A stretch of DNA of 64,000 nucleotides. Origin: an uncultured Bacilli bacterium. GTDB taxonomy: Bacteria; Bacillota_I; Bacilli_A; RF39; UBA660. The notes under the pieces were generated by a model. That model saw only the letters and a list, made by a program, of their open reading frames with translations, did not search any database and was not told the DNA's origin. Positions 1 to 64,000 of this stretch are shown here, in pieces. The DNA lies in contig CAKPBJ010000005.1 of assembly GCA_934140575.1 (NCBI GenBank), forward strand, positions 19,385 through 83,384. Direction: 5' to 3'. Made by a program: the position numbers and the translations under genes. Positions within the stretch are counted from its first letter, which is position 1. Every line of letters starts with the position of its first letter.

Positions 1-1476
1 GGTGGACATCCAGAAGATTCATTAAAAATAATTGATTCATGTGATAAGGATAGAACTGGAACTACAGTTCATTTCTTACCAGATGATGAAATATTTACAG
101 AAACTACTGTCTATGATTATGATGTATTGAAAACTAGACTTCAAGAACTTGCATACTTAAATAAAGGTTTAAGAATTACTTTGTATGATGAGAGAGAAGC
201 TGATAAAAAAGATTCTTTCCACTATGAAGGTGGATTAGTTGAATATGTTCAAATGCTTAATAAAAATAAAAATCCTATTCATGAATCTATTATTGAAGTT
301 GAAGGTGAAGAAAATGATATAAGAATAGAAGTTGCTTTGCAATATAATGAAACATATAATTCTAGCATTTATTCATTTGTTAATAATATTATTACACCTG
401 AGGGTGGTACTCATGAAGATGGTGTTAGAAGAGCTCTTACAAGATGTTTAAATAAGTATGCTTCTAGTGCTGGTATTTTAAAGGAAAAGGATGATCCTCT
501 AACTGGTGATGATGTTAGAGAAGGTCTTACAATGATTATATCAGCAAAACATCCGAATCCTCAGTTTGAAGGTCAAACAAAAACTAAGCTAGGAAATAGT
601 GAAGTAAGAGGAATAGCTGATAAGATTTTTTCACAAGCTTTAGAAAGATTTTTAATGGAAAATCCTGATCAAGCTCGTATTATTATTGAAAAGTCAATGA
701 CTGCAAGTAGAGCAAGAGTTGCTGCTAAAAAAGCAAGAGAATTAACTCGTAGAAAAGGTGATTTAGATGTTACTAATTTCTATGGAAAATTATCTGATTG
801 TAAGAGTAAAGATGCTTCAGTTAGTGAAATTTTCTTAGTCGAGGGTGATTCTGCTGGTGGATCTGCAATTAAGGGTAGAGATAGTATGACACAAGCTATA
901 TTGCCTTTACGTGGAAAGATTTTAAATGTAGAAAAAGCTAGATTAGATAGAGCTTTAAGTAATGAAGAAATTCGTACAATAATTACTGCTTTTGGAACTG
1001 GTATTGGAGAAGAATTTGATTTATCTAAGTTAAGATATCATAAGATAATTATTATGACTGATGCTGATGTTGATGGAAGTCATATTCGTGTATTATTATT
1101 AACTTTATTCTATCGCTTCTTTAGACCAATAGTTGAAGCAGGACATGTATATGCTGCTCAACCTCCATTATTCTGTATAAAACATGGAAAAACTATTAAA
1201 TATGTTTTAAATGAAGATGAAAGAGATGAATATTTAGCAACTTTATCTCCTAATACAAAGTATGATATTGCTCGTATGAAAGGTTTAGGAGAAATGGATG
1301 CTGAAGAATTAAATGAAACTACAATGGATATACATAAGAGAGTTTTAAGACAAATTACTGTTGATGATACAATAGCTGCTGATGAAGTTTTCTCAAAACT
1401 TATGGGTGAGGAAGTTGAACCAAGACGTGAATTTATTGAAACTAATGCTACTTATGTAGAGAATCTTGATGTTTAG
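1..1476 (+). CDS. gyrB: DNA gyrase subunit B, C-terminal ~490 aa (5' end upstream of window)
   Basis: Frame 1 is open from base 1 into the listed ORF. Has Toprim/GyrB tail motifs [29 protein letters not shown]. gyrA follows 9 nt later. Confidence 0.97.
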
Positions 1477-1485
1477 GAGGGTTTT

Positions 1486-3957
1486 ATGGATAGATTAGAA
1501 AAAAACAATATAGTAAAAGAGGTACAGGATTCGTTTTTAGAGTATTCAATGAGTGTTATTGTTGCTCGTGCATTACCTGACCTTAGAGATGGTTTAAAGC
1601 CTGTTCATAGACGTATTTTATATTCTATGTATGAATCAGGTTATACACCAGATAAACCTCATAAAAAGAGTGCTAGAATAGTTGGAGATGTTATGGGTAA
1701 ATATCATCCTCATGGTGATTCTTCAATTTATGAGGCAATGGTAAGAATGGCCCAAGATTTTTCTTACAGATATATGCTTGTTGATGGTCATGGTAATTTT
1801 GGTAATATTGAAGGTTATGGTGCAGCTGCAATGCGTTATACTGAATCAAGACTTTCTAAAATATCACTTGAATTATTAAGAAATATTAATAAAGATACAG
1901 TTAATTTTACTCCTAATTTTGATGAGAGTGAAAGAGAGCCAGAAGTTTTACCTTCAAGATTTCCTAATATATTAGTTAATGGTACGACAGGTATAGCTGT
2001 TGGTATGGCAACTAATATTCCTCCTCACAATTTGAGTGAAGTAATTGATGGTTGTGTTGCTTATATTGAAAATCCTGATATTGATTTAGATGGATTAATG
2101 AAATATATTAAGGGGCCTGATTTTCCTACAGGAGCCATTATTCTCGGAAATAGTGGAATAAGAAAAGCTTATGAAACTGGTAGAGGAACAATAACTATTA
2201 GAAGTAAGGCTACAATTGAGGAAAATAATGGTAAACAACAAATTATAATTGATGAAGTTCCTTATGGAGTTAATACTTTAGAGTTAAAGAATAAAGTTGC
2301 TGAATTGGTTCATAATAAGACAATCGAAGGTATTGCTGATTATCATTCAGACTTAAAAAATGGTATAAAAATTACGATAACATTAAAAAGAGATGCAAAT
2401 GCTCAAGTAGTATTAAACAAATTATATAAACATACTGCTTTTCAAACATCATATGGAATTATATTTTTGATGCTTGATCAAGGTGTTCCAAAAACTCTTG
2501 GTTTAAAGGATATAATAGTTAAATATATTGATTATCAAAAAGAAGTTATTATTAGAAGAACTAAATTTGATTTAGATGTTGCTGAAAAAAGAGTACATAT
2601 ATTAGAAGGGTTAAAAATAGCTTTAGATAATATTGATGCTGTTATTAAAGTAATTAGAGGTTCTAAATCAGATGAAGAGGCTAGAAATGGATTGATAAAT
2701 GGTTTTTCATTAACAGAAATTCAAGCAAATGCAATTTTGGAGATGAGATTGCGTCGTTTAACTGGTTTAGAGCGTGAAAAGATAGAAAATGAACTAAATG
2801 ACTTACTAAAGACAATTGCTGAGTTAAAAGCCATTTTAGCTAGTGATGAGAGGATATTAGAGGTTATTAAGAATGAATTATTAGAAATTAAACAAAAATT
2901 TGGCGATGAGAGACGTACTAATATTGATATGACTGCAATTGAATATATTGAAGATGAATCTCTTATACCAGAAGAAGATATTATTATTAATTTGACTAAT
3001 AATGGTTATATTAAGAGATTAAGAAGTGATACTTATAAAACTCAAAATAGAGGTGGAGTTGGTATTAAGGGTATGTCAACAAATGAGGAAGATTTTGTTG
3101 AAAAAATACTTTCTATGAGTACACACGATTGGATTTTATTCTTCTCTAATAAGGGTAGAGTTTATAGAATGAAGGGTTACGAAGTACCTGAATTTTCTAG
3201 ACAATCTAAAGGATTACCAATTATAAATTTATTGCCACTGGAAAAAGATGAGAACATTAGTTCGATATTGAGTGTTAAACAGGATGATGATTTTACAAAA
3301 TATTTAATATTTGCTACTAAGAATGGTATTGTTAAACGTACTCCGATTGAAGAGTTTGACAGTATTAGAAAAGGTGGTAAAATTGCTATTGTTTTAAAGG
3401 AAAATGATGAATTAATAAGTGTAAAAAAGACTTGTGGAAAAAATGAAATTGTAATCGGAGCAAGTAATGGACGTATGGTTCGATTTGATGAGAATGAAGT
3501 TAGATCTATGGGTAGAAGTAGTTCTGGTGTTAAAGGTATTGATCTTGATGGTGCTATAGTTGTTGGTGCGGAGGTTGTTGAACCTGGACATATGGTTCTT
3601 ATAGTTACTGAGAATGGTTATGGAAAACAAACTTTGATTGATGAATATAGATTAACTCATAGAGGCAGTAAAGGAGTAAAGGCTTTAAATATCACAGAAA
3701 AGAATGGTACAATGGTTTCTTTAAAAACTCTAATGCCAAATGCTCATCTTGATTTAATGATTATGACTGATAATGGTATTATTATTAAACTTCCTTTAGA
3801 GCAAGTTTCTACTTTGAAAAGAGCTACACAAGGTGTTAGATTAATGAATTTAAAAGAAGGTCAAAAAGTAACTACAGTAGCTTTAGTTGAAAAAGAAGTT
3901 GAAGAAGAAGATAATTCTGAGAATAATTCAGAAGAGTCAAGTATAGAAGAAGCATAA
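1486..3957 (+). CDS. gyrA: DNA gyrase subunit A
   Basis: 823 aa. Has [21 protein letters not shown] and AAMRYTE (catalytic Tyr) motifs and a C-terminal beta-pinwheel. GGAGG RBS upstream. Confidence 0.98.
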
Positions 3958-3972
3958 GGCTTCTTTTTTTTT
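3948..3972 (+). terminator. Intrinsic terminator after gyrA
   Basis: Hairpin agaagc/gcttct overlaps the stop codon and is followed by a T8 run. Confidence 0.6.
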
Positions 3973-3991
3973 AATTGTTTAAAATTAAAAT

Positions 3992-4007
3992 TATTTCCCG
4001 GGAAATA
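3992..4007. promoter_or_regulatory. Noc-binding site (NBS), perfect 16-mer TATTTCCCGGGAAATA
   Basis: Exact match to the published NBS palindrome. It sits inside a 26-bp perfect palindrome AAAATTATTTCCCGGGAAATAATTTT (3987-4012). Confidence 0.75.
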
Positions 4008-4135
4008 ATTTTATGTTTAATTTAAGCAATTTACATTAGCATTTGTACATCTTTAATAATTTAAATTGCTTAAAATGCATTTTGTTTAAACCTATACTTT
4101 CCACACATTTTGTTATTTTATGTATGATGTATAAT

Positions 4136-4151
4136 AGTTTCACGTGGAACA
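4136..4151. promoter_or_regulatory. parS-like site (14/16 to palindromic consensus)
   Basis: aGTTTCACGTGgAACA. It is one mismatch from the B. subtilis-type TGTTCCACGTGAAACA read on the other strand. A degenerate DnaA-like CTTTCCACA lies at 4097-4105. Confidence 0.5.
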
Positions 4152-4230
4152 TTTATATTTTTTCACAAATATAGTTACAAATAAATCTAGTAAATTTACA
4201 TATCAATAGGATTTGGGAAATATCTAAAAT

Positions 4231-4246
4231 TATTTCCCGGGAAATA
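4231..4246. promoter_or_regulatory. Noc-binding site (NBS), perfect 16-mer
   Basis: TATTTCCCGGGAAATA inside the same 26-bp palindrome (4226-4251). It lies 19 bp upstream of the parS at 4266. Confidence 0.75.
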
Positions 4247-4265
4247 ATTTTAAAATTAAATGTTA

Positions 4266-4292
4266 TGTTTCACGTGAAACATTCTTTCCACA
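4266..4292. promoter_or_regulatory. Perfect parS (4266-4281) plus degenerate DnaA box (4284-4292)
   Basis: TGTTTCACGTGAAACA exact. It is followed by CTTTCCACA (7/9 to TTATCCACA). Confidence 0.75.
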
Positions 4293-4405
4293 GAAAAAGC
4301 AGAAAATATAAAATTAATTAATTATATAAACTTTTTTTGTTGTAAAATTTAAATAAAGTTTATATTTTATTGGCGTTGAAATAATTATTATGTTTAAATT
4401 TATAA

Positions 4406-4421
4406 TATTTTCCCGGAAATA
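4406..4421. promoter_or_regulatory. Degenerate NBS (14/16)
   Basis: TATTTTCCCGGAAATA. It occupies the same position in repeat unit 1 as the perfect NBS at 4815 does in unit 2, and lies 20 bp upstream of the parS at 4442. Confidence 0.45.
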
Positions 4422-4441
4422 AAAGTTTAATAAATTGGTAA

Positions 4442-4466
4442 TGTTTCACGTGAAACATTATCCACA
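4442..4466. promoter_or_regulatory. Perfect parS (4442-4457) directly abutting perfect DnaA box (4458-4466)
   Basis: TGTTTCACGTGAAACA then TTATCCACA with a 0-bp gap. Confidence 0.8.
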
Positions 4467-4678
4467 AGAAAAGTTGAAATACTATGATAATATAAATTTT
4501 CAACAAAAAAAGTGATAATTAGCATAAAATATTATATTTTATAGAATGCAGATACTTATATAACTTATAATAGTATTGATTCTTATATTTTTCTTAAATA
4601 TCAACAAATATTGAGTGTTATATCTAATTTTATTACTCTTTTTTATGTTGTCTATATAAAAAATATAATTTAAATTTA

Positions 4679-4703
4679 TGTTTCACGTGAAACGTTATCC
4701 ACA
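4679..4703. promoter_or_regulatory. parS 15/16 (4679-4694) abutting perfect DnaA box (4695-4703)
   Basis: TGTTTCACGTGAAACg then TTATCCACA. Confidence 0.75.
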
Positions 4704-4814
4704 GAAAAAGTAGAAAATATAAAATTAATTAATTATATAAACATTTTTTTGTAAAATTTATATATAGTTAATATTTTATTGGTGTTTAAATAATTATTAT
4801 ATTTAAATTTATAA

Positions 4815-4830
4815 TATTTCCCGGGAAATA
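4815..4830. promoter_or_regulatory. Noc-binding site (NBS), perfect 16-mer
   Basis: TATTTCCCGGGAAATA, 20 bp upstream of the parS at 4851. Confidence 0.75.
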
Positions 4831-4850
4831 AATGTTTAATAAATTAGTAA

Positions 4851-4876
4851 TGTTTCACGTGAAACTATTATCCACA
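4851..4876. promoter_or_regulatory. parS 15/16 (4851-4866) plus perfect DnaA box (4868-4876)
   Basis: TGTTTCACGTGAAACt, one base, then TTATCCACA. Confidence 0.75.
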
Positions 4877-5094
4877 AGAAAAGTTGAAATACTATGATAA
4901 AATAAATTTTCAACAAAAAAAGCGATAATTAGCATAAAATATTATTGTTTTTATAGAATGCAGATACTTATATATCTTATAATAGTAATAATTCTCTAAT
5001 TTTTCTTAAATATCAACAAATATTGAGTGTTATATCTAATTTTATTACTCTTTTTTATTTATATTTTCTATATAAAAAATATAATTTAAATTTA

Positions 5095-5121
5095 TGTTTC
5101 ACGTGAAACAATTTATCCACA
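5095..5121. promoter_or_regulatory. Perfect parS (5095-5110) plus perfect DnaA box (5113-5121)
   Basis: TGTTTCACGTGAAACA, 2 nt, then TTATCCACA. Followed by a very AT-rich stretch. Confidence 0.8.
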
Positions 5122-5215
5122 AAAAATGATAATAATTGAATTTAAAGAAAAAAAGTCACAAATATTATTAATAATTATATTTATATTTACTTTTTCAGCA
5201 GTTTATAATACAATA

Positions 5216-5296
5216 TGTATGTGCAATGAAAGTGATTGAAACAGGTCAGGATTGGAAAATAGCAGCCTTAAGGTCCTCCTTTCATGTGCACTTTTT
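5216..5296 (+). ncRNA. ffs: Small (4.5S-type) signal recognition particle RNA
   Basis: Contains CAGGTCAGGattGGAAaatAGCAGCCttAAGG, which matches the conserved SRP domain IV (CAGGUCAGGuccGGAAggaAGCAGCCAAGG in E. coli 4.5S). The closing stem is gtgcaatgaaag/ctttcatgtgcac, followed by a T-run. A TATAAT lies at 5204-5209. Confidence 0.8.
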
Positions 5297-5311
5297 ATTT
5301 TGGAGGAATTT

Positions 5312-5761
5312 ATGAATTTAAAATATATGGAAGAAGCGTTTAATTGTGCTAAAGTTGCTTATAATCTTGATGAGGTGCCAATTGGGGCTGTAATTGTAAA
5401 AAATAATGTTATTATTGGTCGTGGTTATAATAAAAAAGAAAAAAATATGTCTGTTATTGCTCATGCTGAAATTATCGCTATAGAGGAAGCAGCAAAATAT
5501 TTAAATAATTGGAGGTTAGATGGATGTGATATTTATGTAACTCTTGATCCTTGTCCTATGTGTGCAAGTGCAATTAAGCAATCACGAATAAGAAATGTGT
5601 ATTCTGCATGTAATAATTCATTTATAAATAACGAAAAAATTTTAAAATTAATTTTTGAAAGTGATAATACAAATCCTAGTGTCAATTATGCTTCTAATTT
5701 AAATGTTGAAAAATCACAAAAAATGATGAATAGTTTTTTTAAAAAGCAAAGAAATGATTAA
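5312..5761 (+). CDS. tadA: tRNA-specific adenosine deaminase
   Basis: HAE and PCPMC zinc motifs of CDA-fold deaminases. GGAGG lies 6 nt upstream of the ATG at 5312. The ORF-track start at 5252 would overlap the SRP RNA. Confidence 0.9.
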   Translation: MNLKYMEEAFNCAKVAYNLDEVPIGAVIVKNNVIIGRGYNKKEKNMSVIAHAEIIAIEEAAKYLNNWRLDGCDIYVTLDPCPMCASAIKQSRIRNVYSACNNSFINNEKILKLIFESDNTNPSVNYASNLNVEKSQKMMNSFFKKQRND

Positions 5762-5775
5762 AATCTTTGCTTTTA
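5744..5775 (+). terminator. Possible terminator/hairpin at tadA 3' end
   Basis: Stem aagcaaaga/tctttgctt followed by a short T-run. Confidence 0.4.
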
Positions 5776-5801
5776 TGTTATAATAGTTTTTAATTGGAGG
5801 G

Positions 5802-7574
5802 ATGAATGTGTATCATGCTTTATATCGAAAATATAGACCGAAAGACTTTGATTCTGTTGTTGGGCAGGATTCTATTATTAAAACTTTAAAAAATTCAATA
5901 ATTCATAAAAATTTTTCACATGCATATATGTTCTTTGGTCCTAGAGGTACTGGAAAAACTTCAGTATCGAAAATTTTTGCTAGAAATATTAATTGTTTAA
6001 ATCCAAAAAATGGTATTGCTTGTGAGGAATGCGACGCATGTAAAGTTTCCTTTTCTAAAGATTGCGTTGATATTATTGAAATTGATGCCGCATCGAATAA
6101 TGGTGTTGATGAAATACGTGATTTAAAGAATAAAATTTCTCTTGTTCCAAGTGAATTAAGATACAAAGTTTATATAATTGATGAAGTTCATATGTTATCT
6201 ATTGGAGCATTTAATGCGCTATTGAAGACTTTAGAGGAGCCGCCGGAACATGCAATATTTATATTAGCTACTACTGATCCTCAAAAAGTTCCTGAAACTA
6301 TTGTTTCTAGATGTCAATGTTTTTCGTTTAAACGTATATCAGATAATGCAATAGTCGATAGATTGAGATATGTTTGTAATTGTGAGAATATTGAAATTGA
6401 TGATAATGTATTAGAAAAAATTTCAATTTTATCTGATGGTGGCTTACGTGACTCGTTAGGAATGCTTGATAAATTAGTTTCTTATTCTGATCATAAAATT
6501 ACTATTGAAGATTTTAATGATGTAAATGGTGTTGTTTCGGATGAAGATATTTCTAAATTTTTAGATTATATTTTAACTGGAAATATTGTTGAAATTTTAA
6601 ATTTTATTAAATATGTAAACGATAGTGGAAAAAATTTAATTCAAGTTATTACTCAATTAATAGTTTTTTCTAGAAATATGGTTGTGGATTATTATATTTC
6701 TAAAAATGATATTAAATATTCAGTAGATTTATTACAAAATTTTCTAAATTTAATTAACGAAAAAATGTTCGATATAAAAAAGAGTGGTAATACTAAAATT
6801 TATATTGAAATGTTTTTGTTGAAATTTGTAGATGATTATATTTTAAATACTAATTCTACAATGATAAAAGTTAGTAATGATGTGAATAATCATATAAATA
6901 AGACTAATAATGGAATAATGAAGTCAAAAATAAAATCTGATAATAATTCTAATCCTATTTTTGATAAAACTGTAGGCTTAAATTCAGATTTTAATGAGAA
7001 AAAAATTGATAACTCTAATGTTTCTTTAAATGATAATGGTAATAATTATATGGATGATAAAAATGATGATTATGATAATAATGATTTAGTTTCAATACCT
7101 AAAATTACTAATATTGATGAAATTATGAAGGTAAGAGTTAATAATACTTTAGCGAAGGCTGATAAAAATTTATTAAGATTGGAAATGAAAAATTTTACTT
7201 TACTTAATGATTATACTTTTGATCAAGAAATTGGTTATTTAGTATGTGCAATTTTAGATGCTAAATTACGTGTTGTTAGTAATGATTGTCTTGTTTTAAG
7301 TTATGATTATGATTCTAATGCAAGACAAAATCTGAATAATCTTGAAAAAATAACAGATGTTTATAATAAAATTACTAATTCTAATAAAAATATTGCGATT
7401 ATTACTGACGAATATTGGGAAAAGGTTAAGAATGAATATATTTTAAATATAAAAAATAATGTAAAATATGAGGTTGTTGAAGAACCTGAACCTATATTTG
7501 AAGAATTAAAAAATAATGATATAATAACAAGTAGTGCAGTAGAACTATTTGGTGATATTGTGGAAGTTGAATAG
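5802..7574 (+). CDS. dnaX: DNA polymerase III subunit tau (gamma/tau)
   Basis: YRPKDF, GPRGTGKTS Walker A, a C-x2-C-x-C zinc module, DEVHML and SRC motifs. The central linker is Asn-rich and low complexity. Confidence 0.95.
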   Translation: MNVYHALYRKYRPKDFDSVVGQDSIIKTLKNSIIHKNFSHAYMFFGPRGTGKTSVSKIFARNINCLNPKNGIACEECDACKVSFSKDCVDIIEIDAASNNGVDEIRDLKNKISLVPSELRYKVYIIDEVHMLSIGAFNALLKTLEEPPEHAIFILATTDPQKVPETIVSRCQCFSFKRISDNAIVDRLRYVCNCENIEIDDNVLEKISILSDGGLRDSLGMLDKLVSYSDHKITIEDFNDVNGVVSDEDISKFLDYILTGNIVEILNFIKYVNDSGKNLIQVITQLIVFSRNMVVDYYISKNDIKYSVDLLQNFLNLINEKMFDIKKSGNTKIYIEMFLLKFVDDYILNTNSTMIKVSNDVNNHINKTNNGIMKSKIKSDNNSNPIFDKTVGLNSDFNEKKIDNSNVSLNDNGNNYMDDKNDDYDNNDLVSIPKITNIDEIMKVRVNNTLAKADKNLLRLEMKNFTLLNDYTFDQEIGYLVCAILDAKLRVVSNDCLVLSYDYDSNARQNLNNLEKITDVYNKITNSNKNIAIITDEYWEKVKNEYILNIKNNVKYEVVEEPEPIFEELKNNDIITSSAVELFGDIVEVE

Positions 7575-7592
7575 AAAAAGGAGAATATATAT

Positions 7593-7889
7593 ATGAATAT
7601 GCAAGCTATGTTAAAGCAAGCTCAAGCTTTACAAAAAGATATGATGAAAGTAAAAAATGAAATTGATGAAACTGAATTTGTTGGTGAAAGTTCAATGGTA
7701 AAAGTCACTTTAAAAGGAACTAGAGAAGCAGTCAGTGTTGAAATTGATTGTGATGATAGTTTAGATAAAGATGATATTGAAATGTTACAAGATAGTTTGG
7801 TTTTAGCTATTAATGATGCAAATAAAAAAATCGATAAATTAACTGAACAAAAGATGGGTAAATTTGGTAATATTCCAGGTTTATTTTAG
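7593..7889 (+). CDS. ybaB: Nucleoid-associated protein YbaB/EbfC
   Basis: 98 aa with MLKQAQALQKDMMKVKNE at the N-terminus. Conserved position between dnaX and recR. Confidence 0.9.
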   Translation: MNMQAMLKQAQALQKDMMKVKNEIDETEFVGESSMVKVTLKGTREAVSVEIDCDDSLDKDDIEMLQDSLVLAINDANKKIDKLTEQKMGKFGNIPGLF

Positions 7890-7898
7890 GAATTATGT

Positions 7899-8495
7899 AT
7901 GTATCCAGAGAGTATTAAATGTTTGATTGAATCTTTTAAATATTTACCTGGAATTGGTGAGAAAACAGCTGAGAGATTGGCTTTTTCTGTGTTGGGATTG
8001 GATGATGAACAAGTCGAATTATTTTCTGAGAGCTTAGTTGATGTCAAATCAAAAATACATAAATGTAGTAAGTGTAATACTTTAACTGAAGATAATTTGT
8101 GTTATATATGTTCTGATGAAACTCGAGATTCTAAAACCTTATGTGTTGTTGATGATTGTAAAAGTGTTTTTCTTTTTGAACGATTAGGTATGTTTAATGG
8201 TAAATATCATGTGTTGGATGGGTTAATTTCGCCTTTAGATGGAATTAATCCTGAGGATATTGGATTAGATAAATTACTTGATAGAATTAATGATGAAAAG
8301 TTTGAAGAAATTATATTTGCATTTAAGCCAAGTATTGAGGGGGAAACGACAACATTATATATTAAAAGAGTTTTAGAAGGATTGAACATAAAAATTTCTA
8401 GATTGGCAAGTGGTGTTCCAATTGGTGCTGATATTGAATATGTAGATGGTTTGACTTTAGAAAAAGCATTAAATGATCGTATAACTATAGAATAA
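7899..8495 (+). CDS. recR: Recombination protein RecR
   Basis: LPGIGEKTAERLAF helix-hairpin-helix, a C4 zinc finger (CSKC..CYIC) and a Toprim domain. Confidence 0.95.
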   Translation: MYPESIKCLIESFKYLPGIGEKTAERLAFSVLGLDDEQVELFSESLVDVKSKIHKCSKCNTLTEDNLCYICSDETRDSKTLCVVDDCKSVFLFERLGMFNGKYHVLDGLISPLDGINPEDIGLDKLLDRINDEKFEEIIFAFKPSIEGETTTLYIKRVLEGLNIKISRLASGVPIGADIEYVDGLTLEKALNDRITIE

Positions 8496-8534
8496 AAAAA
8501 ATATATATTCATAATCTTTAATGGTGAATATTAT

Positions 8535-8717
8535 ATGAATTTATTAAAAAAAATTTCTATTAGATGTATAATTTCTTCTTTATTTTTGTATAGTTTTGAT
8601 TGTATTGGGAGTAAATTTAATGTTTTTATTCCAATTAATCTTATAAATGTTATATTTATTAGTATTTTTGGAACTGTTGGTTTGGTATTATTAACTGTTT
8701 TTAAACTTTTTATTTAG
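8535..8717 (+). CDS. bofA: BofA-like small membrane protein (pro-sigma-K processing inhibitor family)
   Basis: 60 aa with 2 TM segments. The C-terminal half FIPINLINVIFISIFGTVGLVLLTVFKLFI resembles B. subtilis BofA HVPINLVTTAISGFLGIPGIAALVVIKQFII. Same position after recR as in Bacillus. Confidence 0.6.
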   Translation: MNLLKKISIRCIISSLFLYSFDCIGSKFNVFIPINLINVIFISIFGTVGLVLLTVFKLFI

Positions 8718-8726
8718 GAGGGTAGT

Positions 8727-9569
8727 ATGGGATATTCTGTAATTAAAGAAAAATTTATTAATTATGTTAATGGAATTATTGACAATGATAGGGTTTCTCA
8801 TGCGTATATAATTGAAGTTGATAACTATGATTCTGATTTATTCTTTGTTTATAGTTTTATTAAAATGATATTGTCTAAGAAAAGTTTTGAGACTGTTAAT
8901 AATTCTAATGATAAAATATTTAATTTAATTGATGAAAAAAATTATCCTGATATTATGGTTATTTCAACTGATTCTTCAATGATAAAAAAGAATCAAATGA
9001 TAGATTTGCAAAGGGAATATAGTAATAAATCTTTATATGATAATAAGAGATTTTATATTATAAATGAGGCTGAAAAGTTAAATTCTTCATCTGCAAATAC
9101 TATTCTTAAATTTTTAGAGGAGCCTGAAGATGATATAATTGCAATATTACTTACTGATAGTAGATATCATGTTATTGATACTATTTTATCTAGATGTCAG
9201 GTATTATCTTTGAAAGAATCAAATAATAATTTTAATTATGATGATGAGTTTATTGATTTATTGGATTGTGTTTTAAATCCTAAGAATTTTTTTATAAATT
9301 ATAAGGCCATGACTAATGATTATATTACTGATAAGGTGATTGCTAAAGAGAAATTTGTTAATATTGAATATGTTATAATTGACTATATTAATTCAATCTC
9401 TTTTGATTGTGAATTTAACAATGATATTAAATATTTATTTAAGAATAAGTCTTTGGATGAGTTGATTCATATTATTTCTATTATTGAGGAATATATTCCT
9501 AAACTTGTTTTTAATGTTAATTATAAATTGTGGCTTGATTCTTTGTTTTCTAAGTTGATTGGAGGTTAG
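8727..9569 (+). CDS. holB: DNA polymerase III delta' subunit
   Basis: SHAYI, LKFLEEPE and SRCQ motifs. The Walker A is degenerate, as is typical of delta'. Confidence 0.85.
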   Translation: MGYSVIKEKFINYVNGIIDNDRVSHAYIIEVDNYDSDLFFVYSFIKMILSKKSFETVNNSNDKIFNLIDEKNYPDIMVISTDSSMIKKNQMIDLQREYSNKSLYDNKRFYIINEAEKLNSSSANTILKFLEEPEDDIIAILLTDSRYHVIDTILSRCQVLSLKESNNNFNYDDEFIDLLDCVLNPKNFFINYKAMTNDYITDKVIAKEKFVNIEYVIIDYINSISFDCEFNNDIKYLFKNKSLDELIHIISIIEEYIPKLVFNVNYKLWLDSLFSKLIGG

Positions 9570-9573
9570 AGTT

Positions 9574-10377
9574 ATGGTTGATGTTGTTACTGTATCTATC
9601 GATGAAACTAAAAATATTTATTATTTATCACCTAATTCTTTTAGTTTAAATTTAAATGATAGGGTTATTTTTGAAACTGATAATGGATTGTTTTCTGGTA
9701 GAGTAATTAAAGCAAATTATGTTGAAAATGAGAATAATTTAGTTTTACCTTTAAACAAAGTCATTAGGTTGTGTGAAGATTCTGATGTTGATATTTTAAA
9801 GAAAAATTCAATTATTTCTGAAAAAGCTTTTAAGGATGCAAAAAAGCTATCAAATGAGTTGGGACTTGATATGAATTTTATTGATTCTTTTTTGAATTTT
9901 GATGGGACTCAGCTTATGCTTTCTTTTTTGGCTGATAATAGGGTTGATTTTAGAGAATTGGCAAAAAAATTAGCGCAAAAGTATAAAACTAGAATTGAAC
10001 TTAGGCAAATAGGCGTTCGTGATAAATCTAAGAAAATTGGTGGTATTGGACCATGTGGTTTGATGTTATGTTGTAATTCTTTTTTAACTGATTTTAATAG
10101 TGTTTCAATTAATATGGCAAAAAATCAAAATTTGGCTTTAAATCCTTCTAAAATAAATGGTATATGTGGAAGACTTTTATGTTGCTTGGGTTATGAAAAT
10201 GATACATATACTGATTTAAAAAAGAATTTGCCTAAAATTGGGTACAATGCAGAAACACCTTATGGTATGGGAAAAGTTGTGGCAGTTGATCTTTTTAATA
10301 ATTGCTTTTCTGTTGATTTAGGTGATAAGGGTATTGTTAAAATTATGGGAGATAATAAAAACAATGGAAATGATTAA
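9574..10377 (+). CDS. ricT: PSP1-domain protein YaaT/RicT (stage 0 sporulation / RNase Y regulator)
   Basis: PSP1 C-terminal domain with a Cys cluster (GPCGLMLCC, CGRLLCC). The ATG at 9574 is preceded by GGAGG. Syntenic with holB. Confidence 0.85.
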   Translation: MVDVVTVSIDETKNIYYLSPNSFSLNLNDRVIFETDNGLFSGRVIKANYVENENNLVLPLNKVIRLCEDSDVDILKKNSIISEKAFKDAKKLSNELGLDMNFIDSFLNFDGTQLMLSFLADNRVDFRELAKKLAQKYKTRIELRQIGVRDKSKKIGGIGPCGLMLCCNSFLTDFNSVSINMAKNQNLALNPSKINGICGRLLCCLGYENDTYTDLKKNLPKIGYNAETPYGMGKVVAVDLFNNCFSVDLGDKGIVKIMGDNKNNGND

Positions 10378-11101
10378 TGATATTTTGGGATATAAAAATT
10401 TAAAAATATATCAAAATGATTTATATTTTTCTTTTTCTCTTGATAGTATTGTACTTGCTAATTATTCAACTATTAGATTAAGAGATAAAAAAATTGTTGA
10501 TTTTTGTACAGGTAATGGTATTGTTCCTATTATTTTGAGTAGGCGTTCTTCTAGTAATATAGTTGGTGTTGAAATACAGGATAAATTATGTGATTTAGCT
10601 AAAAAAAGTGTTACTTTAAATAACCTTGATGATAGGGTAAATATTATTTGCTCGGATATTAAAGATTTTTCAAAAAATAATTTGAATGTTTACGATTTGA
10701 TTTTATGTAATCCTCCATATTTTAAGAATGATTTTTCTAGTACAAAGAATATATCTTATGAAAAAAAGGTTGCTAGACATGAAATTTTTCTTAATTTAGA
10801 TGAATTGTTGGATTGTGCAAAAAAAGTTTTAAAAGACAATGGGACTTTTTCTATGGTACATAGGAGTGATAGATTAATTGAAATTATCGAGTGTTTTAGG
10901 AAGCATGGGATAGAACCAAAGAGAATTAAGTTTGTTTATAATAATGTTGAATCTTTGTCTACTTTAGTTTTGATTGAAGGTCAAAAATGTGGACATGTTG
11001 GTTTAAAGATAGATAAACCTTTAATTATGTATAATATGGATGGTAGTATGACTAGTGAATATAAAAGATTACAGGAGGTAATTAATAATGGTACAGAATA
11101 G
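10364..11101 (+). CDS. Class I SAM-dependent methyltransferase, YabB/TrmN6-like (N6-adenine type)
   Basis: DFCTGNG SAM-binding motif and NPPYF motif IV. Conserved yaaT-yabB-rsmI order. The start was chosen at the internal ATG that overlaps the end of yaaT. Confidence 0.75.
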   Translation: MEMINDILGYKNLKIYQNDLYFSFSLDSIVLANYSTIRLRDKKIVDFCTGNGIVPIILSRRSSSNIVGVEIQDKLCDLAKKSVTLNNLDDRVNIICSDIKDFSKNNLNVYDLILCNPPYFKNDFSSTKNISYEKKVARHEIFLNLDELLDCAKKVLKDNGTFSMVHRSDRLIEIIECFRKHGIEPKRIKFVYNNVESLSTLVLIEGQKCGHVGLKIDKPLIMYNMDGSMTSEYKRLQEVINNGTE

Positions 11102-11927
11102 TTATGATGATAGTGCAAGTCTTTATTTAATTCCAACACCTATTGGTAATTTAGAAGATATAACTATTAGAAGTTTAAATACTTTAAAAAGTGTTGATGA
11201 AATTCTTTGTGAAGATACCAGAGACACAGGTATTTTATTAAAACAATATGATATTAATAAAAAGTTAGTAAGTTGTCATGAGTATAATGAAAGTAAAATG
11301 ATAGATTATGTTGTTTCTAAGTTACAGGCTGGTTATAATCTTGGACTTGTTACTGATCAAGGGTCTCCTGTTATTAGTGATCCTGGATATGTTGTTGCTC
11401 GTGGTGTTATTAATGCTGGATATAATGTTATAAGTTTACCTGGAGCAACAGCTTTTGTACCAGCATTATCTTCTTCGGGAATTGAACCATCACCATTTTT
11501 ATTTTATGGGTTTTTGAATTCTAAAAGTTCTAAACAAATAAGTGAATTAAAAGCTCTTAAAAAATTATCTTATACAATTATTTTTTATGAATCTGTTCAT
11601 AGATTAAGAAAAACGCTTGAAAATATGTTATCAGTTTTTGGTGATAGAAATATTGCGATTTGTCGTGAATTATCAAAGATACATGAAGAAATTTCTCGTG
11701 ATAAAATTAGTTGTTTATTGGAAAAAGTTGATTCTATGAAAGGTGAATTTGTATTGGTTGTAGAGGGAAACAAAAATGTTCATGATTTTAGTGATTTGGA
11801 TATTTTTACGCATGTTAAATTATATGTTGATGATGGTGTAAGTGAAAAAGAAGCGATAAAAATAGTAGCTCGTGAACGTGATATTGCAAAGTCAATAGTT
11901 TATTCTGAATATCATAATAGGAAGTGA
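11088..11927 (+). CDS. rsmI: 16S rRNA (cytidine1402-2'-O)-methyltransferase
   Basis: Tetrapyrrole-methylase fold. Has LYLIPTPIGNLEDIT and CEDTR motifs. Ends in TGA. Confidence 0.9.
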   Translation: MVQNSYDDSASLYLIPTPIGNLEDITIRSLNTLKSVDEILCEDTRDTGILLKQYDINKKLVSCHEYNESKMIDYVVSKLQAGYNLGLVTDQGSPVISDPGYVVARGVINAGYNVISLPGATAFVPALSSSGIEPSPFLFYGFLNSKSSKQISELKALKKLSYTIIFYESVHRLRKTLENMLSVFGDRNIAICRELSKIHEEISRDKISCLLEKVDSMKGEFVLVVEGNKNVHDFSDLDIFTHVKLYVDDGVSEKEAIKIVARERDIAKSIVYSEYHNRK

Positions 11928-11932
11928 TTTGT

Positions 11933-12502
11933 ATGAAATTAATAATTGGACTTGGAAATCCTGGTAAGGAATATGATAATACTAGACATAATATTGGATT
12001 TATGTTTGTTGATAAGTATCTTGAGTATAAAAACATTAATGTAAATTGGTCCAATAAGTTTGATGGCCTTTATTTTGAAAGTAATATTAATGGTGAGAAA
12101 ACTATATTTTTAAAACCTCAAACTTTTATGAATTTGTCTGGTGATTCTGTTAGAAAGGTTATGGATTATTTTAAAATAAGTGTTGATGATATTTTAGTTA
12201 TAAATGATGACCTTGATTTGAATGTTGGAAATTTTAAATTAAAGTCAAATGGATCTTGTGGTGGGCATAATGGTTTACGTGATATTGAAAAAAAAATAGG
12301 TTCTCAAGAATATAAAAGACTAAAAATAGGTATATCTAAGAAAAGTAATGTTGATACTAAGGATTATGTACTTGGTAAATTTTCTAGTGAAGAATTAAAT
12401 TTGCTTGATGAATTATTTAATACTTTATATTTAGTAATTGATGATTATTTTAAAATACCATTTAATGATTTAATGAGTAAATATAATCGTAAGAATAGGT
12501 GA
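11933..12502 (+). CDS. pth: Peptidyl-tRNA hydrolase
   Basis: MKLIIGLGNPG..Y..TRHNIGF and GGHNGL motifs. Confidence 0.95.
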   Translation: MKLIIGLGNPGKEYDNTRHNIGFMFVDKYLEYKNINVNWSNKFDGLYFESNINGEKTIFLKPQTFMNLSGDSVRKVMDYFKISVDDILVINDDLDLNVGNFKLKSNGSCGGHNGLRDIEKKIGSQEYKRLKIGISKKSNVDTKDYVLGKFSSEELNLLDELFNTLYLVIDDYFKIPFNDLMSKYNRKNR

Positions 12503-12506
12503 TTTA

Positions 12507-15500
12507 ATGAATTTTTTTGATGATGTCATTAAGTTTGATTTAAAAAAAGACATGGGTATATGTAATGTTACCGATGAGTTTTTTTGTGTATTATTAAATA
12601 AGCTTAATAGAGAAGATAAGAACATTCTTGTTGTTGTGGATAGTTTATTTGAAGCAAATAAGTTATATAGTTCTCTTAGTAATTATACTGATTTAGTTTA
12701 TTTATTTCCTATGGATGATTTTCTTACTAGTGAAGCTTTAGCTATTTCTCCAGATTTAATGATTAGTAGACTTGAATGTTTAAATAAAATTAATAGTGGT
12801 AAAAAGTGTATTGTAATAACAAATTTAATGGGATATTTAAGATTTTTACCTAAAAAAAGTGTTTATTTAGATAGTATAATTGAGTTAAAAGTAGGAAAAG
12901 TGATTGAACCTAGTTTATTGGTTTCTAAGCTTATATCTATTGGTTATGTTCGTGATACATTGGTTAATAAGACTGGTGAATTTGGTGTTAGAGGTTTTGT
13001 TATTGATGTTTTTCCAATAGATGAGGATAATCCTATTAGAATTGAATTTTTTGACGATGAAATTGAATCAATAAGATATTTTAGTCCTGAGGATCAGAAA
13101 TCTATTTCTTTTGCCAATTCGATATCTATTAAGCCTAATTTTGAATTTATTGTTAATGGTGAAGTTCCGGAGGAAGAGTTTGGAAAACAAAAGTATTTAC
13201 AAAAATATACTGAAGTTTGTTCTATATCTGATTATTTGGATGATACTATTACTATTTTTAAAGATTATGAGCAATTAAAAGTAAGTTATAGAGGTATAAT
13301 GAATGAAATTATTGAATACAGAAATAGTAAGGATACTGAGTTTGATTTAGAATATATGATGGATTTCAATAAAATACATGTTGATTTTCCTATTTATTAT
13401 TTTTCGCTTAATAATTTAACGTATGGTAGTTATGTGTCTCAGGTTGTAAATTTTGGTGTTAGAACTATTAATAGTTTTAATGAAAATGGTGATTTAATAA
13501 ATAATTATATTAATAATTCTATTGCTTCTAATAAGACTGTTATTATTGTATTAAAGCAATATCAGATTAGAAGTGTTCTTAAACATTTAAATATGAAGCT
13601 TGTTCAGAGTGACTTTTCATCTATTAAAACTAATATAGTAAATATAGTTGATGGTGAACTTAATGAAGGCTTTGTTTATGACGATATTGTTGTTTTGACA
13701 AGTAAAGAATTGTTTAATCTTCATTCTAATACGAAGAAATATAATACAAAATTTAAGTATTCTTCTGCAATTAAGGATATAAATAAATTAGAAATAGGGG
13801 ATTATGTTGTACATAATGTACATGGTATTGGTGTTTATAATGGTATTGTTACTCTTTCTTCTAATAATAATCTTAAGGATTATTTAGAAATATTATATGC
13901 TGGTACTGATAAGATTTATATTCCTGTTGAGAAGATATCTTTAATCAGTAAATATTCTGGTAGAGAGGGTGTTTCTCCTAGAGTTAATAAGCTTGGTGGA
14001 ACTGAGTGGATTAAGACTAAGCGTAGAGTTCAAGCTAAGGTTACTGATATGGCTGACAAATTATTAAAGCTATATGCTGAGAGAGAATCAAGAAAAGGAT
14101 TTGCTTTTTCTAAAGATTGCGATATGTCACGTGATTTTGAGAAGGATTTTCCTTATGAGTTAACGACTGATCAGGCAAGAGCCATTGAACAAATAAAGTC
14201 TGATATGGAAAAGCCTGTTCCTATGGATAGGTTACTTTGTGGAGATGTTGGTTTTGGTAAGACGGAGGTTGCATTTGTTGCTGCTTTTAAGGCTATTCTT
14301 GATTCTAAGCAAGTATTATTTTTGTGTCCTACAACTATTCTTTCTAATCAACATTATGAAAATGCTAAAGTTAGATTTAAAAATTTTCCTGTAAATATTG
14401 GACTTCTTAATAGATTTACTTCAAGTAGTGAGGAGAAGAGAATATTAAATGGTTTAAAAGATGGTACTATTGATATGGTTTTTGGGACACATAGGCTTCT
14501 AAGTGATGATATTTATCTTAAGGATTTGGGCTTACTTGTAATTGATGAGGAACAAAGATTTGGAGTGGCTCATAAGGAAAAAATTAAACAATATAAGACT
14601 AATGTTGATGTTTTGACTTTAACTGCTACTCCAATTCCTAGAACTTTACAGATGAGTTTAGTTGGAATTAGGAGTTTAAGTTTAATTGAAACTCCTCCTG
14701 TTAATAGATATCCTGTACAGACTTATGTTGTTGAAGAGAATAAGCAAATACTTAAGGATGCTATTTACAAGGAATTATCTCGTAATGGACAAGTATTTAT
14801 TTTGTATAATAAAGTGCAATCTATTGATGAATTTTCATTAAGAATAAAAAATTTAATACCTGATGCAAGGATTGGTATTGCTCATGGTCAGATGAATAAA
14901 AATACACTTGAAAGTACTATTATGGATTTTGTTAATTATGAGTTTGATATTTTGATTTGTACAACTATAATTGAAACTGGTATTGATATACCTAATGTTA
15001 ATACTTTAATTATTATTGATGCTGATAGGTTTGGACTTAGTCAATTGTATCAGATCAGGGGACGTGTTGGTAGGTCTGATAAATTTGCTTATGCATATTT
15101 AATGTATCAACCTTTTAAGTCTCTTACTGAGATGGCTGTTAAAAGACTTAATGTAATTAAGGAATTTACTGAGCTTGGTAGTGGTTTCTCTATTGCGACT
15201 AGGGATTTATCAATTAGAGGTGCTGGTGATATTCTTGGTAGTGAACAAGCTGGGTTTATTGATAGTGTTGGGGTTGATTTATATTTAAAAATGTTGAATG
15301 ATGAAGTTAATAGACGTAATACTGGTATTGATGTTTCTTCTGATGATTTGGAGGATAAGAAGTCTTTAATTAATATTTCTACGCATATATCTGATGATTA
15401 TGTTTCTGATGATGACTTAAAAATTGAGATACATAAGCTTATTAATACAATTACTGATAAAAATAGTTTTGATACTATTAAAAATGAGCTTGAGGATAGA

Positions 15501-15821
15501 TTTGGTAAATTAAATGAAGATATTCTTATTTATATGTATACTGAATGGTTTGAAAAACTTGTGGATAAGTTACATATTGAACATGTTAGGGAGAGTAGAA
15601 ATTCTATTGAAATGACTTTTCCTGGTGATGTTGTAGCGCATCTTGATACCGAGGAATTGTTTATGGATGCTATTTCTATATCTCATATGTTTAGATTTAT
15701 TAGTAGAGGGTCTAATTTAATTATTATTTTGGATACTATTAAACTTGATAAGCATCCTATTTATTATTTAGTTGAGTATTTGAGTAAAATTTATGATAAA
15801 TTTGGTAAAGTTCTTGACTAA
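12507..15821 (+). CDS. mfd: Transcription-repair coupling factor
   Basis: 1104 aa. Has a UvrB-homology N-terminus, a CarD/RID domain (GDYVVHNVHGIG), an SF2 helicase (GDVGFGKTE, DEEQRFG) and TRG/TRCF C-terminal domains. Confidence 0.96.
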   Translation: MNFFDDVIKFDLKKDMGICNVTDEFFCVLLNKLNREDKNILVVVDSLFEANKLYSSLSNYTDLVYLFPMDDFLTSEALAISPDLMISRLECLNKINSGKKCIVITNLMGYLRFLPKKSVYLDSIIELKVGKVIEPSLLVSKLISIGYVRDTLVNKTGEFGVRGFVIDVFPIDEDNPIRIEFFDDEIESIRYFSPEDQKSISFANSISIKPNFEFIVNGEVPEEEFGKQKYLQKYTEVCSISDYLDDTITIFKDYEQLKVSYRGIMNEIIEYRNSKDTEFDLEYMMDFNKIHVDFPIYYFSLNNLTYGSYVSQVVNFGVRTINSFNENGDLINNYINNSIASNKTVIIVLKQYQIRSVLKHLNMKLVQSDFSSIKTNIVNIVDGELNEGFVYDDIVVLTSKELFNLHSNTKKYNTKFKYSSAIKDINKLEIGDYVVHNVHGIGVYNGIVTLSSNNNLKDYLEILYAGTDKIYIPVEKISLISKYSGREGVSPRVNKLGGTEWIKTKRRVQAKVTDMADKLLKLYAERESRKGFAFSKDCDMSRDFEKDFPYELTTDQARAIEQIKSDMEKPVPMDRLLCGDVGFGKTEVAFVAAFKAILDSKQVLFLCPTTILSNQHYENAKVRFKNFPVNIGLLNRFTSSSEEKRILNGLKDGTIDMVFGTHRLLSDDIYLKDLGLLVIDEEQRFGVAHKEKIKQYKTNVDVLTLTATPIPRTLQMSLVGIRSLSLIETPPVNRYPVQTYVVEENKQILKDAIYKELSRNGQVFILYNKVQSIDEFSLRIKNLIPDARIGIAHGQMNKNTLESTIMDFVNYEFDILICTTIIETGIDIPNVNTLIIIDADRFGLSQLYQIRGRVGRSDKFAYAYLMYQPFKSLTEMAVKRLNVIKEFTELGSGFSIATRDLSIRGAGDILGSEQAGFIDSVGVDLYLKMLNDEVNRRNTGIDVSSDDLEDKKSLINISTHISDDYVSDDDLKIEIHKLINTITDKNSFDTIKNELEDRFGKLNEDILIYMYTEWFEKLVDKLHIEHVRESRNSIEMTFPGDVVAHLDTEELFMDAISISHMFRFISRGSNLIIILDTIKLDKHPIYYLVEYLSKIYDKFGKVLD

Positions 15822-15863
15822 TAGTTTTTTACTTGTTAAATTTAGAATGCTAGGAGGGTAAAA

Positions 15864-16529
15864 ATGAGTGCAAATGAACATGAAGAAATAATGTTACAAC
15901 ATATAAATAATTATAAGATGGCTATTCTTGAGAATGTAAAAAACAATACGAATGTACTTGTAGATGAAGATATTAAGTCATTATTAAAAACGCCTCCTCT
16001 TGATTCAATGGATTTAATTAGGACAAAGTTTTTAGATTTAGCAAAGAAGAATAAGATAGTTTTAAATACTGAGGAATTAAAAAAAATATTAGATAGTTAT
16101 CGTAAATATGTTATGAAGTGTTGTGTGGAAATTAAAAATATTAGAGTTAGTGAATTGTCAGATAAAATAGAGAAAATTGAATTTTCTAAAAATAATGAAG
16201 TTATTAAGATAAATAAAAAAGATTTTAATAATATAAATAAAGAAATTAAGAAAATTATTAAGAATCAATTATCTGATGGATTTGAAAAGGTTATTTTAAA
16301 GAAAATAGATTCTGTATTTTTAGATGGTGTAGAAGATGAAAAAAAATTAAAGATTACTAGTGATATTACTAAGTGGATTAAGGGAAGTTATAAGAATCAA
16401 TTGCTTGAAAATATTGATATTAAAATTTTAGTTAAAGATACTACACTTATTAATGGTGCAAAGGAACAGGCTGAGAGATATTTGTTTACTTTAAATAATT
16501 CTAGATTATTAAATGATTTAGATAAATAG
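15864..16529 (+). CDS. Hypothetical Lys/Glu/Asn-rich helical protein
   Basis: 221-aa ORF with an AGGAGGG RBS. No motif recognised. Confidence 0.6.
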   Translation: MSANEHEEIMLQHINNYKMAILENVKNNTNVLVDEDIKSLLKTPPLDSMDLIRTKFLDLAKKNKIVLNTEELKKILDSYRKYVMKCCVEIKNIRVSELSDKIEKIEFSKNNEVIKINKKDFNNINKEIKKIIKNQLSDGFEKVILKKIDSVFLDGVEDEKKLKITSDITKWIKGSYKNQLLENIDIKILVKDTTLINGAKEQAERYLFTLNNSRLLNDLDK

Positions 16530-16530
16530 T

Positions 16531-16559
16531 TTGCATATTCTTAACTGTTGTGTTATATT
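16531..16559 (+). promoter_or_regulatory. Sigma-A type promoter for metG leader
   Basis: TTGCAT-17 nt-TATATT. Confidence 0.5.
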
Positions 16560-16795
16560 ATGAACATATTTAAATGTTTTGATGAAGAGCTTTATAGATA
16601 TATATTTATTATAGAGAACTCTGTTGGTGGAAATGAGTATAAATAATTTATAGAGTATGGCTTCTGAACTTCTATATTGATATGTAAGTATAGACGTAGA
16701 TAGGCGTTAACTATTTGAGTGTATAATTTAAATATTATAAATTAAGGTGGTACCGCGAGAGAATCGTCCTTATGTTTATAATATTTTTTTTTGGA
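16560..16795 (+). promoter_or_regulatory. T-box leader (Met specifier candidate AUG at 16657-16659)
   Basis: Stem I elements AGAGA and GGTGGAA. T-box sequence AATTAAGGTGGTACCGCGAG at about 16740-16760. Terminator arm and T9 run just before metG. Confidence 0.85.
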
Positions 16796-16804
16796 GGGAT
16801 GAAT

Positions 16805-18325
16805 ATGAAAGAAAAATTTTATTTAAGTACTGCGATTGCATATACTTCTGGTAAACCTCATATTGGTAATACTTATGAGATAGTACTTTCTGATGCAATT
16901 GCTAGATTTAAGAGATTACAAGGATATGATGTTTATTTTCAAACAGGTACTGATGAGCATGGTGAGAAGATAGAGATTAAGGCTAAAGATGCTGGTGTTA
17001 GTCCTAAGAAATTTGTTGATGATGTATCTAAGCAGATTAAAGATATTTGGGATATTATGAATACAAGTTATGACAAATTTGTAAGGACTACTGATGAAAA
17101 TCATGAGAGAGTTGTTCAACATATTTTTAAATATATGTATGATAAGGGAGATATTTATAAGGGAGAATATAGTGGACTTTATTGTACTCCTTGTGAATCT
17201 TTTTGGACAGAGAGTCAATTAGTTGATGGTAAATGTCCTGATTGTGGTAGAGATGTTGAAGAAAAGTGTGAGGAAGCTTATTTCTTTAGATTGAGTAAAT
17301 ATCAAGATCAACTTGAAAAATATATAAATGAGCATCCTGATTTTATTCAACCTGCTGCTAGAAAAAATGAAATGATTAATAATTTTATAAAGCCGGGATT
17401 ACAAGATTTATGTGTTTCACGTACATCTTTTAGTTGGGGAATACCTGTTGATTTTGATCCAAAACATGTTGTTTATGTTTGGCTTGATGCTTTAACAAAT
17501 TATATTACTAATATTGGATATGATGTTGATAGTCAAACAGATCAATTTAAAAAGTTATGGCCTGCAGATATTCATATTATTGGAAAAGATATTATTAGAT
17601 TCCATACAATTTATTGGCCTTGTTTCTTAATGAGTCTAGATTTACCTTTACCTAAAAAAGTATTTGGTCATCCTTGGTTAATTGTTGGTGATGGTAAGAT
17701 GAGTAAATCTAAGGGTAATGTTATATACGCTGATGATTTAGTTAATGAATATGGCGTAGATGCTGTTAGATATTATTTCTTACATGAGATACCTTTTGCA
17801 AGTGATGGATTATTTACAAAGGAATTACTAGTAGAAAGAATAAATGGTGATCTTGCAAATATCTTAGGTAATTTAGTACAAAGAACAATATCAATGGGTA
17901 AGAAGTATTTTGATGGTAAAGTCACTAATAAGAAAATTTATGATAGTGTAGATGAAGAATTTATTAATAATATTAATTCTTTATATGATAATGTTTGTAA
18001 GAAGATGGATAATTTACAAGTTTCTGATTCTTTGACTGAGATATTTAATTTGTTAAGAGCAAGTAATAAATATATTGATGTTACTACTCCTTGGACATTA
18101 GCTAAGGATGAAGCATCAAAAGATAGATTGGAAACAGTTCTTTATAATTTATTAGAGGCTATTAGGGTTAGTGCTGTATTATTAAATCCATTTTTAACTG
18201 AAACTAGTGAAAAGATTTTTAAACAGTTAAATAACTGTAAGAAGGATTTTGATTATTTAACTGATAATAGTTATGAGTTAGGAGAAGCTAGTCCATTATT
18301 TATGAGAATTGATACTACTAAGTAG
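16805..18325 (+). CDS. metG: Methionyl-tRNA synthetase, short form without C-terminal tRNA-binding domain
   Basis: HIGN (HIGH), KMSKS and a CPDCG zinc knuckle. The protein ends right after the anticodon-binding domain. The ATG at 16805 lies 7 nt after GGAGGG. Confidence 0.95.
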   Translation: MKEKFYLSTAIAYTSGKPHIGNTYEIVLSDAIARFKRLQGYDVYFQTGTDEHGEKIEIKAKDAGVSPKKFVDDVSKQIKDIWDIMNTSYDKFVRTTDENHERVVQHIFKYMYDKGDIYKGEYSGLYCTPCESFWTESQLVDGKCPDCGRDVEEKCEEAYFFRLSKYQDQLEKYINEHPDFIQPAARKNEMINNFIKPGLQDLCVSRTSFSWGIPVDFDPKHVVYVWLDALTNYITNIGYDVDSQTDQFKKLWPADIHIIGKDIIRFHTIYWPCFLMSLDLPLPKKVFGHPWLIVGDGKMSKSKGNVIYADDLVNEYGVDAVRYYFLHEIPFASDGLFTKELLVERINGDLANILGNLVQRTISMGKKYFDGKVTNKKIYDSVDEEFINNINSLYDNVCKKMDNLQVSDSLTEIFNLLRASNKYIDVTTPWTLAKDEASKDRLETVLYNLLEAIRVSAVLLNPFLTETSEKIFKQLNNCKKDFDYLTDNSYELGEASPLFMRIDTTK

Positions 18326-18330
18326 TTATA

Positions 18331-18364
18331 AAACCTATATATTGTGTTATATAGGTTTTTATTT
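18331..18364 (+). terminator. Intrinsic terminator after metG
   Basis: 11-bp stem aaacctatata/tatataggttt followed by a T-run. Confidence 0.8.
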
Positions 18365-18396
18365 GGTATAATAAGTATAGTGTTAGGAGAGATTTT

Positions 18397-19155
18397 ATGT
18401 TTATAGATACACATTGTCATTTATCAAATGAAGATTATGATGATATTGATTTAGTTATTAAGGAAAATAGAGAGGCATTGATTGATAAAATTATTATTTC
18501 TGGGTGTACAAAGGAAAGTATTATTGAGTCTATTGAGTTATCTAAAAAGTATTCTGATGTTTATATTACTATAGGTTTTCATCCAAGTGAGGCTTCTATT
18601 ACATCTTTAAATGATTTGAATTTTCTTGAAGAGATGATTTCTTATAATGATAAGGTTGTTGGAATTGGTGAGATTGGTCTTGATTATCATTATGGTAAGG
18701 ATGATATTGATTTACAAAAAAAACTATTTAGAGCTCAAATGAAATTAGCTGAAAAATATAAGTTACCTGTGGTTATTCATAGTAGAGATGCTACTCTTGA
18801 TACAATTAATATTTTGAAAGAGTTTCCTAATGTTATTGGTGATATACATTGTTTTAGTGGTAGTATTGAAACTGCTGATATTTATATATCTATGGGTTAT
18901 AAGTTGGGGATAGGTGGAGTCTTAACTTTTAAAAATAGTAATCTTTATAAAATAGTTGAACATGTTGGACTTGATAATATTTTACTTGAAACTGATAGCC
19001 CTTATTTAACTCCTGTTCCATATAGAGGGAAAAAGAATAGTTCAAAGTACATTCCTTTAATTGCTTCTAAAATATCTGAAATATTAAATGTTAGTGTTGA
19101 AGAAGTGTCCAAAAAGACGCTTAAAAATACATATAGCTTGTTTGACTTGAAATAG
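18397..19155 (+). CDS. tatD: TatD-family metal-dependent DNase/hydrolase (YabD)
   Basis: FIDTHCHL, GEIGLDY and VIHSRDA motifs. Confidence 0.9.
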   Translation: MFIDTHCHLSNEDYDDIDLVIKENREALIDKIIISGCTKESIIESIELSKKYSDVYITIGFHPSEASITSLNDLNFLEEMISYNDKVVGIGEIGLDYHYGKDDIDLQKKLFRAQMKLAEKYKLPVVIHSRDATLDTINILKEFPNVIGDIHCFSGSIETADIYISMGYKLGIGGVLTFKNSNLYKIVEHVGLDNILLETDSPYLTPVPYRGKKNSSKYIPLIASKISEILNVSVEEVSKKTLKNTYSLFDLK

Positions 19156-19196
19156 TTTTTATGTTATTCTTTAGTCAATAATAGGTTGGTGTTGAT

Positions 19197-19781
19197 ATGG
19201 TTAAAAAGGATGTTAAACAGTTAACTTTAGCAATTATAGTTATTGTATGCTTATTTGTTGTTTTTATTGGATTAGGTTTTTTATTCAATAGGTATAAAAG
19301 TAGTGAAAATAAAGCATATAATTTAGGCGTTAAGTTTTCAGATAATCGTAATGTTTATTTAGAAAATACTTTGCCTGTTACTGATAAAATTGGTAGGGAA
19401 TTGGATGGTGTTAATTCTTCGACTGGGATATATGGTTTTAAAGAATTTAGTATTGAGAATAATTATGATAAAAAAGTTGATTATCAGATATATTTAAGGG
19501 TAAAAAATAGTTGTGAAAATATGATTGATGAAGATTTTATAAAGTTATATTTAACTGATACTAATAACAATCCTTTAAGTGGATTTGAAAATAATAAGTT
19601 ACCTAGTTATTCATCTATTAGTAGTTTGAATGATAAGCCTGATAGTAAACTTTTGTATACTGGTTCAATTAATAAGAATAGTATTAGTAAATTTAGACTT
19701 AGAGTATGGGTGTCTGATTTATATTCTGTTAATAGAGATAAGGAATGTTTTTCATTTGATATTTATGTAAGAAGTATTTAG
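19197..19781 (+). CDS. N-terminally anchored/secreted beta-rich protein, paralog 1 (possible TasA/camelysin-like fold)
   Basis: One N-terminal TM/signal segment. Shares blocks with the next ORF (LENTLPVTDKIG / ITNVVPTSDIVG; KFRLRVWVSD / KYRLRMWLAD). Confidence 0.55.
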   Translation: MVKKDVKQLTLAIIVIVCLFVVFIGLGFLFNRYKSSENKAYNLGVKFSDNRNVYLENTLPVTDKIGRELDGVNSSTGIYGFKEFSIENNYDKKVDYQIYLRVKNSCENMIDEDFIKLYLTDTNNNPLSGFENNKLPSYSSISSLNDKPDSKLLYTGSINKNSISKFRLRVWVSDLYSVNRDKECFSFDIYVRSI

Positions 19782-19789
19782 GAGGAGTT

Positions 19790-20398
19790 ATGCGTAGTAG
19801 TGGTACTTTAGATAATAAGTTATCTAAAAATTTTTGGATTGTTGTGATTGTTGTATGTTGTATTCTTATTATTTTTTTAGCTACTGGTTTTGTGATGTCT
19901 TCCAATAAGCCAGATAATGTAGTTAAGGAAGAGAAGAATGGTGGTAATCTTGTTTTGAATTATTCTGGTAATACAGATGGGTTAACTATTACTAATGTTG
20001 TTCCTACTTCGGATATAGTTGGTATGGCTAATAATATAGATGGAAGTTATTTTGATTTTTCTGTTGATGTTGATTTGGATAAAGCTAAGTCTATTGATTA
20101 TGAATTGTCTATTAGTAAGGTTAGTTCTAATTCTACTATTCCAGATAATGATATTAAGGTTTATTTAGAGAAAATGGATAAGGGAGTTTATTCGAGTGTC
20201 TTTGGTCCAAAAAAGTTTGTTGGTTTAGAGGATGATAGTTCTTTAGGTACAGATCAAGATAGTATGATTCTTGTAAAGACTTCAAAAAATGAATCTGGTA
20301 GTGATAAGTATAGACTTAGAATGTGGCTTGCAGATACTAGTTTAGTTACATCTGGTAGTTATTCTGTAGAAGTAAATATTGTTGGTAAGGCTAAATAG
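19790..20398 (+). CDS. N-terminally anchored/secreted beta-rich protein, paralog 2
   Basis: Same architecture and shared blocks as 19197-19781. GGAGG RBS. Confidence 0.55.
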   Translation: MRSSGTLDNKLSKNFWIVVIVVCCILIIFLATGFVMSSNKPDNVVKEEKNGGNLVLNYSGNTDGLTITNVVPTSDIVGMANNIDGSYFDFSVDVDLDKAKSIDYELSISKVSSNSTIPDNDIKVYLEKMDKGVYSSVFGPKKFVGLEDDSSLGTDQDSMILVKTSKNESGSDKYRLRMWLADTSLVTSGSYSVEVNIVGKAK

Positions 20399-20430
20399 AA
20401 GTTGATGTCAAGTTTACTTCTTTTTTTTTG
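20397..20430 (+). terminator. Possible terminator after paralog pair
   Basis: agaagt/acttct stem with a 13-nt loop, followed by a T9 run. Confidence 0.5.
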
Positions 20431-20488
20431 TAATTATAGTTTTTTTTTAGTTGTAGTATTATAATAATTCTAGAATTGGAGCGATAAT

Positions 20489-21097
20489 ATGAAGAAAGTA
20501 AAGTATGAAAATTTAAGTAAGTTTCAATACTTATCTTATTTTATTGGTAGAGCATTTTTGCTTTCTATATTTTGTTTTGTTGGTATTTTAGCTTTAATGG
20601 TTACTGTTTATTTTGGAGATTTAATCATTAATTTAGGTAGAGGTAAGTCTAATAGACCTTTATTTAATAGTTATGTAATTGTGTCTCAGAGTATGGTTCC
20701 AACAATTAATATTAATGATGCAATTATTGTTAAGAGAATTGATCATGATAATTATAAGATTGGTGATATTATTAGTTTTTCTTCTTCGGATATTAATTAT
20801 AAAGGACTTACAGTTACTCACAGAATAGTTAATAAGCAAAGTTCTAGTAATGCAAGTTCTATTTATACTACAAAGGGAGATAATAATTTAGTTGCTGATT
20901 ATGCTGGTGTTAAGACTGATCAGATTTATGGAAGAGTTTTATTTATTATTCCTAAGATTGGATATATTCATACATTTTTTTCAAAACCTTCTAATTTCTT
21001 TGGCTGTTTACTTATACCAATTTTAATGATTATAGGTTATGATGCTTTAAAAATTACAAGAGTTGTTGTTGAAAAGAGAAAGGCACTTAGTGAGTAA
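20489..21097 (+). CDS. sipW: Signal peptidase I, SipW/archaeal-ER type (S26B)
   Basis: SQSMVPTI (catalytic Ser), VTHRIV (His) and TKGDNN motifs. Has N- and C-terminal TM segments, typical of SipW-type enzymes. Confidence 0.8.
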   Translation: MKKVKYENLSKFQYLSYFIGRAFLLSIFCFVGILALMVTVYFGDLIINLGRGKSNRPLFNSYVIVSQSMVPTININDAIIVKRIDHDNYKIGDIISFSSSDINYKGLTVTHRIVNKQSSSNASSIYTTKGDNNLVADYAGVKTDQIYGRVLFIIPKIGYIHTFFSKPSNFFGCLLIPILMIIGYDALKITRVVVEKRKALSE

Positions 21098-21150
21098 AGT
21101 ACTTTTCTTTTTTTTGTTTATAATTTATAATATTTTCAGTTGGTGATTTT

Positions 21151-21948
21151 ATGGAAAAGTATGATGTTAAATTTAAGAAAAAGTATGGTCAAAATTTTTT
21201 AAAGAATATAAGTGTTGTGGAAAGAATTGTTAATGTAAGTGAAATTGGGGATAATGATTTAGTTATTGAAGTTGGTCCTGGTGGAGCTATTATGACAAGG
21301 GAACTTTCTAAAAGAGCAGGTAATGTCTTGGCATATGAGATTGATGAAGATTTAAAAGAAGAATTATCAAAAAGACTTGATGGTTGTGGTAATGTTGATG
21401 TTTTATTTAAAGATTTTTTGGATGCTGATTTAGTTAGTGATGTTAAGAATTATTCTTATGATAAATTGTTTTTTGTTAGTAATGTTCCTTATTATATTAC
21501 TACTCCAATACTTATGAAGATTATAGAGTCAAATCTTTCTTTTTCAAAGATTGTTATGATGGTACAAAAAGAGGTAGGAGATAGATTTTCTACAAAACCT
21601 GGTAGTAAAGAGTATGGATCAATTACTGTACTTTTAAATTATTTTTTTGATGTTAAGAAAGAATTTTTAGTTTCAAGGAATCAGTTTGTTCCTGTTCCAA
21701 ATGTTGATAGTGTAATAGTTTCTTTTACTGAAAAGAAGGATAAGAAGTATTTGAAAGATTTTACTTTTTTTCAAAAAATTGTTAGGGATAGTTTTCAATA
21801 TAAAAGAAAGACTATTAAAAATAATTTGAGAAGTTATGATTTGAAAATTGTTTCTGATGTTTTAAGTAAATATGGATATGATTTAAGTATTAGAGCTGAG
21901 AATTTGCAACTTGATGTTTTTGTTGATTTAGCAAATGAATTAATATAG
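21151..21948 (+). CDS. rsmA: 16S rRNA (adenine1518/1519-N6)-dimethyltransferase
   Basis: KKYGQNFL, EVGPGGG-like and NVPYYITTPI motifs. Confidence 0.95.
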   Translation: MEKYDVKFKKKYGQNFLKNISVVERIVNVSEIGDNDLVIEVGPGGAIMTRELSKRAGNVLAYEIDEDLKEELSKRLDGCGNVDVLFKDFLDADLVSDVKNYSYDKLFFVSNVPYYITTPILMKIIESNLSFSKIVMMVQKEVGDRFSTKPGSKEYGSITVLLNYFFDVKKEFLVSRNQFVPVPNVDSVIVSFTEKKDKKYLKDFTFFQKIVRDSFQYKRKTIKNNLRSYDLKIVSDVLSKYGYDLSIRAENLQLDVFVDLANELI

Positions 21949-22037
21949 TATTTTTAATTTTAATTAGTTTGAAATATAACTACTTTTTTTATTCTAATTT
22001 TTGATTTTTAGCATATAAATTTATGGGAGATGATTAA

Positions 22038-22799
22038 TTGGAATTTAAAATAGGAGATTTAGTTAGTCGTATATCACATAATAATGATATTGTGTTTAAA
22101 ATTATTGATATAAGTGGAAATGTTGTGTTCTTAAAGGGTGTTGATTTGAGACTTTATGCTGATTCAGATGTAAATGATTTGGTATTTGTTCATGATATTA
22201 AATCTGAAGATGATTCTATAATAAAAAGAAATGTTTCACTTATAAATATGGATAGGGATAATTATTTTTATATTCCAGGGAAAATTTTACATATTGATGG
22301 AGATAATGATTATTTAAATAGATGTATGAGGTTTTATAAAAATATGGGAATTAAAGCGAATGGAATTATGTTATCTGAGAAGATAGTCCCTTCAAAAATA
22401 CTTGGATTAATTAAGGAATATAGACCTGATATTATTGTTATTACTGGACATGATGCATATTTTTCAAAGAAAGATGATTATGAAAATTCATCTAATTTTA
22501 TATCAGCAATTAAGGAAGCTCGTAAATTTGAAAAAAACCAAGATAAATTAATTATAATTGCTGGAGCATGTCAGTCTAATTATGAGAAATTAATTCAGGC
22601 TGGTGCTAATTTTGCATCTAGTCCAAAAAGAATTAATATTCATGCGTTAGATCCGGCAATTATTGCATCTAGTATAGCTTTATCTGATAAAAATCAAAGT
22701 ATAGATTTAATAAATATGATTAAGAAAACTAAGTATGGTAGTGATGGAATTGGAGGAATTATTACTAATGGTACTATGTATGTGGGGTATCCTAGATGA
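22038..22799 (+). CDS. yabG: Sporulation-specific peptidase YabG
   Basis: GDLV N-terminus, ILHIDGD, VITGHDAY and AGACQS motifs. TTG start after GGGAGA. Conserved ksgA-yabG-veg order. Confidence 0.8.
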   Translation: MEFKIGDLVSRISHNNDIVFKIIDISGNVVFLKGVDLRLYADSDVNDLVFVHDIKSEDDSIIKRNVSLINMDRDNYFYIPGKILHIDGDNDYLNRCMRFYKNMGIKANGIMLSEKIVPSKILGLIKEYRPDIIVITGHDAYFSKKDDYENSSNFISAIKEARKFEKNQDKLIIIAGACQSNYEKLIQAGANFASSPKRINIHALDPAIIASSIALSDKNQSIDLINMIKKTKYGSDGIGGIITNGTMYVGYPR

Positions 22800-23008
22800 A
22801 TCTCGATATGGCAAAAAGAATAGTATTTAAAAATTTAGGGGTTTCTAATAATTTCTTTTATAAGGGACCAAGAAACCAAAATGAATACTTTCATGGTTAT
22901 ATAGATAAAGCATATCCGGCGATTTTTACGATTATTACAGATGATGGAAAAACTCTATCTTTCTGTTATAGCGATTTACTTATTAATAATTTAGAAATAC
23001 TAAGTTAG
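22796..23008 (+). CDS. veg: Veg protein
   Basis: About 70 aa. The pattern G..D.AYPAIFTI...SF.YSDLL..NLE resembles B. subtilis Veg. The start could instead be the ATG at 22808. Confidence 0.7.
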   Translation: MNLDMAKRIVFKNLGVSNNFFYKGPRNQNEYFHGYIDKAYPAIFTIITDDGKTLSFCYSDLLINNLEILS

Positions 23009-23117
23009 TTATTTATATTTATCTTTTTTTGTCGAAAATAAATATATTGCAATTTGGTAAATATTATTATAAAATTAACTTATAAAGTGGTTACGCTTTA
23101 AGAGGGAGGAAAATCAT

Positions 23118-23393
23118 ATGAAGATTACATCAGTTAATGTACGTAAAATTGATAAGGAAGGTTCTCGTATGAAGGGAATTGCATCTGTATTATTAGATGA
23201 CAGTTTTGCAGTACATGATATTCGTATTATTGAAGGAGACAACGGTTTATTCATAGCAATGCCTAGCCGAAAGATTGCTAATGGTGACTACCGTGATATA
23301 GCACATCCAATTAATCCTGCTGTTCGTACTATGTTTGAAGAAGCTATTTTTGATGCTTATGAAAAAGCAGAAGATGAAACTGTTGAAGAATAA
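23118..23393 (+). CDS. spoVG: Septation protein SpoVG
   Basis: MKITSVNVRKI...KGIASVLLDDSFAVHDIRIIEG..GLFIAMPSRK. Confidence 0.95.
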   Translation: MKITSVNVRKIDKEGSRMKGIASVLLDDSFAVHDIRIIEGDNGLFIAMPSRKIANGDYRDIAHPINPAVRTMFEEAIFDAYEKAEDETVEE

Positions 23394-23463
23394 GATGTTT
23401 TATACATCTTTTTTTCTTTCATAAATTTAGTTTTCCTTTCATATGTTTTATTGGGAGGAAAAT

Positions 23464-23754
23464 ATGGATAAGGATAATACTACTATAAATAATTATAATC
23501 ATAGTGTTAGTTTACTTGAGAGAAAAACATTAGTAATAACAGGTGTTAAAAAGATAGAAACGTTTGATAAGTTACATTTTATACTAGAAACTACGATGGG
23601 ATTTATGGTTATTAAAGGAAATGATTTGGAACTTATAAAATTAGATACACTTGCAGGAAATGTTACAATTAAAGGAACAATAGATTCTATAAATTATATT
23701 GTTGAGAATAAAAAGAAAGAAGAAGACGGTATATTTAATAGGTTATTCAAATGA
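23464..23754 (+). CDS. yabP: Sporulation protein YabP
   Basis: HSVSLLERKTLVITGVKKIETFD pattern. GGGAGG RBS before 23464. Followed by yabQ with an ATGA overlap. Confidence 0.75.
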   Translation: MDKDNTTINNYNHSVSLLERKTLVITGVKKIETFDKLHFILETTMGFMVIKGNDLELIKLDTLAGNVTIKGTIDSINYIVENKKKEEDGIFNRLFK

Positions 23755-24026
23755 TGAATTTAGTAACGCAATTAATTAGTTTGTTTTTTTCTTTTTGTTT
23801 TGGAGTATTCTTATTTTTTATATTTAAAATTAATTATAAATATTTAATAATACGTAGGTATAAGTTACGTTTATTATTTTATGTTTCTATATTTTTATTT
23901 ATTTCAATTTTGTATTTTGTAATTTTAAGGTTTTTAAATAATGGTATTTTACATTTATATTTTTTGTTATTAATAATATTTGGTTTTTTAATTACTTATA
24001 ATTTTTATAAGAAAAAACGTAAATAA
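23751..24026 (+). CDS. yabQ: Spore cortex biosynthesis protein YabQ (membrane)
   Basis: 91 aa with 3 TM segments. Translationally coupled to yabP. Called mainly on position. Confidence 0.55.
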   Translation: MMNLVTQLISLFFSFCFGVFLFFIFKINYKYLIIRRYKLRLLFYVSIFLFISILYFVILRFLNNGILHLYFLLLIIFGFLITYNFYKKKRK

Positions 24027-24114
24027 ATGTAAAATTTTATTAGAAATATATTGTTATTTATGTTTTGGTATTTGTAAAGATATATAATGTAGGGTGAAAA
24101 GGTAGGTGAATGTG

Positions 24115-24414
24115 ATGACTAAAAGAAAAAAGGTTAATAAGAAAAGAAGAAGAACTTTATTGTTAGGATTACTTTCTATATTTATTATTTTTGGTGTTAC
24201 ATTCTCTATTGGAAAATATTGGATAGAGATATTTGATAAATATCAAGAAAAGAAAGAATTGGATGAGAAACTTACTAGATTAAAAGAAAAAGAAGAAGAG
24301 TTACAGGTAGATGCGAAAAAATTACAAAATCCTGATTATGTAGCTAGGTATGCTCGTGAAAAATATTCATATTCTAAAGATGGAGAGTATATTTTACAAA
24401 TCCCTGATAAATAG
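24115..24414 (+). CDS. divIC: Septum formation initiator DivIC/FtsB family
   Basis: Basic N-terminus, a single TM, a coiled coil (LTRLKEKEEELQ) and a YVARYAREKY tail. Syntenic position. Confidence 0.7.
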   Translation: MTKRKKVNKKRRRTLLLGLLSIFIIFGVTFSIGKYWIEIFDKYQEKKELDEKLTRLKEKEEELQVDAKKLQNPDYVARYAREKYSYSKDGEYILQIPDK

Positions 24415-24475
24415 AATATATTTTTCTTTTTTTTTGCTTTTATATGTTATAATATTCTGTGATTGGAGGGAGTCC

Positions 24476-25789
24476 ATGATTGAAATAGATAAAAATTTTA
24501 AATTCAGTAATGGTGATAGAATTGTAGTTGGATGTTCTACTGGACCTGATTCTATGTCTTTAGTGGATATGTTATTAAAAATAAGAAAAAAATATAATTT
24601 GTGTTTAATTATTGCACATGTTAATCATAATGTAAGAAAAGAGAGTTATGCTGAGGCTGAGTTTTTAAAAGATTATTGTGCTCAGAATGACTTGATTTTT
24701 GAAAGTATGGTTATTGAAGAGTATGGTGATGATAATTTTCATAATGAAGCAAGAGCTATTAGATATAATTTCTTTGAAAGTTTAGTTCAAAAGTATAATG
24801 CTGATTATTTAATGACTGCTCATCATGGTGATGATTTGATGGAAACAGTTCTTATGAGAATTGTTCGTGGATCAAATTTAAATGGATATGGTGGTTTTAA
24901 ATATTGTGTTGATATGGGAGATTATAAGATTGTTAGACCACTAGTTCATTATACTAAGGAACAATTAAGATTGTATGATGAAGAAAATGGGGTTAAATAC
25001 TTTATAGATAGTTCAAATGATAAAGATAAGTATACTAGAAATAGGTACAGAAAATATGTGTTACCATTCTTAAAACAAGAAGAAAAGAATGCTCACTTGA
25101 AGTTTTTAAAGTTTAGTGAGACACTTGATGAGGCTAATAAATTTATTGAAAAGGAAAAAGACAAAGCAATTAAGAGAGTTTTTGATAAAGATAGACTTAT
25201 TATTGATAAATTTTTATTAGAGGATGAGTTTATTGAAAAAGAAATTTTATATTATATGCTGGGTGAGTTTTATCAAGATGATTTAATATTAGTTGGTGAT
25301 AAACATATTAGTTTGATTTTTGAACTTATAAATAGTCGTAAGGCGAATAGTTTTATAAATTTACCTAATGATGTAATTGCTAGAAAAACATATAATTTTT
25401 TAACATTAAAAAGAAATGTTGATACTATTTCTAGTTATGAGATAGAGTTAGATAATTATACTATGCTTCCTAATAATCATTATATTGAGTATATTGATGA
25501 TGTTAGTGATAATAGTAATTATATATGTAGACTTAATAGTAATGAAGTTACTTTACCTTTAATTGTTAGAACTAGGAAGTTTGGTGATAGGATGAAGGTA
25601 AAGGGACTTGATGGTAGTAAAAAAGTTAAGGATATATTTATTGATAAGAAAATATCATTGGAGAAGCGTGATAGTTGGCCAATAGTTGTAGACTCACGTG
25701 GAAATGTTGTTTGGATTCCGGGTATTAAGAAATCTAAATTTGACAAGAAAAAGACCGATGTTTATGATATAATATTGAAATATAGTTAA
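24476..25789 (+). CDS. tilS: tRNA(Ile)-lysidine synthetase
   Basis: VGCSTGPDS PP-loop (SGGxDS type) and a TilS C-terminal domain. The ATG at 24476 follows GGAGGG. No hpt gene follows it. Confidence 0.9.
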   Translation: MIEIDKNFKFSNGDRIVVGCSTGPDSMSLVDMLLKIRKKYNLCLIIAHVNHNVRKESYAEAEFLKDYCAQNDLIFESMVIEEYGDDNFHNEARAIRYNFFESLVQKYNADYLMTAHHGDDLMETVLMRIVRGSNLNGYGGFKYCVDMGDYKIVRPLVHYTKEQLRLYDEENGVKYFIDSSNDKDKYTRNRYRKYVLPFLKQEEKNAHLKFLKFSETLDEANKFIEKEKDKAIKRVFDKDRLIIDKFLLEDEFIEKEILYYMLGEFYQDDLILVGDKHISLIFELINSRKANSFINLPNDVIARKTYNFLTLKRNVDTISSYEIELDNYTMLPNNHYIEYIDDVSDNSNYICRLNSNEVTLPLIVRTRKFGDRMKVKGLDGSKKVKDIFIDKKISLEKRDSWPIVVDSRGNVVWIPGIKKSKFDKKKTDVYDIILKYS

Positions 25790-25802
25790 GGAGGAAATAT
25801 TT

Positions 25803-27776
25803 GTGAATAATAAAATGGATAAAAAGACTATAAAAAAAGGGTTATTACCATATTTATTTATTTTTGTAATTATGCTTGGTGTATTTTATTTCTATTCTGT
25901 TTTTAATAGAAATGTACATGAGTTGACTTATGATAAATTTATTCAAAAATTAAATAAAGAGGAAATAACTGAGTTAACTATTGTTACTAGGGGTAGTGGA
26001 TATGTTTATGATGTATCTGGTAAATTAGAAGGTTATTCTGATAATGAGAGCTTTGAAGCTACATTACCTTTAAGTGATCAAGTTATGAAAAAAATTGTTA
26101 AGGCTAGTGATAGTCAAGATTTTAAATTAAGTGTTGTACCTGATCCTGAATCTTCATCATTACTTGTAATTCTTGTTAATGTTTTACCAATTGCTTTATT
26201 GGTTGTACTTGCTTTTTGGTTTTTTAATAAGCAAATGGCAGGAAATAAGAGTTCATTGGATTTTGGAAAGAGTCGTGCTAGATTAAATAGTGATACTAAT
26301 AAAGTTACTTTTAAGGATGTAGCTGGACTTGAAGAAGAGAAAGAAGAAGTAAAAGAACTTATTGATTTCTTAAAAGCTCCTAAGAAATTTCAAAAATTAG
26401 GTGCTCGTATACCTAAGGGAGTTTTATTGATGGGTCCTCCAGGAACTGGTAAAACTTTACTTGCTAAGGCAGTTGCAGGAGAAGCTGATGTTCCATTTTA
26501 CTTTATTAGTGGATCTGACTTTGTAGAATTATTTGTTGGTGTTGGTGCAAGCCGTGTTCGTGATATGTTTCAACAAGCAAAAAGAACAGCACCATGTTTA
26601 ATTTTTATTGATGAAATTGATGCAGTTGGTCGTCAAAGAGGTAGCGGAATTGGTGGAGGTCATGATGAACGTGAACAAACTTTAAACCAATTACTTACTG
26701 AAATGGATGGGTTTGGTGCTAATGAAGGTATAATAATCATTGCAGCAACAAATAGACCTGATGTATTAGATCCAGCATTATTAAGACCTGGAAGATTTGA
26801 TAGACAAATTACTGTTAATTTACCTGATATAAAAGGACGTGAAGAGATACTTGCAGTTCATGCTAAAAATAAGATTTTAGCTGATGGTATAACTTTAAAG
26901 AATTTAGCAAAGAGAACACCTGGATTTAGTGGTGCTGATCTTGAAAATTTATTGAATGAAGCTGCTTTACTTGCAGTTCGTAGAAATAAGTCTGAAATTA
27001 CAATGAGTGAAATTGATGAAGCAACAGATCGTGTTTTAATGGGACCTGCTAAAACTAGTCATAAATATAGTGAAAATGATAGAAAGTTAGTTGCTTACCA
27101 TGAAGCTGGTCATGCTGTTATTGGACTTAAATTAAGAAATGCAAGTGATGTTCAAAAGGTAACAATTATTCCTCGTGGACAAGCTGGTGGATATAACATG
27201 ATGGTTCCTAGTGAAGAAAAGTTCTGTTCTACAAAAACTGATTTATTAGAAGAAATTACTGGTTTATTAGGTGGTAGAACTGCTGAGGAAATTACATTTG
27301 GTGAAATTACTACTGGAGCACATAATGACTTTGAAAAAGCTACTAAAATAGCTCGTGCTATGGTTACTGAGTATGGTATGAGTGATTTAGGACCATTACA
27401 ATTTGAACAACAAAGTGGAAGTGTTTTCTTAGGTAGAGATTATAATAAACCTCAACATTTTTCTAATGAAGTAGCTAATGAAATAGATATGGAAATGAGA
27501 AAAATAATTAATAATTGTCATAAACAAGCAAAGGAAATAATTACTAAGAATAAAGATTTATTAGAGTTAATTGCTGAGACTTTACTTGAATATGAAACAT
27601 TAACTAAAGAACAAATTGATTATTTAGTTGAAAATGGTCATATGCCTGAAGAGGATAAAACTGATAATTATGAATCTATGTCTACTACTAAATTAAGAGA
27701 AATAGCAAAAGAAAAAGGAATTAAAAATTATTCAAAAATGAGTAAAGCTGAATTATTAAAAGAATTAGATGTTTAG
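25803..27776 (+). CDS. ftsH: ATP-dependent zinc metalloprotease FtsH with C-terminal Rho_N/SAP-like motif
   Basis: 2 TM segments, GPPGTGKT, the SRH and HEAGH. The last 32 aa are [26 protein letters not shown]. Confidence 0.97.
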
Positions 27777-27818
27777 TCTAATTTTTTTTTGATATAATTG
27801 GTATATGGAGTGATTATT

Positions 27819-28253
27819 ATGAAAAAAGATTTAAATGTAGATGTTTCTAATATTAAAGAAAAAAGTACAGGTTTTATTAATGATTTTAAGAAGTTTGTTA
27901 TGAGAGGGAATGTTATGGATATGGCAGTAGGTGTCATTATAGGCGCGGCATTTTCTGATGTAGTTACAGCTTTAACTAAGGATATTATTAATCCGTTAAT
28001 TAATGGAATAGGTGGAGCAGAAGTTGGAGGTTCTTTAAAGATATATGGTGGGCAAAGTATATTATATGGTGATTTTATAACTTCTATTATTAATTTTTTT
28101 ATAATGGCGTTTGTCTTGTTTATTTTATTAAGAGTTTTTAATAGAATTGTGAAGGTTCATGAAGATAAGACGGAAGAGAAAAAGAGTCAAGTTAAGTCAG
28201 AAGAGCTTATCGTATTAGAAGAAATTCGTGATTTATTAAGTAAGAGTAAGTAA
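27819..28253 (+). CDS. mscL: Large-conductance mechanosensitive channel
   Basis: FKKFVMRGNVMDMAVGVIIGAAF signature. Confidence 0.9.
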   Translation: MKKDLNVDVSNIKEKSTGFINDFKKFVMRGNVMDMAVGVIIGAAFSDVVTALTKDIINPLINGIGGAEVGGSLKIYGGQSILYGDFITSIINFFIMAFVLFILLRVFNRIVKVHEDKTEEKKSQVKSEELIVLEEIRDLLSKSK

Positions 28254-28281
28254 AGATTGATATTTGTGTCAATCTTTTTTC
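28253..28281 (+). terminator. Intrinsic terminator after mscL
   Basis: aagattga/tcaatctt stem followed by a T-run. Confidence 0.8.
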
Positions 28282-28333
28282 TTGTTTTAATTTATTAATT
28301 ATTATATAATAGGCTTGTTTTGAGGTGATATTA

Positions 28334-29311
28334 GTGGAATGGAAAATTGGTAATGTTAAAATATCTAATCAAGTTGTTTTAGCACCTATGGCTGGTATTT
28401 GTAATTCTGCATATCGACAAATTTGTAAGGAAATGGGTTGTGGATTAATTTATGCTGAGATGGTTAGTGATAAAGCTATAACATATAATAATCAAAAAAC
28501 AATTGATATGCTTTATATGACTGATATGGAAAGACCAATTTCTCAACAAATATTTGGAAGTGATAAGGAATCTTTTGTTGCGGCTGCTAAGTATATTGAA
28601 CAAAATATGCATCCGGATATTATTGATATCAATATGGGGTGTCCGGTTCCTAAAGTTGCTGTTAGAGCACAGGCTGGTTCTGCTTTATTAAAAGATCCTA
28701 AAAAAATTTATGATATTGTTTCTAGTGTTGTTTCTAGTGTTAGTGTTCCCGTTACAGTTAAAATCAGAAGTGGTTGGGATAGTAAACATATAAATGCTGT
28801 TGAGGTAGCAAAGATAGTTGAAAAAGCAGGGGCTAGTGCTATTTGTGTTCATCCTAGAACTAGGAGTCAAGGTTATAGTGGAAAAGCAGATTGGAATATC
28901 ATAAAAGAAGTTAAACAGAGTGTTAGTATTCCAGTTATTGGGAATGGCGACATTAAGTGTCCTGAGGATGCTAAAAAGATGATTGATGAAACTAATTGTG
29001 ATGCTGTTATGATTGGAAGAGGTGTACTTGGTAATCCTTGGCTAATAAGAAATACAGTTAGTTACTTGGATGGTGGAGAAATTGTCTTGCCTAGCATAAA
29101 TGATAGAATTGATATGTGTTTAAAACATTTAGAATTACTTAAATCTTTAAAAAGTGAAAAAGTTGCTTGCTTAGAAATTAGGAATCATATATCTTGGTAT
29201 TTTAAGGGTATTTGTGGTGCCAATGAGTTAAAGAATAAGGTATATCAAACTTCTAATATTCATGATATAATCTTATTATTAAATGAATTTAAGGAGGCAC
29301 AAAATGGCTAA
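28334..29311 (+). CDS. dusB: tRNA-dihydrouridine synthase
   Basis: VVLAPMAG, NMGCP and PVTVKIR motifs. Start is GTG at 28334 (or 28325), downstream of GAGGTGA. Confidence 0.9.
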   Translation: MEWKIGNVKISNQVVLAPMAGICNSAYRQICKEMGCGLIYAEMVSDKAITYNNQKTIDMLYMTDMERPISQQIFGSDKESFVAAAKYIEQNMHPDIIDINMGCPVPKVAVRAQAGSALLKDPKKIYDIVSSVVSSVSVPVTVKIRSGWDSKHINAVEVAKIVEKAGASAICVHPRTRSQGYSGKADWNIIKEVKQSVSIPVIGNGDIKCPEDAKKMIDETNCDAVMIGRGVLGNPWLIRNTVSYLDGGEIVLPSINDRIDMCLKHLELLKSLKSEKVACLEIRNHISWYFKGICGANELKNKVYQTSNIHDIILLLNEFKEAQNG

Positions 29312-30080
29312 AGAGAAAGAATTAAAAGAAAAGACTAAAAATAAATCTAAATCTAAGTTAAAAGAATCAATTAATAAAGAAATTGTTGATGTAGAAGACA
29401 TTGAAGATGATAAAGATATTACTAAAATAAAAGATTATGTTGAAAAAGGTAAAGTTAGAAAGACAACTAAAGAAAATAAAAATGGTGAAGAAAAAGCATT
29501 ATTTATTAAGAGATTAATTGCATTTTGTATAGATATGGTTATTATTTCTTTTATTGCTAGTTTACTTTCAATGCCATTTATAGATTCTAAGGCAATTACT
29601 GAATTACAAGATAAACAATTTAGTAGTTATGAAAAATATTCTAAACAGGAAATTAATTATGAGGAATATTTAATTGAATTTTCTGATATTTCTTATAAAT
29701 TAGCTAGAGAAGAAGGTATTGTATCAATAATTACTATATTATTAGTTATTGTATATTTTGTAGTTTATCAATTAAAGAATAATGGTCAAACATTTGGAAA
29801 GAAATTAATGAAAATTAAAATTATATCTGATGATGGTGAATTAAATACTAATCAGATGATTTTTAGAACATTTATAACTGATTATTTATTACTTTATATT
29901 ATTTCATTTATTTTTATGTTATTCTTATCTAAGAGTAATTATTATAGTTGTGTTGCTATATTTAGTGGATTACAGTTTATAGTATTAGTTGTATCTTGTT
30001 TTATGATTATGTTTAGAGAAGATGGTCGTGGAGTGCAAGATGTTTTATGCAAGACTAGAGTTATAAATGTAAGTGAATAA
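29304..30080 (+). CDS. RDD-family membrane protein with Lys-rich N-terminal tail
   Basis: Three TM segments with conserved R...D...D positions (KRLIAFCID...; REDGRGVQD). The ATG at 29304 follows AAGGAGG. Confidence 0.6.
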   Translation: MAKEKELKEKTKNKSKSKLKESINKEIVDVEDIEDDKDITKIKDYVEKGKVRKTTKENKNGEEKALFIKRLIAFCIDMVIISFIASLLSMPFIDSKAITELQDKQFSSYEKYSKQEINYEEYLIEFSDISYKLAREEGIVSIITILLVIVYFVVYQLKNNGQTFGKKLMKIKIISDDGELNTNQMIFRTFITDYLLLYIISFIFMLFLSKSNYYSCVAIFSGLQFIVLVVSCFMIMFREDGRGVQDVLCKTRVINVSE

Positions 30081-30098
30081 AGAAAGAGGAGTGATTAT

Positions 30099-31994
30099 AT
30101 GAGAGAATTAACTGAACAAGAAGTTGTTAGAAGAGAAAAAGCAGAAAGATTAAGGGAACTTGGATTAGATCCATTTGGACATAGATATGATAGGGATAGT
30201 TTTGCTAAGGATATAAAAGAAAAATATGCTAATGTTGACCATGATGCATTTGAAAATATGGATGATACTGCTAGAGTAGTTGGAAGAATTATGTTTATTA
30301 GAAAAATGGGAAAAGCATCATTTTTTACTATTCAAGATAAGACAGGTACTATTCAAGTATATATTTCTATAAATGATATTGGTGAAGATAATTATAATTT
30401 ATTTAAGACTGCTGATATTGGAGATATTGTTGGTGTATATGGAAAAATTATGAAAACTAAGACTGGTGAGGTTACTATTAAGTGTTTAGAGTATACTCAT
30501 TTAGTTAAAGCACTTAGACCATTACCTGAAAAATTCCATGGATTAACAGATAAAGAGGAAAGATATAGAAGAAGATACGTTGATTTAATAATGAATGAAG
30601 AGTCACGTAAGGTTGCCTTTTTAAGACCAAAAATTATTAGATGTATTCAAAATTATTTAGATGGACAAGGCTTTGTTGAAGTAGAAACTCCAGTTTTATC
30701 TACTTTGCTTACTGGTGCTTCTGCAAGACCATTTACTACTCATCATAATGCACAAGATTTGGATATGTATTTAAGAATTGCTTTAGAATTACCTTTAAAG
30801 AGATTATTAGTTGGTGGAATGGAAGCAGTTTATGAAATTGGTAGAGTATTTAGAAATGAAGGAATGGATTTAAGACATAATCCGGAATTTACTGAGTTAG
30901 AAGCATATTTAGCTTATTCTGATTTAAATGGTATGATGGATTTAACTGAGGGTATGTTTACTAAAATTGCTCGTGATGTAGTTGGTAAAATGGATTATAC
31001 TTTCTATGGTCATAATATAAATCTTGAAGGTCCATGGAAAAGAATTAGTATGGTTGATGCTATTAAAGAACAAACTGGAATTGACTTTAAAAAAGATTTA
31101 TCTATAGAAGAATGTTTAAAATTAGCTGAAGAACATGGTATTGAAGTTCAAGAACATGAAAAGAGTTTTGGGCATATTGTTAACTTGTTCTTTGAAAAAT
31201 ATGTTGAAGAAACTTTAATTCAACCAACATTCTTATATGGTCATCCAATTGAAATTTCTCCACTTACTAAAAAGAATCCAGATGATCCTAGATTTGTTGA
31301 CAGATTTGAATTGTTTATTGGTGGAAAAGAATTTGCTAATGCGTATACTGAATTAAATGATCCAATTGATCAACTTGAAAGATTTGAGGCTCAACTTGCT
31401 GAGAGGGATTTAGGAAATGATGAGGCAAATGATATTGATTATGATTTCGTTGAAGCTTTAGAGTATGGTATGCCTCCTGCAGGTGGTATTGGTTATGGAA
31501 TTGATAGACTTGTTATGCTATTTACTGAGCAAGATTCAATTCGTGATGTATTATTATTCCCTACAATGAAAGAAAGAGGAAATATTAATAATATTAATAA
31601 TAAGAAAAAAGAACAAATTGATTTTTCTAATGTAGTAATAGAACCATTATTTAAAGATGAAGTAGATTTTGATACTTTTTCTAAATCAGATTTTAGAGTA
31701 GTAAAAGTAAAAGATTGTACCGCTGTTGAAAAGTCAAATAAATTACTAAAGTTTGTTCTTGACGATGGAACAGAAGAAGATAGAGTTATATTATCTGGAA
31801 TTCATAATTATTATGAACCTGAAGAATTAGTTGGAAAGACTTGTATTGCAATTACTAATTTACCACCTCGTAAAATGATGGGAATTTATTCTTGTGGAAT
31901 GCTAATTAGTGCAGTTCATGAAGAGTGTGGTGAAGAAAGATTACATTTATTAATGGTTGATGATTCAATTCCAGCAGGTGCAAAATTATATTAA
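30099..31994 (+). CDS. lysS: Lysyl-tRNA synthetase (class II) fused to C-terminal Trbp111/EMAP-II-like tRNA-binding domain
   Basis: OB anticodon domain and class II motifs (FRNEG, GGIGYGIDRL). Residues ~509-631 match the MetRS/CsaA tRNA-binding domain (DFRVVKV..KLLKF.LD.G...R.ILSGI......ELVGK....I.NL.PRKMMG..S.GM). Confidence 0.93.
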   Translation: MRELTEQEVVRREKAERLRELGLDPFGHRYDRDSFAKDIKEKYANVDHDAFENMDDTARVVGRIMFIRKMGKASFFTIQDKTGTIQVYISINDIGEDNYNLFKTADIGDIVGVYGKIMKTKTGEVTIKCLEYTHLVKALRPLPEKFHGLTDKEERYRRRYVDLIMNEESRKVAFLRPKIIRCIQNYLDGQGFVEVETPVLSTLLTGASARPFTTHHNAQDLDMYLRIALELPLKRLLVGGMEAVYEIGRVFRNEGMDLRHNPEFTELEAYLAYSDLNGMMDLTEGMFTKIARDVVGKMDYTFYGHNINLEGPWKRISMVDAIKEQTGIDFKKDLSIEECLKLAEEHGIEVQEHEKSFGHIVNLFFEKYVEETLIQPTFLYGHPIEISPLTKKNPDDPRFVDRFELFIGGKEFANAYTELNDPIDQLERFEAQLAERDLGNDEANDIDYDFVEALEYGMPPAGGIGYGIDRLVMLFTEQDSIRDVLLFPTMKERGNINNINNKKKEQIDFSNVVIEPLFKDEVDFDTFSKSDFRVVKVKDCTAVEKSNKLLKFVLDDGTEEDRVILSGIHNYYEPEELVGKTCIAITNLPPRKMMGIYSCGMLISAVHEECGEERLHLLMVDDSIPAGAKLY

Positions 31995-32024
31995 AAAAAT
32001 AGCTAAATGTGATACATAATTTTT

Positions 32025-32058
32025 AGAACAAAATTTCTGATGATTTTGTTCTTTTTTT
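32025..32058 (+). terminator. Intrinsic terminator after lysS
   Basis: 10-bp stem agaacaaaat/attttgttct followed by T7. Confidence 0.85.
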
Positions 32059-32138
32059 CACAAAAATTTCATAAAAATAAATTGTAAATGCTTGTAAAAT
32101 AAGGACATAGTAGTTATAATTATTATGGGAGGTTAATT

Positions 32139-33722
32139 ATGAAAAAACATAATACAGTGAAAGTCGTTCTTATAGTTCTACTATTATTCTTAGTGTTGTC
32201 TTGGATATTACCTGCTGCATATTATTCAAGTCAATACGTAGATCAAGGACGCGTTCAAATGGGATTATTTGATTTAGTTAATTATCCATTTACTTCATTA
32301 TCATATTTTGGATATATTGCTTTATTCTTAATCCTAGTTGGAGGTTTTTATGGGGTTTTAAATAAAATTCCTGCTTATCATAATTACTTAGAAAGAATGG
32401 TAAGTAAATTTAAGGGTAAGGAATATTTAGTTTTAGCTATTATTTCAATTGTTTTAGCTTTTGGTGTTTCTATTTGTGGATTACAAATTGCATTCGCTTT
32501 ATTTATTCCTTTAATTGTTAGTCTTATTTTCCTTATGGGATATGATAAGATTGTTGCAGCTTTAGTTATTGTTGGTTCAATGACAGTAGGATTTGCTGGT
32601 AGTACTTATGCTACATCAAATGTTAATACACTTGTTAGTGCTTTAAGTCTTAGTACTGATTATCAAATAGGTGTTAGATTTGTTATTTTAGTTGTAGGTA
32701 CTGTATTAGTATTATTTAATACTATTATGTATATCAAAAAACATAAAACAGCAGAAGTATCTACTAAAGATGAAAAAGTAAAAGAAGAAGTAATCGAAGT
32801 TAAAGATGTTGTAGAAGAAGATACAACAAGTACAAAGAAAGCTACTTCTAAAAAGGCTACTAAGTCAACAAAAACTAGTAGTAAAACAACTAAGGGTACT
32901 TCTAAAAAATCTACTACAAAGAAAACAACTAAAAAGAATGCAAATAAGGCAGCTGTAATTGCTGAAGATGTTATTGCAGTAAATACAAATACTAAAAAGG
33001 CTAATGTTTGGCCATTCCATGTATTCTTTAGTTTGTTATTTATCTTAATGGTATTAGCATTTATTCCTTGGAGTGATGCTTTTGGAGTTAAAGCATTTAC
33101 TAATGCAACTACTTCAGTTACTGAATTTAAGATTTTTGGATTTGCTTTATTTGGTAAGTTATTAGGAACAGTTAATGCATTTGGTTCATGGACACTAGTT
33201 GATTTACTTTTACCAATATTAGTAGTTATTGTTTTATTAGCTATTATTTACAAGGTAAAATTTGATGATGTGTTTGATGGATTTATTGATGGAGCTAAAA
33301 AAGCTTTATTACCAGCTGTAATTGTTTTATTACTATATTCAATTTTAGTATTAGTAACATATCATCCATATCAATTAACTATTTATAAGGCAATTATAGG
33401 AAGTAAGTTTAATGTTGTTACAACTTCAATTGTTGCAATATTATCAAGTTTCTTTAACTTTGAAGCTTCTTATGTATTCCAAAGTGTATTACCATATTAT
33501 ACAAGTGTAATTACTAACACAGCTAACTATCCATTAGTTGGAGTTATTTTCCAATCTATGTATGGTTTAACTATGTTAGTTGCTCCAACAAGTTTAATCT
33601 TAATGGCAGTATTATCATACTTAAATGTATCTTATGGACAATGGTTAAAGAACGTATGGAAATTATTATTAGAATTCTTTATAATTTTATTAATTATTTT
33701 CATAATCTTAGCTTTAATATAG
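32139..33722 (+). CDS. Polytopic membrane transporter, YfcC/DcuC-like (tentative)
   Basis: More than 10 TM segments. The N-terminus resembles the YfcC family. Has a Lys/Ser/Thr-rich cytoplasmic insert (residues ~205-275). Confidence 0.5.
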   Translation: MKKHNTVKVVLIVLLLFLVLSWILPAAYYSSQYVDQGRVQMGLFDLVNYPFTSLSYFGYIALFLILVGGFYGVLNKIPAYHNYLERMVSKFKGKEYLVLAIISIVLAFGVSICGLQIAFALFIPLIVSLIFLMGYDKIVAALVIVGSMTVGFAGSTYATSNVNTLVSALSLSTDYQIGVRFVILVVGTVLVLFNTIMYIKKHKTAEVSTKDEKVKEEVIEVKDVVEEDTTSTKKATSKKATKSTKTSSKTTKGTSKKSTTKKTTKKNANKAAVIAEDVIAVNTNTKKANVWPFHVFFSLLFILMVLAFIPWSDAFGVKAFTNATTSVTEFKIFGFALFGKLLGTVNAFGSWTLVDLLLPILVVIVLLAIIYKVKFDDVFDGFIDGAKKALLPAVIVLLLYSILVLVTYHPYQLTIYKAIIGSKFNVVTTSIVAILSSFFNFEASYVFQSVLPYYTSVITNTANYPLVGVIFQSMYGLTMLVAPTSLILMAVLSYLNVSYGQWLKNVWKLLLEFFIILLIIFIILALI

Positions 33723-33730
33723 TTAGTGAA

Positions 33731-33754
33731 AGGAGTCGAAAGACTTCTTTTTTT
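33731..33754 (+). terminator. Intrinsic terminator
   Basis: aggagtc/gacttct stem with a GAAA loop, followed by T7. Confidence 0.75.
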
Positions 33755-33835
33755 GTGTAGTTTTGTATGTTTTTTTGTCTTGATATTTATTGCTTGTATT
33801 TTTATATGATTATAAAATTATATTGAGGTGATTAT

Positions 33836-35836
33836 TTGAAATCAAATTTCAGTGATGAAGTTTTAGATATAATAAATTGTGCAAAAAAAGAAATGATGAA
33901 TTTAAAACATCCATATGTTGGTACTGAACATCTTTTGCTTGCTCTTTTGAAGTGTAACAGTTGTATTGCATCTAGTATATTAGATACATATGGTGTTGAT
34001 TATATAAAATTTAAGGATGAGATTATTAAAATTATTGGAATTGGTTCTAAGAAGAGTAATTGGTATCTCTTTACACCCTTATTAAAGTCAGTTCTTAATA
34101 ATTCTTTTAATTATACAAGATATTGTAAGAATAGTGTTGATTGTTTGTTTTATTCTTTAATAAATGGTGGAGATGGAGTCGCTATTAGATTACTTTTAGG
34201 AATGAATATTAATTTTTGTGATATAAGAAAGCAGTTAAATGTATTTGAGTATAAGAACGATTATGGCGATTATATCAAATATATTGGTAATAGTATAAAT
34301 ACTTACATAAAAGAAGATGAATCTGATAACTATGTTGTATATAAAAGAGATAAAGAGTTATCTTTAATCGAACAAATTCTTTTAAAAAAAGAAAGAAATA
34401 ATATTTTATTAATAGGTCCTGCTGGTGTCGGTAAGACTGCAATTGTATATGACTTTGTTAGGAAAATAAATGATTGTGTTGTATCTAATAGACTTACTGA
34501 TTTAAAAATATATAATTTATCAATGGCTAGCTTAGTTTCTGGTACTAAATATCGAGGTGAGTTTGAAGAAAAATTTATTTCAATTTTAGATTATGTTGCG
34601 AAAAAAAACAATATAGTACTTTTTATTGACGAATTTCATTCAGTGATAAATGCTGGTGCGGCTGAAGGAGCAGTAGATGCTTGTAATATTATGAAGCCTT
34701 ATTTATCAAGTGGAAAAATAAGAGTAATAGCTGCTACTACTGATGAGGAATACGAAATGTATTTGAAGAATGATAAAGCTATGCTTAGAAGATTTCAAGT
34801 TGTCAGGATAAATGAACTTTGTAAGACTGATGTATTATATATACTTAATCATATAGTTAATTTATATGAAGATTATTTTAATGTTACTATTTCTAAGGAA
34901 ATTTTAGAATATATTCTTGATGTTTCATATAGTTTTTATGGGTATTTATACCAGCCTGATTCTGTTATTGATTTTTTGGATAATGTATGTTCTAGAAAAG
35001 TGTTTTGTTGTGATAATAATGATATTATGTATAGGAACGAATTAAATATTTTATATAAAAAGTATGATCAATTAATTCTTAATAATGATAGTGATTATTT
35101 AAAAGTTAATGAACAAATAAAGAAGTGTGAGAGTAAATATTATGAGAAAAAATTATGTTCTAATAATAAAAGGCAACATATAAGTGTATTAGATGTTAAT
35201 GACACATTGGAGATACTTACAGGCATACCTTTGGGTAATATATTAGTTAAAAATATTAGTTTGACAAAATCAAATTTACTAAAAAAATATTTTTGGGAAA
35301 AGAAAAGTATTAGTAATCTTTGCAATTTATTTGTGGATATTTTTAATGGTTTAAAAAATACTAAGCATATTTTGTTAGTTGGTAAGGATAAATTATTTAT
35401 AAAGAAAATATTTATTGAATTTTTGGATTCTATATTTAATAATTATAATTTGATTATTGTTGATAAAATTGGTGAAATAGATGATGATAAGATATCAAGT
35501 ATTAGTACTAATCCTTTAAATTTTATTGTATGTAATTTTAAAAAGTCAGAAAATTTTATAAATAAAGTGTTAAATATGAAGAAATATGGTTTTTGTCAAT
35601 TTATTTATATATGTAATGATTATAAGATGGGTTTTGTAGATTTTGATTATTCCTTATATGATTATGTATGTAAGTTTGACAATCTTACTTTAGAGAATGC
35701 TAAGAGATATATATTAGATAGAATTTCTAACTCTAAAATAGCTATTGATTATGATGAGATACTTACTAAGGTTGATGATAATAATTTAAGTTTTTCTTAT
35801 ATTGATTCGTTATGTTGTAGGTATTTGGATATTTAA
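33836..35836 (+). CDS. ClpC-like AAA+ protein: Clp_N + intact D1, degenerate D2
   Basis: Clp_N repeat (HPYVGTEHLLLALL). D1 has Walker A GPAGVGKT and Walker B LFIDEFH. The C-terminal half shows no GxxGxGKT and no acidic Walker B (HILLVGKDKLF, LIIVDKIGE). TTG start after GAGGTGA. Confidence 0.7.
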   Translation: MKSNFSDEVLDIINCAKKEMMNLKHPYVGTEHLLLALLKCNSCIASSILDTYGVDYIKFKDEIIKIIGIGSKKSNWYLFTPLLKSVLNNSFNYTRYCKNSVDCLFYSLINGGDGVAIRLLLGMNINFCDIRKQLNVFEYKNDYGDYIKYIGNSINTYIKEDESDNYVVYKRDKELSLIEQILLKKERNNILLIGPAGVGKTAIVYDFVRKINDCVVSNRLTDLKIYNLSMASLVSGTKYRGEFEEKFISILDYVAKKNNIVLFIDEFHSVINAGAAEGAVDACNIMKPYLSSGKIRVIAATTDEEYEMYLKNDKAMLRRFQVVRINELCKTDVLYILNHIVNLYEDYFNVTISKEILEYILDVSYSFYGYLYQPDSVIDFLDNVCSRKVFCCDNNDIMYRNELNILYKKYDQLILNNDSDYLKVNEQIKKCESKYYEKKLCSNNKRQHISVLDVNDTLEILTGIPLGNILVKNISLTKSNLLKKYFWEKKSISNLCNLFVDIFNGLKNTKHILLVGKDKLFIKKIFIEFLDSIFNNYNLIIVDKIGEIDDDKISSISTNPLNFIVCNFKKSENFINKVLNMKKYGFCQFIYICNDYKMGFVDFDYSLYDYVCKFDNLTLENAKRYILDRISNSKIAIDYDEILTKVDDNNLSFSYIDSLCCRYLDI

Positions 35837-35904
35837 TATATTTTTAATTATTAATTTTGTTATTTTTTTGTTATAATATATTCATATTAAACAGAGGTGA
35901 TATT

Positions 35905-37296
35905 ATGAAATTATATAATACTTTAAGTAGAAAGATTGAGGAGTTTGTTCCTAATGAGAAAGGTATTGTTAAGTTATATACTTGTGGGCCTACTGTTTAT
36001 CATTATGCTCATATTGGTAATATAAGGAATTATATTGGTCATGATATTTTAGATAAGACACTTAGATACTTAGGATATGGTGTTACTCGTGCGATGAATA
36101 TTACTGATGTTGGTCATTTAACAAGTGATTCAGATTCTGGTGAAGATAAGATGGAAGTTGCTAGAAAAAGAGAACATAAGTCTTCAATGGAAATAGCTAA
36201 ATTTTATACTGATGCTTTTTTTAAAGATTTTTCATTAGTAAATTGTCGTATGCCAGAAATTGTATCTCCTGCTACTGATAATATTGACATGTATATTAAA
36301 ATTATTTCTACACTTTTAGATAAAGGATATGCTTATATATCTGGGGGAAATGTTTATTTTGATATTAGTAAATTAAATGATTACTATGTTTTAACGAATC
36401 ATCAAGAAGATGATTTGGTTGTAGGAGCTAGGGAAGGTGTTGAAGAAGACTCGAATAAGCGTAATCAAGCAGATTTTGCTTTGTGGTTTACAACTTCTAA
36501 ATTTGAAAATCATGAATTATTATGGGATTCTCCATGGGGATTAGGATATCCTGGTTGGCATATAGAATGTAGTGGTATTTCTATAAAATATTTGGGAGAA
36601 TATTTAGATATTCACGGTGGTGGAGTTGATAATATTTTTCCACATCATACTAATGAGATTGCTCAGAGCGAATCGTATTTAGGACATAAGTGGTGTAATT
36701 ATTGGTTTCATAATGAACATTTATTAGATAAATCAGGTAAAATGAGTAAATCTAAGGGAGCAATTTTGACGGTTACTACTTTGAAAGAAAAAGGATATGA
36801 TCCGCTAGCGTTTAGATTTATGTGTTTAAATTCTCATTATCGAAAACAGCTTGTATTTTCATATGATGCTTTAGAACAAGCAAATAATACTTTGAAAAAA
36901 TTACGAAATAAGATTAAAAAATTTAGTTCTACTGATGGGGTAGATAATGATAAGTTTAGATATTATAACGATAAGTTTATTTGTGAGTTAGAAAACGATT
37001 TAAATACGGCTAATGCAATTACTGTTTTATATGATTTAATTAAAGATGATACGGTTAATGGAAGTACTAAACTTGAGCTTGTTAAATCTTTTGATAAGGT
37101 ATTGTCTTTGAATTTGATTTCTGAAGAAAATTTTTCTGAAGATATAGAAGATTATATAAAAGAAAAAATAAAAGAAAGGTCTGATGCAAAAAAGAATAAA
37201 GATTTTGCAAAAGCAGATTCTATTAGAGATGAATTACTTGATAAAGGTATTAAATTAATTGATACTCGTGAGGGAACAACATATGAATTATTATAA
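35905..37296 (+). CDS. cysS: Cysteinyl-tRNA synthetase
   Basis: CGPTVYHYAHIGN (HIGH), KMSKS and WHIECS motifs. Confidence 0.95.
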   Translation: MKLYNTLSRKIEEFVPNEKGIVKLYTCGPTVYHYAHIGNIRNYIGHDILDKTLRYLGYGVTRAMNITDVGHLTSDSDSGEDKMEVARKREHKSSMEIAKFYTDAFFKDFSLVNCRMPEIVSPATDNIDMYIKIISTLLDKGYAYISGGNVYFDISKLNDYYVLTNHQEDDLVVGAREGVEEDSNKRNQADFALWFTTSKFENHELLWDSPWGLGYPGWHIECSGISIKYLGEYLDIHGGGVDNIFPHHTNEIAQSESYLGHKWCNYWFHNEHLLDKSGKMSKSKGAILTVTTLKEKGYDPLAFRFMCLNSHYRKQLVFSYDALEQANNTLKKLRNKIKKFSSTDGVDNDKFRYYNDKFICELENDLNTANAITVLYDLIKDDTVNGSTKLELVKSFDKVLSLNLISEENFSEDIEDYIKEKIKERSDAKKNKDFAKADSIRDELLDKGIKLIDTREGTTYELL

Positions 37297-37320
37297 GATT
37301 AGTTTTTCTAATCTTTTTCT
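37296..37320 (+). terminator. Intrinsic terminator/attenuating hairpin after cysS
   Basis: agattag/ctaatct stem followed by T5. Confidence 0.65.
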
Positions 37321-37346
37321 TATGTTATAATATGTGTGGTGATTTT

Positions 37347-37739
37347 ATGAATGTATTAGAAATTAATGTATTAGTGTTAGCATATTTAGGCGATACAATA
37401 TATGAAAATTTTGTTAGAAAATATTTAATTAATAGAGGAATTGGTAATGTTAATGCTTTGCAAAAAGAGGCAGTTAAATATGTTAGTGCTAAGGCACAAG
37501 CTAGTTATTTAAAGAAGATGATGGATGTTTGCTTTTTAAGTGAAGAAGAATTAGATGTTGTTAAGAGAGCTAGAAATTATAAAACTACTTCTCATCCAAA
37601 AAATTGTGATATTATAACTTATAAGTATGCTACTGGTTTGGAAGCATTAATTGGATATTTGAATTTAAAATGTGAAAATGAAAGAATAGGAGAAATAATG
37701 AAATTTATTTTAGGTGATGAATATGTTAGTATATGGTAG
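37347..37739 (+). CDS. mrnC: Mini-ribonuclease III
   Basis: LAYLGDTIYE and ATGLEALIGYL RNase III-like motifs. Conserved cysS-mrnC-rlmB order. Confidence 0.8.
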   Translation: MNVLEINVLVLAYLGDTIYENFVRKYLINRGIGNVNALQKEAVKYVSAKAQASYLKKMMDVCFLSEEELDVVKRARNYKTTSHPKNCDIITYKYATGLEALIGYLNLKCENERIGEIMKFILGDEYVSIW

Positions 37740-38421
37740 AAATGTAGCGAAAGATTTATTAAAAAAAGGTAAAAAGATAGAAAAAATTTATTTGCAGGAT
37801 AATTTTAGTGACAAAGAAGTAATTTCACTAATAGAAAATCAAAAAATTAAGGTTAAACGTTTACAAAAACGTGAAATTGACAATTTGTGTTCTGGCGTAC
37901 ATCAAGGTATACTCTTATTTGTTCCGGATTATGAATATACAGATTTTAATAGTTTTCTAAAAAATAATGAGGAAAAAGTTGTATTACTTGATCATATTGA
38001 AGATCCTCATAATTTAGGAGCTATTATTAGAACTTGTGAAGCTGCAGGTATTAAATCAATTATTATTCCAAAAGATAGACAGGTACAAGTTAATGCTACT
38101 GTAATGAAAGTCAGCGTTGGTACTTTGGATAATGTAAATGTTATTCAAGTTACTAATTTATCTAATACTATTGACAAGCTAAAGGATAATGGTTATTGGA
38201 TTGTTGGTACAGCACTTGAAAATAGTGTTGATTATAGAGATATTGACTATAATGGTAAAATTGCTCTTATTGTTGGAAATGAGGGTTCAGGAATATCTAA
38301 TTTAGTTATGAAAAAATGTGATTTTATTGCAAAAATACCAATGTATGGCACTACTAATAGTTTAAATGCTAGTGTAGCAGCTGGAATAATGATTTATGAA
38401 ATGATCCGTAATAGAAAGTAG
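37723..38421 (+). CDS. rlmB: 23S rRNA (guanosine2251-2'-O)-methyltransferase, SpoU/TrmH family
   Basis: DPHNLGAIIRT, VGNEGSGI and SLNASVAAGI motifs. The start is ambiguous (37714/37717/37723). Confidence 0.85.
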   Translation: MLVYGRNVAKDLLKKGKKIEKIYLQDNFSDKEVISLIENQKIKVKRLQKREIDNLCSGVHQGILLFVPDYEYTDFNSFLKNNEEKVVLLDHIEDPHNLGAIIRTCEAAGIKSIIIPKDRQVQVNATVMKVSVGTLDNVNVIQVTNLSNTIDKLKDNGYWIVGTALENSVDYRDIDYNGKIALIVGNEGSGISNLVMKKCDFIAKIPMYGTTNSLNASVAAGIMIYEMIRNRK

Positions 38422-38426
38422 GGTAT

Positions 38427-39017
38427 ATGGATTATAAAAAATATAATGATTATGAATTAATTTCAATGGTATGTGAAAATGACGAGGACTCATATTATTC
38501 ACTTTTTAGTAAATATGAGCCGATTATTAAAAGTATAGCACAAGAGTTTTATCGAAAGTATAATTGCTATGGTGCTGATTATGAGGATTTTATACAAGAG
38601 GGATATTTAGGTTTTCAAGATGCTATAAGTAATTATGATTCTAATAAGGGAGCTTTATTTTATACTTTTGCTAATCTTTGTATAAGAAGACATCTTCTTT
38701 CATTTGTTAAGAAGATTAGTGCAATTAAGAAAAATAATAATACTAATTTGTTTTTACCTATAGATGAATTTGATATTATTGATGATAATATTAATATTGA
38801 TTCTTATGTTGATTATTCTGATGTATTTAATATTGTTAAGGATACAATTTATTCTTTAAAATTAGACTATAGTGCTCCTTTTGAACTTAGAATGAATAAT
38901 TTTACTTATAAGGAGATAAGTATATTACTTGATGTTCCTATATCTTCTATTGATTATAAAATAAAATATGTACGTAAACATTTGAAGAATGAGCTAAGAA
39001 AATTAGATAATCGGTAA
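38427..39017 (+). CDS. sigH: RNA polymerase sigma-H factor
   Basis: FIQEGYLGFQDAISNYD...FYTFANLCIRRHLLSFVKK parallels B. subtilis SigH IVQEGMIGLYKSIRDF...FKAFAELCITRQIITAIK. Position after rlmB. Confidence 0.8.
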   Translation: MDYKKYNDYELISMVCENDEDSYYSLFSKYEPIIKSIAQEFYRKYNCYGADYEDFIQEGYLGFQDAISNYDSNKGALFYTFANLCIRRHLLSFVKKISAIKKNNNTNLFLPIDEFDIIDDNINIDSYVDYSDVFNIVKDTIYSLKLDYSAPFELRMNNFTYKEISILLDVPISSIDYKIKYVRKHLKNELRKLDNR

Positions 39018-39079
39018 TTTTAAAATTGTGTTTTATTAAAATTTGATTTACAATTGTATTAGGATAGGATGGTTTTAAT

Positions 39080-39844
39080 ATGATGGGAATGATAGAAAAT
39101 TCTAGTACTAGTAAATTAAATCATAGTTATGTACCAAGAAACTATGAATATTGTTCTTTATCTGAATGGATTAGTATGCATCCAGCAGAAACAGATATGC
39201 AGATAGTTTTTCTTAATATGGATAAAGCATTAAAATATATTCATGATCATGATTATTGTGTTGGTGATTTTGCACCTTCTTCTATTATTGTATTAGAAAA
39301 CAATCCTAAGTATATTCAATTTGTTAAATTATATCAATTACCGATTGATCCTGTTGAAAGTAAAAAAATGATAAAAGAAGACATATTTACATCATCTATT
39401 TTGCAGATTTGTTTTTATATGAATATGCCTGTAAAAGATATGAATATAGATTTTTTAAAAGAAAACTTTGATTCTTTTGCACAGTTTTTACCTTCTTCTG
39501 ATGTTCCTTATTATAGAGGAGTTGTTTTAAGAGGGGCTTCTGTTTATTTATGTGAGTTTTATATTGAACGTAGGAATAGAGAATTTGAAAATCTTAATAA
39601 AGAGTTTGGTGAGACAGATAAAGAGTTTGGTGAGACAGAAGGTAATGGAAGGTCTTTAGTGAAGTCTTCTCCAAATAGAATTGATTTTGAGAATGATACT
39701 AATAATAGAATTAATGATATTATTTATAAACAAATTAATGGTTTAAGAGATGTTGCTTTTGCTAATTATATGCTTATTGTTACTATAGTTTTATTTACTT
39801 TATTTGTTTTTGGAATGATAGGGTGGATTTTAAGTTTATTTTAG
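39080..39844 (+). CDS. Hypothetical tail-anchored protein with degenerate kinase-like motif
   Basis: 254 aa with a C-terminal TM (FANYMLIVTIVLFTLFVFGMIGWILSLF). ALKYIHDHDYCVGDFAPSSIIV resembles a protein-kinase catalytic loop that lacks HRD/K. Contains an in-frame 7-aa tandem repeat, KEFGETD/KEFGETE. Confidence 0.6.
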   Translation: MMGMIENSSTSKLNHSYVPRNYEYCSLSEWISMHPAETDMQIVFLNMDKALKYIHDHDYCVGDFAPSSIIVLENNPKYIQFVKLYQLPIDPVESKKMIKEDIFTSSILQICFYMNMPVKDMNIDFLKENFDSFAQFLPSSDVPYYRGVVLRGASVYLCEFYIERRNREFENLNKEFGETDKEFGETEGNGRSLVKSSPNRIDFENDTNNRINDIIYKQINGLRDVAFANYMLIVTIVLFTLFVFGMIGWILSLF

Positions 39845-39853
39845 TTTGTTTTG

Positions 39854-39915
39854 TTGACATTTCTAGGTGTTTGTGCTATTTTATAGGTGTAAGCACTTGG
39901 AAGTGTTTTTATTTT
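39854..39915 (+). promoter_or_regulatory. Candidate promoter plus 5' hairpin upstream of secE-nusG
   Basis: TTGACA-17 nt-TATTTT, then hairpin aagcac/gtgttt followed by a T-run. Confidence 0.35.
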
Positions 39916-39941
39916 GAAAAAAATAAGGAATAGGTGAAGAT

Positions 39942-40262
39942 ATGGCTGAGGTTAGAAAAAAAGTTATCGAAGATAAGTATAATACAGCAAGTATTAAAAA
40001 GGCTGATAAAAAAGAAGAAAAAAAGAAGAAAGTAAAAAAGATTACAAATAAGAAAGAAGTTAAGAAAGAAAAGAAAAATTTATTTGAAAGATTTATGGTA
40101 TTTTGCCATGGTGTTAAGTCTGAGTTCAATAAGGTTCATTGGACTAATAAAAAAGATATGATTAAGTATTCAATATCAACAGTTATATTTATTATATTTT
40201 GTTCTCTTTTCTTTTATTTAGTTGATTTTATTTTTGCGTTAGTTCAATCTTTATTTAGTTAA
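39942..40262 (+). CDS. secE: Preprotein translocase subunit SecE with Lys-rich N-terminal extension
   Basis: C-terminal GVKSEFNKVHWTNKKDMIKYSISTVIFII matches the SecE signature plus TM. Immediately precedes nusG. Confidence 0.8.
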   Translation: MAEVRKKVIEDKYNTASIKKADKKEEKKKKVKKITNKKEVKKEKKNLFERFMVFCHGVKSEFNKVHWTNKKDMIKYSISTVIFIIFCSLFFYLVDFIFALVQSLFS

Positions 40263-40276
40263 AAGGAGTTAGATTT

Positions 40277-40810
40277 ATGGATAAACAGTGGTATGTAGTT
40301 AATACTTATTCTGGTCATGAGAATAAGGTAAAGGAAAAATTAGAGATGAGAGCTGAGTCTATGGATATGCAAGATTATATTTATAGAGTTGTTATCCCTG
40401 AAGAAAAAGTTACTGAGGTTAAGAATGGTGTTACTAAGGAAAGAGTAAAGAAAATGTTTCCTGGATACATTCTTGTAGAGATGGTAATGAGTGATGAAGC
40501 TTGGTATGTTGTTAGAAATACTCCAGGTGTAACTGGATTTATTGGTTCAAGTGGAAAGGGTGCTAAACCTACACCTTTACAACCATATGAAGTTGATAAT
40601 ATATTAGGAAATATGGGAATTAGTAGAATGAATGTTGAGACAGAACTTAAAGAAGGTTCTAAAGTTAAAATCGTTGATGGTCCATTTAATGGTATGTATG
40701 GTAAGATTGATTCTGTTGATTTACCAAATCAAAAAGTTATGTTATTAGTTGACTTATTTGGTCAAGAAACTTCTGTAGAAGTTGAATTAAAACAAATAGA
40801 AAATGCTTAA
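40277..40810 (+). CDS. nusG: Transcription termination/antitermination factor NusG
   Basis: WYVV.T.SGHENKV NGN domain and a KOW domain (V.I..GPF.G..G.I). Confidence 0.95.
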   Translation: MDKQWYVVNTYSGHENKVKEKLEMRAESMDMQDYIYRVVIPEEKVTEVKNGVTKERVKKMFPGYILVEMVMSDEAWYVVRNTPGVTGFIGSSGKGAKPTPLQPYEVDNILGNMGISRMNVETELKEGSKVKIVDGPFNGMYGKIDSVDLPNQKVMLLVDLFGQETSVEVELKQIENA

Positions 40811-40985
40811 TTTTTTCTAAAAATGTTTATTTTACTTGAAAAATAGAATATAGTATGTTATTATTTAGGAGCTATATTTTATTTATATATAGTTATTAGT
40901 GGGAAGCATGGTTTGCATTTATAAAAGCGGTAATCAAGCTATTTGGACCACTCGCGAAAACTAAAAATTATAGGAGGTGTTTTTC

Positions 40986-41411
40986 GTGGCAAAGGAAGTA
41001 GTAAAAAAGATTAAATTACAAATAGCTGCAGGAAAAGCTACACCAGCTCCACCAGTTGGTACTGTATTAGGTCCTGCAGGAATTAACTTACAAGATTTCT
41101 GTACTAAGTATAATGATGCAACTAGAGAAAAAATGGGAGATATTTTACCAGTTGAAATATCAATCTATGATGATAGAAGTTTTGATTTTGTAGTTAAAAC
41201 TCCACCAACAAGTTTCTTATTAAAGAAATATGCAAAAATTCAAAAGGGTTCTGTTAATGGTTCTAAACAAACTGTTGCAACTATTAGTAATGCAACACTT
41301 AAGGAAATTGCAGAAATTAAATTACCTGATTTAAATGCATATACTGTTGATGAAGCAATGAAAATTGTTGCTGGTACTGCAAAAAACATGGGTATTGAAA
41401 TACAAGATTAA
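40986..41411 (+). CDS. rplK: 50S ribosomal protein L11
   Basis: KLQIAAGKATPAPPVGTVLGP. GTG start 8 nt after AGGAGG. Confidence 0.95.
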   Translation: MAKEVVKKIKLQIAAGKATPAPPVGTVLGPAGINLQDFCTKYNDATREKMGDILPVEISIYDDRSFDFVVKTPPTSFLLKKYAKIQKGSVNGSKQTVATISNATLKEIAEIKLPDLNAYTVDEAMKIVAGTAKNMGIEIQD

Positions 41412-41495
41412 TAATAAGTAATTAACCTTCAATATATAGGAATTACCTAGTGGAAGGAATAAAAATCCGCTTTAACCACACAAGGAGGAAAGAAA

Positions 41496-42191
41496 ATGAA
41501 AAAGAGAAGTAAGAAATATACTGAAGTTTTATCTAAAATTGATAAAACTAAAGCATATGCAAAAGAAGAAGCTGTTAAATTAGTTAAAGAAACTTCTATT
41601 AGTTCTTTTGATGGTTCTATCGAAGTAGCTATGAGATTAAATCTAGATACTAAGAAAGCTGATCAACAATTAAGAGGTGCTATAGTTCTTCCAAAAGGAA
41701 CTGGTAAGACTAAAAAGGTTTTAGTTATTGCTAGAGGACCTAAAGCACAAGAAGCTAAAGATGCTGGCGCTGATTATGTAGGAGATACTGATATGTTAGA
41801 AAAAATCGAAAAAGAAAATTGGTTCGATTTTGATACAATGATAGCAACTCCTGATATGATGCCATTACTTGGTAAGTTAGGTAGAGTTTTAGGACCTAAA
41901 GGTTTAATGCCTAACCCAAAAACTGGAACAGTTACTATGGATGTAAAGAAAGCTGTAGAAGAAGTAAAAGCTGGACGTGTTGAATACAGAACTGATTCAT
42001 TCGGTAATATTCATGGTATAATTGGTAAAGCTTCATTTAGTGAAGAAGATTTACTTGCTAACTTAGATGCATTTATTGCTCAAATTATTAGAATTAAACC
42101 AGCAACTGTAAAAGGTGAATATATTAAGAATATTTCTATATCATCAACTATGGGTCCTGGTATAAAAGTTGAAAATAATTTTGACAAATAA
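41496..42191 (+). CDS. rplA: 50S ribosomal protein L1
   Basis: Has the L1 signature. [15 protein letters not shown]. Confidence 0.96.
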
Positions 42192-42199
42192 GATTTAAT

Positions 42200-42340
42200 A
42201 GTTTATAATAAAGACAATTTGTAGGTGCCATAGACAGTAGGTGTAAAAATAAATCCTACCGAGGACTTTAATTAGTATATAAGGGTTCTTGGCATATGTC
42301 TTAGAATCCTTTTATTATGGCATCCCTCAAAAAATTAAGG
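42200..42340 (+). promoter_or_regulatory. L10(L12)4-responsive rplJ leader (ribosomal protein leader), tentative
   Basis: About 150 nt structured gap between rplA and rplJ. Has hairpin gtaggtg...cctaccgag and a terminator-like gggttct/agaatcc stem followed by TTTTATT. Position matches the Firmicute L10 leader. Confidence 0.55.
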
Positions 42341-42349
42341 AGGTGTATT

Positions 42350-42844
42350 ATGGCAAGTGAGAAAATATTGATGCAAAAGCAAACAGTTATTGATGAAATT
42401 AAGGATCGTGCTTCTAATGCTAAGTCTATAGTTTTATTCGATTATCGTGGTATTACTGATAGTGAAGCTAAAGAATTACGTATCAAATTAAGAGAATCAA
42501 ATTCTGATTATAAAGTATATAAAAATACTTTAATGACTAGAGCATTCAATGATTTAGGTATTGATCTTTCTGAAGGATTAAATGGTCCAAGTGCTTTTGC
42601 TTACAGTGATGATCAAATAGCACCTATTAAGGTTATATCTGAATTTGCTAAAGATCACCCAGCATTAGTTTTAAAAGTAGGGATTGTAGATGGAGAAAAG
42701 GCTGATCAAGCTAAGTTAGCAGAATATGCTACATTACCATCAAGAGACCAATTATTGACAATGCTTGCTGGTGGTATGATGGGTATCGCAAGAGACTTAT
42801 CTATTTGCTTAGACTTATATAGTCAACAAAAAGAAGAAAATTAA
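42350..42844 (+). CDS. rplJ: 50S ribosomal protein L10
   Basis: L10 family. The ATG at 42350 follows AAGGAGG. Confidence 0.95.
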   Translation: MASEKILMQKQTVIDEIKDRASNAKSIVLFDYRGITDSEAKELRIKLRESNSDYKVYKNTLMTRAFNDLGIDLSEGLNGPSAFAYSDDQIAPIKVISEFAKDHPALVLKVGIVDGEKADQAKLAEYATLPSRDQLLTMLAGGMMGIARDLSICLDLYSQQKEEN

Positions 42845-42873
42845 TAAAAATTAAATATATAGGAGGAAATAAA

Positions 42874-43242
42874 ATGGCTAAATTAACAAAAGAAGATTTT
42901 ATCAGTAGTTTAAAAGAAATGAATTTATTAGAAATTAAAGAATTAGTAGATGCAATGAAGGAAGAATTTGGTGTTGATCCATCTGCTGTTGCTGTTGCTG
43001 CACCAGTTGCTGGAGCTGATGCTGATGCTACTCCAAGTACAGTTACTGTATCAATCGCTGATGCTGGAGCTGCTAAAGTTGCAGTAATCAAAGTTGTTAA
43101 AGAAATTACTGGTTTAGGATTAAAAGAATCTAAAGATATCGTTGATAACAACGGTGCTGTTAAGGAAAACATTCCTGCAGCTGAAGCTGATGAAATCAAA
43201 GCTAAGCTTGAAGAAGCTGGAGCTACTGTAGAAGTTAAATAA
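42874..43242 (+). CDS. rplL: 50S ribosomal protein L7/L12
   Basis: Ala/Val-rich hinge and KVVKEITGLGLKESKDIV. Confidence 0.97.
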   Translation: MAKLTKEDFISSLKEMNLLEIKELVDAMKEEFGVDPSAVAVAAPVAGADADATPSTVTVSIADAGAAKVAVIKVVKEITGLGLKESKDIVDNNGAVKENIPAAEADEIKAKLEEAGATVEVK

Positions 43243-43258
43243 TTTAACTTCTTTTTTA
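43231..43258 (+). terminator. Intrinsic terminator after rplL
   Basis: 9-bp stem gaagttaaa/tttaacttc followed by T6. Confidence 0.85.
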
Positions 43259-43259
43259 T

Positions 43260-43287
43260 TTGACTTAAATAAATTTTGTGGTATACT
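43260..43287 (+). promoter_or_regulatory. Promoter (extended -10)
   Basis: TTGACT-16 nt-(TGg)TATACT. Confidence 0.6.
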
Positions 43288-43294
43288 AGTATTA

Positions 43295-43570
43295 ACTTAG
43301 GAATACTAATATTGTTGATTTAGTAGTTTGTATAAATGCTATTTAGTTTAGTATTTTACATTTTACTTGGTGATGTTATGTAGTCAAAATCATATTTATG
43401 GTATTTGACAGTGCCTAAAGAAATATTTAATGTTATTGGGCTCTAAGTTGATTGTAATTTGGGAGAGAGACAACTCTCTGTGATAAGTGACGATATAAGG
43501 TTACTGATAATAATTTTATATTGTGAGAAACTCGATTGTAATAAGTGGAAAAGCTTATTACAATTTTTTT
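43295..43570 (+). ncRNA. Candidate structured non-coding transcript / leader 1 (unclassified)
   Basis: Bounded by the promoter at 43260 (an internal TTGACA-17-TAATGT lies at 43405) and a strong terminator at 43536-43570 (ttgtaataag/cttattacaa followed by T7). Has internal hairpins (agagag/ctctct at ~43463-43478). No RBS-preceded ORF. Confidence 0.45.
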
Positions 43571-43571
43571 A

Positions 43572-43600
43572 TTGACTTCTTATGATTTATGTAATAAAAT
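43572..43600 (+). promoter_or_regulatory. Promoter
   Basis: TTGACT-17 nt-TAAAAT. Confidence 0.55.
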
Positions 43601-43606
43601 AAATTT

Positions 43607-43917
43607 ATCAATAGTAGGATGCTTGGTTATCTGATATGAGAGTAGTATTTATATGAAATATGTGAGATAACGATTATATGGCAGAAATCTTATCACGGAC
43701 TATTGATAGATTACAATTTTTAAAGAAGGACACTTTAAACAATAACAGCTGCAACTGGAATGAAAACGGTTTCTATTTAGCTAATAGATGGCAGTTTCTT
43801 AAACCAAGGATATTAGTGTATTATCAGTATGCTAATTGTAAAAAAATGTTTTTGATTATGTAGTTGTAATCAATTATATATTTTTATCACAGATTTTTCA
43901 TTGTCTGTGTTTTTTTT
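43607..43917 (+). ncRNA. Candidate structured non-coding transcript / leader 2 (unclassified)
   Basis: Runs from the promoter at 43572 to the terminator at 43888-43917 (cacaga/tctgtg followed by T8). Has long-range complementarity cttggtt (43622-28) / aaccaag (43802-08). The only ORF (61 aa) lacks an RBS. Confidence 0.4.
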
Positions 43918-43930
43918 GCGTTTAAGTATC

Positions 43931-43959
43931 TTGTAAATATGATTGATTATTGTTATACT
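43931..43959 (+). promoter_or_regulatory. Promoter for small-protein pair
   Basis: TTGTAA-17 nt-TATACT. Confidence 0.55.
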
Positions 43960-43991
43960 TATATTAGTTTAAGAATAAGGAGGAGTTACTT

Positions 43992-44381
43992 GTGGGAAAG
44001 TTTAGTTTGGGAAAAGCAGATGCTATTGTTTCTAATTTGGTTGATAATAAAGAACTTGATATTAATTGTGATTATGCCAATAATTTAACTAGTGACATGG
44101 TTTATCAATTGGATAATATATCTTCTTCTTTAAATAAAATAAATAATTACTTAAATGCAGCTATTACCAATAAATATGTAAGTGGTACATATGCTGATGT
44201 TTTTAATGGTTGGAGTAACAAATGTAAAACTCAAGCTGCTAATGCTAAGAAAAGAAAAAATAGTTTAAAATTAAAGTATAATGAAGATAAGAAAGATTTA
44301 ACTATCAAAAAACTTTATGATAGATTAGAGGTTTTAGAGGAAAAAGTAAATAATATTGAAAATTTGCGAGGTGAAGAGTAA
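43992..44381 (+). CDS. Small helical protein (possible WXG100/LXG-related partner)
   Basis: 129 aa, predicted helix-turn-helix hairpin with a central FNGWS. GTG start 7 nt after AAGGAGG. Its stop overlaps the next start (TAATG). Confidence 0.6.
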   Translation: MGKFSLGKADAIVSNLVDNKELDINCDYANNLTSDMVYQLDNISSSLNKINNYLNAAITNKYVSGTYADVFNGWSNKCKTQAANAKKRKNSLKLKYNEDKKDLTIKKLYDRLEVLEEKVNNIENLRGEE

Positions 44382-44638
44382 TGATTGAAAAGAATGAAGA
44401 ACTTGTTGCTCTTTCTGAAAATTTAGATCTAGAAATATCTAAATTAAAGTTAGCAATGGATAATTTTGAAAAAGATATGATTGAATTACAAAATGGTGAT
44501 GGAAATAAATCATATTGGTCTGGCGAAAATGCTTATATGTCTATAAAATCTTGTCTTGGATATCTTGAACATAATAAATATTTATTGAATGAATTAAATA
44601 GATGTTCTGAGTATTTAAACAATTTAAGCAATCAATAA
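44381..44638 (+). CDS. WXG100-like small protein
   Basis: 85 aa. Two predicted helices flank a central YWSGENA (W-x-G) turn. Translationally coupled to the upstream ORF. Confidence 0.55.
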   Translation: MIEKNEELVALSENLDLEISKLKLAMDNFEKDMIELQNGDGNKSYWSGENAYMSIKSCLGYLEHNKYLLNELNRCSEYLNNLSNQ

Positions 44639-44682
44639 AAAGCTACAATAAATAAAAATTATTTAAATTTTTAATTTTTTTG

Positions 44683-44711
44683 TTGACTAAAAATTTAAAA
44701 TGATGTATCAT
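44683..44711 (+). promoter_or_regulatory. Promoter upstream of methyltransferase-rpoBC
   Basis: TTGACT-17 nt-TATCAT. Confidence 0.5.
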
Positions 44712-44721
44712 ATGTTTCGAA

Positions 44722-44769
44722 AGGAAGAAAAATAAGTATTTTTTGCGATGTTTTCTTCTTCTTTTTTTT
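44722..44769 (+). terminator. Terminator-like hairpin in leader (possible attenuator)
   Basis: aggaagaaaa/ttttcttctt stem (10 bp, one G-U) with a 19-nt loop, followed by a T8 run, 20 nt before the ATG at 44789. Confidence 0.45.
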
Positions 44770-44788
44770 ATTTTTATAAGGTGATGAT

Positions 44789-45373
44789 ATGGGACAATAT
44801 TTTGATAATGATCATTTACCAAGTAAGATGGTAAAAACAGAAGCTTTTGTATTAGGTAAGAAATTCATTTTTTTTACAGATAATGGTGTTTTCTCAAAGG
44901 ACGGTTTGGACTTTGGCAGTAGACTTCTTCTTGAAACAATCCCGCTTGAAGAAGTTGGAGGCAAAGTTCTTGATATGGGTTGTGGTTATGGAGTTTTTGG
45001 TATTGTTTTGAATAAAATTGTTTCATGTAGTGTTGATATGTGTGATGTTAATTTAAGGGCATTACATTTATCAGAAATTAATGCTCGTGAAAATGGTTGC
45101 TCTTCAGTTAATATATTTGAGAGTAATTGTTATTCGAATGTTAATTCAAAATATTCCTGTATTGTTACCAATCCTCCTATTAGGGCTGGTAAAAAAATAG
45201 TCTATGATATTGTGATGAATGCTCGTGATTATTTAGAAAATAATGGTAAACTTTTTTTAGTAATTCGCAAAGAGCAAGGTGCTAAGTCATTGATATCAGA
45301 TTTGGAAAAGATATATACTGTTGAAATTGTTGCGAAGAAAAAAGGTTTTTTCATTTTAAAATGTAGTTTATAA
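44789..45373 (+). CDS. Class I SAM-dependent methyltransferase, RsmC/YbxB-like
   Basis: VLDMGCGYG and TNPPIRAGK motifs. Conserved position between rplL and rpoB. Confidence 0.8.
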   Translation: MGQYFDNDHLPSKMVKTEAFVLGKKFIFFTDNGVFSKDGLDFGSRLLLETIPLEEVGGKVLDMGCGYGVFGIVLNKIVSCSVDMCDVNLRALHLSEINARENGCSSVNIFESNCYSNVNSKYSCIVTNPPIRAGKKIVYDIVMNARDYLENNGKLFLVIRKEQGAKSLISDLEKIYTVEIVAKKKGFFILKCSL

Positions 45374-45462
45374 TTGACTACAAGATGTGTTTGTGCTATT
45401 AATAATAATTGCAACTTAATTCAAAAAGTTATATAAAAAATTGTATGTGGGGTGAATAAATA

Positions 45463-48400
45463 GTGTCATATAAGATAGTTAAAAGTGGTGACTTTAGAGA
45501 AAGACGTAATTTCTCTAGGATTAGAAATTCTTATGAATTAAAAGATTTGCTTGAAATTCAAAAAAAATCATATAATTGGTTTATAACTGATGGTATTAAA
45601 GAAGTATTTGAAGATTTATTTCCAGTAGAAAATTTCTCTGGAACTTTATCGCTTGAATTTGGAAATTACCATTTTGATAAACCAAAGTACTCAATTAAAG
45701 AGAGTAAAGATCGTGAATCTACTTTTTCTGCACCTTTAAGAGTAGAAGTTAGATTATTTAATCGTGAATCAGGTGAAGTTAAAGAACAAGAAATATTTAT
45801 GGGTGATATGCCTATGATGACTGATTCAGGTACATTTGTTATTAATGGAGCTGAACGTGTTATTGTTTCACAATTAGTTCGTTCTCCTAGTGTTTATTTT
45901 AATCGTGAAATAGACAAAAATGGTAGAGAATTAATAACAAACCAAATTATTCCTAATCGTGGTACATGGTTAGAGTTTGAAGTTGATGCAAGAGATGTAT
46001 TATATGTTAGAATTGATAGAACTAGAAAAGTTCCTATAACTACACTTCTTCGTGCATTTGGTCTTTCTAGTGATGACGAAATTCTTAAAATGTTTGGAGA
46101 AGATGAATATTTAAAGAATACAATTGCTAAAGATTCTACTAAAAATACTGATGAAGCATTAATTGAAATTTATGAAAAGTTAAGACCTGGTGAGCCTGCA
46201 ACTTTAGATTCATCTAAGAACCAAATTATTACAAGATTCTTTGATGAATTCAGATATGATTTATCTAAAGTTGGACGTTATAAATTTAATAAAAAATTAA
46301 ATGTTATTGATAGACTTTTAGATCAAGTTTTAGCAGAAGATATTATAGTTGATGGTAATGTTGTATTTGAAAAAGGTACAAAAATTACTAAAGCAAATAT
46401 TAAAGATTTAAATGAAGTATTAAAAAATGGATATGGAGTATGCGACGCTATTGTTAATGAGGAGTTAGATTCATTTAACAAAGTACAAGTTGTTAAAGTT
46501 CAAGATCCAAGTGATAAGAAAAAGAAATTAATTGTAATTGGAAATGATCAATCAATTGATGTTAAAAGATTAACTATTTCTGATGTATATGCTGCTGTTT
46601 CTTATTATTTAAATTTACTACATGGTGTTGGTAATTTTGATGAGATAGATCATTTAGGAAATAGACGTGTTCGTCAAGTTGGTGAATTATTACAAAATCA
46701 ATTTAGAATTGGTGTTTCTAGAATGGAAAGAGTAATTAGAGAAAGAATGACGACTCAAGAGATGGAGGAAGTTACTCCTAAGACTCTAATTAATATTAGA
46801 CCTGTAACTGCTGCTATGAAAGAGTTCTTTGGTAGTTCTCAATTATCTCAATTTATGGATCAAACTAACCCTATAGCTGAGTTAACAAATAAGCGTAGAC
46901 TTTCTGCTTTAGGACCAGGTGGTTTATCTAGAGATAGAGCTGGAGTTGAGGTTCGTGACGTTAATGCATCACATTATGGTCGTATATGTCCAATTGAATC
47001 TCCAGAAGGTCCAAATATCGGTCTTATAACTTCTCTTGCAAGTTATGCAAAGATTGATGATTTTGGATTTATTATGACTCCATATAGAAAAGTTGTTGAT
47101 TCTCAAATTACTGATGAAGTTGAGTATTTAACAGCTGATGAAGAATTAGATTATATTATTTCACAATCTACAGTTGGTACTGATGAAGATAATAAAATAA
47201 TTGATGAACAAGTTAATGCTCGTTTTAGAGGAGAAAATATATTAGCAAAACCTGAAAATGTTGATTATATTGATGTAAGTCCACAACAAGTTGTATCTGT
47301 TACAACAAGTTGTATTCCATTCCTTGAACATGATGATGCTACTCGTGCATTGATGGGTGCTAACATGCAACGTCAAGCTATGCCTTTAATTAAGACAGAA
47401 GCACCTTTTGTAGGTACTGGTGTTGAGTTTATTGCAGCAAAAGATTCTGGTGTTGAAGTTGTAGCAAAACATGATGGTATTGTTGAATACGCAGATGCAA
47501 AGAAAATTGTTGTTAATACAAAAGAAGGAAAAGAAACTTATGAGTTATCTAATTTTGAATTAGCAAATTCTAGTATTTGTTCTCATCAAAGACCAATTGT
47601 TCATGTTGGTGATAAAGTTACTGCAGATAAAACTATATTAGCTGATGGTAATTCAACTGATAAGGGAGAATTGGCCTTAGGTAAAAACATGACAATTGCA
47701 TTCATGACATTTAATGGTTATAACTATGAAGATGCTGTTATTTTAAATGAAAACTTAGTTAAGGATGATAAGTTAACTTCATTACATCTTGAAGATTATG
47801 AGATGCAATGTCGTGAAACTAAATTAGGTCCTGAGGAAATAACAAGAGATATTCCAAATGTTAGTGAAGAAGCTAGAAAGAATCTTGATGCTAATGGAAT
47901 CGTTGCTATTGGAACTGAAGTTAAAGAAGGCGATATCTTAGTTGGTAAAGTTACTCCAAAAGGTATGGCAGAACTTTCTTCAGAAGAAAAATTATTACAT
48001 GCTATCTTTGGTGAGAAAACAAGAGAGGTTCGTGATACATCACTTCGTGTTCCACATGGTGGAGATGGTATTGTTCATGATATTAAAATATACTCTAGAA
48101 AAGAAAACGATGAGCTTCCAGCTGGTGTAAGTAAGGTTATTCGTGTTTACATAATTCAAAAACGTAAGATTCAAGTTGGAGATAAGATGTCTGGACGACA
48201 TGGTAATAAAGGTGTTATTTCACTTATTCTTCCACAAGAAGATATGCCATATTTACCAGATGGTACTCCAGTTGATATAATGTTAAATCCACAAGGTGTT
48301 CCTTCTCGTATGAACTTTGGACAAATTCTTGAATTACATATGGGTATGGCTGCTAAGAAATTAGGTGTTCATATTGCTACTCCAGTATTTGATGGTGCTA

Positions 48401-49098
48401 GTATTCAAGATATCCAAGATATGATGAAAGAAGCTGGAATGGATGAAGATGGAAAGACTGTTTTATATGATGGTCGTACTGGTGAAGCATTTGATCATAG
48501 AATATCTGTTGGTGTAATGTATATGATTAAATTACATCACATGGTTGACGATAAATTACATGCACGTGCTACTGGTCCATATTCTTTAGTAACACAACAA
48601 CCTCTTGGTGGTAAAGCACAATTAGGTGGACAGAGATTTGGTGAAATGGAAGTTTGGGCATTATATGCATATGGTGCTGCACATACATTACAAGAAATGA
48701 TGACTGTTAAGTCTGATGATGTAGTTGGACGTGTTAAAGTTTATGAGTCAATAATTAAAGGACAAGAGATTAATGAACCTGGTATACCTGAATCATTTAG
48801 AGTATTAATGAAGGAATTCCAAGCATTGGGATTAGATGTTTCTATAATTAATGATGATGGAAAAACTTTAGAATTAAAGGATATAGAAGATTCAGAAGAT
48901 AAGGAAGACTTTAATACAAATATTGATGAAGTGGAAAATTCTCCAGCAAAAGAAATTAAAGATGAACCTGAAGATTTAGATGATGAGGAATATGATGAGT
49001 CTGACGAATATGATGATGATTTTGAAGATTCAGAAGATTTTGATGAAGATGAGTTATTTGAATCTGAAGAAATTGAAAAGGAAGGAGCTGATATTTAA
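45463..49098 (+). CDS. rpoB: DNA-directed RNA polymerase subunit beta
   Basis: 1211 aa with conserved beta-subunit blocks ([26 protein letters not shown]). GTG start. Acidic C-terminal tail. Confidence 0.98.
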
Positions 49099-52000
49099 TG
49101 ATAGATGTTAATAAATTTGAAGCATTAAAGATTGGTATAGCTTCTCCAGAAAAAATCCGTGAATGGTCATATGGTGAAGTAAAAAAACCTGAGACTATTA
49201 ATTATCGTACACTTAGACCAGAGAGAGATGGACTTTTCTGTGAAAAGATTTTTGGACCTACAAAAGATTATGAGTGTGCTTGTGGAAAATATAAGAGAGT
49301 AAGATATAAAAATATTGTTTGTGATAGATGTGGAGTTGAGGTAACTCGTGCTAAAGTTCGTCGTGAACGTATGGGACATATTGAGTTAGCTACTCCTGTT
49401 TCTCACATTTGGTTCTTTAAAGGTGTTCCTTCTCGTATGGGACTTGTACTTGATATGAGTCCAAGAGATTTGGAAGAAGTATTATATTTTGTTAGCTATG
49501 TAGTTATTGATAAAGGTAATGCTCCACTTGAAAATAAGCAAACATTATCTGAAAAAGAATATAGAGCTTATTATGAAAAATATGGTACTGGTTTCAAAGT
49601 TGGAATGGGTGCCGAAGCAGTAAAAGAATTGCTTAAAAAAGTAGATTTAAAGAAAGATATAGATGAAATAGAAAAAGAACTTGAGACTGCTCAAGGACAA
49701 AAACGTACTCGTTTATTAAAACGTTTAGATGTGCTTGCTGCTTTCTATAAATCAGGAAATAAACCTGAATGGATGATTATGGATTGTATTCCTGTTATTC
49801 CACCAGAATTAAGACCAATGATTCAATTAGATGGTGGTAGATTTGCTACTAGTGATTTAAATGATTTATATAGACGTGTTATTAATCGTAACAATCGTTT
49901 AAAGAAACTTATTGATTTAGGAGCTCCTGGAATTATTATTCAAAATGAGAAACGTATGCTTCAAGAAGCTGTTGATGCATTATTTGATAATGGTCGTCGT
50001 GGAAGAAGCGTAACTGGTGCCGGAAATAGACCATTAAAATCAATTTCTAGTATGTTAAAAGGTAAACAAGGTCGTTTCCGTCAAAACTTATTAGGAAAAC
50101 GTGTTGATTATTCAGGACGTTCAGTTATCGTAGTTGGTCCATCATTAAAGATGTATCAATGTGGTATTCCAAAAGAAATGGCTCTAGAATTATTTAAACC
50201 TCATGTTATTCATGGTTTGGTAAGCAAGGATATTGCTCATAATATTAAAGCTGCTAAGAGATTAATTGATAAACAAGATCCTGTTGTTTGGGATATTGTT
50301 GAAGAGGCAATTAAAGAACATCCAGTATTATTAAACCGTGCTCCTACATTACATAGATTAGGTATTCAAGCTTTTGAACCAGTATTAGTTGGTGGTAAGG
50401 CTATTAGATTACATCCATTGGTATGTCCAGCATTTAATGCAGACTTTGATGGTGACCAGATGGCTGTACACGTTCCAATATCTGAAGAAGCTCAAGCTGA
50501 AGCTAGATTATTAATGTTAGGTTCTAACAATATCTTAAAACCATCAAGTGGAGATCCTATTGTTACACCTTCACAAGATATGGTTTTAGGTAACTATTAT
50601 ATTACAATGGAAAAAGCTGGTGAAGAAGGAGAAGGAAGAGTATTTAGAAATGCTAATGAGGCATTAATGGCTTATGAAAGACGTGAAATTACTCTTCATA
50701 CTCGTATAGCTTTACCTGTTGATTCATTTAGACATAAATTATTTACTGAAAGTCAAAAAGGTAAATATTTAGTAACAACTGTTGGAAAGATAAAATTTAA
50801 TGAAATTTTACCAGATACTTTTGCATATATTAATGAGCCAACAGATGAAAATATTAATAATATTACACCTAATAAGTATTTCTTAGAGAAAGGTACTAAT
50901 ATTCCAGAAGCAATTAAGGCTATGGATTTAGTTAAACCATTTGCTAAAGGTACTTTAGAAAAAATTATTGCACAAGTATTTAATAGATATAAGACAACTG
51001 AAACTTCTACAATGCTTGATAAATTGAAAGATTTAGGTTTCTATTATTCTACAATTGCTGGAGTTACTGTTAGTATGTCTGATGTTAAGACTAGTGATAA
51101 AAAAGGTGAAATTGTTGCTGAAGCACAAAAATTTGTTGATAAAATCAATAAACAATATAAACGTGGTTTAATAACTGAAGAAGAAAGATATAATAAAGTT
51201 ATTGAAACTTGGAATGGTGCTAAAGATAAAGTTCAAGAAGAGTTACAAGAAATTGCTAATAGTGACTTAGAAAACCCAATCTTCATGATGATGCATTCTA
51301 AGGCTCGTGGTAACATTTCAAACTTTACACAAGTTGCAGGTATGCGTGGATTAATGGCTAAACCAGATGGTTCTTCAGTAGAAATCCCAGTTTTATCAAA
51401 CTTCATAGAAGGATTATCTGTTGCTGAATTCTTCTTATCAACACATGGTGCTCGTAAAGGTTCTGCAGATACTGCCTTAAAGACTGCAGATTCTGGATAC
51501 TTAACTCGTCGTTTAGTTGATGTATCACAAGATATGATTGTTCGTGAAGAAGATTGCGGAACAGATCAAGGTATGGTTGTTAGGGACTTTATTAATGAAA
51601 AGACTGGATCAGTTATTGAAAGTTTAAGAGATCGTATTATTGGTAGATTTGCTAATAAGAAAATTGTTAATCCTGAAACAAAAGAAGTTATTGTTGATAA
51701 ACTTCAAATGATAAATGAATCATTAGCTGATAAAATTATTGCAGCTGGAATTAAAGAAGTTGAAATTAGAACTAATTTAACTTGTGCTACTGTAAATGGT
51801 GTATGTCAAAAGTGTTATGGTAGAAACTTAGCAACAGGAAATTTAGTAGAAATTGGAGAAGCAGTTGGTGTTATGGCTGCACAATCTATTGGTGAACCTG
51901 GTACACAGCTTACAATGCGTACTTTCCATACTGGTGGAGTTGCTGGTGTTGAAGATATTACTCAAGGTCTTCCTCGTGTTCAAGAATTATTTGAAGCACG

Positions 52001-52730
52001 TAATCCAAAAGGAAAAGCTACAATTGCTGAAATTGATGGTACTGTTTCTAAGATTAAAGAAGATCATGGTAAGTATAAGATTAGTATTACTAATAAATTA
52101 GAAACAAAAGAACATGTTACAAATTATGGTTCTAAGTTATGCGTTGAAAAGGGTACAGAAGTACATTGTGGTGATAAACTTACTGAAGGTGCTATAAGTC
52201 CTAAGGAATTATTAGCAGTTACTGACCCAATTACAACACAAGAATATATATTAAAAGAAGTTCAATATACATATCGTTCTCAAGGTGTTGATATTTCAGA
52301 CAAACATATTGAAATTATCGCTCGTAGAATGATTAGTAAAATAAGAATTGTTGATGGTGGAGATACTAAGTTCTTACCTGGTAGTCTTGTTAATTTCCGT
52401 GAATTTACAGATGGAAATAAAGATGCTATTATTCAAGGTAAGAAACCTGCTCTTGGAAAACCAATTTTACTTGGTATTACTAAGGCAGCACTTGAAACAG
52501 ATTCATTCTTATCTGCAGCTTCATTCCAAGAAACAACTCGTATCTTGACAGATGCTGCTATTAGAGGAAAAGTTGATAATCTATGTGGATTAAAGGAAAA
52601 CGTTATTATTGGTAAATTAATACCTGCAGGTACTGGTATTAAAAATTATCGAGATGTAGATTACGAATTAAAAACCGAATTTATGGATGAAGAACCTTTA
52701 GAACAATTAGAAGATCAATTTATGGAGTAG
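49098..52730 (+). CDS. rpoC: DNA-directed RNA polymerase subunit beta'
   Basis: [12 protein letters not shown] catalytic motif and a zinc-binding CxC...CxxC. TAATG overlap with rpoB. Confidence 0.98.
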
Positions 52731-52750
52731 TTAACTACTCCTTTTTCTTT
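52724..52750 (+). terminator. Intrinsic terminator after rpoC
   Basis: ggagtag/ctactcc stem with a TTAA loop, followed by T5. Confidence 0.8.
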
Positions 52751-52797
52751 ACTTTTATTGGTAGATTTAGTATTATTATTATAGGTTAGGTGATGAT

Positions 52798-52920
52798 ATG
52801 AAAAAATTAAATAATGGTGGTTTTGGTATTTCGACTATGATTGGTTTTATGATTGCTTTTGTTTTGTTTTTACTAATAATTGTCTTTGTATATATGTATA
52901 ATGGTATAGGTAATTTTTAA
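52798..52920 (+). CDS. Small hydrophobic peptide, 40 aa (not in ORF track)
   Basis: ATG preceded by AGGTGA. Sequence MKKLNNGGFGISTMIGFMIAFVLFLLIIVFVYMYNGIGNF has one TM. Translated by hand with no internal stops. Confidence 0.45.
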   Translation: MKKLNNGGFGISTMIGFMIAFVLFLLIIVFVYMYNGIGNF

Positions 52921-52929
52921 TAAAAATTG

Positions 52930-52958
52930 TTGACTTTAATATATTGACGTGTTATATT
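52930..52958 (+). promoter_or_regulatory. Promoter of str operon (rpsL-rpsG-fusA-tuf)
   Basis: TTGACT-17 nt-TATATT. A leader hairpin ctttgc/gcaaag follows. Confidence 0.6.
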
Positions 52959-53054
52959 ATTAGTGCTGATTAAATAGCTTTGCTTTTTTGCAAAGTTTTA
53001 TTTAAAGGGTAATATGATACACCTGGATATGTGTAAAGAAAGGAGATTGATTTA

Positions 53055-53465
53055 ATGCCTACAATTAACCAATTAGTTCGTAAGAATCGTAAGGATAAAG
53101 TAAGAAAGAGTAAAGCACCAGTTCTTGGTGTTGGTTTAAATACAATCAAGAAAAAAGCAACTGATACTAACTCTCCTCAAAAACGTGGAGTTTGTACTCG
53201 TGTTGGTACAAAAACACCTAAGAAGCCAAACTCTGCACTTCGTAAGTACGCTCGTGTTCGTTTATCTAATGGTAAAGAAGTAGATACTTACATTCCTGGA
53301 ATTGGACATAACTTACAAGAACACAGTGTTGTATTAATTCGTGGTGGTCGTGTAAAAGACCTTATCGGAGTTCGTTATCACATTATTCGTGGTACATTAG
53401 ATACAGCTGGTGTTAAAGATCGTAAGCAAGGACGTAGTAAATACGGTGCAAAAAAAGGAAAATAG
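53055..53465 (+). CDS. rpsL: 30S ribosomal protein S12
   Basis: PTINQLVRK and KKPNSALRK motifs. Confidence 0.98.
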
Positions 53466-53500
53466 AATAATAAAAAAATTTTTGAAGGGAGGATTTAAAA

Positions 53501-53968
53501 ATGCGTAAAAGACGTGCAACAAAAAGAAGTATTTTACCAGATCCAATATATAAGTCAGAAGTAGTTGCAAAACTAATTAATACTATTATGTTAGATGGTA
53601 AAAAAGGAACAGCTCAAACTATCGTTTATCAAGCTTTTGATACAGTAAAAGAAAAGACTGGAAAAGAAGCTTTAGAAGTATTTGAAGCTGCTATGGAAAA
53701 TATTAAACCTCAACTTGAAGTTAAGAGTCGTCGTGTTGGTGGTTCAAACTACCAAGTACCTATCGAGGTTACACCTGCGAGAAGCCAAGCTTTAGCATTA
53801 AGATGGTTAACTAAGTATTCTCGTGAGCGTGGTGGAAAAGGTATGGCTGATAACTTAGCTAATGAAATTATCGATGCATCTAATGGTACTGGAGCATCAG
53901 TAAAAAAACGTGAAGATACTCATAGAATGGCTGAAGCTAATAAGGCTTTTGCTCATTATAGATGGTAG
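53501..53968 (+). CDS. rpsG: 30S ribosomal protein S7
   Basis: S7 signature. Ends in AFAHYRW. Confidence 0.98.
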
Positions 53969-53981
53969 AAGGGAGTAAATT

Positions 53982-56051
53982 ATGGCAAGAGATACGTCTT
54001 TAGAGAAGACAAGAAATATTGGAATAATGGCTCATATTGATGCAGGTAAAACTACTTGTACTGAAAGAATTTTATTCCATACTGGAGTAACTCATAAAAT
54101 TGGAGAAACTCATGATGGTGAATCTCAAATGGACTGGATGGCACAAGAACAAGAACGTGGTATTACAATCACTTCTGCTGCTACTACAGCTCATTGGAAA
54201 GGTTATCGTTTAAATATTATCGATACTCCTGGACACGTAGATTTTACAATTGAGGTTTCAAGATCTCTTCGTGTACTTGATGGTGCTGTTGCATTAATCG
54301 ATGCACAAGCTGGTGTTGAACCACAAACTGAAACAGTTTGGAGACAAGCATCTGAATTTAAAGTTCCTAGAATTATTTTTGCAAATAAGATGGATAAAAT
54401 GGGTGCTAATTTTGAATATAGTTTAAAAACTATTAAGGATCGTTTAGGAGTTAATTCTAAACCAATTGAATGGCCTATTGGTGCTGAATCTGAATTCAAT
54501 GGAGTTATTGATTTAGTTACAATGAAAGCTTATCATTATGATGGACAACAAGCAGAAAATGCTGAAGAAATCGAAATCCCTGCTGATTTAAAAGAAATAG
54601 CAGAAGAAAAGAGAGAAGAGTTAATTGATGCTGTTGCTGAATTTGATGATGAAATGATGGAAACTTATCTTGAAGGTGGAGAAGTTTCAATTGAAATGAT
54701 TAAGAGAGCTATTAGAACTGGTACTTTAAATGCAGAATTCTTCCCAGTAATGTGTGGAACTGCTTTAGGTAATAAAGGTATTAAACTATTATTAGATGCT
54801 ATTCTTGATTATTTACCAAGCCCATTAGATATTGCATCCATTAAGGGTACTACTTTAGATGGAGAAGAAGCAGTTCGTCATCCAAGTGATAGTGAACCAT
54901 TTGCTGCTTTAGCATTTAAAGTTATGACAGATCCATTCGTTGGTCGTCTTACATTCTTCAGAGTTTATTCAGGACACTTATCAAGTGGTTCTTATGTATT
55001 AAACTCTACAAAAGATACAAAAGAAAGAATTGGTCGTATTCTTCAAATGCATGCTAATACTCGTAAAGAAATTAGTGATGTATATACTGGAGATATTGCT
55101 GCTGCAGTTGGATTAAAAAATACAACTACAGGTGATACATTATGTGATGAAAAGAAAGCTATTATACTTGAAAGTTTACAAGTTCCAGAACCTGTTATTC
55201 AATTAGCTGTTGAACCAAAATCAAAAGCTGATCAAGATAAAATGGCTTTAGCATTACAAAAACTTGCTGAGGAAGATCCAACATTTAAAGTTCATACAGA
55301 TCATGAAACTGGTCAAACAGTTATTGCTGGTATGGGTGAATTACACCTTGATGTATTAGTTGATCGTATGAGACGTGAATTTAATGTTGAAGCTAATGTT
55401 GGTGCTCCACAAGTTGCTTATCGTGAAACAATTAAGCAAGCTGCTGATTGTGAAGGTAAGTATATTAAACAATCTGGAGGTCGTGGACAATATGGACACG
55501 TTTGGGTTAAATTTGAACCAAATCCTGATAAAGGATATGAGTTTGTTGATCAAATCGTTGGTGGTGTTGTTCCTCGTGAATATATTCCAGTTGTTGACAA
55601 AGGATTACAAGAAGCTTTACAAACAGGTGTACTTGCTGGTTATCCAATGATAGATGTTAAGTGTACATTATTTGATGGTTCATATCATGATGTAGACTCT
55701 AACGAAATGGCTTTCAAAATTGCTGCTAGTTTTGCATTGAAGGAAGCTAAAAATAAATGTAAGCCAGTTTTACTTGAACCTATTATGAAAGTAGATGTTA
55801 CTACTCCAGATGAATATTTTGGTAATGTAATGGGTGACTTGACTTCTCGTCGTGGTAAACCATTAGGACAAGAAACTCAAGGAAATGCTGTAAAACTAAG
55901 TGCTATGGTTCCACTTTCAGAAATGTTTGGTTATGCTACTAACTTACGTTCAAATACACAAGGTAGAGCAACATTCGTAATGTTCTTTGATCATTATGAA
56001 GAAGTACCAAAAAACATTGCTGAAGAAATTATTAAAAAGAGTGGAAATTAA
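53982..56051 (+). CDS. fusA: Elongation factor G
   Basis: [17 protein letters not shown] and NKMD GTPase motifs. 689 aa. Confidence 0.98.
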
Positions 56052-56132
56052 TTAAAAGTGTATCAAAATAGTTGAAAGTTTTTCAATTATTAGATAAAAT
56101 ATAATTTGTAAACAAATAAGGAGGAAATTATT

Positions 56133-57317
56133 ATGGCAAAAGAAAAATTTGATCGTTCAAAACCACATGTTAACATTGGTACAATTGGACACGTAGATCA
56201 TGGTAAAACTACATTAACTGCTGCTATTTCTAAATGTTTAGCTGGTAAAAACGGTAATGCTGCTGTTGATTTCGCTAACATTGATAAAGCACCAGAAGAA
56301 AGAGATCGTGGTATCACTATTAATACTGCTCATATCGAGTATAGTACTGATGCTAGACATTACGCTCACGTTGACTGCCCAGGACATGCTGACTATGTTA
56401 AGAACATGATTACTGGTGCTGCTCAAATGGATGGAGCTATCTTAGTTATTGCTGCTACAGATGGACCAATGGCACAAACTCGTGAACATATCTTACTTGC
56501 TCGTCAAGTTGGAGTACCTAAAATGGTTGTATTCATGAATAAGTGTGATATGGTTGACGATCCAGAATTATTAGATTTAGTAGAAATGGAAATTCGTGAT
56601 TTATTAAACGAATATGGTTTCGAAGGAGACGATACTCCAATTATTCGTGGTTCTGCATTAAAAGCTCTTGAAGGAGATCCAGAATGGACACCAAAGATTG
56701 ATGAACTTATGGAAGCTGTTGATACATGGATTCCAACACCTGAAAGAGACAACGACAAACCATTCTTAATGAGTATTGAAGATGTATTCACTATTACAGG
56801 ACGTGGAACAGTTGTTACTGGACGTGTTGAACGTGGTACATTAAAACTTAATGATGAAGTTGAAATCGTTGGTATTAAGCCAACTAAGAAGACTGTTGTT
56901 ACTGGAATTGAAATGTTCCGTAAACAATTAGACTTTGCTGAAGCAGGAGACAATGCTGGTGTATTATTACGTGGTATTGCTCGTGAAGAAGTTGAAAGAG
57001 GACAAGTTCTTGCTAAACCAGGATCTGTTACTCCACATCATAAATTTAAAGGACAAGTATACGTATTAAGTAAAGAGGAAGGTGGACGTCATACTCCATT
57101 CTTCAACAACTATCGTCCACAATTCTATTTCAGAACTACTGATGTTACTGGTGTAATCACTTTACCAGAAGGAACTGAAATGGTAATGCCTGGAGATAAT
57201 GTTGATATGACTGTTGAATTAATTCATTCAATCGCTCTTGAACAAGGTACTAAGTTCTCTATCCGTGAAGGTGGACGTACTGTTGGTGCTGGAAGCGTTA
57301 CTGAAATTATTGAATAA
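56133..57317 (+). CDS. tuf: Elongation factor Tu
   Basis: [17 protein letters not shown] and NKCD motifs. 394 aa. Confidence 0.99.
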
Positions 57318-57334
57318 TTTAGGTATAAATTTAT

Positions 57335-57371
57335 AAACTATTAACAATTTTGTTAATAGTTTTTTTTTTTT
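57335..57371 (+). terminator. Intrinsic terminator after tuf
   Basis: 12-bp stem aaactattaaca/tgttaatagttt followed by a T11 run. Confidence 0.9.
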
Positions 57372-57372
57372 G

Positions 57373-57410
57373 TAAAAAAATAGAAAAGTAAATATAAATT
57401 ACTTTTCTAT
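57373..57410 (-). terminator. Intrinsic terminator of the minus-strand femAB-like gene
   Basis: atagaaaagta/tacttttctat hairpin, followed on the minus strand by T7. Confidence 0.8.
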
Positions 57411-57411
57411 T

Positions 57412-58647
57412 TTATTTGTTCATTTTCTTATACAAATTATATGCAAAATTATTTAATACTATATCGAATTCTCCAATATATTCAGTAACTGTTGCATTAA
57501 ATCCTAATTTTGATTCATTTAATCCACTATATTGATTTTTGTTTTCAAAGTCTCCAACTATTGCATTTAAGTTAATATATTTAAATCCTTGTTCTGTATA
57601 ATCTTTAATCATTTGCCATCTAATTAAATAATTTGCATTTAAATTACTATTTGATTCATCTATTCCTTCGCTAAATATGTATGCAGCACCATCATATTTT
57701 ATTATCATTGCTCCACCAATAATAATTCCATTTGGATTTGTTTTAAGCATGTCTGTTGCTTTTAATAGCCTGTTTTTATATGTTGTGATTAATTTGTCAG
57801 ATTCCATTTTTTTATTTAAGTATTGATTTCTTTCTCGTTGGTCTAATGTCATATCTTGTACTTTTTCTGCTAATAAACCATTATATTCAACTTCTTTTTC
57901 ATAACTTCTTCTACTGTTAATAAGAAATTTTTCAGTATTTATTTTAGCGTAGTAAATATCTATATCATTTTCAAATCTTAAAGTCATCTCTTTATAGAAT
58001 GATAGTGGCTTTTTATCTTTTTTACCTGCAAATTGATATAACTTATTTACACTTTTTGATTCATCTTTTATAACTTCTATACCACTATTCATTGCATTAC
58101 GTATTTTGTTTCTTGTTCGTTTATCAAATCTTGTAAATGTTTCTTCTATATTTTTTTGTAATATTATAAGTGCTTCCCATCTAGGTTTTTCATTTTCAAA
58201 ATATAGATTTTTTCCTTTATATGAAAATCCTGCTTTTTTCAAGTTATTAATTATTTCTGTTCCTTTATTATTTATATTCATAATATTTCCTTGAGCATCT
58301 CTTATTGTTAGCGGGATATATGGGTCAATTCTTAATAGCATGAAGCCTTGCTTTCCAAGGACATTTTTTAGTTTTTCTACTAGTTCTTCTATTTGTTCTT
58401 TATTTTCGTAATTAAATAAAATTCCTCTAGGGGCATATGCTATTTTATTTTTCATGAATACTTCTTTGTATATTATTAATGTAGCACCCATTAGTTTATT
58501 GTATTCATTTATTATACCTAAGAATTGTGTTCTGTACCCGAACTTTTTCATTACATTTCCATACATTGAACTTTGAAAATAATTTCTATATTTATGTGAT
58601 GAAGCAAATTTATCAAATTGTGCAGACGTTAACTTTACTATTTTCAT
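57412..58647 (-). CDS. FemAB-family peptidoglycan interpeptide-bridge aminoacyltransferase
   Basis: 411 aa. Has the FemAB layout (two GNAT-like lobes with a central coiled-coil insert) and motifs YAPRG, LR.DP and GG..I. It is the only minus-strand gene in the window. Confidence 0.8.
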   Translation of the reverse strand: MKIVKLTSAQFDKFASSHKYRNYFQSSMYGNVMKKFGYRTQFLGIINEYNKLMGATLIIYKEVFMKNKIAYAPRGILFNYENKEQIEELVEKLKNVLGKQGFMLLRIDPYIPLTIRDAQGNIMNINNKGTEIINNLKKAGFSYKGKNLYFENEKPRWEALIILQKNIEETFTRFDKRTRNKIRNAMNSGIEVIKDESKSVNKLYQFAGKKDKKPLSFYKEMTLRFENDIDIYYAKINTEKFLINSRRSYEKEVEYNGLLAEKVQDMTLDQRERNQYLNKKMESDKLITTYKNRLLKATDMLKTNPNGIIIGGAMIIKYDGAAYIFSEGIDESNSNLNANYLIRWQMIKDYTEQGFKYINLNAIVGDFENKNQYSGLNESKLGFNATVTEYIGEFDIVLNNFAYNLYKKMNK

Positions 58648-58819
58648 CTTTGCCCACTTCCTATCATATTATATATTATATCATATAAATGATAAGTTTC
58701 AATAATATGAATATGTAATGTGAATATGTAATTTATTAGTGTAAACTACATTATATTTGTATTGAGAGGATAATTTTAGAGTGTTATAATTATGTTGTAT
58801 ATAATGAATATATTAATAG

Positions 58820-60055
<1,236 letters not shown>

Positions 60056-60062
60056 TTTTTTC

Positions 60063-60091
60063 TTGACAAATAGTAATATATTTTATAGAAT
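60063..60091 (+). promoter_or_regulatory. Promoter of proS leader
   Basis: TTGACA-17 nt-TAGAAT. Confidence 0.65.
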
Positions 60092-60097
60092 AGAGAA

Positions 60098-60310
60098 AAT
60101 TCAAAAAAATTTAAATCTATGGGGAGACCATAATTATATAAGCTCTTATGCACAGTGAGTTAAGGATAATGAGAACTTAATGATAATCTTATATAATTCC
60201 TATCTCTTCGGAGAAACATTGTTTCCGGTGTTACTTACATCGTTATAAAATTAAGAAAAATTAAGGATGGTACCGTGCTTTATGCACTCCTTTGGTATCA
60301 TCCTTTTATT
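60098..60310 (+). promoter_or_regulatory. T-box leader (Pro; candidate specifier CCU at 60199-60201)
   Basis: T-box sequence AAATTAAGGATGGTACCGTG (60259-60278). Terminator arms aaggatggtacc/ggtatcatcctt are followed by a T-run. CCT followed by A sits in a loop-like context. Confidence 0.85.
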
Positions 60311-60324
60311 ATTAGGAGGTAAAT

Positions 60325-61980
60325 ATGAGATTAAGTAAAAGTTATTTTGTAACTAAGAAGGAAAATTTAAAAGATGATGAGTGTGTTAGTTCTAATTTAT
60401 TAGTTAGAGCTGGAATGATTAAGAAAGTTGGTAGCGGTATTTATGCTTTTTTACCAATGGGATTAAGAGTATTTAGAAAAATTGAAAATGTTGTTCGTGA
60501 AGAAATGAATAATATTGGTTCACAGGAACTTGTTATGCCTAGTTTACTTCCTGAGGATTATTATATTGATAGTGGAAGAAGAACAGTTTTTGGAGATGAT
60601 ATGTTTTCTTTAAAAGATAGAGTTGGTAGAGATTACGTATTAGGACCAACTCATGAAGAACTATTTGTTGAAGTATGTCGTGATATGATTAAGTCATATA
60701 AGGATATGCCAATTAGTTTATATCAGATGGCTAATAAGTATCGTGATGAACCTCGTAGTAGATATGGTTTAATAAGAACAAGAGAGTTTGTTATGAAAGA
60801 TGCTTATACATTTGATAAGGATTTAGAAGGTTTAGATGAGTCATATAAATTAATGTTTGATGCATATAAGAAAATTTTTGATAGAATTGGTATTGATTAT
60901 AGAATTGTTAGAGCATCTACTGGAGCTATGGGTGGACTTCTTTCAGAAGAATTTCAAGCAATTACAGATATTGGTGAAGATATAGTTGTTACTTGTGATA
61001 ATTGTGGTTTTTCTACTAATATTGAAATTTGTGATGTAAAGAGTGAATGTGAAAAATCTAATGAAGAAACAAAAGAAAAAGAATTACTTTATACTCCAAA
61101 TTGTGGAACTATAAATGATTTATATGAAAAATTTGGAATTGATTCTAAGAATACATGTAAAACTATGATATATAAAGTTGATGGTAAGTTCTATGCATTT
61201 ATGGTTAGAGGGGATAGAGAAGTAAATGAATATAAAATTTCTAGACTTTTAAATGCTGTTAGTGTTGAAATGGCTACTGCTGAAGAAGATGAAAAAATTA
61301 CTGGAGCTAATGTTGGATTTGCTGGACCAATTGATTTAGGAATACCAGTTATTATTGATAATGAAGTTTTATGTATGAAAAACTTCTTAGTTGGTGCCAA
61401 TAAATCGGATTATCATTACATTAATACTAATTTAAATGATTTTAAGTATGAACAAGTAGCTGATATAAGAAATGTATGTGAAGATGATAAATGTCCAGAG
61501 TGTGGTCATGATTTATCATTTAAACATGGTATAGAAGTTGGAAATACATTCAAATTGGGTACTAAGTATTCTGAGTCTATGGGACTTTATTTTGCGGATG
61601 AAAATAATAAATTAAAACCAGTTTTGATGGGATGTTATGGAATTGGTGTTGCTAGAATAATGGCCGCTGTTGTTGAACAAAATCATGATGAAGATGGAAT
61701 AATTTTCCCAGAAATTATTGCTCCATATAATCTTGCAATTGTTGTTGTTAATTCTAAAGATGAAACTCAAATGAAAGTTGCTAATGAATTATATGAAAAA
61801 TACAAAAAAGACGGAATAGAAGTAATTTTAGATGATCGTGATGTAAGAGCTGGAGTTAAATTTAAAGATATGGATTTAATAGGAATTCCAAAAAGAATTG
61901 TTGTTGGTAAAAAAGCAAGTGATGGTATTGTTGAACTTAAATATAGAGATTCTTCAGATGTTGAAGAGATTAATATTTAA
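60325..61980 (+). CDS. proS: Prolyl-tRNA synthetase (bacterial type with INS editing domain)
   Basis: Class II motifs, an insertion domain, a CPECGH zinc motif and a C-terminal anticodon-binding domain. Confidence 0.95.
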   Translation: MRLSKSYFVTKKENLKDDECVSSNLLVRAGMIKKVGSGIYAFLPMGLRVFRKIENVVREEMNNIGSQELVMPSLLPEDYYIDSGRRTVFGDDMFSLKDRVGRDYVLGPTHEELFVEVCRDMIKSYKDMPISLYQMANKYRDEPRSRYGLIRTREFVMKDAYTFDKDLEGLDESYKLMFDAYKKIFDRIGIDYRIVRASTGAMGGLLSEEFQAITDIGEDIVVTCDNCGFSTNIEICDVKSECEKSNEETKEKELLYTPNCGTINDLYEKFGIDSKNTCKTMIYKVDGKFYAFMVRGDREVNEYKISRLLNAVSVEMATAEEDEKITGANVGFAGPIDLGIPVIIDNEVLCMKNFLVGANKSDYHYINTNLNDFKYEQVADIRNVCEDDKCPECGHDLSFKHGIEVGNTFKLGTKYSESMGLYFADENNKLKPVLMGCYGIGVARIMAAVVEQNHDEDGIIFPEIIAPYNLAIVVVNSKDETQMKVANELYEKYKKDGIEVILDDRDVRAGVKFKDMDLIGIPKRIVVGKKASDGIVELKYRDSSDVEEINI

Positions 61981-62063
61981 TAAGTTTTTACTTAAAATTA
62001 AGTGTTTGCTTTTATTTGATATATATGATATTATATTAAGTGTTTATTAAACGGAGGGATTAA

Positions 62064-62279
62064 ATGGAAACTGCATTATTAATTATTTCAGTATTATTAA
62101 TTATTATTGTTTTATTACAAAGTGCTAAAGCTGAAAGTGGTCCTCAAATTATTAGTGGTGGTCAGAGTGAACTTTTTTCTAATAGAAAAGAGAGAGGTTC
62201 TGAATTAGTTATAACTCGTATTACTATTTTATTAGGAGCTGCATTTTTTATAATATCTTTAGTATCTATGTTTATTTAG
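62064..62279 (+). CDS. secG: Preprotein translocase subunit SecG
   Basis: 71 aa with 2 TM segments and LLIIIVLLQSAKAESG. Lies upstream of rnr, as in Bacillus. Confidence 0.85.
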   Translation: METALLIISVLLIIIVLLQSAKAESGPQIISGGQSELFSNRKERGSELVITRITILLGAAFFIISLVSMFI

Positions 62280-62297
62280 GACTTCGGTCCTTTTTTA
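62278..62297 (+). terminator. Intrinsic terminator after secG
   Basis: aggac-ttcg-gtcct hairpin followed by T6. Confidence 0.8.
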
Positions 62298-62357
62298 TTT
62301 GTTATATAGAAAAAAATAAAGTATAATATATATAGATATAAAATAGAGGTGGTATTA

Positions 62358-64000
62358 ATGAGAGAAAGTATTATAAATGTTTTAAAGAATTCTGATAGAG
62401 CTCTTGATATTTATGAATTGCAAGATAGAGTTGGAGTTAATTCTGTTGAAGAGACTAAGGAATTCACTGAAGAACTTAGAAAACTTGAAGATGAAGTTGT
62501 TGTATATCATTCTAATAAAGATAAATATATGATGCTTGAGAATAGTCATTTAAGAAAAGGTGTAATGAGAGCCAATAAAAAAGGATTTGGTTTTGTAGAA
62601 GTAGAAGGACTAGATGATGATATTTATGTTTCTCAAGATAATATGAATGGTGCTATACATGATGATGTTGTTTTAGTTGAAATTACTAGTAAGATGAATA
62701 TAGATAGAATTGAAGGTAGAGTTCTTAAAATTATTGAAAGAAAAATACAAAAATATATTGGTCTTATGAAGTTTGATTCTAAGGGGATGGGACATGTTAT
62801 CCTTGATGATTCAAAAATTAAATTAAATATTCAAGTACCTAAAGAGAAGAGTTTAAATGCTGTTGATGGTCATAAAGTAGTTGTTGAAGTTGATAAGATG
62901 ATGAATCATAATGGTAGATGTGAAGGTCACGTATGTGAAATTATTGGACATGTTAATGATCCTGGAGTGGATATTTTATCTATTATTTATAAATATAATA
63001 TTAATGTTGATTTCCCAGATGAGGTTAAAAGTCAAGTTGCATCTATGCCTATGGAAGTTTATGAAAGTGATTTAAAAGGAAGAAGAGATTTACGTGATCA
63101 AGTAATATTTACAATAGATGGTGATGATACTAAAGATATAGATGATGCTATTAGTATTGAAAAATTATCTAATGGTCATTATAGATTAGGTGTACATATT
63201 GCTGATGTATCATATTATGTTAAAGAAGGTAGTCCTTTAGATACTGAGGCAATGGACAGAGGAACTAGTGTTTATTTAGTTGATAGAGTAATTCCTATGT
63301 TACCTCATGAATTATCTAATGGTATTTGTTCATTGAATCCTAATGTTGATCGATTAGCTATGTCATGTGTTATGGAATTTAATAGCGAAGGTAAGCAACT
63401 TGATTATGAAATTTTTCCAAGTGTTATAAGATCTAGAATCCAAATGACTTATAAAAAGGTTAATAGTATTCTTGAGAAGAATATTATTCCTGAAGGTTAT
63501 GAAGATTTTGCAGATGATTTAAGAACTATGGAAGAGTTAGCTGAAATTTTACGTAAAGCAAAAGTTAAGCGTGGTTATATTGATTTTGGTGTTGAAGAAG
63601 CTAAGATTTTAGTTGATGAGAATTGTGTTCCTACTGATGTTGTATTAAGAGAAAGAGGTATGGGAGAAAATTTAATTGAGGACTTTATGATTGCGGCTAA
63701 TGAGTGTGTTGCTACACATATTTATTTTATGAATTTACCATTTATTTATCGTGTTCATGAATATCCTAAGGAAGAAAAAATCAGAAGCTTTTTAGGGTTT
63801 GTTAGTAGTTTAGGTTATCAAGTTAATGGTAATATAAAAGATGTTAAACCTACTACTATGCAAGCAATATTAAAACAATTACAAGATAAACCTGAGTACA
63901 AAATATTATCAAGTTTATTATTAAGAAGTATGCAAAAAGCTGTATATAAGCCTGAAAATTTAGGACATTATGGTTTAGCAAGTAAGTGTTATACTCACTT
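62358..64000 (+). CDS. rnr: Ribonuclease R, N-terminal ~547 aa (3' end beyond window)
   Basis: Hand translation from the ATG at 62358 (after AGAGGTGG) gives MRESIINVLK...KKGFGFVEV...IFTIDGDDTKDIDDAISIEKL (RNB domain). The frame is open to the window end. Confidence 0.9.
   Translation, partial: MRESIINVLKNSDRALDIYELQDRVGVNSVEETKEFTEELRKLEDEVVVYHSNKDKYMMLENSHLRKGVMRANKKGFGFVEVEGLDDDIYVSQDNMNGAIHDDVVLVEITSKMNIDRIEGRVLKIIERKIQKYIGLMKFDSKGMGHVILDDSKIKLNIQVPKEKSLNAVDGHKVVVEVDKMMNHNGRCEGHVCEIIGHVNDPGVDILSIIYKYNINVDFPDEVKSQVASMPMEVYESDLKGRRDLRDQVIFTIDGDDTKDIDDAISIEKLSNGHYRLGVHIADVSYYVKEGSPLDTEAMDRGTSVYLVDRVIPMLPHELSNGICSLNPNVDRLAMSCVMEFNSEGKQLDYEIFPSVIRSRIQMTYKKVNSILEKNIIPEGYEDFADDLRTMEELAEILRKAKVKRGYIDFGVEEAKILVDENCVPTDVVLRERGMGENLIEDFMIAANECVATHIYFMNLPFIYRVHEYPKEEKIRSFLGFVSSLGYQVNGNIKDVKPTTMQAILKQLQDKPEYKILSSLLLRSMQKAVYKPENLGHYGLASKCYTH

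Follow-up and report, generated by a model that had tools for sequence, protein, structure and literature searches.

Why should the binding sites of two proteins that are treated as orthogonal be gathered in a single intergenic spacer? ParB and Noc are the two founding CTP-gated DNA clamps, the former being assigned to segregation at parS and the latter to division control at scattered Noc-binding sites (NBS). In the window, by which we mean the whole 64-kb stretch of DNA that was analysed, perfect copies of the NBS 16-mer TATTTCCCGGGAAATA start at positions 3992, 4231 and 4815 and a copy with 2 mismatches (TATTTTCCCGGAAATA) at 4406, exactly where the original prediction had placed them. As had been claimed, this 16-mer, with its core ATTTCCCGGGAAAT, is the published Noc site, set apart from parS by two positions in each half-site (PMC7383237). 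The window palindromes are NBS by sequence, and Noc binding to them is predicted from the recognition residues of the protein described below. At up to 3 mismatches there are 4 NBS per 64 kb as compared to 0.44 expected, a count reached by 0 shuffles, and the 3 occurrences of CCCGGG in the window all fall within NBS. The parS consensus TGTTTCACGTGAAACA was found perfect at 4266, 4442 and 5095, while the copies at 4679 and 4851 deviate from it in 1 base and that at 4136 in 2, against 0.26 matches expected in the 64-kb window; the rest of the window holds two 3-mismatch matches, at 19139 and 55415. All 4 NBS and all 6 parS of the 64-kb window lie inside the spacer between gyrA and ffs/tadA (3958-5214, about 1.25 kb). 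Neither the 64 kb nor the 21 kb surrounding noc-parAB, which together cover about 85 kb of the species, yielded a further NBS or parS. The features of the region are the following.

1486..3957, + strand: gyrA, an 823-aa open reading frame (Pfam DNA_topoisoIV and DNA_gyraseA_C on the identical protein), the left syntenic anchor.
3945..3967, + strand: intrinsic terminator of gyrA, a stem-loop followed by a T run; the site cluster starts just 3' of it.
3992..4007, unstranded: NBS 1, perfect, in the 26-bp palindrome 3987..4012, without a short-range parS partner.
4136..4151, unstranded: degenerate parS AGTTTCACGTGGAACA, 2 mismatches, kept in all strains.
4231..4246, unstranded: NBS 2, perfect, in the 26-bp palindrome 4226..4251, with parS 19 bp downstream; outside the tandem repeat.
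4256..5126, + strand: tandem repeat with a unit of 409 bp, 2.1 copies, 91% identical; two parS and one NBS per unit.
4266..4281, unstranded: parS, perfect.
4406..4421, unstranded: NBS 3, decayed here (TATTTTCCCGGAAATA), with parS 20 bp downstream.
4442..4457, unstranded: parS, perfect, with a DnaA box directly after it.
4458..5121, + strand: four perfect DnaA boxes TTATCCACA (starts 4458, 4695, 4868 and 5113), each 0-2 bp 3' of parS.
4679..4694, unstranded: parS, 1 mismatch at the outermost base, without an NBS partner, with a DnaA box directly after it.
4815..4830, unstranded: NBS 4, perfect, a repeat copy of NBS 3, with parS 20 bp downstream.
4851..4866, unstranded: parS, 1 mismatch at the outermost base.
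5095..5110, unstranded: parS, perfect, the last in the cluster.
5215..5300, + strand: ffs, the small SRP RNA (Rfam RF00169, 55.5 bits vs. a gathering cut-off of 40), closing the spacer on the right.
5312..5761, + strand: tadA, a 149-aa deaminase (dCMP_cyt_deam_1 at the equivalent position in L001-L009), the right syntenic anchor.
5802..7574, + strand: dnaX, with no embedded NBS in the window species.

NBS 1 and NBS 2 each sit within the 26-bp perfect palindrome AAAATTATTTCCCGGGAAATAATTTT (3987-4012 and 4226-4251), in agreement with the original prediction, and NBS 1 forms an inverted duplicate (I2, 36 nt, 94%) with the flank of NBS 2. The nearest neighbour of NBS 1 is the degenerate parS at 4136, and no parS lies at 19-20 bp from it. 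The other three NBS are followed by the parS at 4266, 4442 and 4851 with edge-to-edge gaps of 19 (4247-4265), 20 (4422-4441) and 20 bp (4831-4850). These are the same values as those first reported, which had been described as roughly two helical turns; measured centre to centre, however, the distances are 35, 36 and 36 bp, that is, about 3.4 turns. Since the pairs 4406/4442 and 4815/4851 are repeat copies of each other, only two NBS-parS pairings are independent, and three parS (4136, 4679 and 5095) have no NBS partner. Of the 120 related loci listed, just 11 have a DnaA box beside parS; we therefore regard it as a lineage-specific extra and rejected it as part of the NBS-parS module. An operator function of the NBS was also considered and was dropped, promoter-like matches in the spacer not being above chance. 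The dnaA gene lies about 7.5 kb upstream of the site cluster, and the parS copies are within about 15 kb of oriC.

Is this arrangement peculiar to one species? When 185,579 species genomes were scanned for an NBS close to a parS (6-36 bp between cores), at least 120 species-representative loci came up, and all those listed come from uncultured low-GC Bacilli MAGs. By tblastn, GyrA was found at 102, TadA at 100 and DnaX at 92 of the 120 loci listed, GyrA being 51-91% identical to that of the window; gyrA or tadA is clearly beside the sites in about 100 of these loci, and genes of the same block are present in all of them. The pairing of NBS and parS is thus conserved in relatives, at the same locus in at least 120 species. 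Spacer sequences have diverged between species, with both motifs intact. Many of the loci listed show strict alternation of NBS and parS, up to a maximum of 13 NBS and 12 parS, and regular alternating arrays were found at L105 (13 NBS/12 parS), L072 (13/12), L071 (9/9), L047 and L013. Along the direction from gyrA to tadA, no fixed orientation of NBS with respect to parS emerged in the loci listed. A hybrid NBS/parS half-site (GTTTCACGGGAAAT), as a heterodimer would require, occurs in none of the 120 loci listed, and the viral contig collection contained no NBS-parS module. A sister species (L134), which is not one of the 120 loci listed, gave a best match of 83% nucleotide identity.

The spacing behaves differently from the pairing. 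The original prediction saw in the 19-20 bp gaps a hard-wired value, whereas the centre-to-centre distance between NBS and parS across the species listed ranges from 20 to more than 50 bp. The distances cluster at 25-27, 35-37 and 45-49 bp (modes near 26, 36 and 47 bp), with troughs at 29-30 and 41-44 bp. A Rayleigh test on these distances gave a period of 10.5-11.5 bp with a phase of about 4.7 bp, and the modes sit about half a helical turn out of phase; the phasing is present in both orientations. When related spacers were clustered, p was about 1e-5 with 111 clusters and about 1e-3 with 43 clusters, statistics that count related species as independent and a signal that becomes weaker under aggressive clustering. 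Distances between like sites have a phase near 0 (p about 0.008). Tandem-repeat expansion would by itself give regular spacing within an array, in the absence of any selection.

The two kinds of sites have their counterpart in two ParB-family paralogs, encoded next to each other in the order rsmG-noc-parA-parB (L010 and L011), 14-17 kb from gyrA. The sister species L134 has the same order, and in a divergent homolog (L132) noc-like, parA and parB lie side by side; the window species is the only one in which gene and array were directly shown together. The Noc-like protein (430 aa) carries the Pfam domains ParB_N and HTH_ParB, aligns to Noc structures over residues 4-216, and has 7NFU as best structure match (229 bits, as compared to 178 for the best ParB), other Noc matches being 7NG0 and 7OL9. 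The ParB protein (303 aa), which has an N-terminal LGRGL motif and is accompanied by a ParA of 265 aa, instead matches Spo0J best (6SDK, 208 bits vs. 176 for the best Noc). At the specificity positions 173, 179, 184 and 201 (Caulobacter ParB numbering) the Noc-like protein has Q, K, S and R, and the equivalent helix-turn-helix residues of ParB are R-M-N-G (R173, G201). It is known that for NBS specificity Q173, R201 and a single lysine, at either of the positions 179 and 184, are enough, whereas ParB invariably has R173/G201 (Jalal 2020, PMC7383237). In the Noc-like protein this lysine is K179, position 184 being serine. Judged by these residues, characterised in other species, the 430-aa protein would be of the NBS type and the 303-aa ParB of the parS type. 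A single paralog, a lack of conservation or an unrelated dispersed repeat, each named beforehand as fatal to the original prediction, is not what we found; the search for parB and noc paralogs rather turned up two adjacent genes, with residues matching one site type each.

In spite of this likeness, the Noc-like protein is not a typical Noc. With the NCBIfam Noc profile TIGR04285 it scored 288.8 bits against a cut-off of 315 (ParB, 242.2), and the match covers profile positions 1-209 of 255, ending there because of a linker inserted in the protein. In its AlphaFold model a folded NTD+DBD (5-208) and a folded C-terminal domain (385-428) are separated by a disordered stretch (209-380); this linker of about 170 aa, predicted to be disordered, contains conserved short motifs, namely NYGEID, LDSLLNI, FITPAE and DYF. 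The protein starts about 22-24 residues later than the Bacillus/Geobacillus Noc (its residue 4 pairs with residue 23 in 7NFU and 25 in 7OL9), and an in-frame TGA stands two codons upstream of its ATG. Neither in the structure alignments nor in the upstream reading frame did we find the N-terminal amphipathic membrane-targeting helix (10 aa) or helix α2. Since that N-terminal helix, defined in Bacillus-type Noc, is needed for nucleoid occlusion (PMC8429893), the proposed tethering of the centromere region to the membrane through Noc has no support in the sequence. A homolog search with the Noc-like protein returned near-identical sequences only, and its subfamily became visible through an exhaustive search of representatives. 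This subfamily is large and uniform: among the best 150 representatives at 50% identity the median length is 491 aa, and PNRFQPR is preceded by just 14-20 residues (median 16). Of the 113 Noc-like representatives parsed, at least 111 carry the signature QK[N/S/T/A]R, and the CTP-pocket motifs GERR(Y) and ENLQR are invariant in 38 Noc-like homologs.

Our answer to the opening question is that the gyrA-tadA spacer is probably the main centromere, and a composite one, in which the loading sites for two paralogous CTP-dependent clamps are interdigitated. ParB (R173/G201) would nucleate on parS and the Noc-derived paralog (Q173/K179/R201) on NBS, both clamps being supplied by the rsmG-noc-parA-parB cluster, which lies across oriC from the spacer. 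The short, helically phased alternation of site types suggests that both proteins are loaded within the same few hundred bp, an NBS and a parS being offset by about half a turn and sites of one type being roughly in phase. Both would then spread over shared origin-proximal DNA, giving rise to a mixed nucleoprotein complex in which they might be functionally coupled. The Noc-like protein may have lost, or never had, the membrane-targeting helix. The missing membrane helix and the disordered linker with conserved motifs make a protein-protein or condensate role at the centromere likelier, and the contribution of the Noc-like protein is probably of this kind rather than classical membrane-mediated nucleoid occlusion.

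It might be argued that the interleaving itself is functionless. In compact AT-rich genomes with few long non-coding stretches, the long gyrA-tadA spacer could simply host origin-proximal sites of both proteins, which would act independently (ParB in segregation, the Noc-like protein in origin marking or occlusion); two substitutions in each half-site may have turned a duplicated parS into NBS, after which expansion of the tandem repeats would have spread the mixed units. We consider this unlikely, even though the variation between strains offers it several arguments. The arrays are tandem repeats whose copy number is polymorphic, the spacer being about 243 bp shorter in strains L001 and L008. 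NBS 3 is perfect in L001, L003 and L008, and three different mutant alleles of it occur among the other strains. Strain L006 has no NBS 2 and its downstream sites are 26 bp closer, a pattern consistent with the loss of the palindrome. The decay of NBS 3 in several strains and the deletion of NBS 2 in one indicate that individual NBS are dispensable. The differences in spacing from species to species and the presence of unpartnered parS and NBS point in the same direction, as does a lone NBS within dnaX in 17 related species (18 sites), from which it follows that the Noc-like protein is not confined to the array. In favour of the composite centromere, 8.0% of the positions of the spacer DNA are variable within the species, as compared to 1 of 80 in parS and 0 of 48 in three of the four NBS, and NBS 1 is unchanged in 9 strains. 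What functionless co-location does not readily account for is a juxtaposition within 20-50 bp in at least 120 species, with GyrA down to 51% identical and spacer sequences turned over. The distances fall into three modes with a helical period, whichever the orientation, and NBS-parS pairs are out of phase while pairs of one site type are in phase, a pattern that neutral drift should blur. Moreover, strict alternation is held over 25 sites in L105 and L072.

A further reading, which we regard as improbable, is that the two proteins oppose each other. Noc-like dimers on NBS would stand in the way of sliding ParB-CTP clamps and confine them, or vice versa, with the consequence that ParB density stays high in the array and ffs, tadA and dnaX are shielded from spreading. 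In its favour, DNA-bound proteins block ParB sliding in vitro, the alternation sets a tightly bound paralog beside each loading site, and essential genes lie directly on both sides. However, blocking needs no helical phasing, and several parS of the window look towards the flanking genes without an intervening NBS. In addition, the Noc-like protein is expected to leave its site as a sliding clamp once CTP-bound, by the mechanism described for Noc (PMC8429893), which would make it a poor static roadblock.

It is very improbable that the CCCGGG-centred palindrome is instead the target of a restriction-modification system or of a transcription factor of ffs/tadA, and resembles NBS by chance. CCCGGG is a common restriction site, and most decay variants of NBS are CpG transitions, a hint of cytosine methylation. 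Nevertheless, conservation across the clade extends over the full 14-16-bp NBS, more than CCCGGG, and this sequence is identical to the experimental consensus of B. subtilis and S. aureus; furthermore, a protein with matching recognition residues is encoded, and promoter-like matches in the region stay at chance level. As to the suggestion that a single ParB/Noc-like protein with dual specificity binds both palindromes, the array being then a denser centromere, the difference of only two positions per half-site lends it some appeal, but it is largely refuted and the least credible of all, given two adjacent paralogs with two discrete residue signatures, the exquisite specificity and the mutational paths avoiding dual-specificity intermediates reported by Jalal 2020 (PMC7383237), the lack of hybrid half-sites in the 120 loci listed, and two motifs that stay discrete clade-wide.

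A composite centromere can be set against known systems of partition. The sopC centromere of plasmid F consists of tandem 43-bp repeats, each with one SopB site, in variable copy number. It shares with the window the short tandem units that each contain a palindromic site for a ParB-family protein and vary in number, but has one type of site and one protein, whereas the units described here are chromosomal and hold sites for two paralogs. Chromosomal ParABS centromeres have in common with the window the Firmicute parS consensus, in several copies near oriC, and a ParA together with a ParB bearing the LGRGL motif; ParB binding, spreading and segregation at the window parS are predicted. They differ in that here parS are packed in a single intergenic tandem array, not spread over genes, and alternate at phased distances with the sites of a second paralog. 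An artificial tool that uses both protein-site pairs in one cell likewise relies on their orthogonality, but its site arrays are placed at separate loci and do not form a natural interleaved array.

The Noc-NBS systems of Bacillus subtilis and Staphylococcus aureus share with the window an identical 14-16-bp palindrome, a ParB paralog gene between rsmG (gidB) and parA-parB (soj-spo0J), the residues Q173, K179 and R201, and the GERR and ENLQR CTP-pocket motifs. Unlike those proteins, the Noc-like protein lacks the 10-aa amphipathic helix and helix α2, has the disordered linker of about 170 aa before its C-terminal domain (430 vs. about 283 aa), has a residue other than lysine at 184 and falls below the NCBIfam Noc cut-off. 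In those bacteria NBS are dispersed across the half to two-thirds of the chromosome that lies nearest the origin (PMC5540599), whereas in the roughly 85 kb covered here they occupy one origin-proximal spacer, interleaved with parS. [quoted passage not shown]

Literature searches returned no description of interleaved NBS-parS arrays, nor of a two-protein centromere such as the one proposed here. The arrangement of sites is repeated at one and the same locus in at least 120 related species. New questions arise from so deeply conserved a natural array, in which both loading sites come within 20-50 bp at helically phased distances: whether paralogous clamps cooperate, collide or share spreading zones, what Noc does without a membrane helix, and how Noc and ParB diverged. 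Test material for them exists already, in natural arrays of differing spacing and in the many Noc variants whose linkers are disordered. Tentatively, we propose that in this clade Noc may be a second centromere clamp and not a membrane-tethering occlusion factor. The phased alternating array would load ParB and the Noc-like protein, one per helix face, into a single mixed partition complex, and the linker motifs would supply a partner interaction that ParB lacks. This could possibly be the ancestral state of Noc, just after the duplication of ParB and before the gain of the membrane helix and the dispersal of NBS. The finding bears on chromosome segregation in abundant uncultured bacteria of the human and animal gut.

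We observed that the Noc-binding sites (NBS) and the ParB sites (parS) of the window, whose host has a G+C content of 28%, are concentrated in the 1.25-kb spacer between gyrA and ffs, and that no comparable NBS or parS is present in the rest of the 64 kb. By chance, 0.44 NBS matches would be expected in the whole window. CCCGGG is restricted to the three perfect NBS of the window. The features are as follows:

1486-3957: gyrA, with its terminator at 3945-3967
3992, 4231 and 4815 (NBS 1, 2 and 4): NBS 16-mer TATTTCCCGGGAAATA, no mismatch
4406 (NBS 3): variant of TATTTCCCGGGAAATA with two mismatches
4266, 4442 and 5095: parS TGTTTCACGTGAAACA, perfect
4679 and 4851: parS TGTTTCACGTGAAACA variants with one mismatch
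4136: parS TGTTTCACGTGAAACA variant with two mismatches
4458-4466, 4695-4703, 4868-4876 and 5113-5121: perfect DnaA boxes TTATCCACA, plus strand
5215-5300: ffs (SRP RNA gene), right edge of the spacer, followed by tadA, dnaX, ybaB, recR and holB

The gaps of 19, 20 and 20 bp on which the original prediction of NBS-parS pairs was based are indeed present, as are the two 26-bp palindromes. However, the pairs 4406/4442 and 4815/4851 are mutual copies within a tandem repeat (4256-5126; 409-bp unit, 2.1 copies, 91% identical), NBS 1 lacks a parS partner, three parS lack an NBS partner, and the geometrically relevant separation, measured centre to centre, is 35-36 bp, or about 3.4 turns. NBS 1 and NBS 2, together with flanking bases, are the two arms of a 36-nt inverted repeat (3978-4013 and 4225-4260, 94% complementary); these arms enclose a 211-bp segment with the degenerate parS at 4136; an additional NBS half-site, GGGAAATA, lies at 4215-4222. 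Each 409-bp unit also carries a 7-bp inverted repeat, GTTGAAA...TTTCAAC, about 18 bp apart (4472-4503 and 4882-4913), which could be a further protein-binding site. All four DnaA boxes begin 0-2 bp past a parS; they may be a cluster of DnaA boxes, or a titration site, joined to the centromere. At the canonical oriC, the two flanking spacers (rnpA-dnaA and dnaA-dnaN, same-species contig L001) contain only one perfect box and six with one mismatch. A DnaA box adjoins parS in only 11 of the 120 related loci listed.

Conservation of the pairing was analyzed across 185,579 species, each represented by a single genome, with the pattern ATTTCCCGGGAAAT, a 6-36 nt gap and GTTTCACGTGAAAC. At least 120 loci matched; the same pattern gave no match in 2.9 million viral contigs. 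All 120 listed loci belong to uncultured low-GC MAGs (Bacilli, Erysipelotrichaceae, Tenericutes, 'Mycoplasma sp.', Clostridium sp. CAG:710 and similar), which we infer to be an 'RF39-like' clade. In tblastn with the window proteins, 102 of the listed loci had GyrA (51-91% identical to that of the window, median 72%), 100 had TadA and 92 had DnaX, which shows that they share with the window the neighbourhood gyrB-gyrA-[sites]-tadA-(sites)-dnaX-ybaB-recR. The pairing is retained among these relatives. Both palindromes are kept although the spacer sequence diverges among species, and in many listed loci NBS and parS alternate strictly. Examples of arrays in related loci, with their spacings, are:

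L105: 13 NBS and 12 parS, 36-37/46 bp
L072: 13 NBS and 12 parS, 49/30 bp
L071: 9 NBS and 9 parS, 40/35 bp
L047: 49/35 bp
L013: 26/36 bp

Among the listed loci, a perfect NBS core also occurs within dnaX (18 sites in 17 species; L016:3556, L031:2299, L033:6618, L035:2445, L059:4046 and 13 more), about 1.7-1.8 kb from the array. It encodes IISREI in a poorly conserved linker (residues ~354-426), which suggests selection acting on the DNA level. The window species has no NBS in dnaX; in some loci another lone NBS recurs about 5.3 kb further on. A ComK-family gene (152 aa, L001:6375-6833) lies between dnaN and recF and is kept in at least 24 related loci; Bacillus has a yaaA/S4-like gene at this position.

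Within the species (nine strains), 8.0% of spacer positions are variable, as compared to 1 of 80 in parS and 0 of 48 in NBS 1, 2 and 4. The four variable NBS positions all fall in NBS 3 and make three distinct mutant alleles. One strain lacks NBS 2, consistent with deletion of the palindrome, and its downstream sites are 26 bp nearer; in two strains the spacer is about 243 bp shorter. Therefore, a single NBS is dispensable while the set is maintained. Decayed NBS and parS copies (L012, L017, L047, L100, L103 and other loci; window 4406-4421) carry mainly transitions at the central CpG (CCCAGG, CCTGGG, CATGTG, CACATG). Transitions of this kind are expected when methylated cytosine is deaminated, a hint that CpG or CCGG may be methylated in these lineages.

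Contrary to the original prediction, the spacing is not hard-wired; across relatives it is quantised in three modes. When every distinct NBS-parS distance was taken once per locus, the centre-to-centre counts peaked at 25-27, 35-37 and 45-49 bp and dipped at 29-30 and 41-44 bp; the 35-36 bp of the window falls within the most frequent mode. By a Rayleigh test, the period is 10.5-11.5 bp and the phase about 4.7 bp (about half a turn), and the pattern is seen in either orientation with respect to gyrA-tadA. The phasing survives merging of alike spacers (111 clusters, p~1e-5; 43 clusters, p~1e-3) and is weakly visible at 51-130 bp, beyond the range imposed by the search (p~0.005), while like-site distances have a phase of about zero (p~0.008); these p-values disregard phylogenetic relatedness and are indicative only. 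Array periods group near 62-63, 73-76 and 83-84 bp. Taken at face value, ParB sites would all lie on one helix face and Noc-like sites on the opposite one. Conservation and phasing together suggest functional coupling of two clamps. The main rival, neutral co-location of the sites through repeat expansion, is less likely; that the interleaved sites act as a roadblock or insulator is less probable still.

Nine metagenome contigs with identical GyrA have the same layout. Walking across oriC via TrmE gave the order trmE-mnmG-rsmG, a 430-aa ParB-family protein (L010:14003-15295 on a contig with noc-like-parA-parB; homologs P0241-P0280), parA and a 303-aa ParB, as in gidB-noc-soj-spo0J of Bacillus. 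The noc-like gene and the array were observed together directly in one species. The best structure match of the 430-aa protein is Noc 7NFU (229 bits; top ParB 178), and that of the 303-aa protein is Spo0J 6SDK (208 bits; top Noc 176). Their recognition regions are GKSQSAVANKLRLLSLP...ISERHAR and GKSRSHITNMLGLLNLP...TMGHAR, which in the numbering of Jalal et al. (2020) correspond to Q173-K179-S184-R201 and R173-M179-N184-G201, respectively. Q173 and R201 turn specificity to NBS, a single lysine at 179 or 184 suffices, and ParB always carries R173 and G201 (Jalal et al., 2020, PMC7383237). Thus both paralogs that had been anticipated are encoded, and the simplest reading of their residues is that each site type would be served by its own protein, an assignment we infer from these positions. 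An unrelated factor recognising the NBS palindrome is very improbable, and the single dual-specificity protein also envisaged earlier even more so, given two paralogs with distinct residues and no hybrid half-site in the 120 listed loci.

The Noc-like protein departs from canonical Noc. It scores 288.8 bits against the NCBIfam Noc profile (cut-off 315). Compared with the Noc of Geobacillus or B. subtilis, its start lies about 22-24 residues further in, with an in-frame stop two codons 5' of its ATG. It therefore has neither the 10-residue amphipathic membrane-targeting helix nor helix α2 of those proteins, on which membrane binding and nucleoid occlusion depend (PMC8429893). Because the helix that does so in Bacillus is missing, tethering to the membrane through Noc, as initially suggested, is unsupported. 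In the AlphaFold model (38 homologs), residues 5-208 (the N-terminal and DNA-binding region) and 385-428 (the C-terminal domain) are modelled with confidence; residues 209-380 are disordered, with a short helix at 295-301. When 1.84 billion cluster representatives were searched exhaustively, a large subfamily emerged: in the best 150, the median length is 491 aa and only 14-20 residues stand ahead of PNRFQPR, and at least 111 of 113 parsable ones carry the QK[N/S/T/A]R signature. The linkers share NYGEID, LDSLLNI, FITPAE and DYF (with flanks, F/I-NYGEI-D, D-LDSLL-NI, F-I-TPAE and DYF), which look like protein-interaction motifs. LDSLL coincides with the predicted short helix and faintly resembles GLxxLL, the ParA-interaction motif of the ParB N-terminus.

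Individually, NBS, Noc, parS and ParB are all well known. In the full-text literature, searches for the NBS sequence or for Noc, NBS, parS, ParB and nucleoid occlusion jointly gave only the known studies on Bacillus and Staphylococcus, plus an engineered tool for two-colour labelling. What differs here is that the two site types are interleaved, that NBS are concentrated at the centromere, that the spacing is helically phased and that the Noc subfamily is helix-less and linker-bearing. We consider it reasonably probable that the array is a composite centromere, in which ParB would load at parS and a Noc-derived clamp at the NBS of the same array, so that both would share the same origin-proximal DNA. 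For the ParB/Noc field, the interleaved NBS-parS array is of high relevance.

Follow-up and report, generated by a model that had tools for sequence, protein, structure and literature searches.

The intergenic region at positions 3958-5214 of the window (the whole 64-kb stretch of DNA that was analysed) is probably a chromosomal centromere of uncultured low-GC gut Bacilli, made of a composite module (NBS, ~21 bp, parS, 0-2 bp, DnaA box) that occurs repeatedly. This reading rests on motifs present far above chance expectation, on cognate proteins encoded nearby and on conservation of the motifs rather than of the spacers between them. Chromosome segregation and the control of replication, and perhaps of division, appear to be linked on a single DNA segment. 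The preliminary description of this locus had read the parS sites correctly, yet it overlooked the NBS and the parS-abutting DnaA boxes in the same gap.

Genomic setting and the parS array

The region is a gap of 1257 bp, with a GC content of 19%, between the gyrA stop codon (3957) and the SRP RNA gene. The gyrA-tadA flanks named in the preliminary description are borne out by Pfam families, and the six parS sites that it had placed at 4136-5110 reappear in a mismatch scan with the same positions and mismatch counts.

1486-3957, + strand: gyrA, left flank, an 823-aa ORF (Pfam DNA_topoisoIV and DNA_gyraseA_C on an identical protein)
3945-3967, + strand: intrinsic-terminator-like hairpin of gyrA, then a T-run (terminator scan)
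4136-4151, unstranded: degenerate parS AGTTTCACGTGGAACA, 2 mismatches, found in all strains (mismatch scan)
4266-4281, unstranded: perfect parS (mismatch scan)
4442-4457, unstranded: perfect parS (mismatch scan)
4679-4694, unstranded: parS with a single terminal mismatch, ..AACG (mismatch scan)
4851-4866, unstranded: parS with a single terminal mismatch, ..AACT, in a module missing from 5-parS strains
5095-5110, unstranded: perfect parS (mismatch scan)
5215-5300, + strand: ffs, encoding the small SRP RNA and bounding the array on the right (Rfam RF00169 at 55.5 bits; gathering score 40)
5312-5761, + strand: tadA-type deaminase gene, right flank, 149 aa (Pfam dCMP_cyt_deam_1 in identical loci)

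The motif TGTTTCACGTGAAACA thus occurs six times within 975 bp of a single intergenic region, three times exactly, twice with one mismatch and once with two. The sites have the form of the 16-bp parS palindrome TGTTNCACGTGAAACA, and their exact match to the Bacillus-type consensus upholds the identity first given to them. With up to two mismatches allowed, the 64-kb window holds these six sites and no others, against 0.02 predicted by shuffles; a third mismatch adds just two weak matches, at 19139 and 55415. No second parS cluster, let alone the many dense ones that had been named as an argument against the centromere reading, occurs in the ~83 kb examined (window plus flanks). The density is also above that of the characterised model chromosomes: six sites lie in less than 1 kb here, whereas the five strongest parS of Caulobacter span 5 kb, the strongest of B. 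subtilis are separated by 5-39 kb and often intragenic (PMC5815017), and ten parS of C. glutamicum lie within 35 kb (PMC7083940). The length of 1.26 kb given earlier for the gap is likewise right; the gap holds only two short ORFs (43 and 48 aa), which fall in spacer DNA unconserved between species.

The gene context is chromosomal: gyrBA, dnaX, recR and oriC surround the array, and the distance from the dnaA-dnaN gap rightward to it is 7.5-8.7 kb in locus L010. Promoter-like sites are seen at 5180-5214, just before ffs.

NBS sites and DnaA boxes

Sites of two further kinds are interleaved with parS.

3992-4007, unstranded: NBS1, perfect 16-bp palindrome TATTTCCCGGGAAATA, invariant among strains
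4231-4246, unstranded: NBS2, perfect, centre 35 bp left of the next parS
4284-4292, + strand: degenerate DnaA box CTTTCCACA, 2 mismatches, 2 bp past parS (read from the sequence)
4406-4421, unstranded: NBS3, degenerate here (TATTTTCCCGGAAATA), perfect in other strains
4458-4466, + strand: perfect DnaA box TTATCCACA, 0 bp past parS
4695-4703, + strand: perfect DnaA box, 0 bp past parS
4815-4830, unstranded: NBS4, perfect, centre 36 bp left of the next parS
4868-4876, + strand: perfect DnaA box, 1 bp past parS
5113-5121, + strand: perfect DnaA box, 2 bp past parS

Four NBS (three perfect, one degenerate) are found where 0.16-0.44 would be expected, and all those detected in the ~83 kb examined lie in this single gap; relatives also show isolated NBS outside it. 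One NBS palindrome was flagged by the terminator scan as well. Exact TTATCCACA boxes number five in the 64 kb, against 1.02 expected, and four of the five are in the gap. These four share the + strand and fall within 664 bp, each 0-2 bp beyond a parS, such that four of the six parS are followed by one. They are not clustered but stand at intervals of 170-245 bp, and they are nearer to consensus than the boxes around dnaA, where one exact box is present. The array has the features of an extra-oriC DnaA-box cluster, namely several consensus boxes in non-coding DNA near but outside oriC.

ParA, ParB and a Noc-like protein

An operon of rsmG and the genes for a Noc-like protein (430 aa), ParA (265 aa) and ParB (303 aa) lies left of dnaA, ~18 kb from the array; DnaA, the cognate protein of the boxes, is thus also encoded nearby. 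The preliminary reading hinged on a parB/spo0J homologue, and one with parS-type residues is encoded here. Its product carries ParB_N and HTH_ParB domains, and its top PDB match is B. subtilis Spo0J (6sdk, 208 bits vs 176 for Noc). Recognition of parS by ParB and of NBS by Noc follows a specificity code of RTAG and QKKR residues, respectively (PMC7383237). Mapped onto the RTAG code by hand, the ParB residues are R-M-N-G, which is the parS-type RxxG pattern, with R and G at the equivalents of positions 173 and 201; the CTP-binding motif reads GERRVKA. ParA, of the ParA/AAA_31 family, overlaps the start of parB, and no parS is found inside parB here.

The 430-aa protein is a ParB-family member with Noc as its top PDB match (7nfu, 229 bits vs 170-178 for ParB). 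Hand-mapping onto the QKKR code (PMC7383237) gives Q-K-S-R, which is the NBS type, and the protein has the residues that define Noc, Q173, R201 and K or R at 179 or 184. Its score against the NCBIfam Noc model TIGR04285 is 288.7 bits, below the cut-off of 315, while the ParB paralogue scores 242. The alignment covers 7nfu from residue 23 onward, the amphipathic helix by which Noc is targeted to the membrane from its N-terminus is absent in 4/4 species examined, and in-frame stops stand 1-5 codons 5' of the start (4 species). A linker of ~200 aa precedes the CTD and bears the conserved motifs LPTAELP.DESNFGKVTIAPPEG, FINYGE, SSLDNLLN and FITPAEKIVK. Since the membrane helix is missing, this protein probably works as an additional centromere protein and not as a membrane tether of the classic kind. 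The NBS palindromes are unlikely to be mere terminators, as the exact 16-mer is kept from species to species and the genome encodes a cognate Noc-type protein.

Conservation in related genomes and strains

Relatives were sought in two ways. Three loci (L013, L014 and L015) were located through DnaA as an anchor and not through the array motifs, and are therefore an unbiased sample; they hold 2-6 parS, 2-4 NBS and 2-3 exact DnaA boxes, solely in the gyrA-tadA gap. In addition, 185,579 species genomes were scanned with parS plus DnaA box as the query, which returned 74 loci. Among these were ~26 uncultured low-GC Bacilli MAGs, with GyrA 59-99% identical, in which the array always sits in the gyrA-tadA gap and comprises 2-11 parS together with NBS. 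The comparison of this gap proposed in the preliminary description thus shows that the array is kept there, and whole-genome scans of clade members found the composite at this locus only.

Within the clade, 82/117 parS (70%, tandem-duplicated and non-independent sites included) have a DnaA box with at most one mismatch within 0-6 bp, against a background of 2% in the same gaps. The figure is ~62% once the match by which each locus was selected is left out. Outside the clade an adjoining box was found at 4/52 (8%) of non-ascertained parS, and adjacency as a general bacterial trait was rejected on this count. Most single matches in other phyla among the 74 loci are compatible with chance in view of how many parS 185,579 genomes contain, for which 10-30 expected matches is a rough estimate.

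The spacing between parS and box varies over 0-6 bp, and the orientation of modules relative to oriC is reversed in some species (e.g. L081 and L087), which argues against a single fixed architecture. The NBS lie 25-57 bp from parS on either side, and few are present in the arrays of L043, L048 and L080. Owing to this variable position and to such members, the NBS are regarded as less tightly coupled to parS than the DnaA box. By our own estimate they are ~30-fold denser in clade arrays than in the flanks. In an alignment of 80 modules, no conserved promoter or other signal was detected beyond ~12 nt past the box. The one exception is a weak TGTT, which in some species is a second, inverted DnaA box.

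Spacers have diverged between species, and 23/29 gaps are without a detectable tandem repeat. The array of the window carries a recent duplication.

4256-5126, unstranded: recent tandem duplication, a 409-bp unit in 2.1 copies with 91% identity (TRF; repeat families D3-D5 and D8)

The unit contains two parS, one NBS and two DnaA boxes. Because of this duplication, four of the parS are two duplicated pairs and hence not independent of each other. Strains carry five or six parS, and the array expands and contracts through tandem duplication. Substitutions among strains affect 0/132 columns of parS and DnaA boxes vs 68/1072 spacer columns (6.3%; p = 0.0005), a pattern from which it is concluded that purifying selection acts on both motifs in this species.

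Proposed mechanism and alternative explanations

From what is known of the protein families, ParB dimers would nucleate at each parS, bind CTP, close as clamps and slide outward, and 5-6 loading sites per 1 kb would create a very high local density of ParB. ParA/Soj would use this dense ParB for origin segregation, with probable recruitment of SMC. Loading at the interleaved NBS would bring the Noc-like clamp into this nucleoprotein complex too. The DnaA box, at 0-4 bp from parS and in variable helical phase, is too close and too variably placed for a rigid stereospecific contact. DnaA and ParB may therefore gate each other sterically, either through DnaA blocking the sliding of ParB or through mutual exclusion. 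The centromere would in this way double as a DnaA-box cluster near oriC, with its occupancy by DnaA dependent on ParB and Soj, and DnaA-box clusters and Spo0J/Soj, separate elements in B. subtilis, would be physically fused. Such an arrangement would recall the binding of DnaA at the centromere of Caulobacter. We tentatively propose a three-protein centromere, in which a ParB clamp, a helix-less Noc paralogue and DnaA would sit side by side on each ~60-110-bp module and the box would act as the gate, so that a single DNA segment beside oriC would integrate the supply of initiator, the activity of ParB/ParA and Noc; the odds are somewhat against this full version.

Related observations come from model organisms. 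Binding of DnaA to the centromere is documented in Caulobacter (Mera 2014, as relayed in PMC6399470), the DnaA-box clusters of B. subtilis work jointly with Spo0J/Soj (PMC3245932), and Noc restrains initiation in S. aureus (PMC5540599). [quoted passage not shown]

That indifference to parS position also favours a simpler account, in which the region is a plain centromere and the other motifs are passengers. The boxes would then form an ordinary oriC-proximal DnaA-box cluster and the NBS ordinary nucleoid-occlusion sites, both independent of ParB and housed here as the sole large intergenic region near oriC in a compact genome. Relatives have NBS outside the gap as well (e.g. inside dnaX), the NBS-parS distance varies, and DnaA-box clusters function as stand-alone elements in B. 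subtilis. A shared intergenic region, however, does not predict adjacency at 70% of sites over ~26 species against the 2% background. It also leaves unexplained why adjacency outlasts full spacer turnover and module inversion, and why dense parS arrays outside the clade are without it (4/52). The passenger account is considered unlikely.

Transcriptional control by an operator array is improbable. ParB, Noc and/or DnaA would here regulate ffs, tadA-dnaX-ybaB-recR, gyrBA read-through or small transcripts of the gap. The ParB family includes some repressors, KorB among them, and hexamers resembling promoters overlap the boxes (TCCACA, 16 nt, TATGAT or TAAAAT). DnaA is moreover a transcription factor at DnaA-box clusters (PMC3245932 and PMC13438810). 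Yet promoter-like matches number 24 vs 16.9 ± 3.5 in shuffles, a modest excess in DNA of 19% GC, and the 80 aligned modules share no -10-like element past the box. Furthermore, an Rfam search of the gap gives the SRP RNA alone, and 5-11 operators are excessive for a single promoter.

Four perfect boxes in the same orientation, closer to consensus than those at dnaA and set in DNA of 19% GC, might also suggest an additional origin or an outlying portion of oriC. This is highly improbable, since a canonical bipartite oriC already lies at dnaA, with at least five near-consensus boxes between rpmH and dnaA and, in the dnaA-dnaN gap, a DnaA box followed by the TAATAATATAAATAGTAA trios (TA[A/G]). 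The array does not show the clustered boxes, trios and unwinding element beside dnaA that mark an oriC: its boxes are 170-245 bp apart, and no run of TA[A/G] trios was seen after them on inspection of the window and the aligned modules. Neither gene orientation nor GC skew shifts at the gap; the orientation switch sits at rnpA/dnaA, and the skew is positive over the whole window, gyrB and gyrA left of the gap included.

A non-functional repeat, either a selfish or dispersed (MITE-like) family or a slippage product resembling parS, would fit the recent 409-bp duplication and the strain-dependent copy number, but is effectively refuted by exact motif cores amid diverged spacers, purifying selection, cognate proteins nearby, the single locus of the composite in clade genomes and the absence of the unit elsewhere in the window, where a blastn search with the gap as query gave just AT-rich chance matches of 13-22 nt.

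Relation to known systems and significance

The predicted centromere resembles the Bacillus-type ParABS (Spo0J/Soj) in its 16-bp parS, RxxG ParB, GERRxxA motif, neighbouring ParA and origin-proximal position, and the operon follows the Bacillus order rsmG-noc-soj-spo0J. Unlike in B. subtilis, where parS are widely separated and often intragenic (PMC5815017), the sites are concentrated in one gap, none lies in parB, the strong ones adjoin a DnaA box, and NBS are interleaved. [quoted passage not shown] That organism belongs to another phylum and has a few boxes in the region, whereas here the box recurs per parS at 0-4 bp and is kept in ~26 species; a Noc paralogue and its NBS would also take part here, in a function predicted from sequence.

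The DnaA-box clusters (DBCs) of B. subtilis (Okumura et al. 2012, PMC3245932) similarly have consensus boxes outside but near oriC; in that species they hold back initiation and show genetic interactions with spo0J and soj. They are loci separate from parS, and their boxes are tightly clustered, unlike the one box per parS module seen here. With Noc-NBS of B. subtilis and S. aureus the locus shares the exact 16-bp NBS, a syntenic Noc-like gene, the Q/K/R residues and an NTD-DBD-CTD layout; it differs in the missing helix, the ~200-aa linker, the sub-cut-off score and NBS that, in the ~83 kb examined, appear concentrated in the centromere rather than scattered. Literature searches found no description of composite parS/NBS/DnaA-box arrays. 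Judged from its sequence, this is a real chromosomal centromere, and the composite parS-NBS-DnaA-box makeup is what is new.

Coupling of initiation, segregation and division is known only as genetic crosstalk in a few models: Soj-DnaA and DnaA-box clusters in B. subtilis, DnaA at the centromere in Caulobacter and restraint of initiation by Noc in S. aureus. Here, three types of binding site lie a few bp to a few tens of bp apart and are kept across a clade. If the three-protein version is true, initiation, segregation and possibly division would be coupled in a hard-wired manner undescribed in model organisms. The array could be synthesised as a 1-kb substrate for direct study of the ParB-DnaA-Noc interplay in vitro, and the presence of parS and NBS together at 35-bp spacing bears on why the specificities of ParB and Noc diverged.

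Plasmid and secondary-chromosome centromeres, for instance those of Burkholderia replicons, have close ParB sites in one intergenic region and expand by tandem duplication. The array shares with them several close sites and growth by tandem duplication. The plasmid-like layout suggested in the preliminary description is nevertheless overstated: the array occupies a chromosomal slot conserved clade-wide on the primary chromosome, uses the universal chromosomal parS, is not beside parAB and gave no match in a blastn search against PLSDB. A plasmid or phage origin was rejected on the chromosomal context and the lack of a PLSDB match; a scan of viral contigs gave three unrelated single-site matches, on contigs of 35-56% GC. 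For the question of centromere expansion posed in the review literature, the locus illustrates one route, namely tandem duplication, copy-number polymorphism and then spacer decay with the motifs retained. Dense parS arrays as such are not unique to the source organism, and occur also in Lachnospiraceae, Spirochaetia, Saccharibacteria and other MAGs.

Structure of the array

The non-coding gap following gyrA is 1257 bp long, running from the gyrA stop (3957) to a small SRP-RNA gene, and it contains all six parS sites that the preliminary description had placed at 4136-5110, with positions and mismatches as claimed there. At up to two mismatches, these six are the only parS in the 64-kb window (0.02 expected from shuffles), and a search at three mismatches adds only two weak matches, both away from the array. 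The most interesting features, namely the Noc-binding sites (NBS) and the DnaA boxes abutting parS, were absent from that description. In B. subtilis and S. aureus, the site bound by Noc is the 16-bp palindrome TATTTCCCGGGAAATA (PMC8429893, PMC5540599). Even at three mismatches this palindrome occurs only four times in the window, against 0.16-0.44 expected, and three of the four copies are centred 35-36 bp left of a parS. Exact DnaA boxes number five in the window (1.02 expected), four of them in the gap, and 2 bp past the parS at 4266 lies a degenerate box, CTTTCCACA.

Sites in and bordering the gap (window positions)
4266, 4442, 5095: parS, perfect match to the 16-mer TGTTTCACGTGAAACA
4679, 4851: parS with one terminal mismatch
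4136: parS with two mismatches
3992, 4231, 4815: NBS, perfect match
4406: NBS, degenerate
4458, 4695, 4868, 5113 (+ strand): exact DnaA box TTATCCACA, starting 0, 0, 1 and 2 bp past a parS, respectively
5215-5300: small SRP-RNA gene (Rfam RF00169)

As NBS and DnaA boxes recur beside parS, the array consists of composite modules in the order NBS, ~21 bp, parS, 0-2 bp, DnaA box. A tandem repeat at 4256-5126 (409-bp unit, 2.1 copies, 91% identity) identifies four of the parS as two recently duplicated pairs. Between the first NBS and the first parS-like site lies an 18-nt inverted repeat, TTTAAGCAATTTACATTA / TAATTTAAATTGCTTAAA (4021-4038 / 4057-4074), with 94% complementarity and an 18-nt loop.

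Origin neighbourhood and host

The contig reads mnmE, jag, yidC, rnpA, (rpmH), then dnaA, dnaN, a comK-like gene, recF, gyrB, gyrA, the array, the SRP-RNA gene ffs, a tadA-type deaminase, dnaX, ybaB and recR. At the canonical oriC, the rpmH-dnaA gap contains several DnaA boxes close to consensus, and in the dnaA-dnaN gap a box precedes TAATAATATAAATAGTAA (TA[A/G] trios). Rightward from this origin, it is 7.5 kb to the start of the array. GC content is ~27%, and GC skew is strongly positive across the window. DnaA homologues are labelled 'Bacilli bacterium', and many contigs from human-gut metagenomes, the Hadza and other cohorts among them, carry the window's GyrA without change. The ComK-family gene between dnaN and recF encodes 148-152 aa and is present in L010 (a metagenomic locus spanning the origin region; 12830-13288) and in all related loci. 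Despite the origin-proximal position, no rRNA operon was found across the 64-kb window; leaders of the T-box and L10 types occur at 16570-16774 and 42210-42324.

Predicted cognate proteins

With DnaA as anchor, an operon was located left of dnaA, ~18 kb from the array, encoding rsmG, a 430-aa ParB-family protein, a 265-aa ParA and a 303-aa ParB, which is the noc-soj-spo0J arrangement of Bacillus. With B. subtilis Spo0J as its best match (6sdk; 208 bits vs 176 for Noc), the 303-aa protein carries an N-terminal RRRALGRGLEELF ParA-interaction motif as well as GERRVKA. The best match of the 430-aa protein is Noc (7nfu; 229 bits vs 170-178 for ParB). Specificity in these families is set by four residues, RTAG in ParB and QKKR in Noc; RxxG is highly parS-specific, and Q173 and R201 together with K/R at 179 or 184 are NBS-specific (Jalal et al., PMC7383237). 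The corresponding residues, placed on the translations by hand, are R-M-N-G in the 303-aa and Q-K-S-R in the 430-aa protein; thus, both kinds of site have a predicted cognate protein.

Noc-like gene
L010:2064-3356, - strand: Noc-like gene
L012:2092-3345, L013:2116-3384, L015:46-1356: orthologues

The Noc-like protein is unusual for a Noc. Ahead of a C-terminal domain resembling that of Noc, it carries a ~200-aa linker in which short motifs are conserved; it also lacks the N-terminal amphipathic (membrane) helix, measures 417-436 aa across orthologues, and scores 288.7 bits on NCBIfam TIGR04285, under the 315-bit cut-off. The linker is of low complexity, and its cross-species motifs (LPTAELP.DESNFGKVTIAPPEG, FINYGE, SSLDNLLN, FITPAEKIVK and DYF..DL..PQETSN) could serve interaction or membrane binding.

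Conservation of the array

Three relatives with DnaA 82-85% identical, L013, L014 and L015, were chosen without reference to the motifs, and all three kinds of site are present in their gyrA-tadA gaps. No parS, NBS or exact DnaA box lies outside the gap within ~21 kb around oriC in these loci.

Sites in the gyrA-tadA gap of three relatives
L013: 2 parS, 2 NBS, 2 exact DnaA boxes
L014: 6 parS, 3 NBS, 3 exact DnaA boxes
L015: 4 parS, 4 NBS, 2 exact DnaA boxes

In another relative (L012, DnaA 86% identical), an IS element (HTH_Tnp_1 and rve transposase) and an RloB/AAA_21 gene pair directly follow gyrA at the expected array position (18950-21392); the examined part of this locus has no parS, NBS or DnaA box.

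A scan of 185,579 species genomes with the pattern GTTTCACGTGAAACN{1,5}TTATCCACA matched 74 stretches. About 26 come from uncultured genomes of low GC (23-29%) that bear the labels Bacilli, Tenericutes, Mycoplasma or Clostridium sp.; their GyrA shares 59-99% identity with that of the window, and all of these carry the match in the slot after gyrA, together with 2-11 parS and usually NBS. For instance, L081 has 11 parS with a box at each and NBS at both array ends, and in L042 six parS alternate with seven NBS at a 109-bp period. Across 29 loci, a DnaA box (up to one mismatch) lies 0-6 bp, mostly 0-4 bp, from 82 of 117 parS, against a background of 2% in these gaps; the proportion is ~62% once each locus's selecting match is removed. 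A profile built from the adjacent boxes is cleanly that of a DnaA box, T4, A7 and C8 being invariant. NBS placement is looser (25-57 bp, either side of parS), and NBS are sparse in some species. Spacers are poorly conserved, only ~25-150-bp pieces around the motifs aligning beyond the nearest species, and a long-period tandem repeat is undetectable in 23 of 29 gaps; hence the motifs have outlived the duplications that created them.

In modules of L075 and L060, another box in inverted orientation (TGTTGATAA or TGTGGAAAA) lies 5 nt beyond the parS-adjacent one, so that the two boxes converge. Isolated near-perfect NBS also occur within or just after dnaX, 2.4-4.3 kb past the gyrA end, in L055, L057, L041, L060, L075, L076, L080 and L081; the window's species has none there at up to three mismatches.

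Among nine distinct haplotypes of the gap within the species, substitutions affect 0 of 132 parS and DnaA-box columns vs 68 of 1072 spacer columns (Fisher p = 0.0005). Of the NBS, three do not vary and the remaining one is polymorphic, being perfect in some strains, and presence or absence of one 244-bp module gives five or six parS.

Dense parS arrays also occur outside the clade, in Lachnospiraceae and Clostridia (beside parAB), a Spirochaetia MAG, Saccharibacteria and Parcubacteria. An adjacent DnaA box is found there at only 4 of 52 non-ascertained parS, and NBS are missing from all of these arrays. Very dense examples without NBS are L054 (Spirochaetia MAG; 7 parS in 510 bp), L050 (Saccharibacteria; 4 in 260 bp), L032 (3 in 93 bp) and L078 (Parcubacteria; 5 in 750 bp). 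The layout had been described as plasmid-like and atypical, which holds in part, but it is typical for the clade and dense arrays exist elsewhere. Among model organisms, Caulobacter has its five strongest parS within 5 kb, at an origin distance of ~8 kb, and the strongest in B. subtilis are 5-39 kb apart (PMC5815017); C. glutamicum has ten in 35 kb (PMC7083940). Compared to Caulobacter, the window's array is ~6 times denser at a similar origin distance.

Function of the array and alternative explanations

The gap array is considered established as the centromere of the chromosome, as the earlier parS and ParB assignment had proposed, by perfect parS, a predicted parS-specific ParB, an encoded ParA, the origin-proximal position, conservation of sequence and position, and the lack of further parS in the ~83 kb examined. 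Judging from its family, the ParB should nucleate at each parS, bind CTP, and then clamp and slide. With five or six such loading sites in 1 kb, the partition complex serving ParA-driven segregation, and probably SMC loading as well, would be exceptionally dense.

The boxes lie 0-4 bp from parS with varying helical phase, which favours steric gating over a rigid contact between proteins. DnaA at a parS-adjacent box might obstruct ParB or compete with it; alternatively, ParB might govern DnaA occupancy of this oriC-proximal box cluster. Precedents make ParB/Noc-DnaA crosstalk plausible. The Caulobacter centromere contains DnaA boxes at which DnaA binds, enabling segregation (Mera 2014, via PMC6399470), and B. 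subtilis DnaA-box clusters hold back initiation together with Spo0J/Soj (PMC3245932). Noc of S. aureus restrains initiation by an unknown mechanism (PMC5540599). As a caveat, ParA control of DnaA in B. subtilis is independent of parS position (PMC7614844). Since the Noc-like protein has no membrane helix, we infer that it joins the centromere complex instead of being a classic membrane tether, which is the weakest step of the argument.

That the DnaA boxes and NBS are passengers acting independently of the parS array is unlikely, as this leaves unexplained a per-site adjacency persisting through spacer turnover and module inversion. An operator array is considerably less probable, since neither conserved promoter geometry nor an RNA was found in the gap. 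A second origin is more doubtful still, given the canonical oriC and the array's boxes having no adjoining trios. A non-functional repeat is scarcely credible for a single locus with purifying selection on its motifs.

All components of the proposed centromere are already known, and the new element is their coupling; the literature searched gave no account of arrays that combine parS, NBS and DnaA boxes, nor of DnaA boxes fused to individual parS. On sequence grounds, the arrangement appears to be a surprising conserved wiring in an uncultured lineage, testable with three recombinant proteins and 1 kb of DNA.

Composites also occur in L023 and L077, two very low-GC 'uncultured Gammaproteobacteria' MAGs (24-25%) from outside the clade with dense arrays of 8 and 4 parS, respectively, and three parS-plus-DnaA-box composites each. 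Their loci have no gyrA or tadA homology, and they may represent an independent occurrence or a mislabelled relative. Between the window and L089, the closest species representative, GyrA and GyrB are 99-100% identical and TadA and DnaX only 85-86%. The drop in identity is steep and coincides exactly with the array, as though the centromere marked a boundary of recombination or lineage.

Follow-up and report, generated by a model that had tools for sequence, protein, structure and literature searches.

A parS array downstream of gyrA

The locus belongs to an uncultured gut bacterium and lies in a 64-kb stretch of DNA, the whole of which was analysed and is referred to here as the window. Directly downstream of gyrA, a spacer of 1.25 kb separates this gene from the gene for the small SRP RNA, which is followed by tadA and dnaX (identified with Pfam). 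This spacer is occupied by an array of parS sites (Table 1). The same array is present in six independent metagenome assemblies of the species, and their agreement rules out an assembly artefact. The open reading frames within the array are short (not more than 48 amino acids) and of low complexity, and none of them is convincing.

Table 1. Features of the parS array and its boundaries (positions in the window; empty strand cells, no strand assigned).
Feature	Position	Strand	Basis or remarks
gyrA, left edge of the array	1486..3957	+	Pfam DNA_topoisoIV and GyrA C-terminal repeats
Terminator-like hairpin with T run, end of gyrA	3945..3967	+	Consensus scan
Noc-type palindrome ATTTCCCGGGAAAT (perfect)	3993..4006		Invariant in 6 other assemblies of the species
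Weak DnaA box CTTTCCACA (7/9), separate from any parS	4097..4105	+	Ends 30 bp upstream of the parS at 4136
Degenerate parS AGTTTCACGTGGAACA, no adjoining box	4136..4151		2 mismatches
Noc-type palindrome (perfect)	4232..4245		Missing from strain L006 owing to a 26-bp deletion
409-bp tandem repeat, 2.1 copies, 91% identity	4256..5126	+	Tandem Repeats Finder; repeat families D1-D8
Composite: parS 4266-4281, 2-bp gap, weak box CTTTCCACA 4284-4292	4266..4292	+	Motif scan
Noc-type site, degenerate	4407..4420		Polymorphic; three alleles among strains, one a perfect palindrome
Composite: parS 4442-4457, no gap, perfect DnaA box 4458-4466	4442..4466	+	Motif scan; invariant in all strains
Composite: parS 4679-4694 (1 mismatch), no gap, perfect DnaA box 4695-4703	4679..4703	+	Motif scan
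Noc-type palindrome (perfect)	4816..4829		Motif scan
Composite: parS 4851-4866 (1 mismatch), 1-bp gap, perfect DnaA box 4868-4876	4851..4876	+	Motif scan
Composite: parS 5095-5110, 2-bp gap, perfect DnaA box 5113-5121	5095..5121	+	Motif scan
Small SRP RNA gene, right edge of the array	5215..5300	+	Rfam RF00169, 55.5 bits

Six sites resembling the 16-bp parS palindrome TGTTNCACGTGAAACA start at positions 4136 (two mismatches), 4266, 4442, 4679, 4851 and 5095; no other parS-like site with two or fewer mismatches is found in the window, where 0.26 would be expected by chance. Perfect DnaA boxes (TTATCCACA) lie on the plus strand at 4458, 4695, 4868 and 5113, with gaps of 0, 0, 1 and 2 bp after a parS, and boxes matching the consensus at seven of nine positions (CTTTCCACA) are located at 4097 and at 4284, the latter following the parS at 4266 with a gap of 2 bp. 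The motif scan thus reproduced the boxes, their common strand and their placement as given in the initial annotation, which had also correctly recognized the motifs as canonical parS sites and DnaA boxes. Its statement that every parS is fused to a box holds for five of the six sites and fails for the degenerate parS at 4136.

Together, the four perfect and two 7/9 boxes form a DnaA-box cluster outside oriC that spans 1.03 kb (4097-5121). Besides these, the window contains only one further perfect box (15560, minus strand). The resulting number of five compares with 1.0 expected and was reached in none of 100 shuffles; within the ~86 kb examined around the origin, the array accounts for four of the five perfect boxes. 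The orientation of the boxes goes against the compositional trend, as they are C-rich on a G-rich strand, and most of the window's 26 one-mismatch boxes (22) occupy the opposite strand.

Position of the replication origin

Contigs of the same species confirmed the expectation that oriC is located beside dnaA, upstream of gyrB. Here, 8-9 kb upstream of the array, dnaA is flanked by a box-rich oriC: the rpmH-dnaA gap carries a canonical bipartite cluster of near-consensus DnaA boxes, and the dnaA-dnaN gap (~7.5-8.7 kb from the array) contains one perfect box, followed by GTAATAATATAAATAGTA. GC skew, which had been proposed in its cumulative form as a means of locating the origin, switches at the rpmH-dnaA gap, away from the array. 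The array itself is not adjacent to dnaA and consists of DNA so rich in AT that it may include an unwinding element; GC skew is +0.15 to +0.38 on both its sides, and the genes on both sides point in the same direction. By eye, no run of repeated trinucleotides resembling a DnaA-trio follows the boxes of the array, although this is weak evidence. On either side of the origin region (~14 kb to the left, ~59 kb to the right), no further parS or Noc-type site was found. Because the box-rich oriC flanks dnaA and the GC skew flips there, the array is an origin-proximal centromere and not a replication origin, and the earlier suggestion of a displaced or second oriC module finds no counterpart in skew or gene orientation at the array.

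Noc-type sites and their putative cognate proteins

Three perfect and one degenerate palindrome of the Noc type (ATTTCCCGGGAAAT, 14 bp; 0.16 expected) are interleaved with the parS sites, and all Noc-type sites in the ~86 kb examined fall inside the array. These interleaved sites do not appear in the initial annotation.

On contigs of the same species, the putative cognate proteins are encoded in the gene order mnmE-mnmG-rsmG-Noc-like-ParA-ParB. ParA consists of 265 and ParB of 303 amino acids. The best match of ParB in the PDB is Spo0J of B. subtilis (2.5e-60), and the residues at its specificity positions (R..G) are of the parS type. The Noc-like paralog (430 amino acids) has Noc (7NFU) as its best PDB match (1e-66, versus 4e-51 for ParB); its specificity residues, Q-K-S-R, agree at three of four positions with Q-K-K-R of Noc (PMC7383237). 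Judged from the alignment to the Noc chain and from the context of the start codon, the protein has no N-terminal amphipathic membrane-targeting helix: its start lags behind that of the aligned Noc chain by ~19 residues, and an in-frame stop is present two codons ahead of the ATG.

Tandem duplication and variation within the species

Each unit of the 409-bp tandem repeat comprises two parS-box composites and one Noc-type site, so that the four perfect composites represent two subtypes, each duplicated. Tandem duplication by itself would suffice to put all boxes of this one array on the same strand. The duplication had not been noticed before. Copy number varies among strains, the array of strain L001 being short by half a repeat unit, and in strains L003 and L006 the box at 4097 reads TTTTCCACA. 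Across the assemblies of the species, none of the 132 alignment columns of parS sites and perfect boxes is variable, versus 58 of 1051 columns elsewhere (p = 0.0009); for the perfect boxes alone (0 of 36 columns), conservation within the species is not significant.

Two other roles of the repeat were rejected. Apart from the SRP RNA, there is no Rfam match at E up to 1, and the repeat has no stable fold (z-score -0.9), which speaks against a structured element or an RNA gene. A promoter array is likewise disfavored, as the number of promoter-like sites (21) does not exceed that expected by chance (18.6 in shuffles).

Conservation in related species

At least 16 related species, with GyrA (for L096, DnaX) 59-92% identical to that of the window, have fusions of parS and DnaA box in the corresponding place between gyrA and dnaX; as the search that yielded them used the composite as its query, this set is subject to ascertainment bias. 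Repeat-unit lengths and the gaps between parS and box (0-6 bp) differ among them, and gaps of this range argue against one rigid ParB-DnaA contact. Boxes in outward orientation (i.e., with the TTAT end facing parS; up to two mismatches) accompany 64 of 83 parS sites and inward boxes only two, although such counts overstate the number of independent events, as the composites in one array are duplication paralogs. If the perfect boxes through which the loci had been selected are left out, the ratio is 35 outward to 2 inward for 54 sites.

This geometry is kept across ~13 different array architectures, whose spacers have diverged beyond alignment. In the sister species L010, for example, the spacer cannot be aligned except for islands of parS and box. 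The composite corresponding to 4266..4292 is kept there, including CTTTCCACAGAAAAA, though its flanks do not align; furthermore, a perfect TTATCCACA precedes a degenerate parS by 39 bp, counted from start to start, the same spacing as between the 4097 box and the 4136 parS. The proposal of a functional parS-DnaA-box composite gains backing from the comparative data. The side of parS that bears the box relative to gyrA and oriC varies among lineages, which rules out both a fixed orientation relative to the origin and any single model of direction with respect to it.

Conservation of the fusion is not universal in the clade. A motif-blind, GyrA-anchored metagenome sample contained four clade members with parS arrays, none of which (0 of 4) had a fused array; close relatives can thus do without the fusion. 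L130 possesses a single one-mismatch box abutting a parS and one box in inverted orientation, and L162 has a plain array at the same locus with seven parS sites and a period of 38-39 bp. Such plain arrays at the same place in relatives were absent from the initial annotation. A scan of bacterial genomes for one orientation gave at least 132 matches, from at least 120 stretches, which is of the same order as a rough chance estimate of ~80 for the full collection, so that an enrichment across all bacteria had to be rejected. Beyond the clade, only lineage-level conservation supports function.

A possible coupling of DnaA and ParB at the centromere

The adjacency of parS and DnaA box suggests a physical coupling between the start of replication and chromosome segregation at the array. 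With moderate confidence, we favor a centromere array with site-level coupling of DnaA and ParB, in which titration of DnaA would be a side effect. The 1.25-kb spacer would serve as an array of ParB-loading parS sites, almost every one of which carries a putative DnaA-binding site on one flank, 0-2 bp off and with its TTAT end facing parS, and the interleaved palindromes are predicted binding sites of the Noc-like ParB paralog. Each ParB loading site would thereby have DnaA permanently bound at one flank, and the two proteins could act on each other site by site. On the one hand, DnaA may be a one-sided barrier or competitor to the loading and sliding of ParB-CTP clamps; on the other hand, ParB and ParA (Soj), perhaps joined by the Noc-like protein, may act on the DnaA bound at the array. 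Spreading ParB might also evict DnaA, as the initial annotation had proposed next to a datA-like sink. The outcome would be a coupling of initiation potential to segregation, and the array, with its large share of the perfect boxes of the region, would titrate DnaA as a by-product. The occupancy of the boxes by DnaA is inferred from the consensus, and the direction of any effect is likewise a prediction.

A wider reading, speculative and rather doubtful in our opinion, combines a three-protein hub at the array with a convergent centromere design, the outward parS-DnaA-box, in several phyla. In the hub, ParB, the Noc-like paralog lacking a membrane helix, and DnaA would be loaded side by side on a repeated unit of ~60 bp (Noc site - 20 bp - parS - DnaA box), and the hub would be a cis-encoded checkpoint that ties the availability of the initiator to centromere assembly. 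The convergent design would include, among the matches listed, Caulobacterales, Devosia, Emticicia, Treponema, Deferribacteres, Lachnospiraceae and gut Bacilli. To our knowledge, the Caulobacter case is the only one that has been studied among the lineages with a parS-DnaA-box fusion. Should the fusion really prove common to many phyla, the binding of DnaA to centromeres would be general and not peculiar to Caulobacter.

Alternative explanations

High-affinity DnaA boxes outside oriC are present in the DnaA-box clusters of B. subtilis and in datA of E. coli. Like these, the array is a cluster of high-affinity boxes outside oriC near the origin and is expected to titrate DnaA. It could therefore be a pure DnaA sink that shares the spacer with the centromere, the adjacency to each parS being functionless and spread by tandem duplication of a unit with both motifs. 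The array indeed holds most of the perfect boxes of the region, against a single one in oriC, it arose by a recent 409-bp duplication, and relatives manage with box-free parS arrays. However, a sink does not need boxes 0-6 bp from parS in a fixed orientation, the geometry has persisted over the different architectures despite unalignable spacers, and inward boxes are almost completely lacking. Known sinks do not show a fixed geometry with parS, and we know of no DnaA-box cluster of B. subtilis, nor of a datA, that is built on parS sites. Furthermore, the mechanism of datA requires IHF and promotes the hydrolysis of DnaA-ATP, to which nothing in this array points. We thus consider a pure sink unlikely.

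It is quite improbable that the 9-mer is not used by DnaA and belongs instead to an extended site of ParB, the Noc-like protein or another factor, or that it is a -35-like element (TCCACA) of small promoters. Each box overlaps TCCACA, with a -10-like hexamer (TATGAT or TAAAAT) 16-17 nt further on, and binding of DnaA is a prediction from the consensus. Nevertheless, promoter-like sites are no more frequent than the shuffles would give, and the repeat corresponds to no known RNA family or stable fold. The motif is the universal DnaA consensus, the same variants of which populate the species' own oriC, and the conservation of both cores across a variable gap (0-6 bp) indicates two separate recognition elements.

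Could the boxes be non-functional, i.e., a chance motif of no selective value in a recently amplified repeat? Tandem duplication accounts for their copy number and uniform strand, and copy number differs by strain, as in L001. We nevertheless regard this as very improbable, as fusion and orientation have been retained in species with 65-92% GyrA identity while the rest of the spacer turned over, and a C-rich box on the G-rich strand runs counter to composition. Finally, a second or displaced replication origin module, which a cluster of consensus boxes in very AT-rich DNA near the origin region might suggest, is hardly credible in view of the strongly positive skew and unchanged gene direction on both sides, the skew flip and bipartite box cluster at the rpmH-dnaA gap and, as a weak argument, the absence, by eye, of a trio-like run after the boxes of the array, as against GTAATAATATAAATAGTA after the dnaA-dnaN box.

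Comparison with known systems

Our literature search found neither this array nor DnaA as a ParB roadblock described. The closest precedent for DnaA-ParB coupling at a centromere is the binding of DnaA at the centromere of Caulobacter, which is reported to enable segregation (Mera, Kalogeraki and Shapiro 2014, as summarized in the review PMC6399470); the initial annotation had not mentioned it. In Caulobacter crescentus as well, a consensus DnaA box adjoins a parS of the chromosome at a distance of a few kb from the origin, and the initiator is linked to the partition complex. In our genome scan, the Caulobacter arrangement was parS, 8-9 bp and TTATCCACA, located between mnmE and mnmG. Thus, the gap is 8-9 bp there and 0-2 bp here; only one parS per cluster bears a box in Caulobacter and the other phyla sampled, in contrast to five of six here. 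Further differences are the tandem array, the interleaved Noc-type sites and the low-GC Bacillota host. The function has been demonstrated in Caulobacter, whereas here it is predicted from sequence.

ParA and Noc are known to act on DnaA-dependent initiation, and control of initiation by Noc was described for S. aureus, where the route by which Noc reaches DnaA eluded the authors (PMC5540599). ParA, ParB, a Noc-type paralog and DnaA are all encoded in the bacterium studied here. In the models of the Soj/Spo0J-DnaA axis (B. subtilis) and of Noc (S. aureus), no cis element joins the proteins, whereas here three kinds of sites are interleaved within ~60 bp. For the coupling of replication start to segregation start in bacteria, no mechanism is known to join the observations on Caulobacter, on ParA (Soj) of Bacillus and on Noc of S. 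aureus; the array places three kinds of binding sites within a few bp of each other, in many copies. Moreover, sister species naturally differ in spacing and in whether the fusion is present at all, which makes the interaction testable in vitro with short DNA and purified proteins, and the comparative data set indicates which geometry selection tolerates.

With canonical ParABS clusters, the array shares the 16-bp palindromes near the origin and the cognate parAB genes, to which it adds the fused DnaA boxes and the Noc-type sites. The direct-repeat arrays cisII and cisMP of Deinococcus radiodurans are reported to bind both DnaA and ParB (PMC7671480). They combine origin and centromere on secondary replicons, upstream of parAB, whereas the array downstream of gyrA is located on the main chromosome with a separate canonical oriC.

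Organization of the array

The non-coding gap between gyrA and the small SRP RNA gene (3958-5214, ~20% G+C) carries a centromere array in which DnaA boxes stand to one side of most sites at which ParB loads, in constant orientation relative to parS. Noc-type sites are interleaved, cognate genes are present in the species, and the canonical origin is separate. Past the SRP RNA gene follow tadA, dnaX, ybaB and recR. No known RNA family, stable RNA fold or credible ORF was found within the array, and its promoter-like sites were in no excess over shuffles.

The initial annotation had listed four perfect DnaA boxes on one strand, placed 0, 0, 1 and 2 bp after a parS, and two 7/9 boxes, one of them 2 bp past a parS; the motif scan reproduced all of these. 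Its further statement that every parS carries a fused box holds for five of the six sites, the degenerate parS at 4136 having none. Perfect boxes occur five times in the window (1.0 expected; 0/100 shuffles reach five), and parS-like and Noc-type palindromes are absent from the rest of the 64 kb. The + strand is strongly G-rich (GC skew +0.15 to +0.49), and of the 26 one-mismatch boxes found in the window 22 are on the - strand; that four perfect boxes, rich in C, occupy the + strand thus opposes the compositional trend. Every unit of a 409-bp tandem repeat (2.1 copies, 91% identity) holds two composites (a parS with a DnaA box 0-2 bp away) of slightly different types, so that the four perfect composites are two subtypes, duplicated. 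Duplication alone therefore suffices to explain the uniform box strand inside this array.

A third motif, overlooked previously, is a 14-bp palindrome (0.16 copies expected by chance), presumably the Noc-binding-site consensus of Wu et al. 2009. In each repeat unit it precedes a parS by 20 bp.

Features of the array, its surroundings and the compared loci (coordinates without handle refer to the window)
Feature	Position	Strand	Remark
gyrA	1486-3957		left neighbour of gap
Terminator-like hairpin	3945-3967		at gyrA end
Noc-type palindrome ATTTCCCGGGAAAT, perfect	3993-4006, 4232-4245, 4816-4829
Noc-type palindrome ATTTCCCGGGAAAT, degenerate	4407-4420
7/9 box CTTTCCACA	4097		free of any parS
7/9 box CTTTCCACA			2 bp past parS at 4266
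parS-like palindromes	4136 (2 mismatches), 4266, 4442, 4679, 4851, 5095
Perfect DnaA box TTATCCACA	4458, 4695, 4868, 5113	+	motif scan
409-bp tandem repeat	4256-5126
Small SRP RNA gene	5215-5300		right neighbour of gap
Perfect DnaA box TTATCCACA	15560	-	sole one in window outside array
Noc-like paralog, 430 aa	L127:14003-15295		ParB family; same species, left of oriC
Plain parS, seven sites	L162:3266-3511		38-39-bp period; gyrA-SRP RNA position
Plain parS arrays	L129:6720-6953, L131:6843-7009		gyrA-SRP RNA position
parS array	L130:3043-3416		gyrA-SRP RNA position; one outward and one inward box, isolated, each 1-mismatch
Caulobacter composite	L103:7373-7400		between mnmE and mnmG
Deferribacteres composite	L052:2196-2221		between mnmE and mnmG
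Coprococcus composite	L055:4978-5001		upstream of parA
Spirochaete composites	L085, L117		directly after gyrA
Acidocella 34-bp copies	L076, L080, L089, L098, L112		at 1.38, 1.98, 1.03, 0.73 and 2.56 Mb, respectively

In a comparison of six strains with the window, the 132 columns that fall in parS and perfect boxes are all invariant, whereas 58 of 1051 others vary (p = 0.0009); the Noc-type sites are unprotected (3/56 columns vary). Copy number differs as well: the same-species contig L001 is missing a 244-bp half unit, which recombination between two parS sites removed (L001:13367-13400 versus window 4851-5121), and in L006, of the same species, 26 bp including a Noc-type site are missing (versus window 4225-4250).

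Over the window as a whole (1-64000), the GC skew has an unusual strength and uniformity (about +0.2 to +0.49, at 22-34% G+C), and the long ORFs of the first 12 kb are almost all on the + strand. The Rfam hits to a T-box and a ribosomal protein L10 leader (16570-16774 and 42210-42324) are both ordinary.

Distribution among related species

The composite CACGTGAAAC-N(1-11)-TTATCCACA, searched in one orientation across 185,579 species genomes, gave at least 120 stretches. At least 17 of them are from low-GC gut MAGs labelled uncultured Bacilli, Mollicutes, Tenericutes, Mycoplasma sp. or Clostridium sp., and 16 of these represent the same locus in other species, with the array between gyrA and dnaX (tblastn). 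GyrA of these species (at least 16) is 65-92% identical to that of the window; one of the loci, L096, was judged by DnaX (59%). In L096 the order Noc site, DnaA box, parS is repeated in six units, mostly 109-110 bp apart; in L065 three units run Noc site, parS, box with a 309-bp period. Noc-type sites are present in most related arrays and polymorphic between strains of the window species. Compared with the nearest other species (L010, GyrA 92%), the spacer is unalignable save for islands of parS plus box, the weak variant CTTTCCACAGAAAAA among them.

The window and the 16 species found by the scan contain 83 parS sites. Counting boxes with up to two mismatches within 6 bp, 64/83 sites have an outward box (TTAT end toward parS) and 2/83 an inward one; when the perfect boxes, which had selected the loci, are removed, the figures are 35/54 and 2/54. 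The box is on the gyrA-distal side in the window, L010, L065, L102, L019, L091, L096, L097 and L109, and on the proximal side in L074, L082, L126, L100, L058, L077 and L038. Across lineages the geometry is constant with respect to parS but not to the origin.

In a motif-blind sample of 80 metagenome loci anchored on GyrA, parS arrays follow gyrA only in the four loci with GyrA at least 65% identical (65-74%), and the fused array is absent from all four (L162, L129, L130, L131). The whole clade therefore shares a parS array here, the box fusion having been gained and lost between lineages.

Origin and partition genes

The origin region was read from same-species contigs (identical GyrA) of human gut metagenomes, with the order rnpA-(gap)-dnaA-dnaN-comK-recF-gyrB-gyrA-array. 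The ComK-family gene between dnaN and recF (L001:6375-6833) is found in several related species too. A cluster of near-consensus DnaA boxes occupies the rpmH/rnpA-dnaA gap, the dnaA-dnaN gap has one perfect and one 8/9 box, and the GC skew flips between rpmH and dnaA. These features mark the canonical origin, flanking dnaA upstream of gyrB as the initial annotation had expected, with the array 8-9 kb to its right.

Left of the origin are mnmE-mnmG-rsmG and genes for a 430-aa ParB-family protein, ParA (265 aa) and ParB (303 aa). Among solved structures, the 303-aa protein is nearest to B. subtilis Spo0J (2.5e-60); at the two decisive specificity positions it carries R and G. For the 430-aa protein the closest solved structure is Noc (1.1e-66, vs 4e-51 for ParB), and its specificity positions read Q, K, S and R (QKKR in Noc, RTAG in Caulobacter ParB; PMC7383237). 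From these matches and residues, the species plausibly encodes proteins for both palindromes. The Noc-like paralog has an in-frame stop two codons ahead of its ATG and hence lacks the N-terminal helix that targets Bacillus Noc to the membrane; it has an extra stretch of ~150-200 aa, low-complexity by eye, preceding the C-terminal end. Over the 14 kb to the left of the origin and the remaining 59 kb of the window, neither parS nor Noc-type sites were found; across ~86 kb around the origin there is no centromere-like cluster other than the array.

Possible interplay of DnaA and ParB

We give an even chance to DnaA and ParB being coupled site by site at the composites. DnaA probably occupies the boxes, since they show the universal consensus and the oriC of this species contains the same variants; that another factor uses the 9-mer is improbable. 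At gaps of 0-2 bp, bound DnaA would have to affect ParB, either by competing with its nucleation or by barring ParB-CTP clamps from leaving parS on the box side. Conversely, ParB and ParA (Soj) concentrated at the array could act back on DnaA. In E. coli oriC, DnaA oligomers grow from a strong box toward the TTAT side. Here this side is parS, and, speculatively, ParB and a growing DnaA oligomer would exclude each other. The variable gap (0-6 bp) argues for a putative proximity effect and against a rigid protein-protein contact.

Titration of DnaA would be an expected by-product, as the array has four perfect boxes and oriC one. That the array is a mere DnaA sink, with parS adjacency hitch-hiking, appears unlikely. 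Boxes without function are quite improbable. A displaced or second origin, also proposed initially, is hardly credible, because the skew is positive throughout the array and flips at rpmH-dnaA.

The nearest precedent for the array, as presented in PMC6399470, is the binding of DnaA to the Caulobacter centromere (Mera 2014). The Soj/Spo0J-DnaA axis is a related theme, as is Noc, which restrains initiation in S. aureus by a route not established there (PMC5540599). In the literature searched we found no description of an array with a DnaA box on most parS, nor of parS, Noc and DnaA sites interleaved with one another. The array offers a compact, naturally varied substrate for probing DnaA-ParB-Noc interplay, an interest tempered by uncultured hosts, a fusion dispensable in sister species and DnaA binding predicted from sequence.

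Composites in other phyla

Among the matches listed, parS-box gaps are lineage-specific: Caulobacteraceae 8-9 bp, Devosia 1, Emticicia 5, Treponema 4-10, Deferribacteres 6, Coprococcus/Eubacterium-like Lachnospiraceae 4 and Fibrobacter 4. Within one genus both cores are kept and the spacer letters vary. In the loci checked, these composites are real centromere positions. A rough chance estimate for the full collection is ~80 composites, of the same order as the at least 132 matches. Most parS of the gut Bacilli arrays have a box, whereas the other parS of the same clusters in other phyla rarely do (outward 7/86, inward 4/86). In an Acidocella MAG (OZ255623.1), five dispersed, near-identical 34-bp copies (GTTCCACGTGAAACACCCCC..TGTTATCCACA) on one chromosome look like a dispersed repeat with a parS half-site and a DnaA box.
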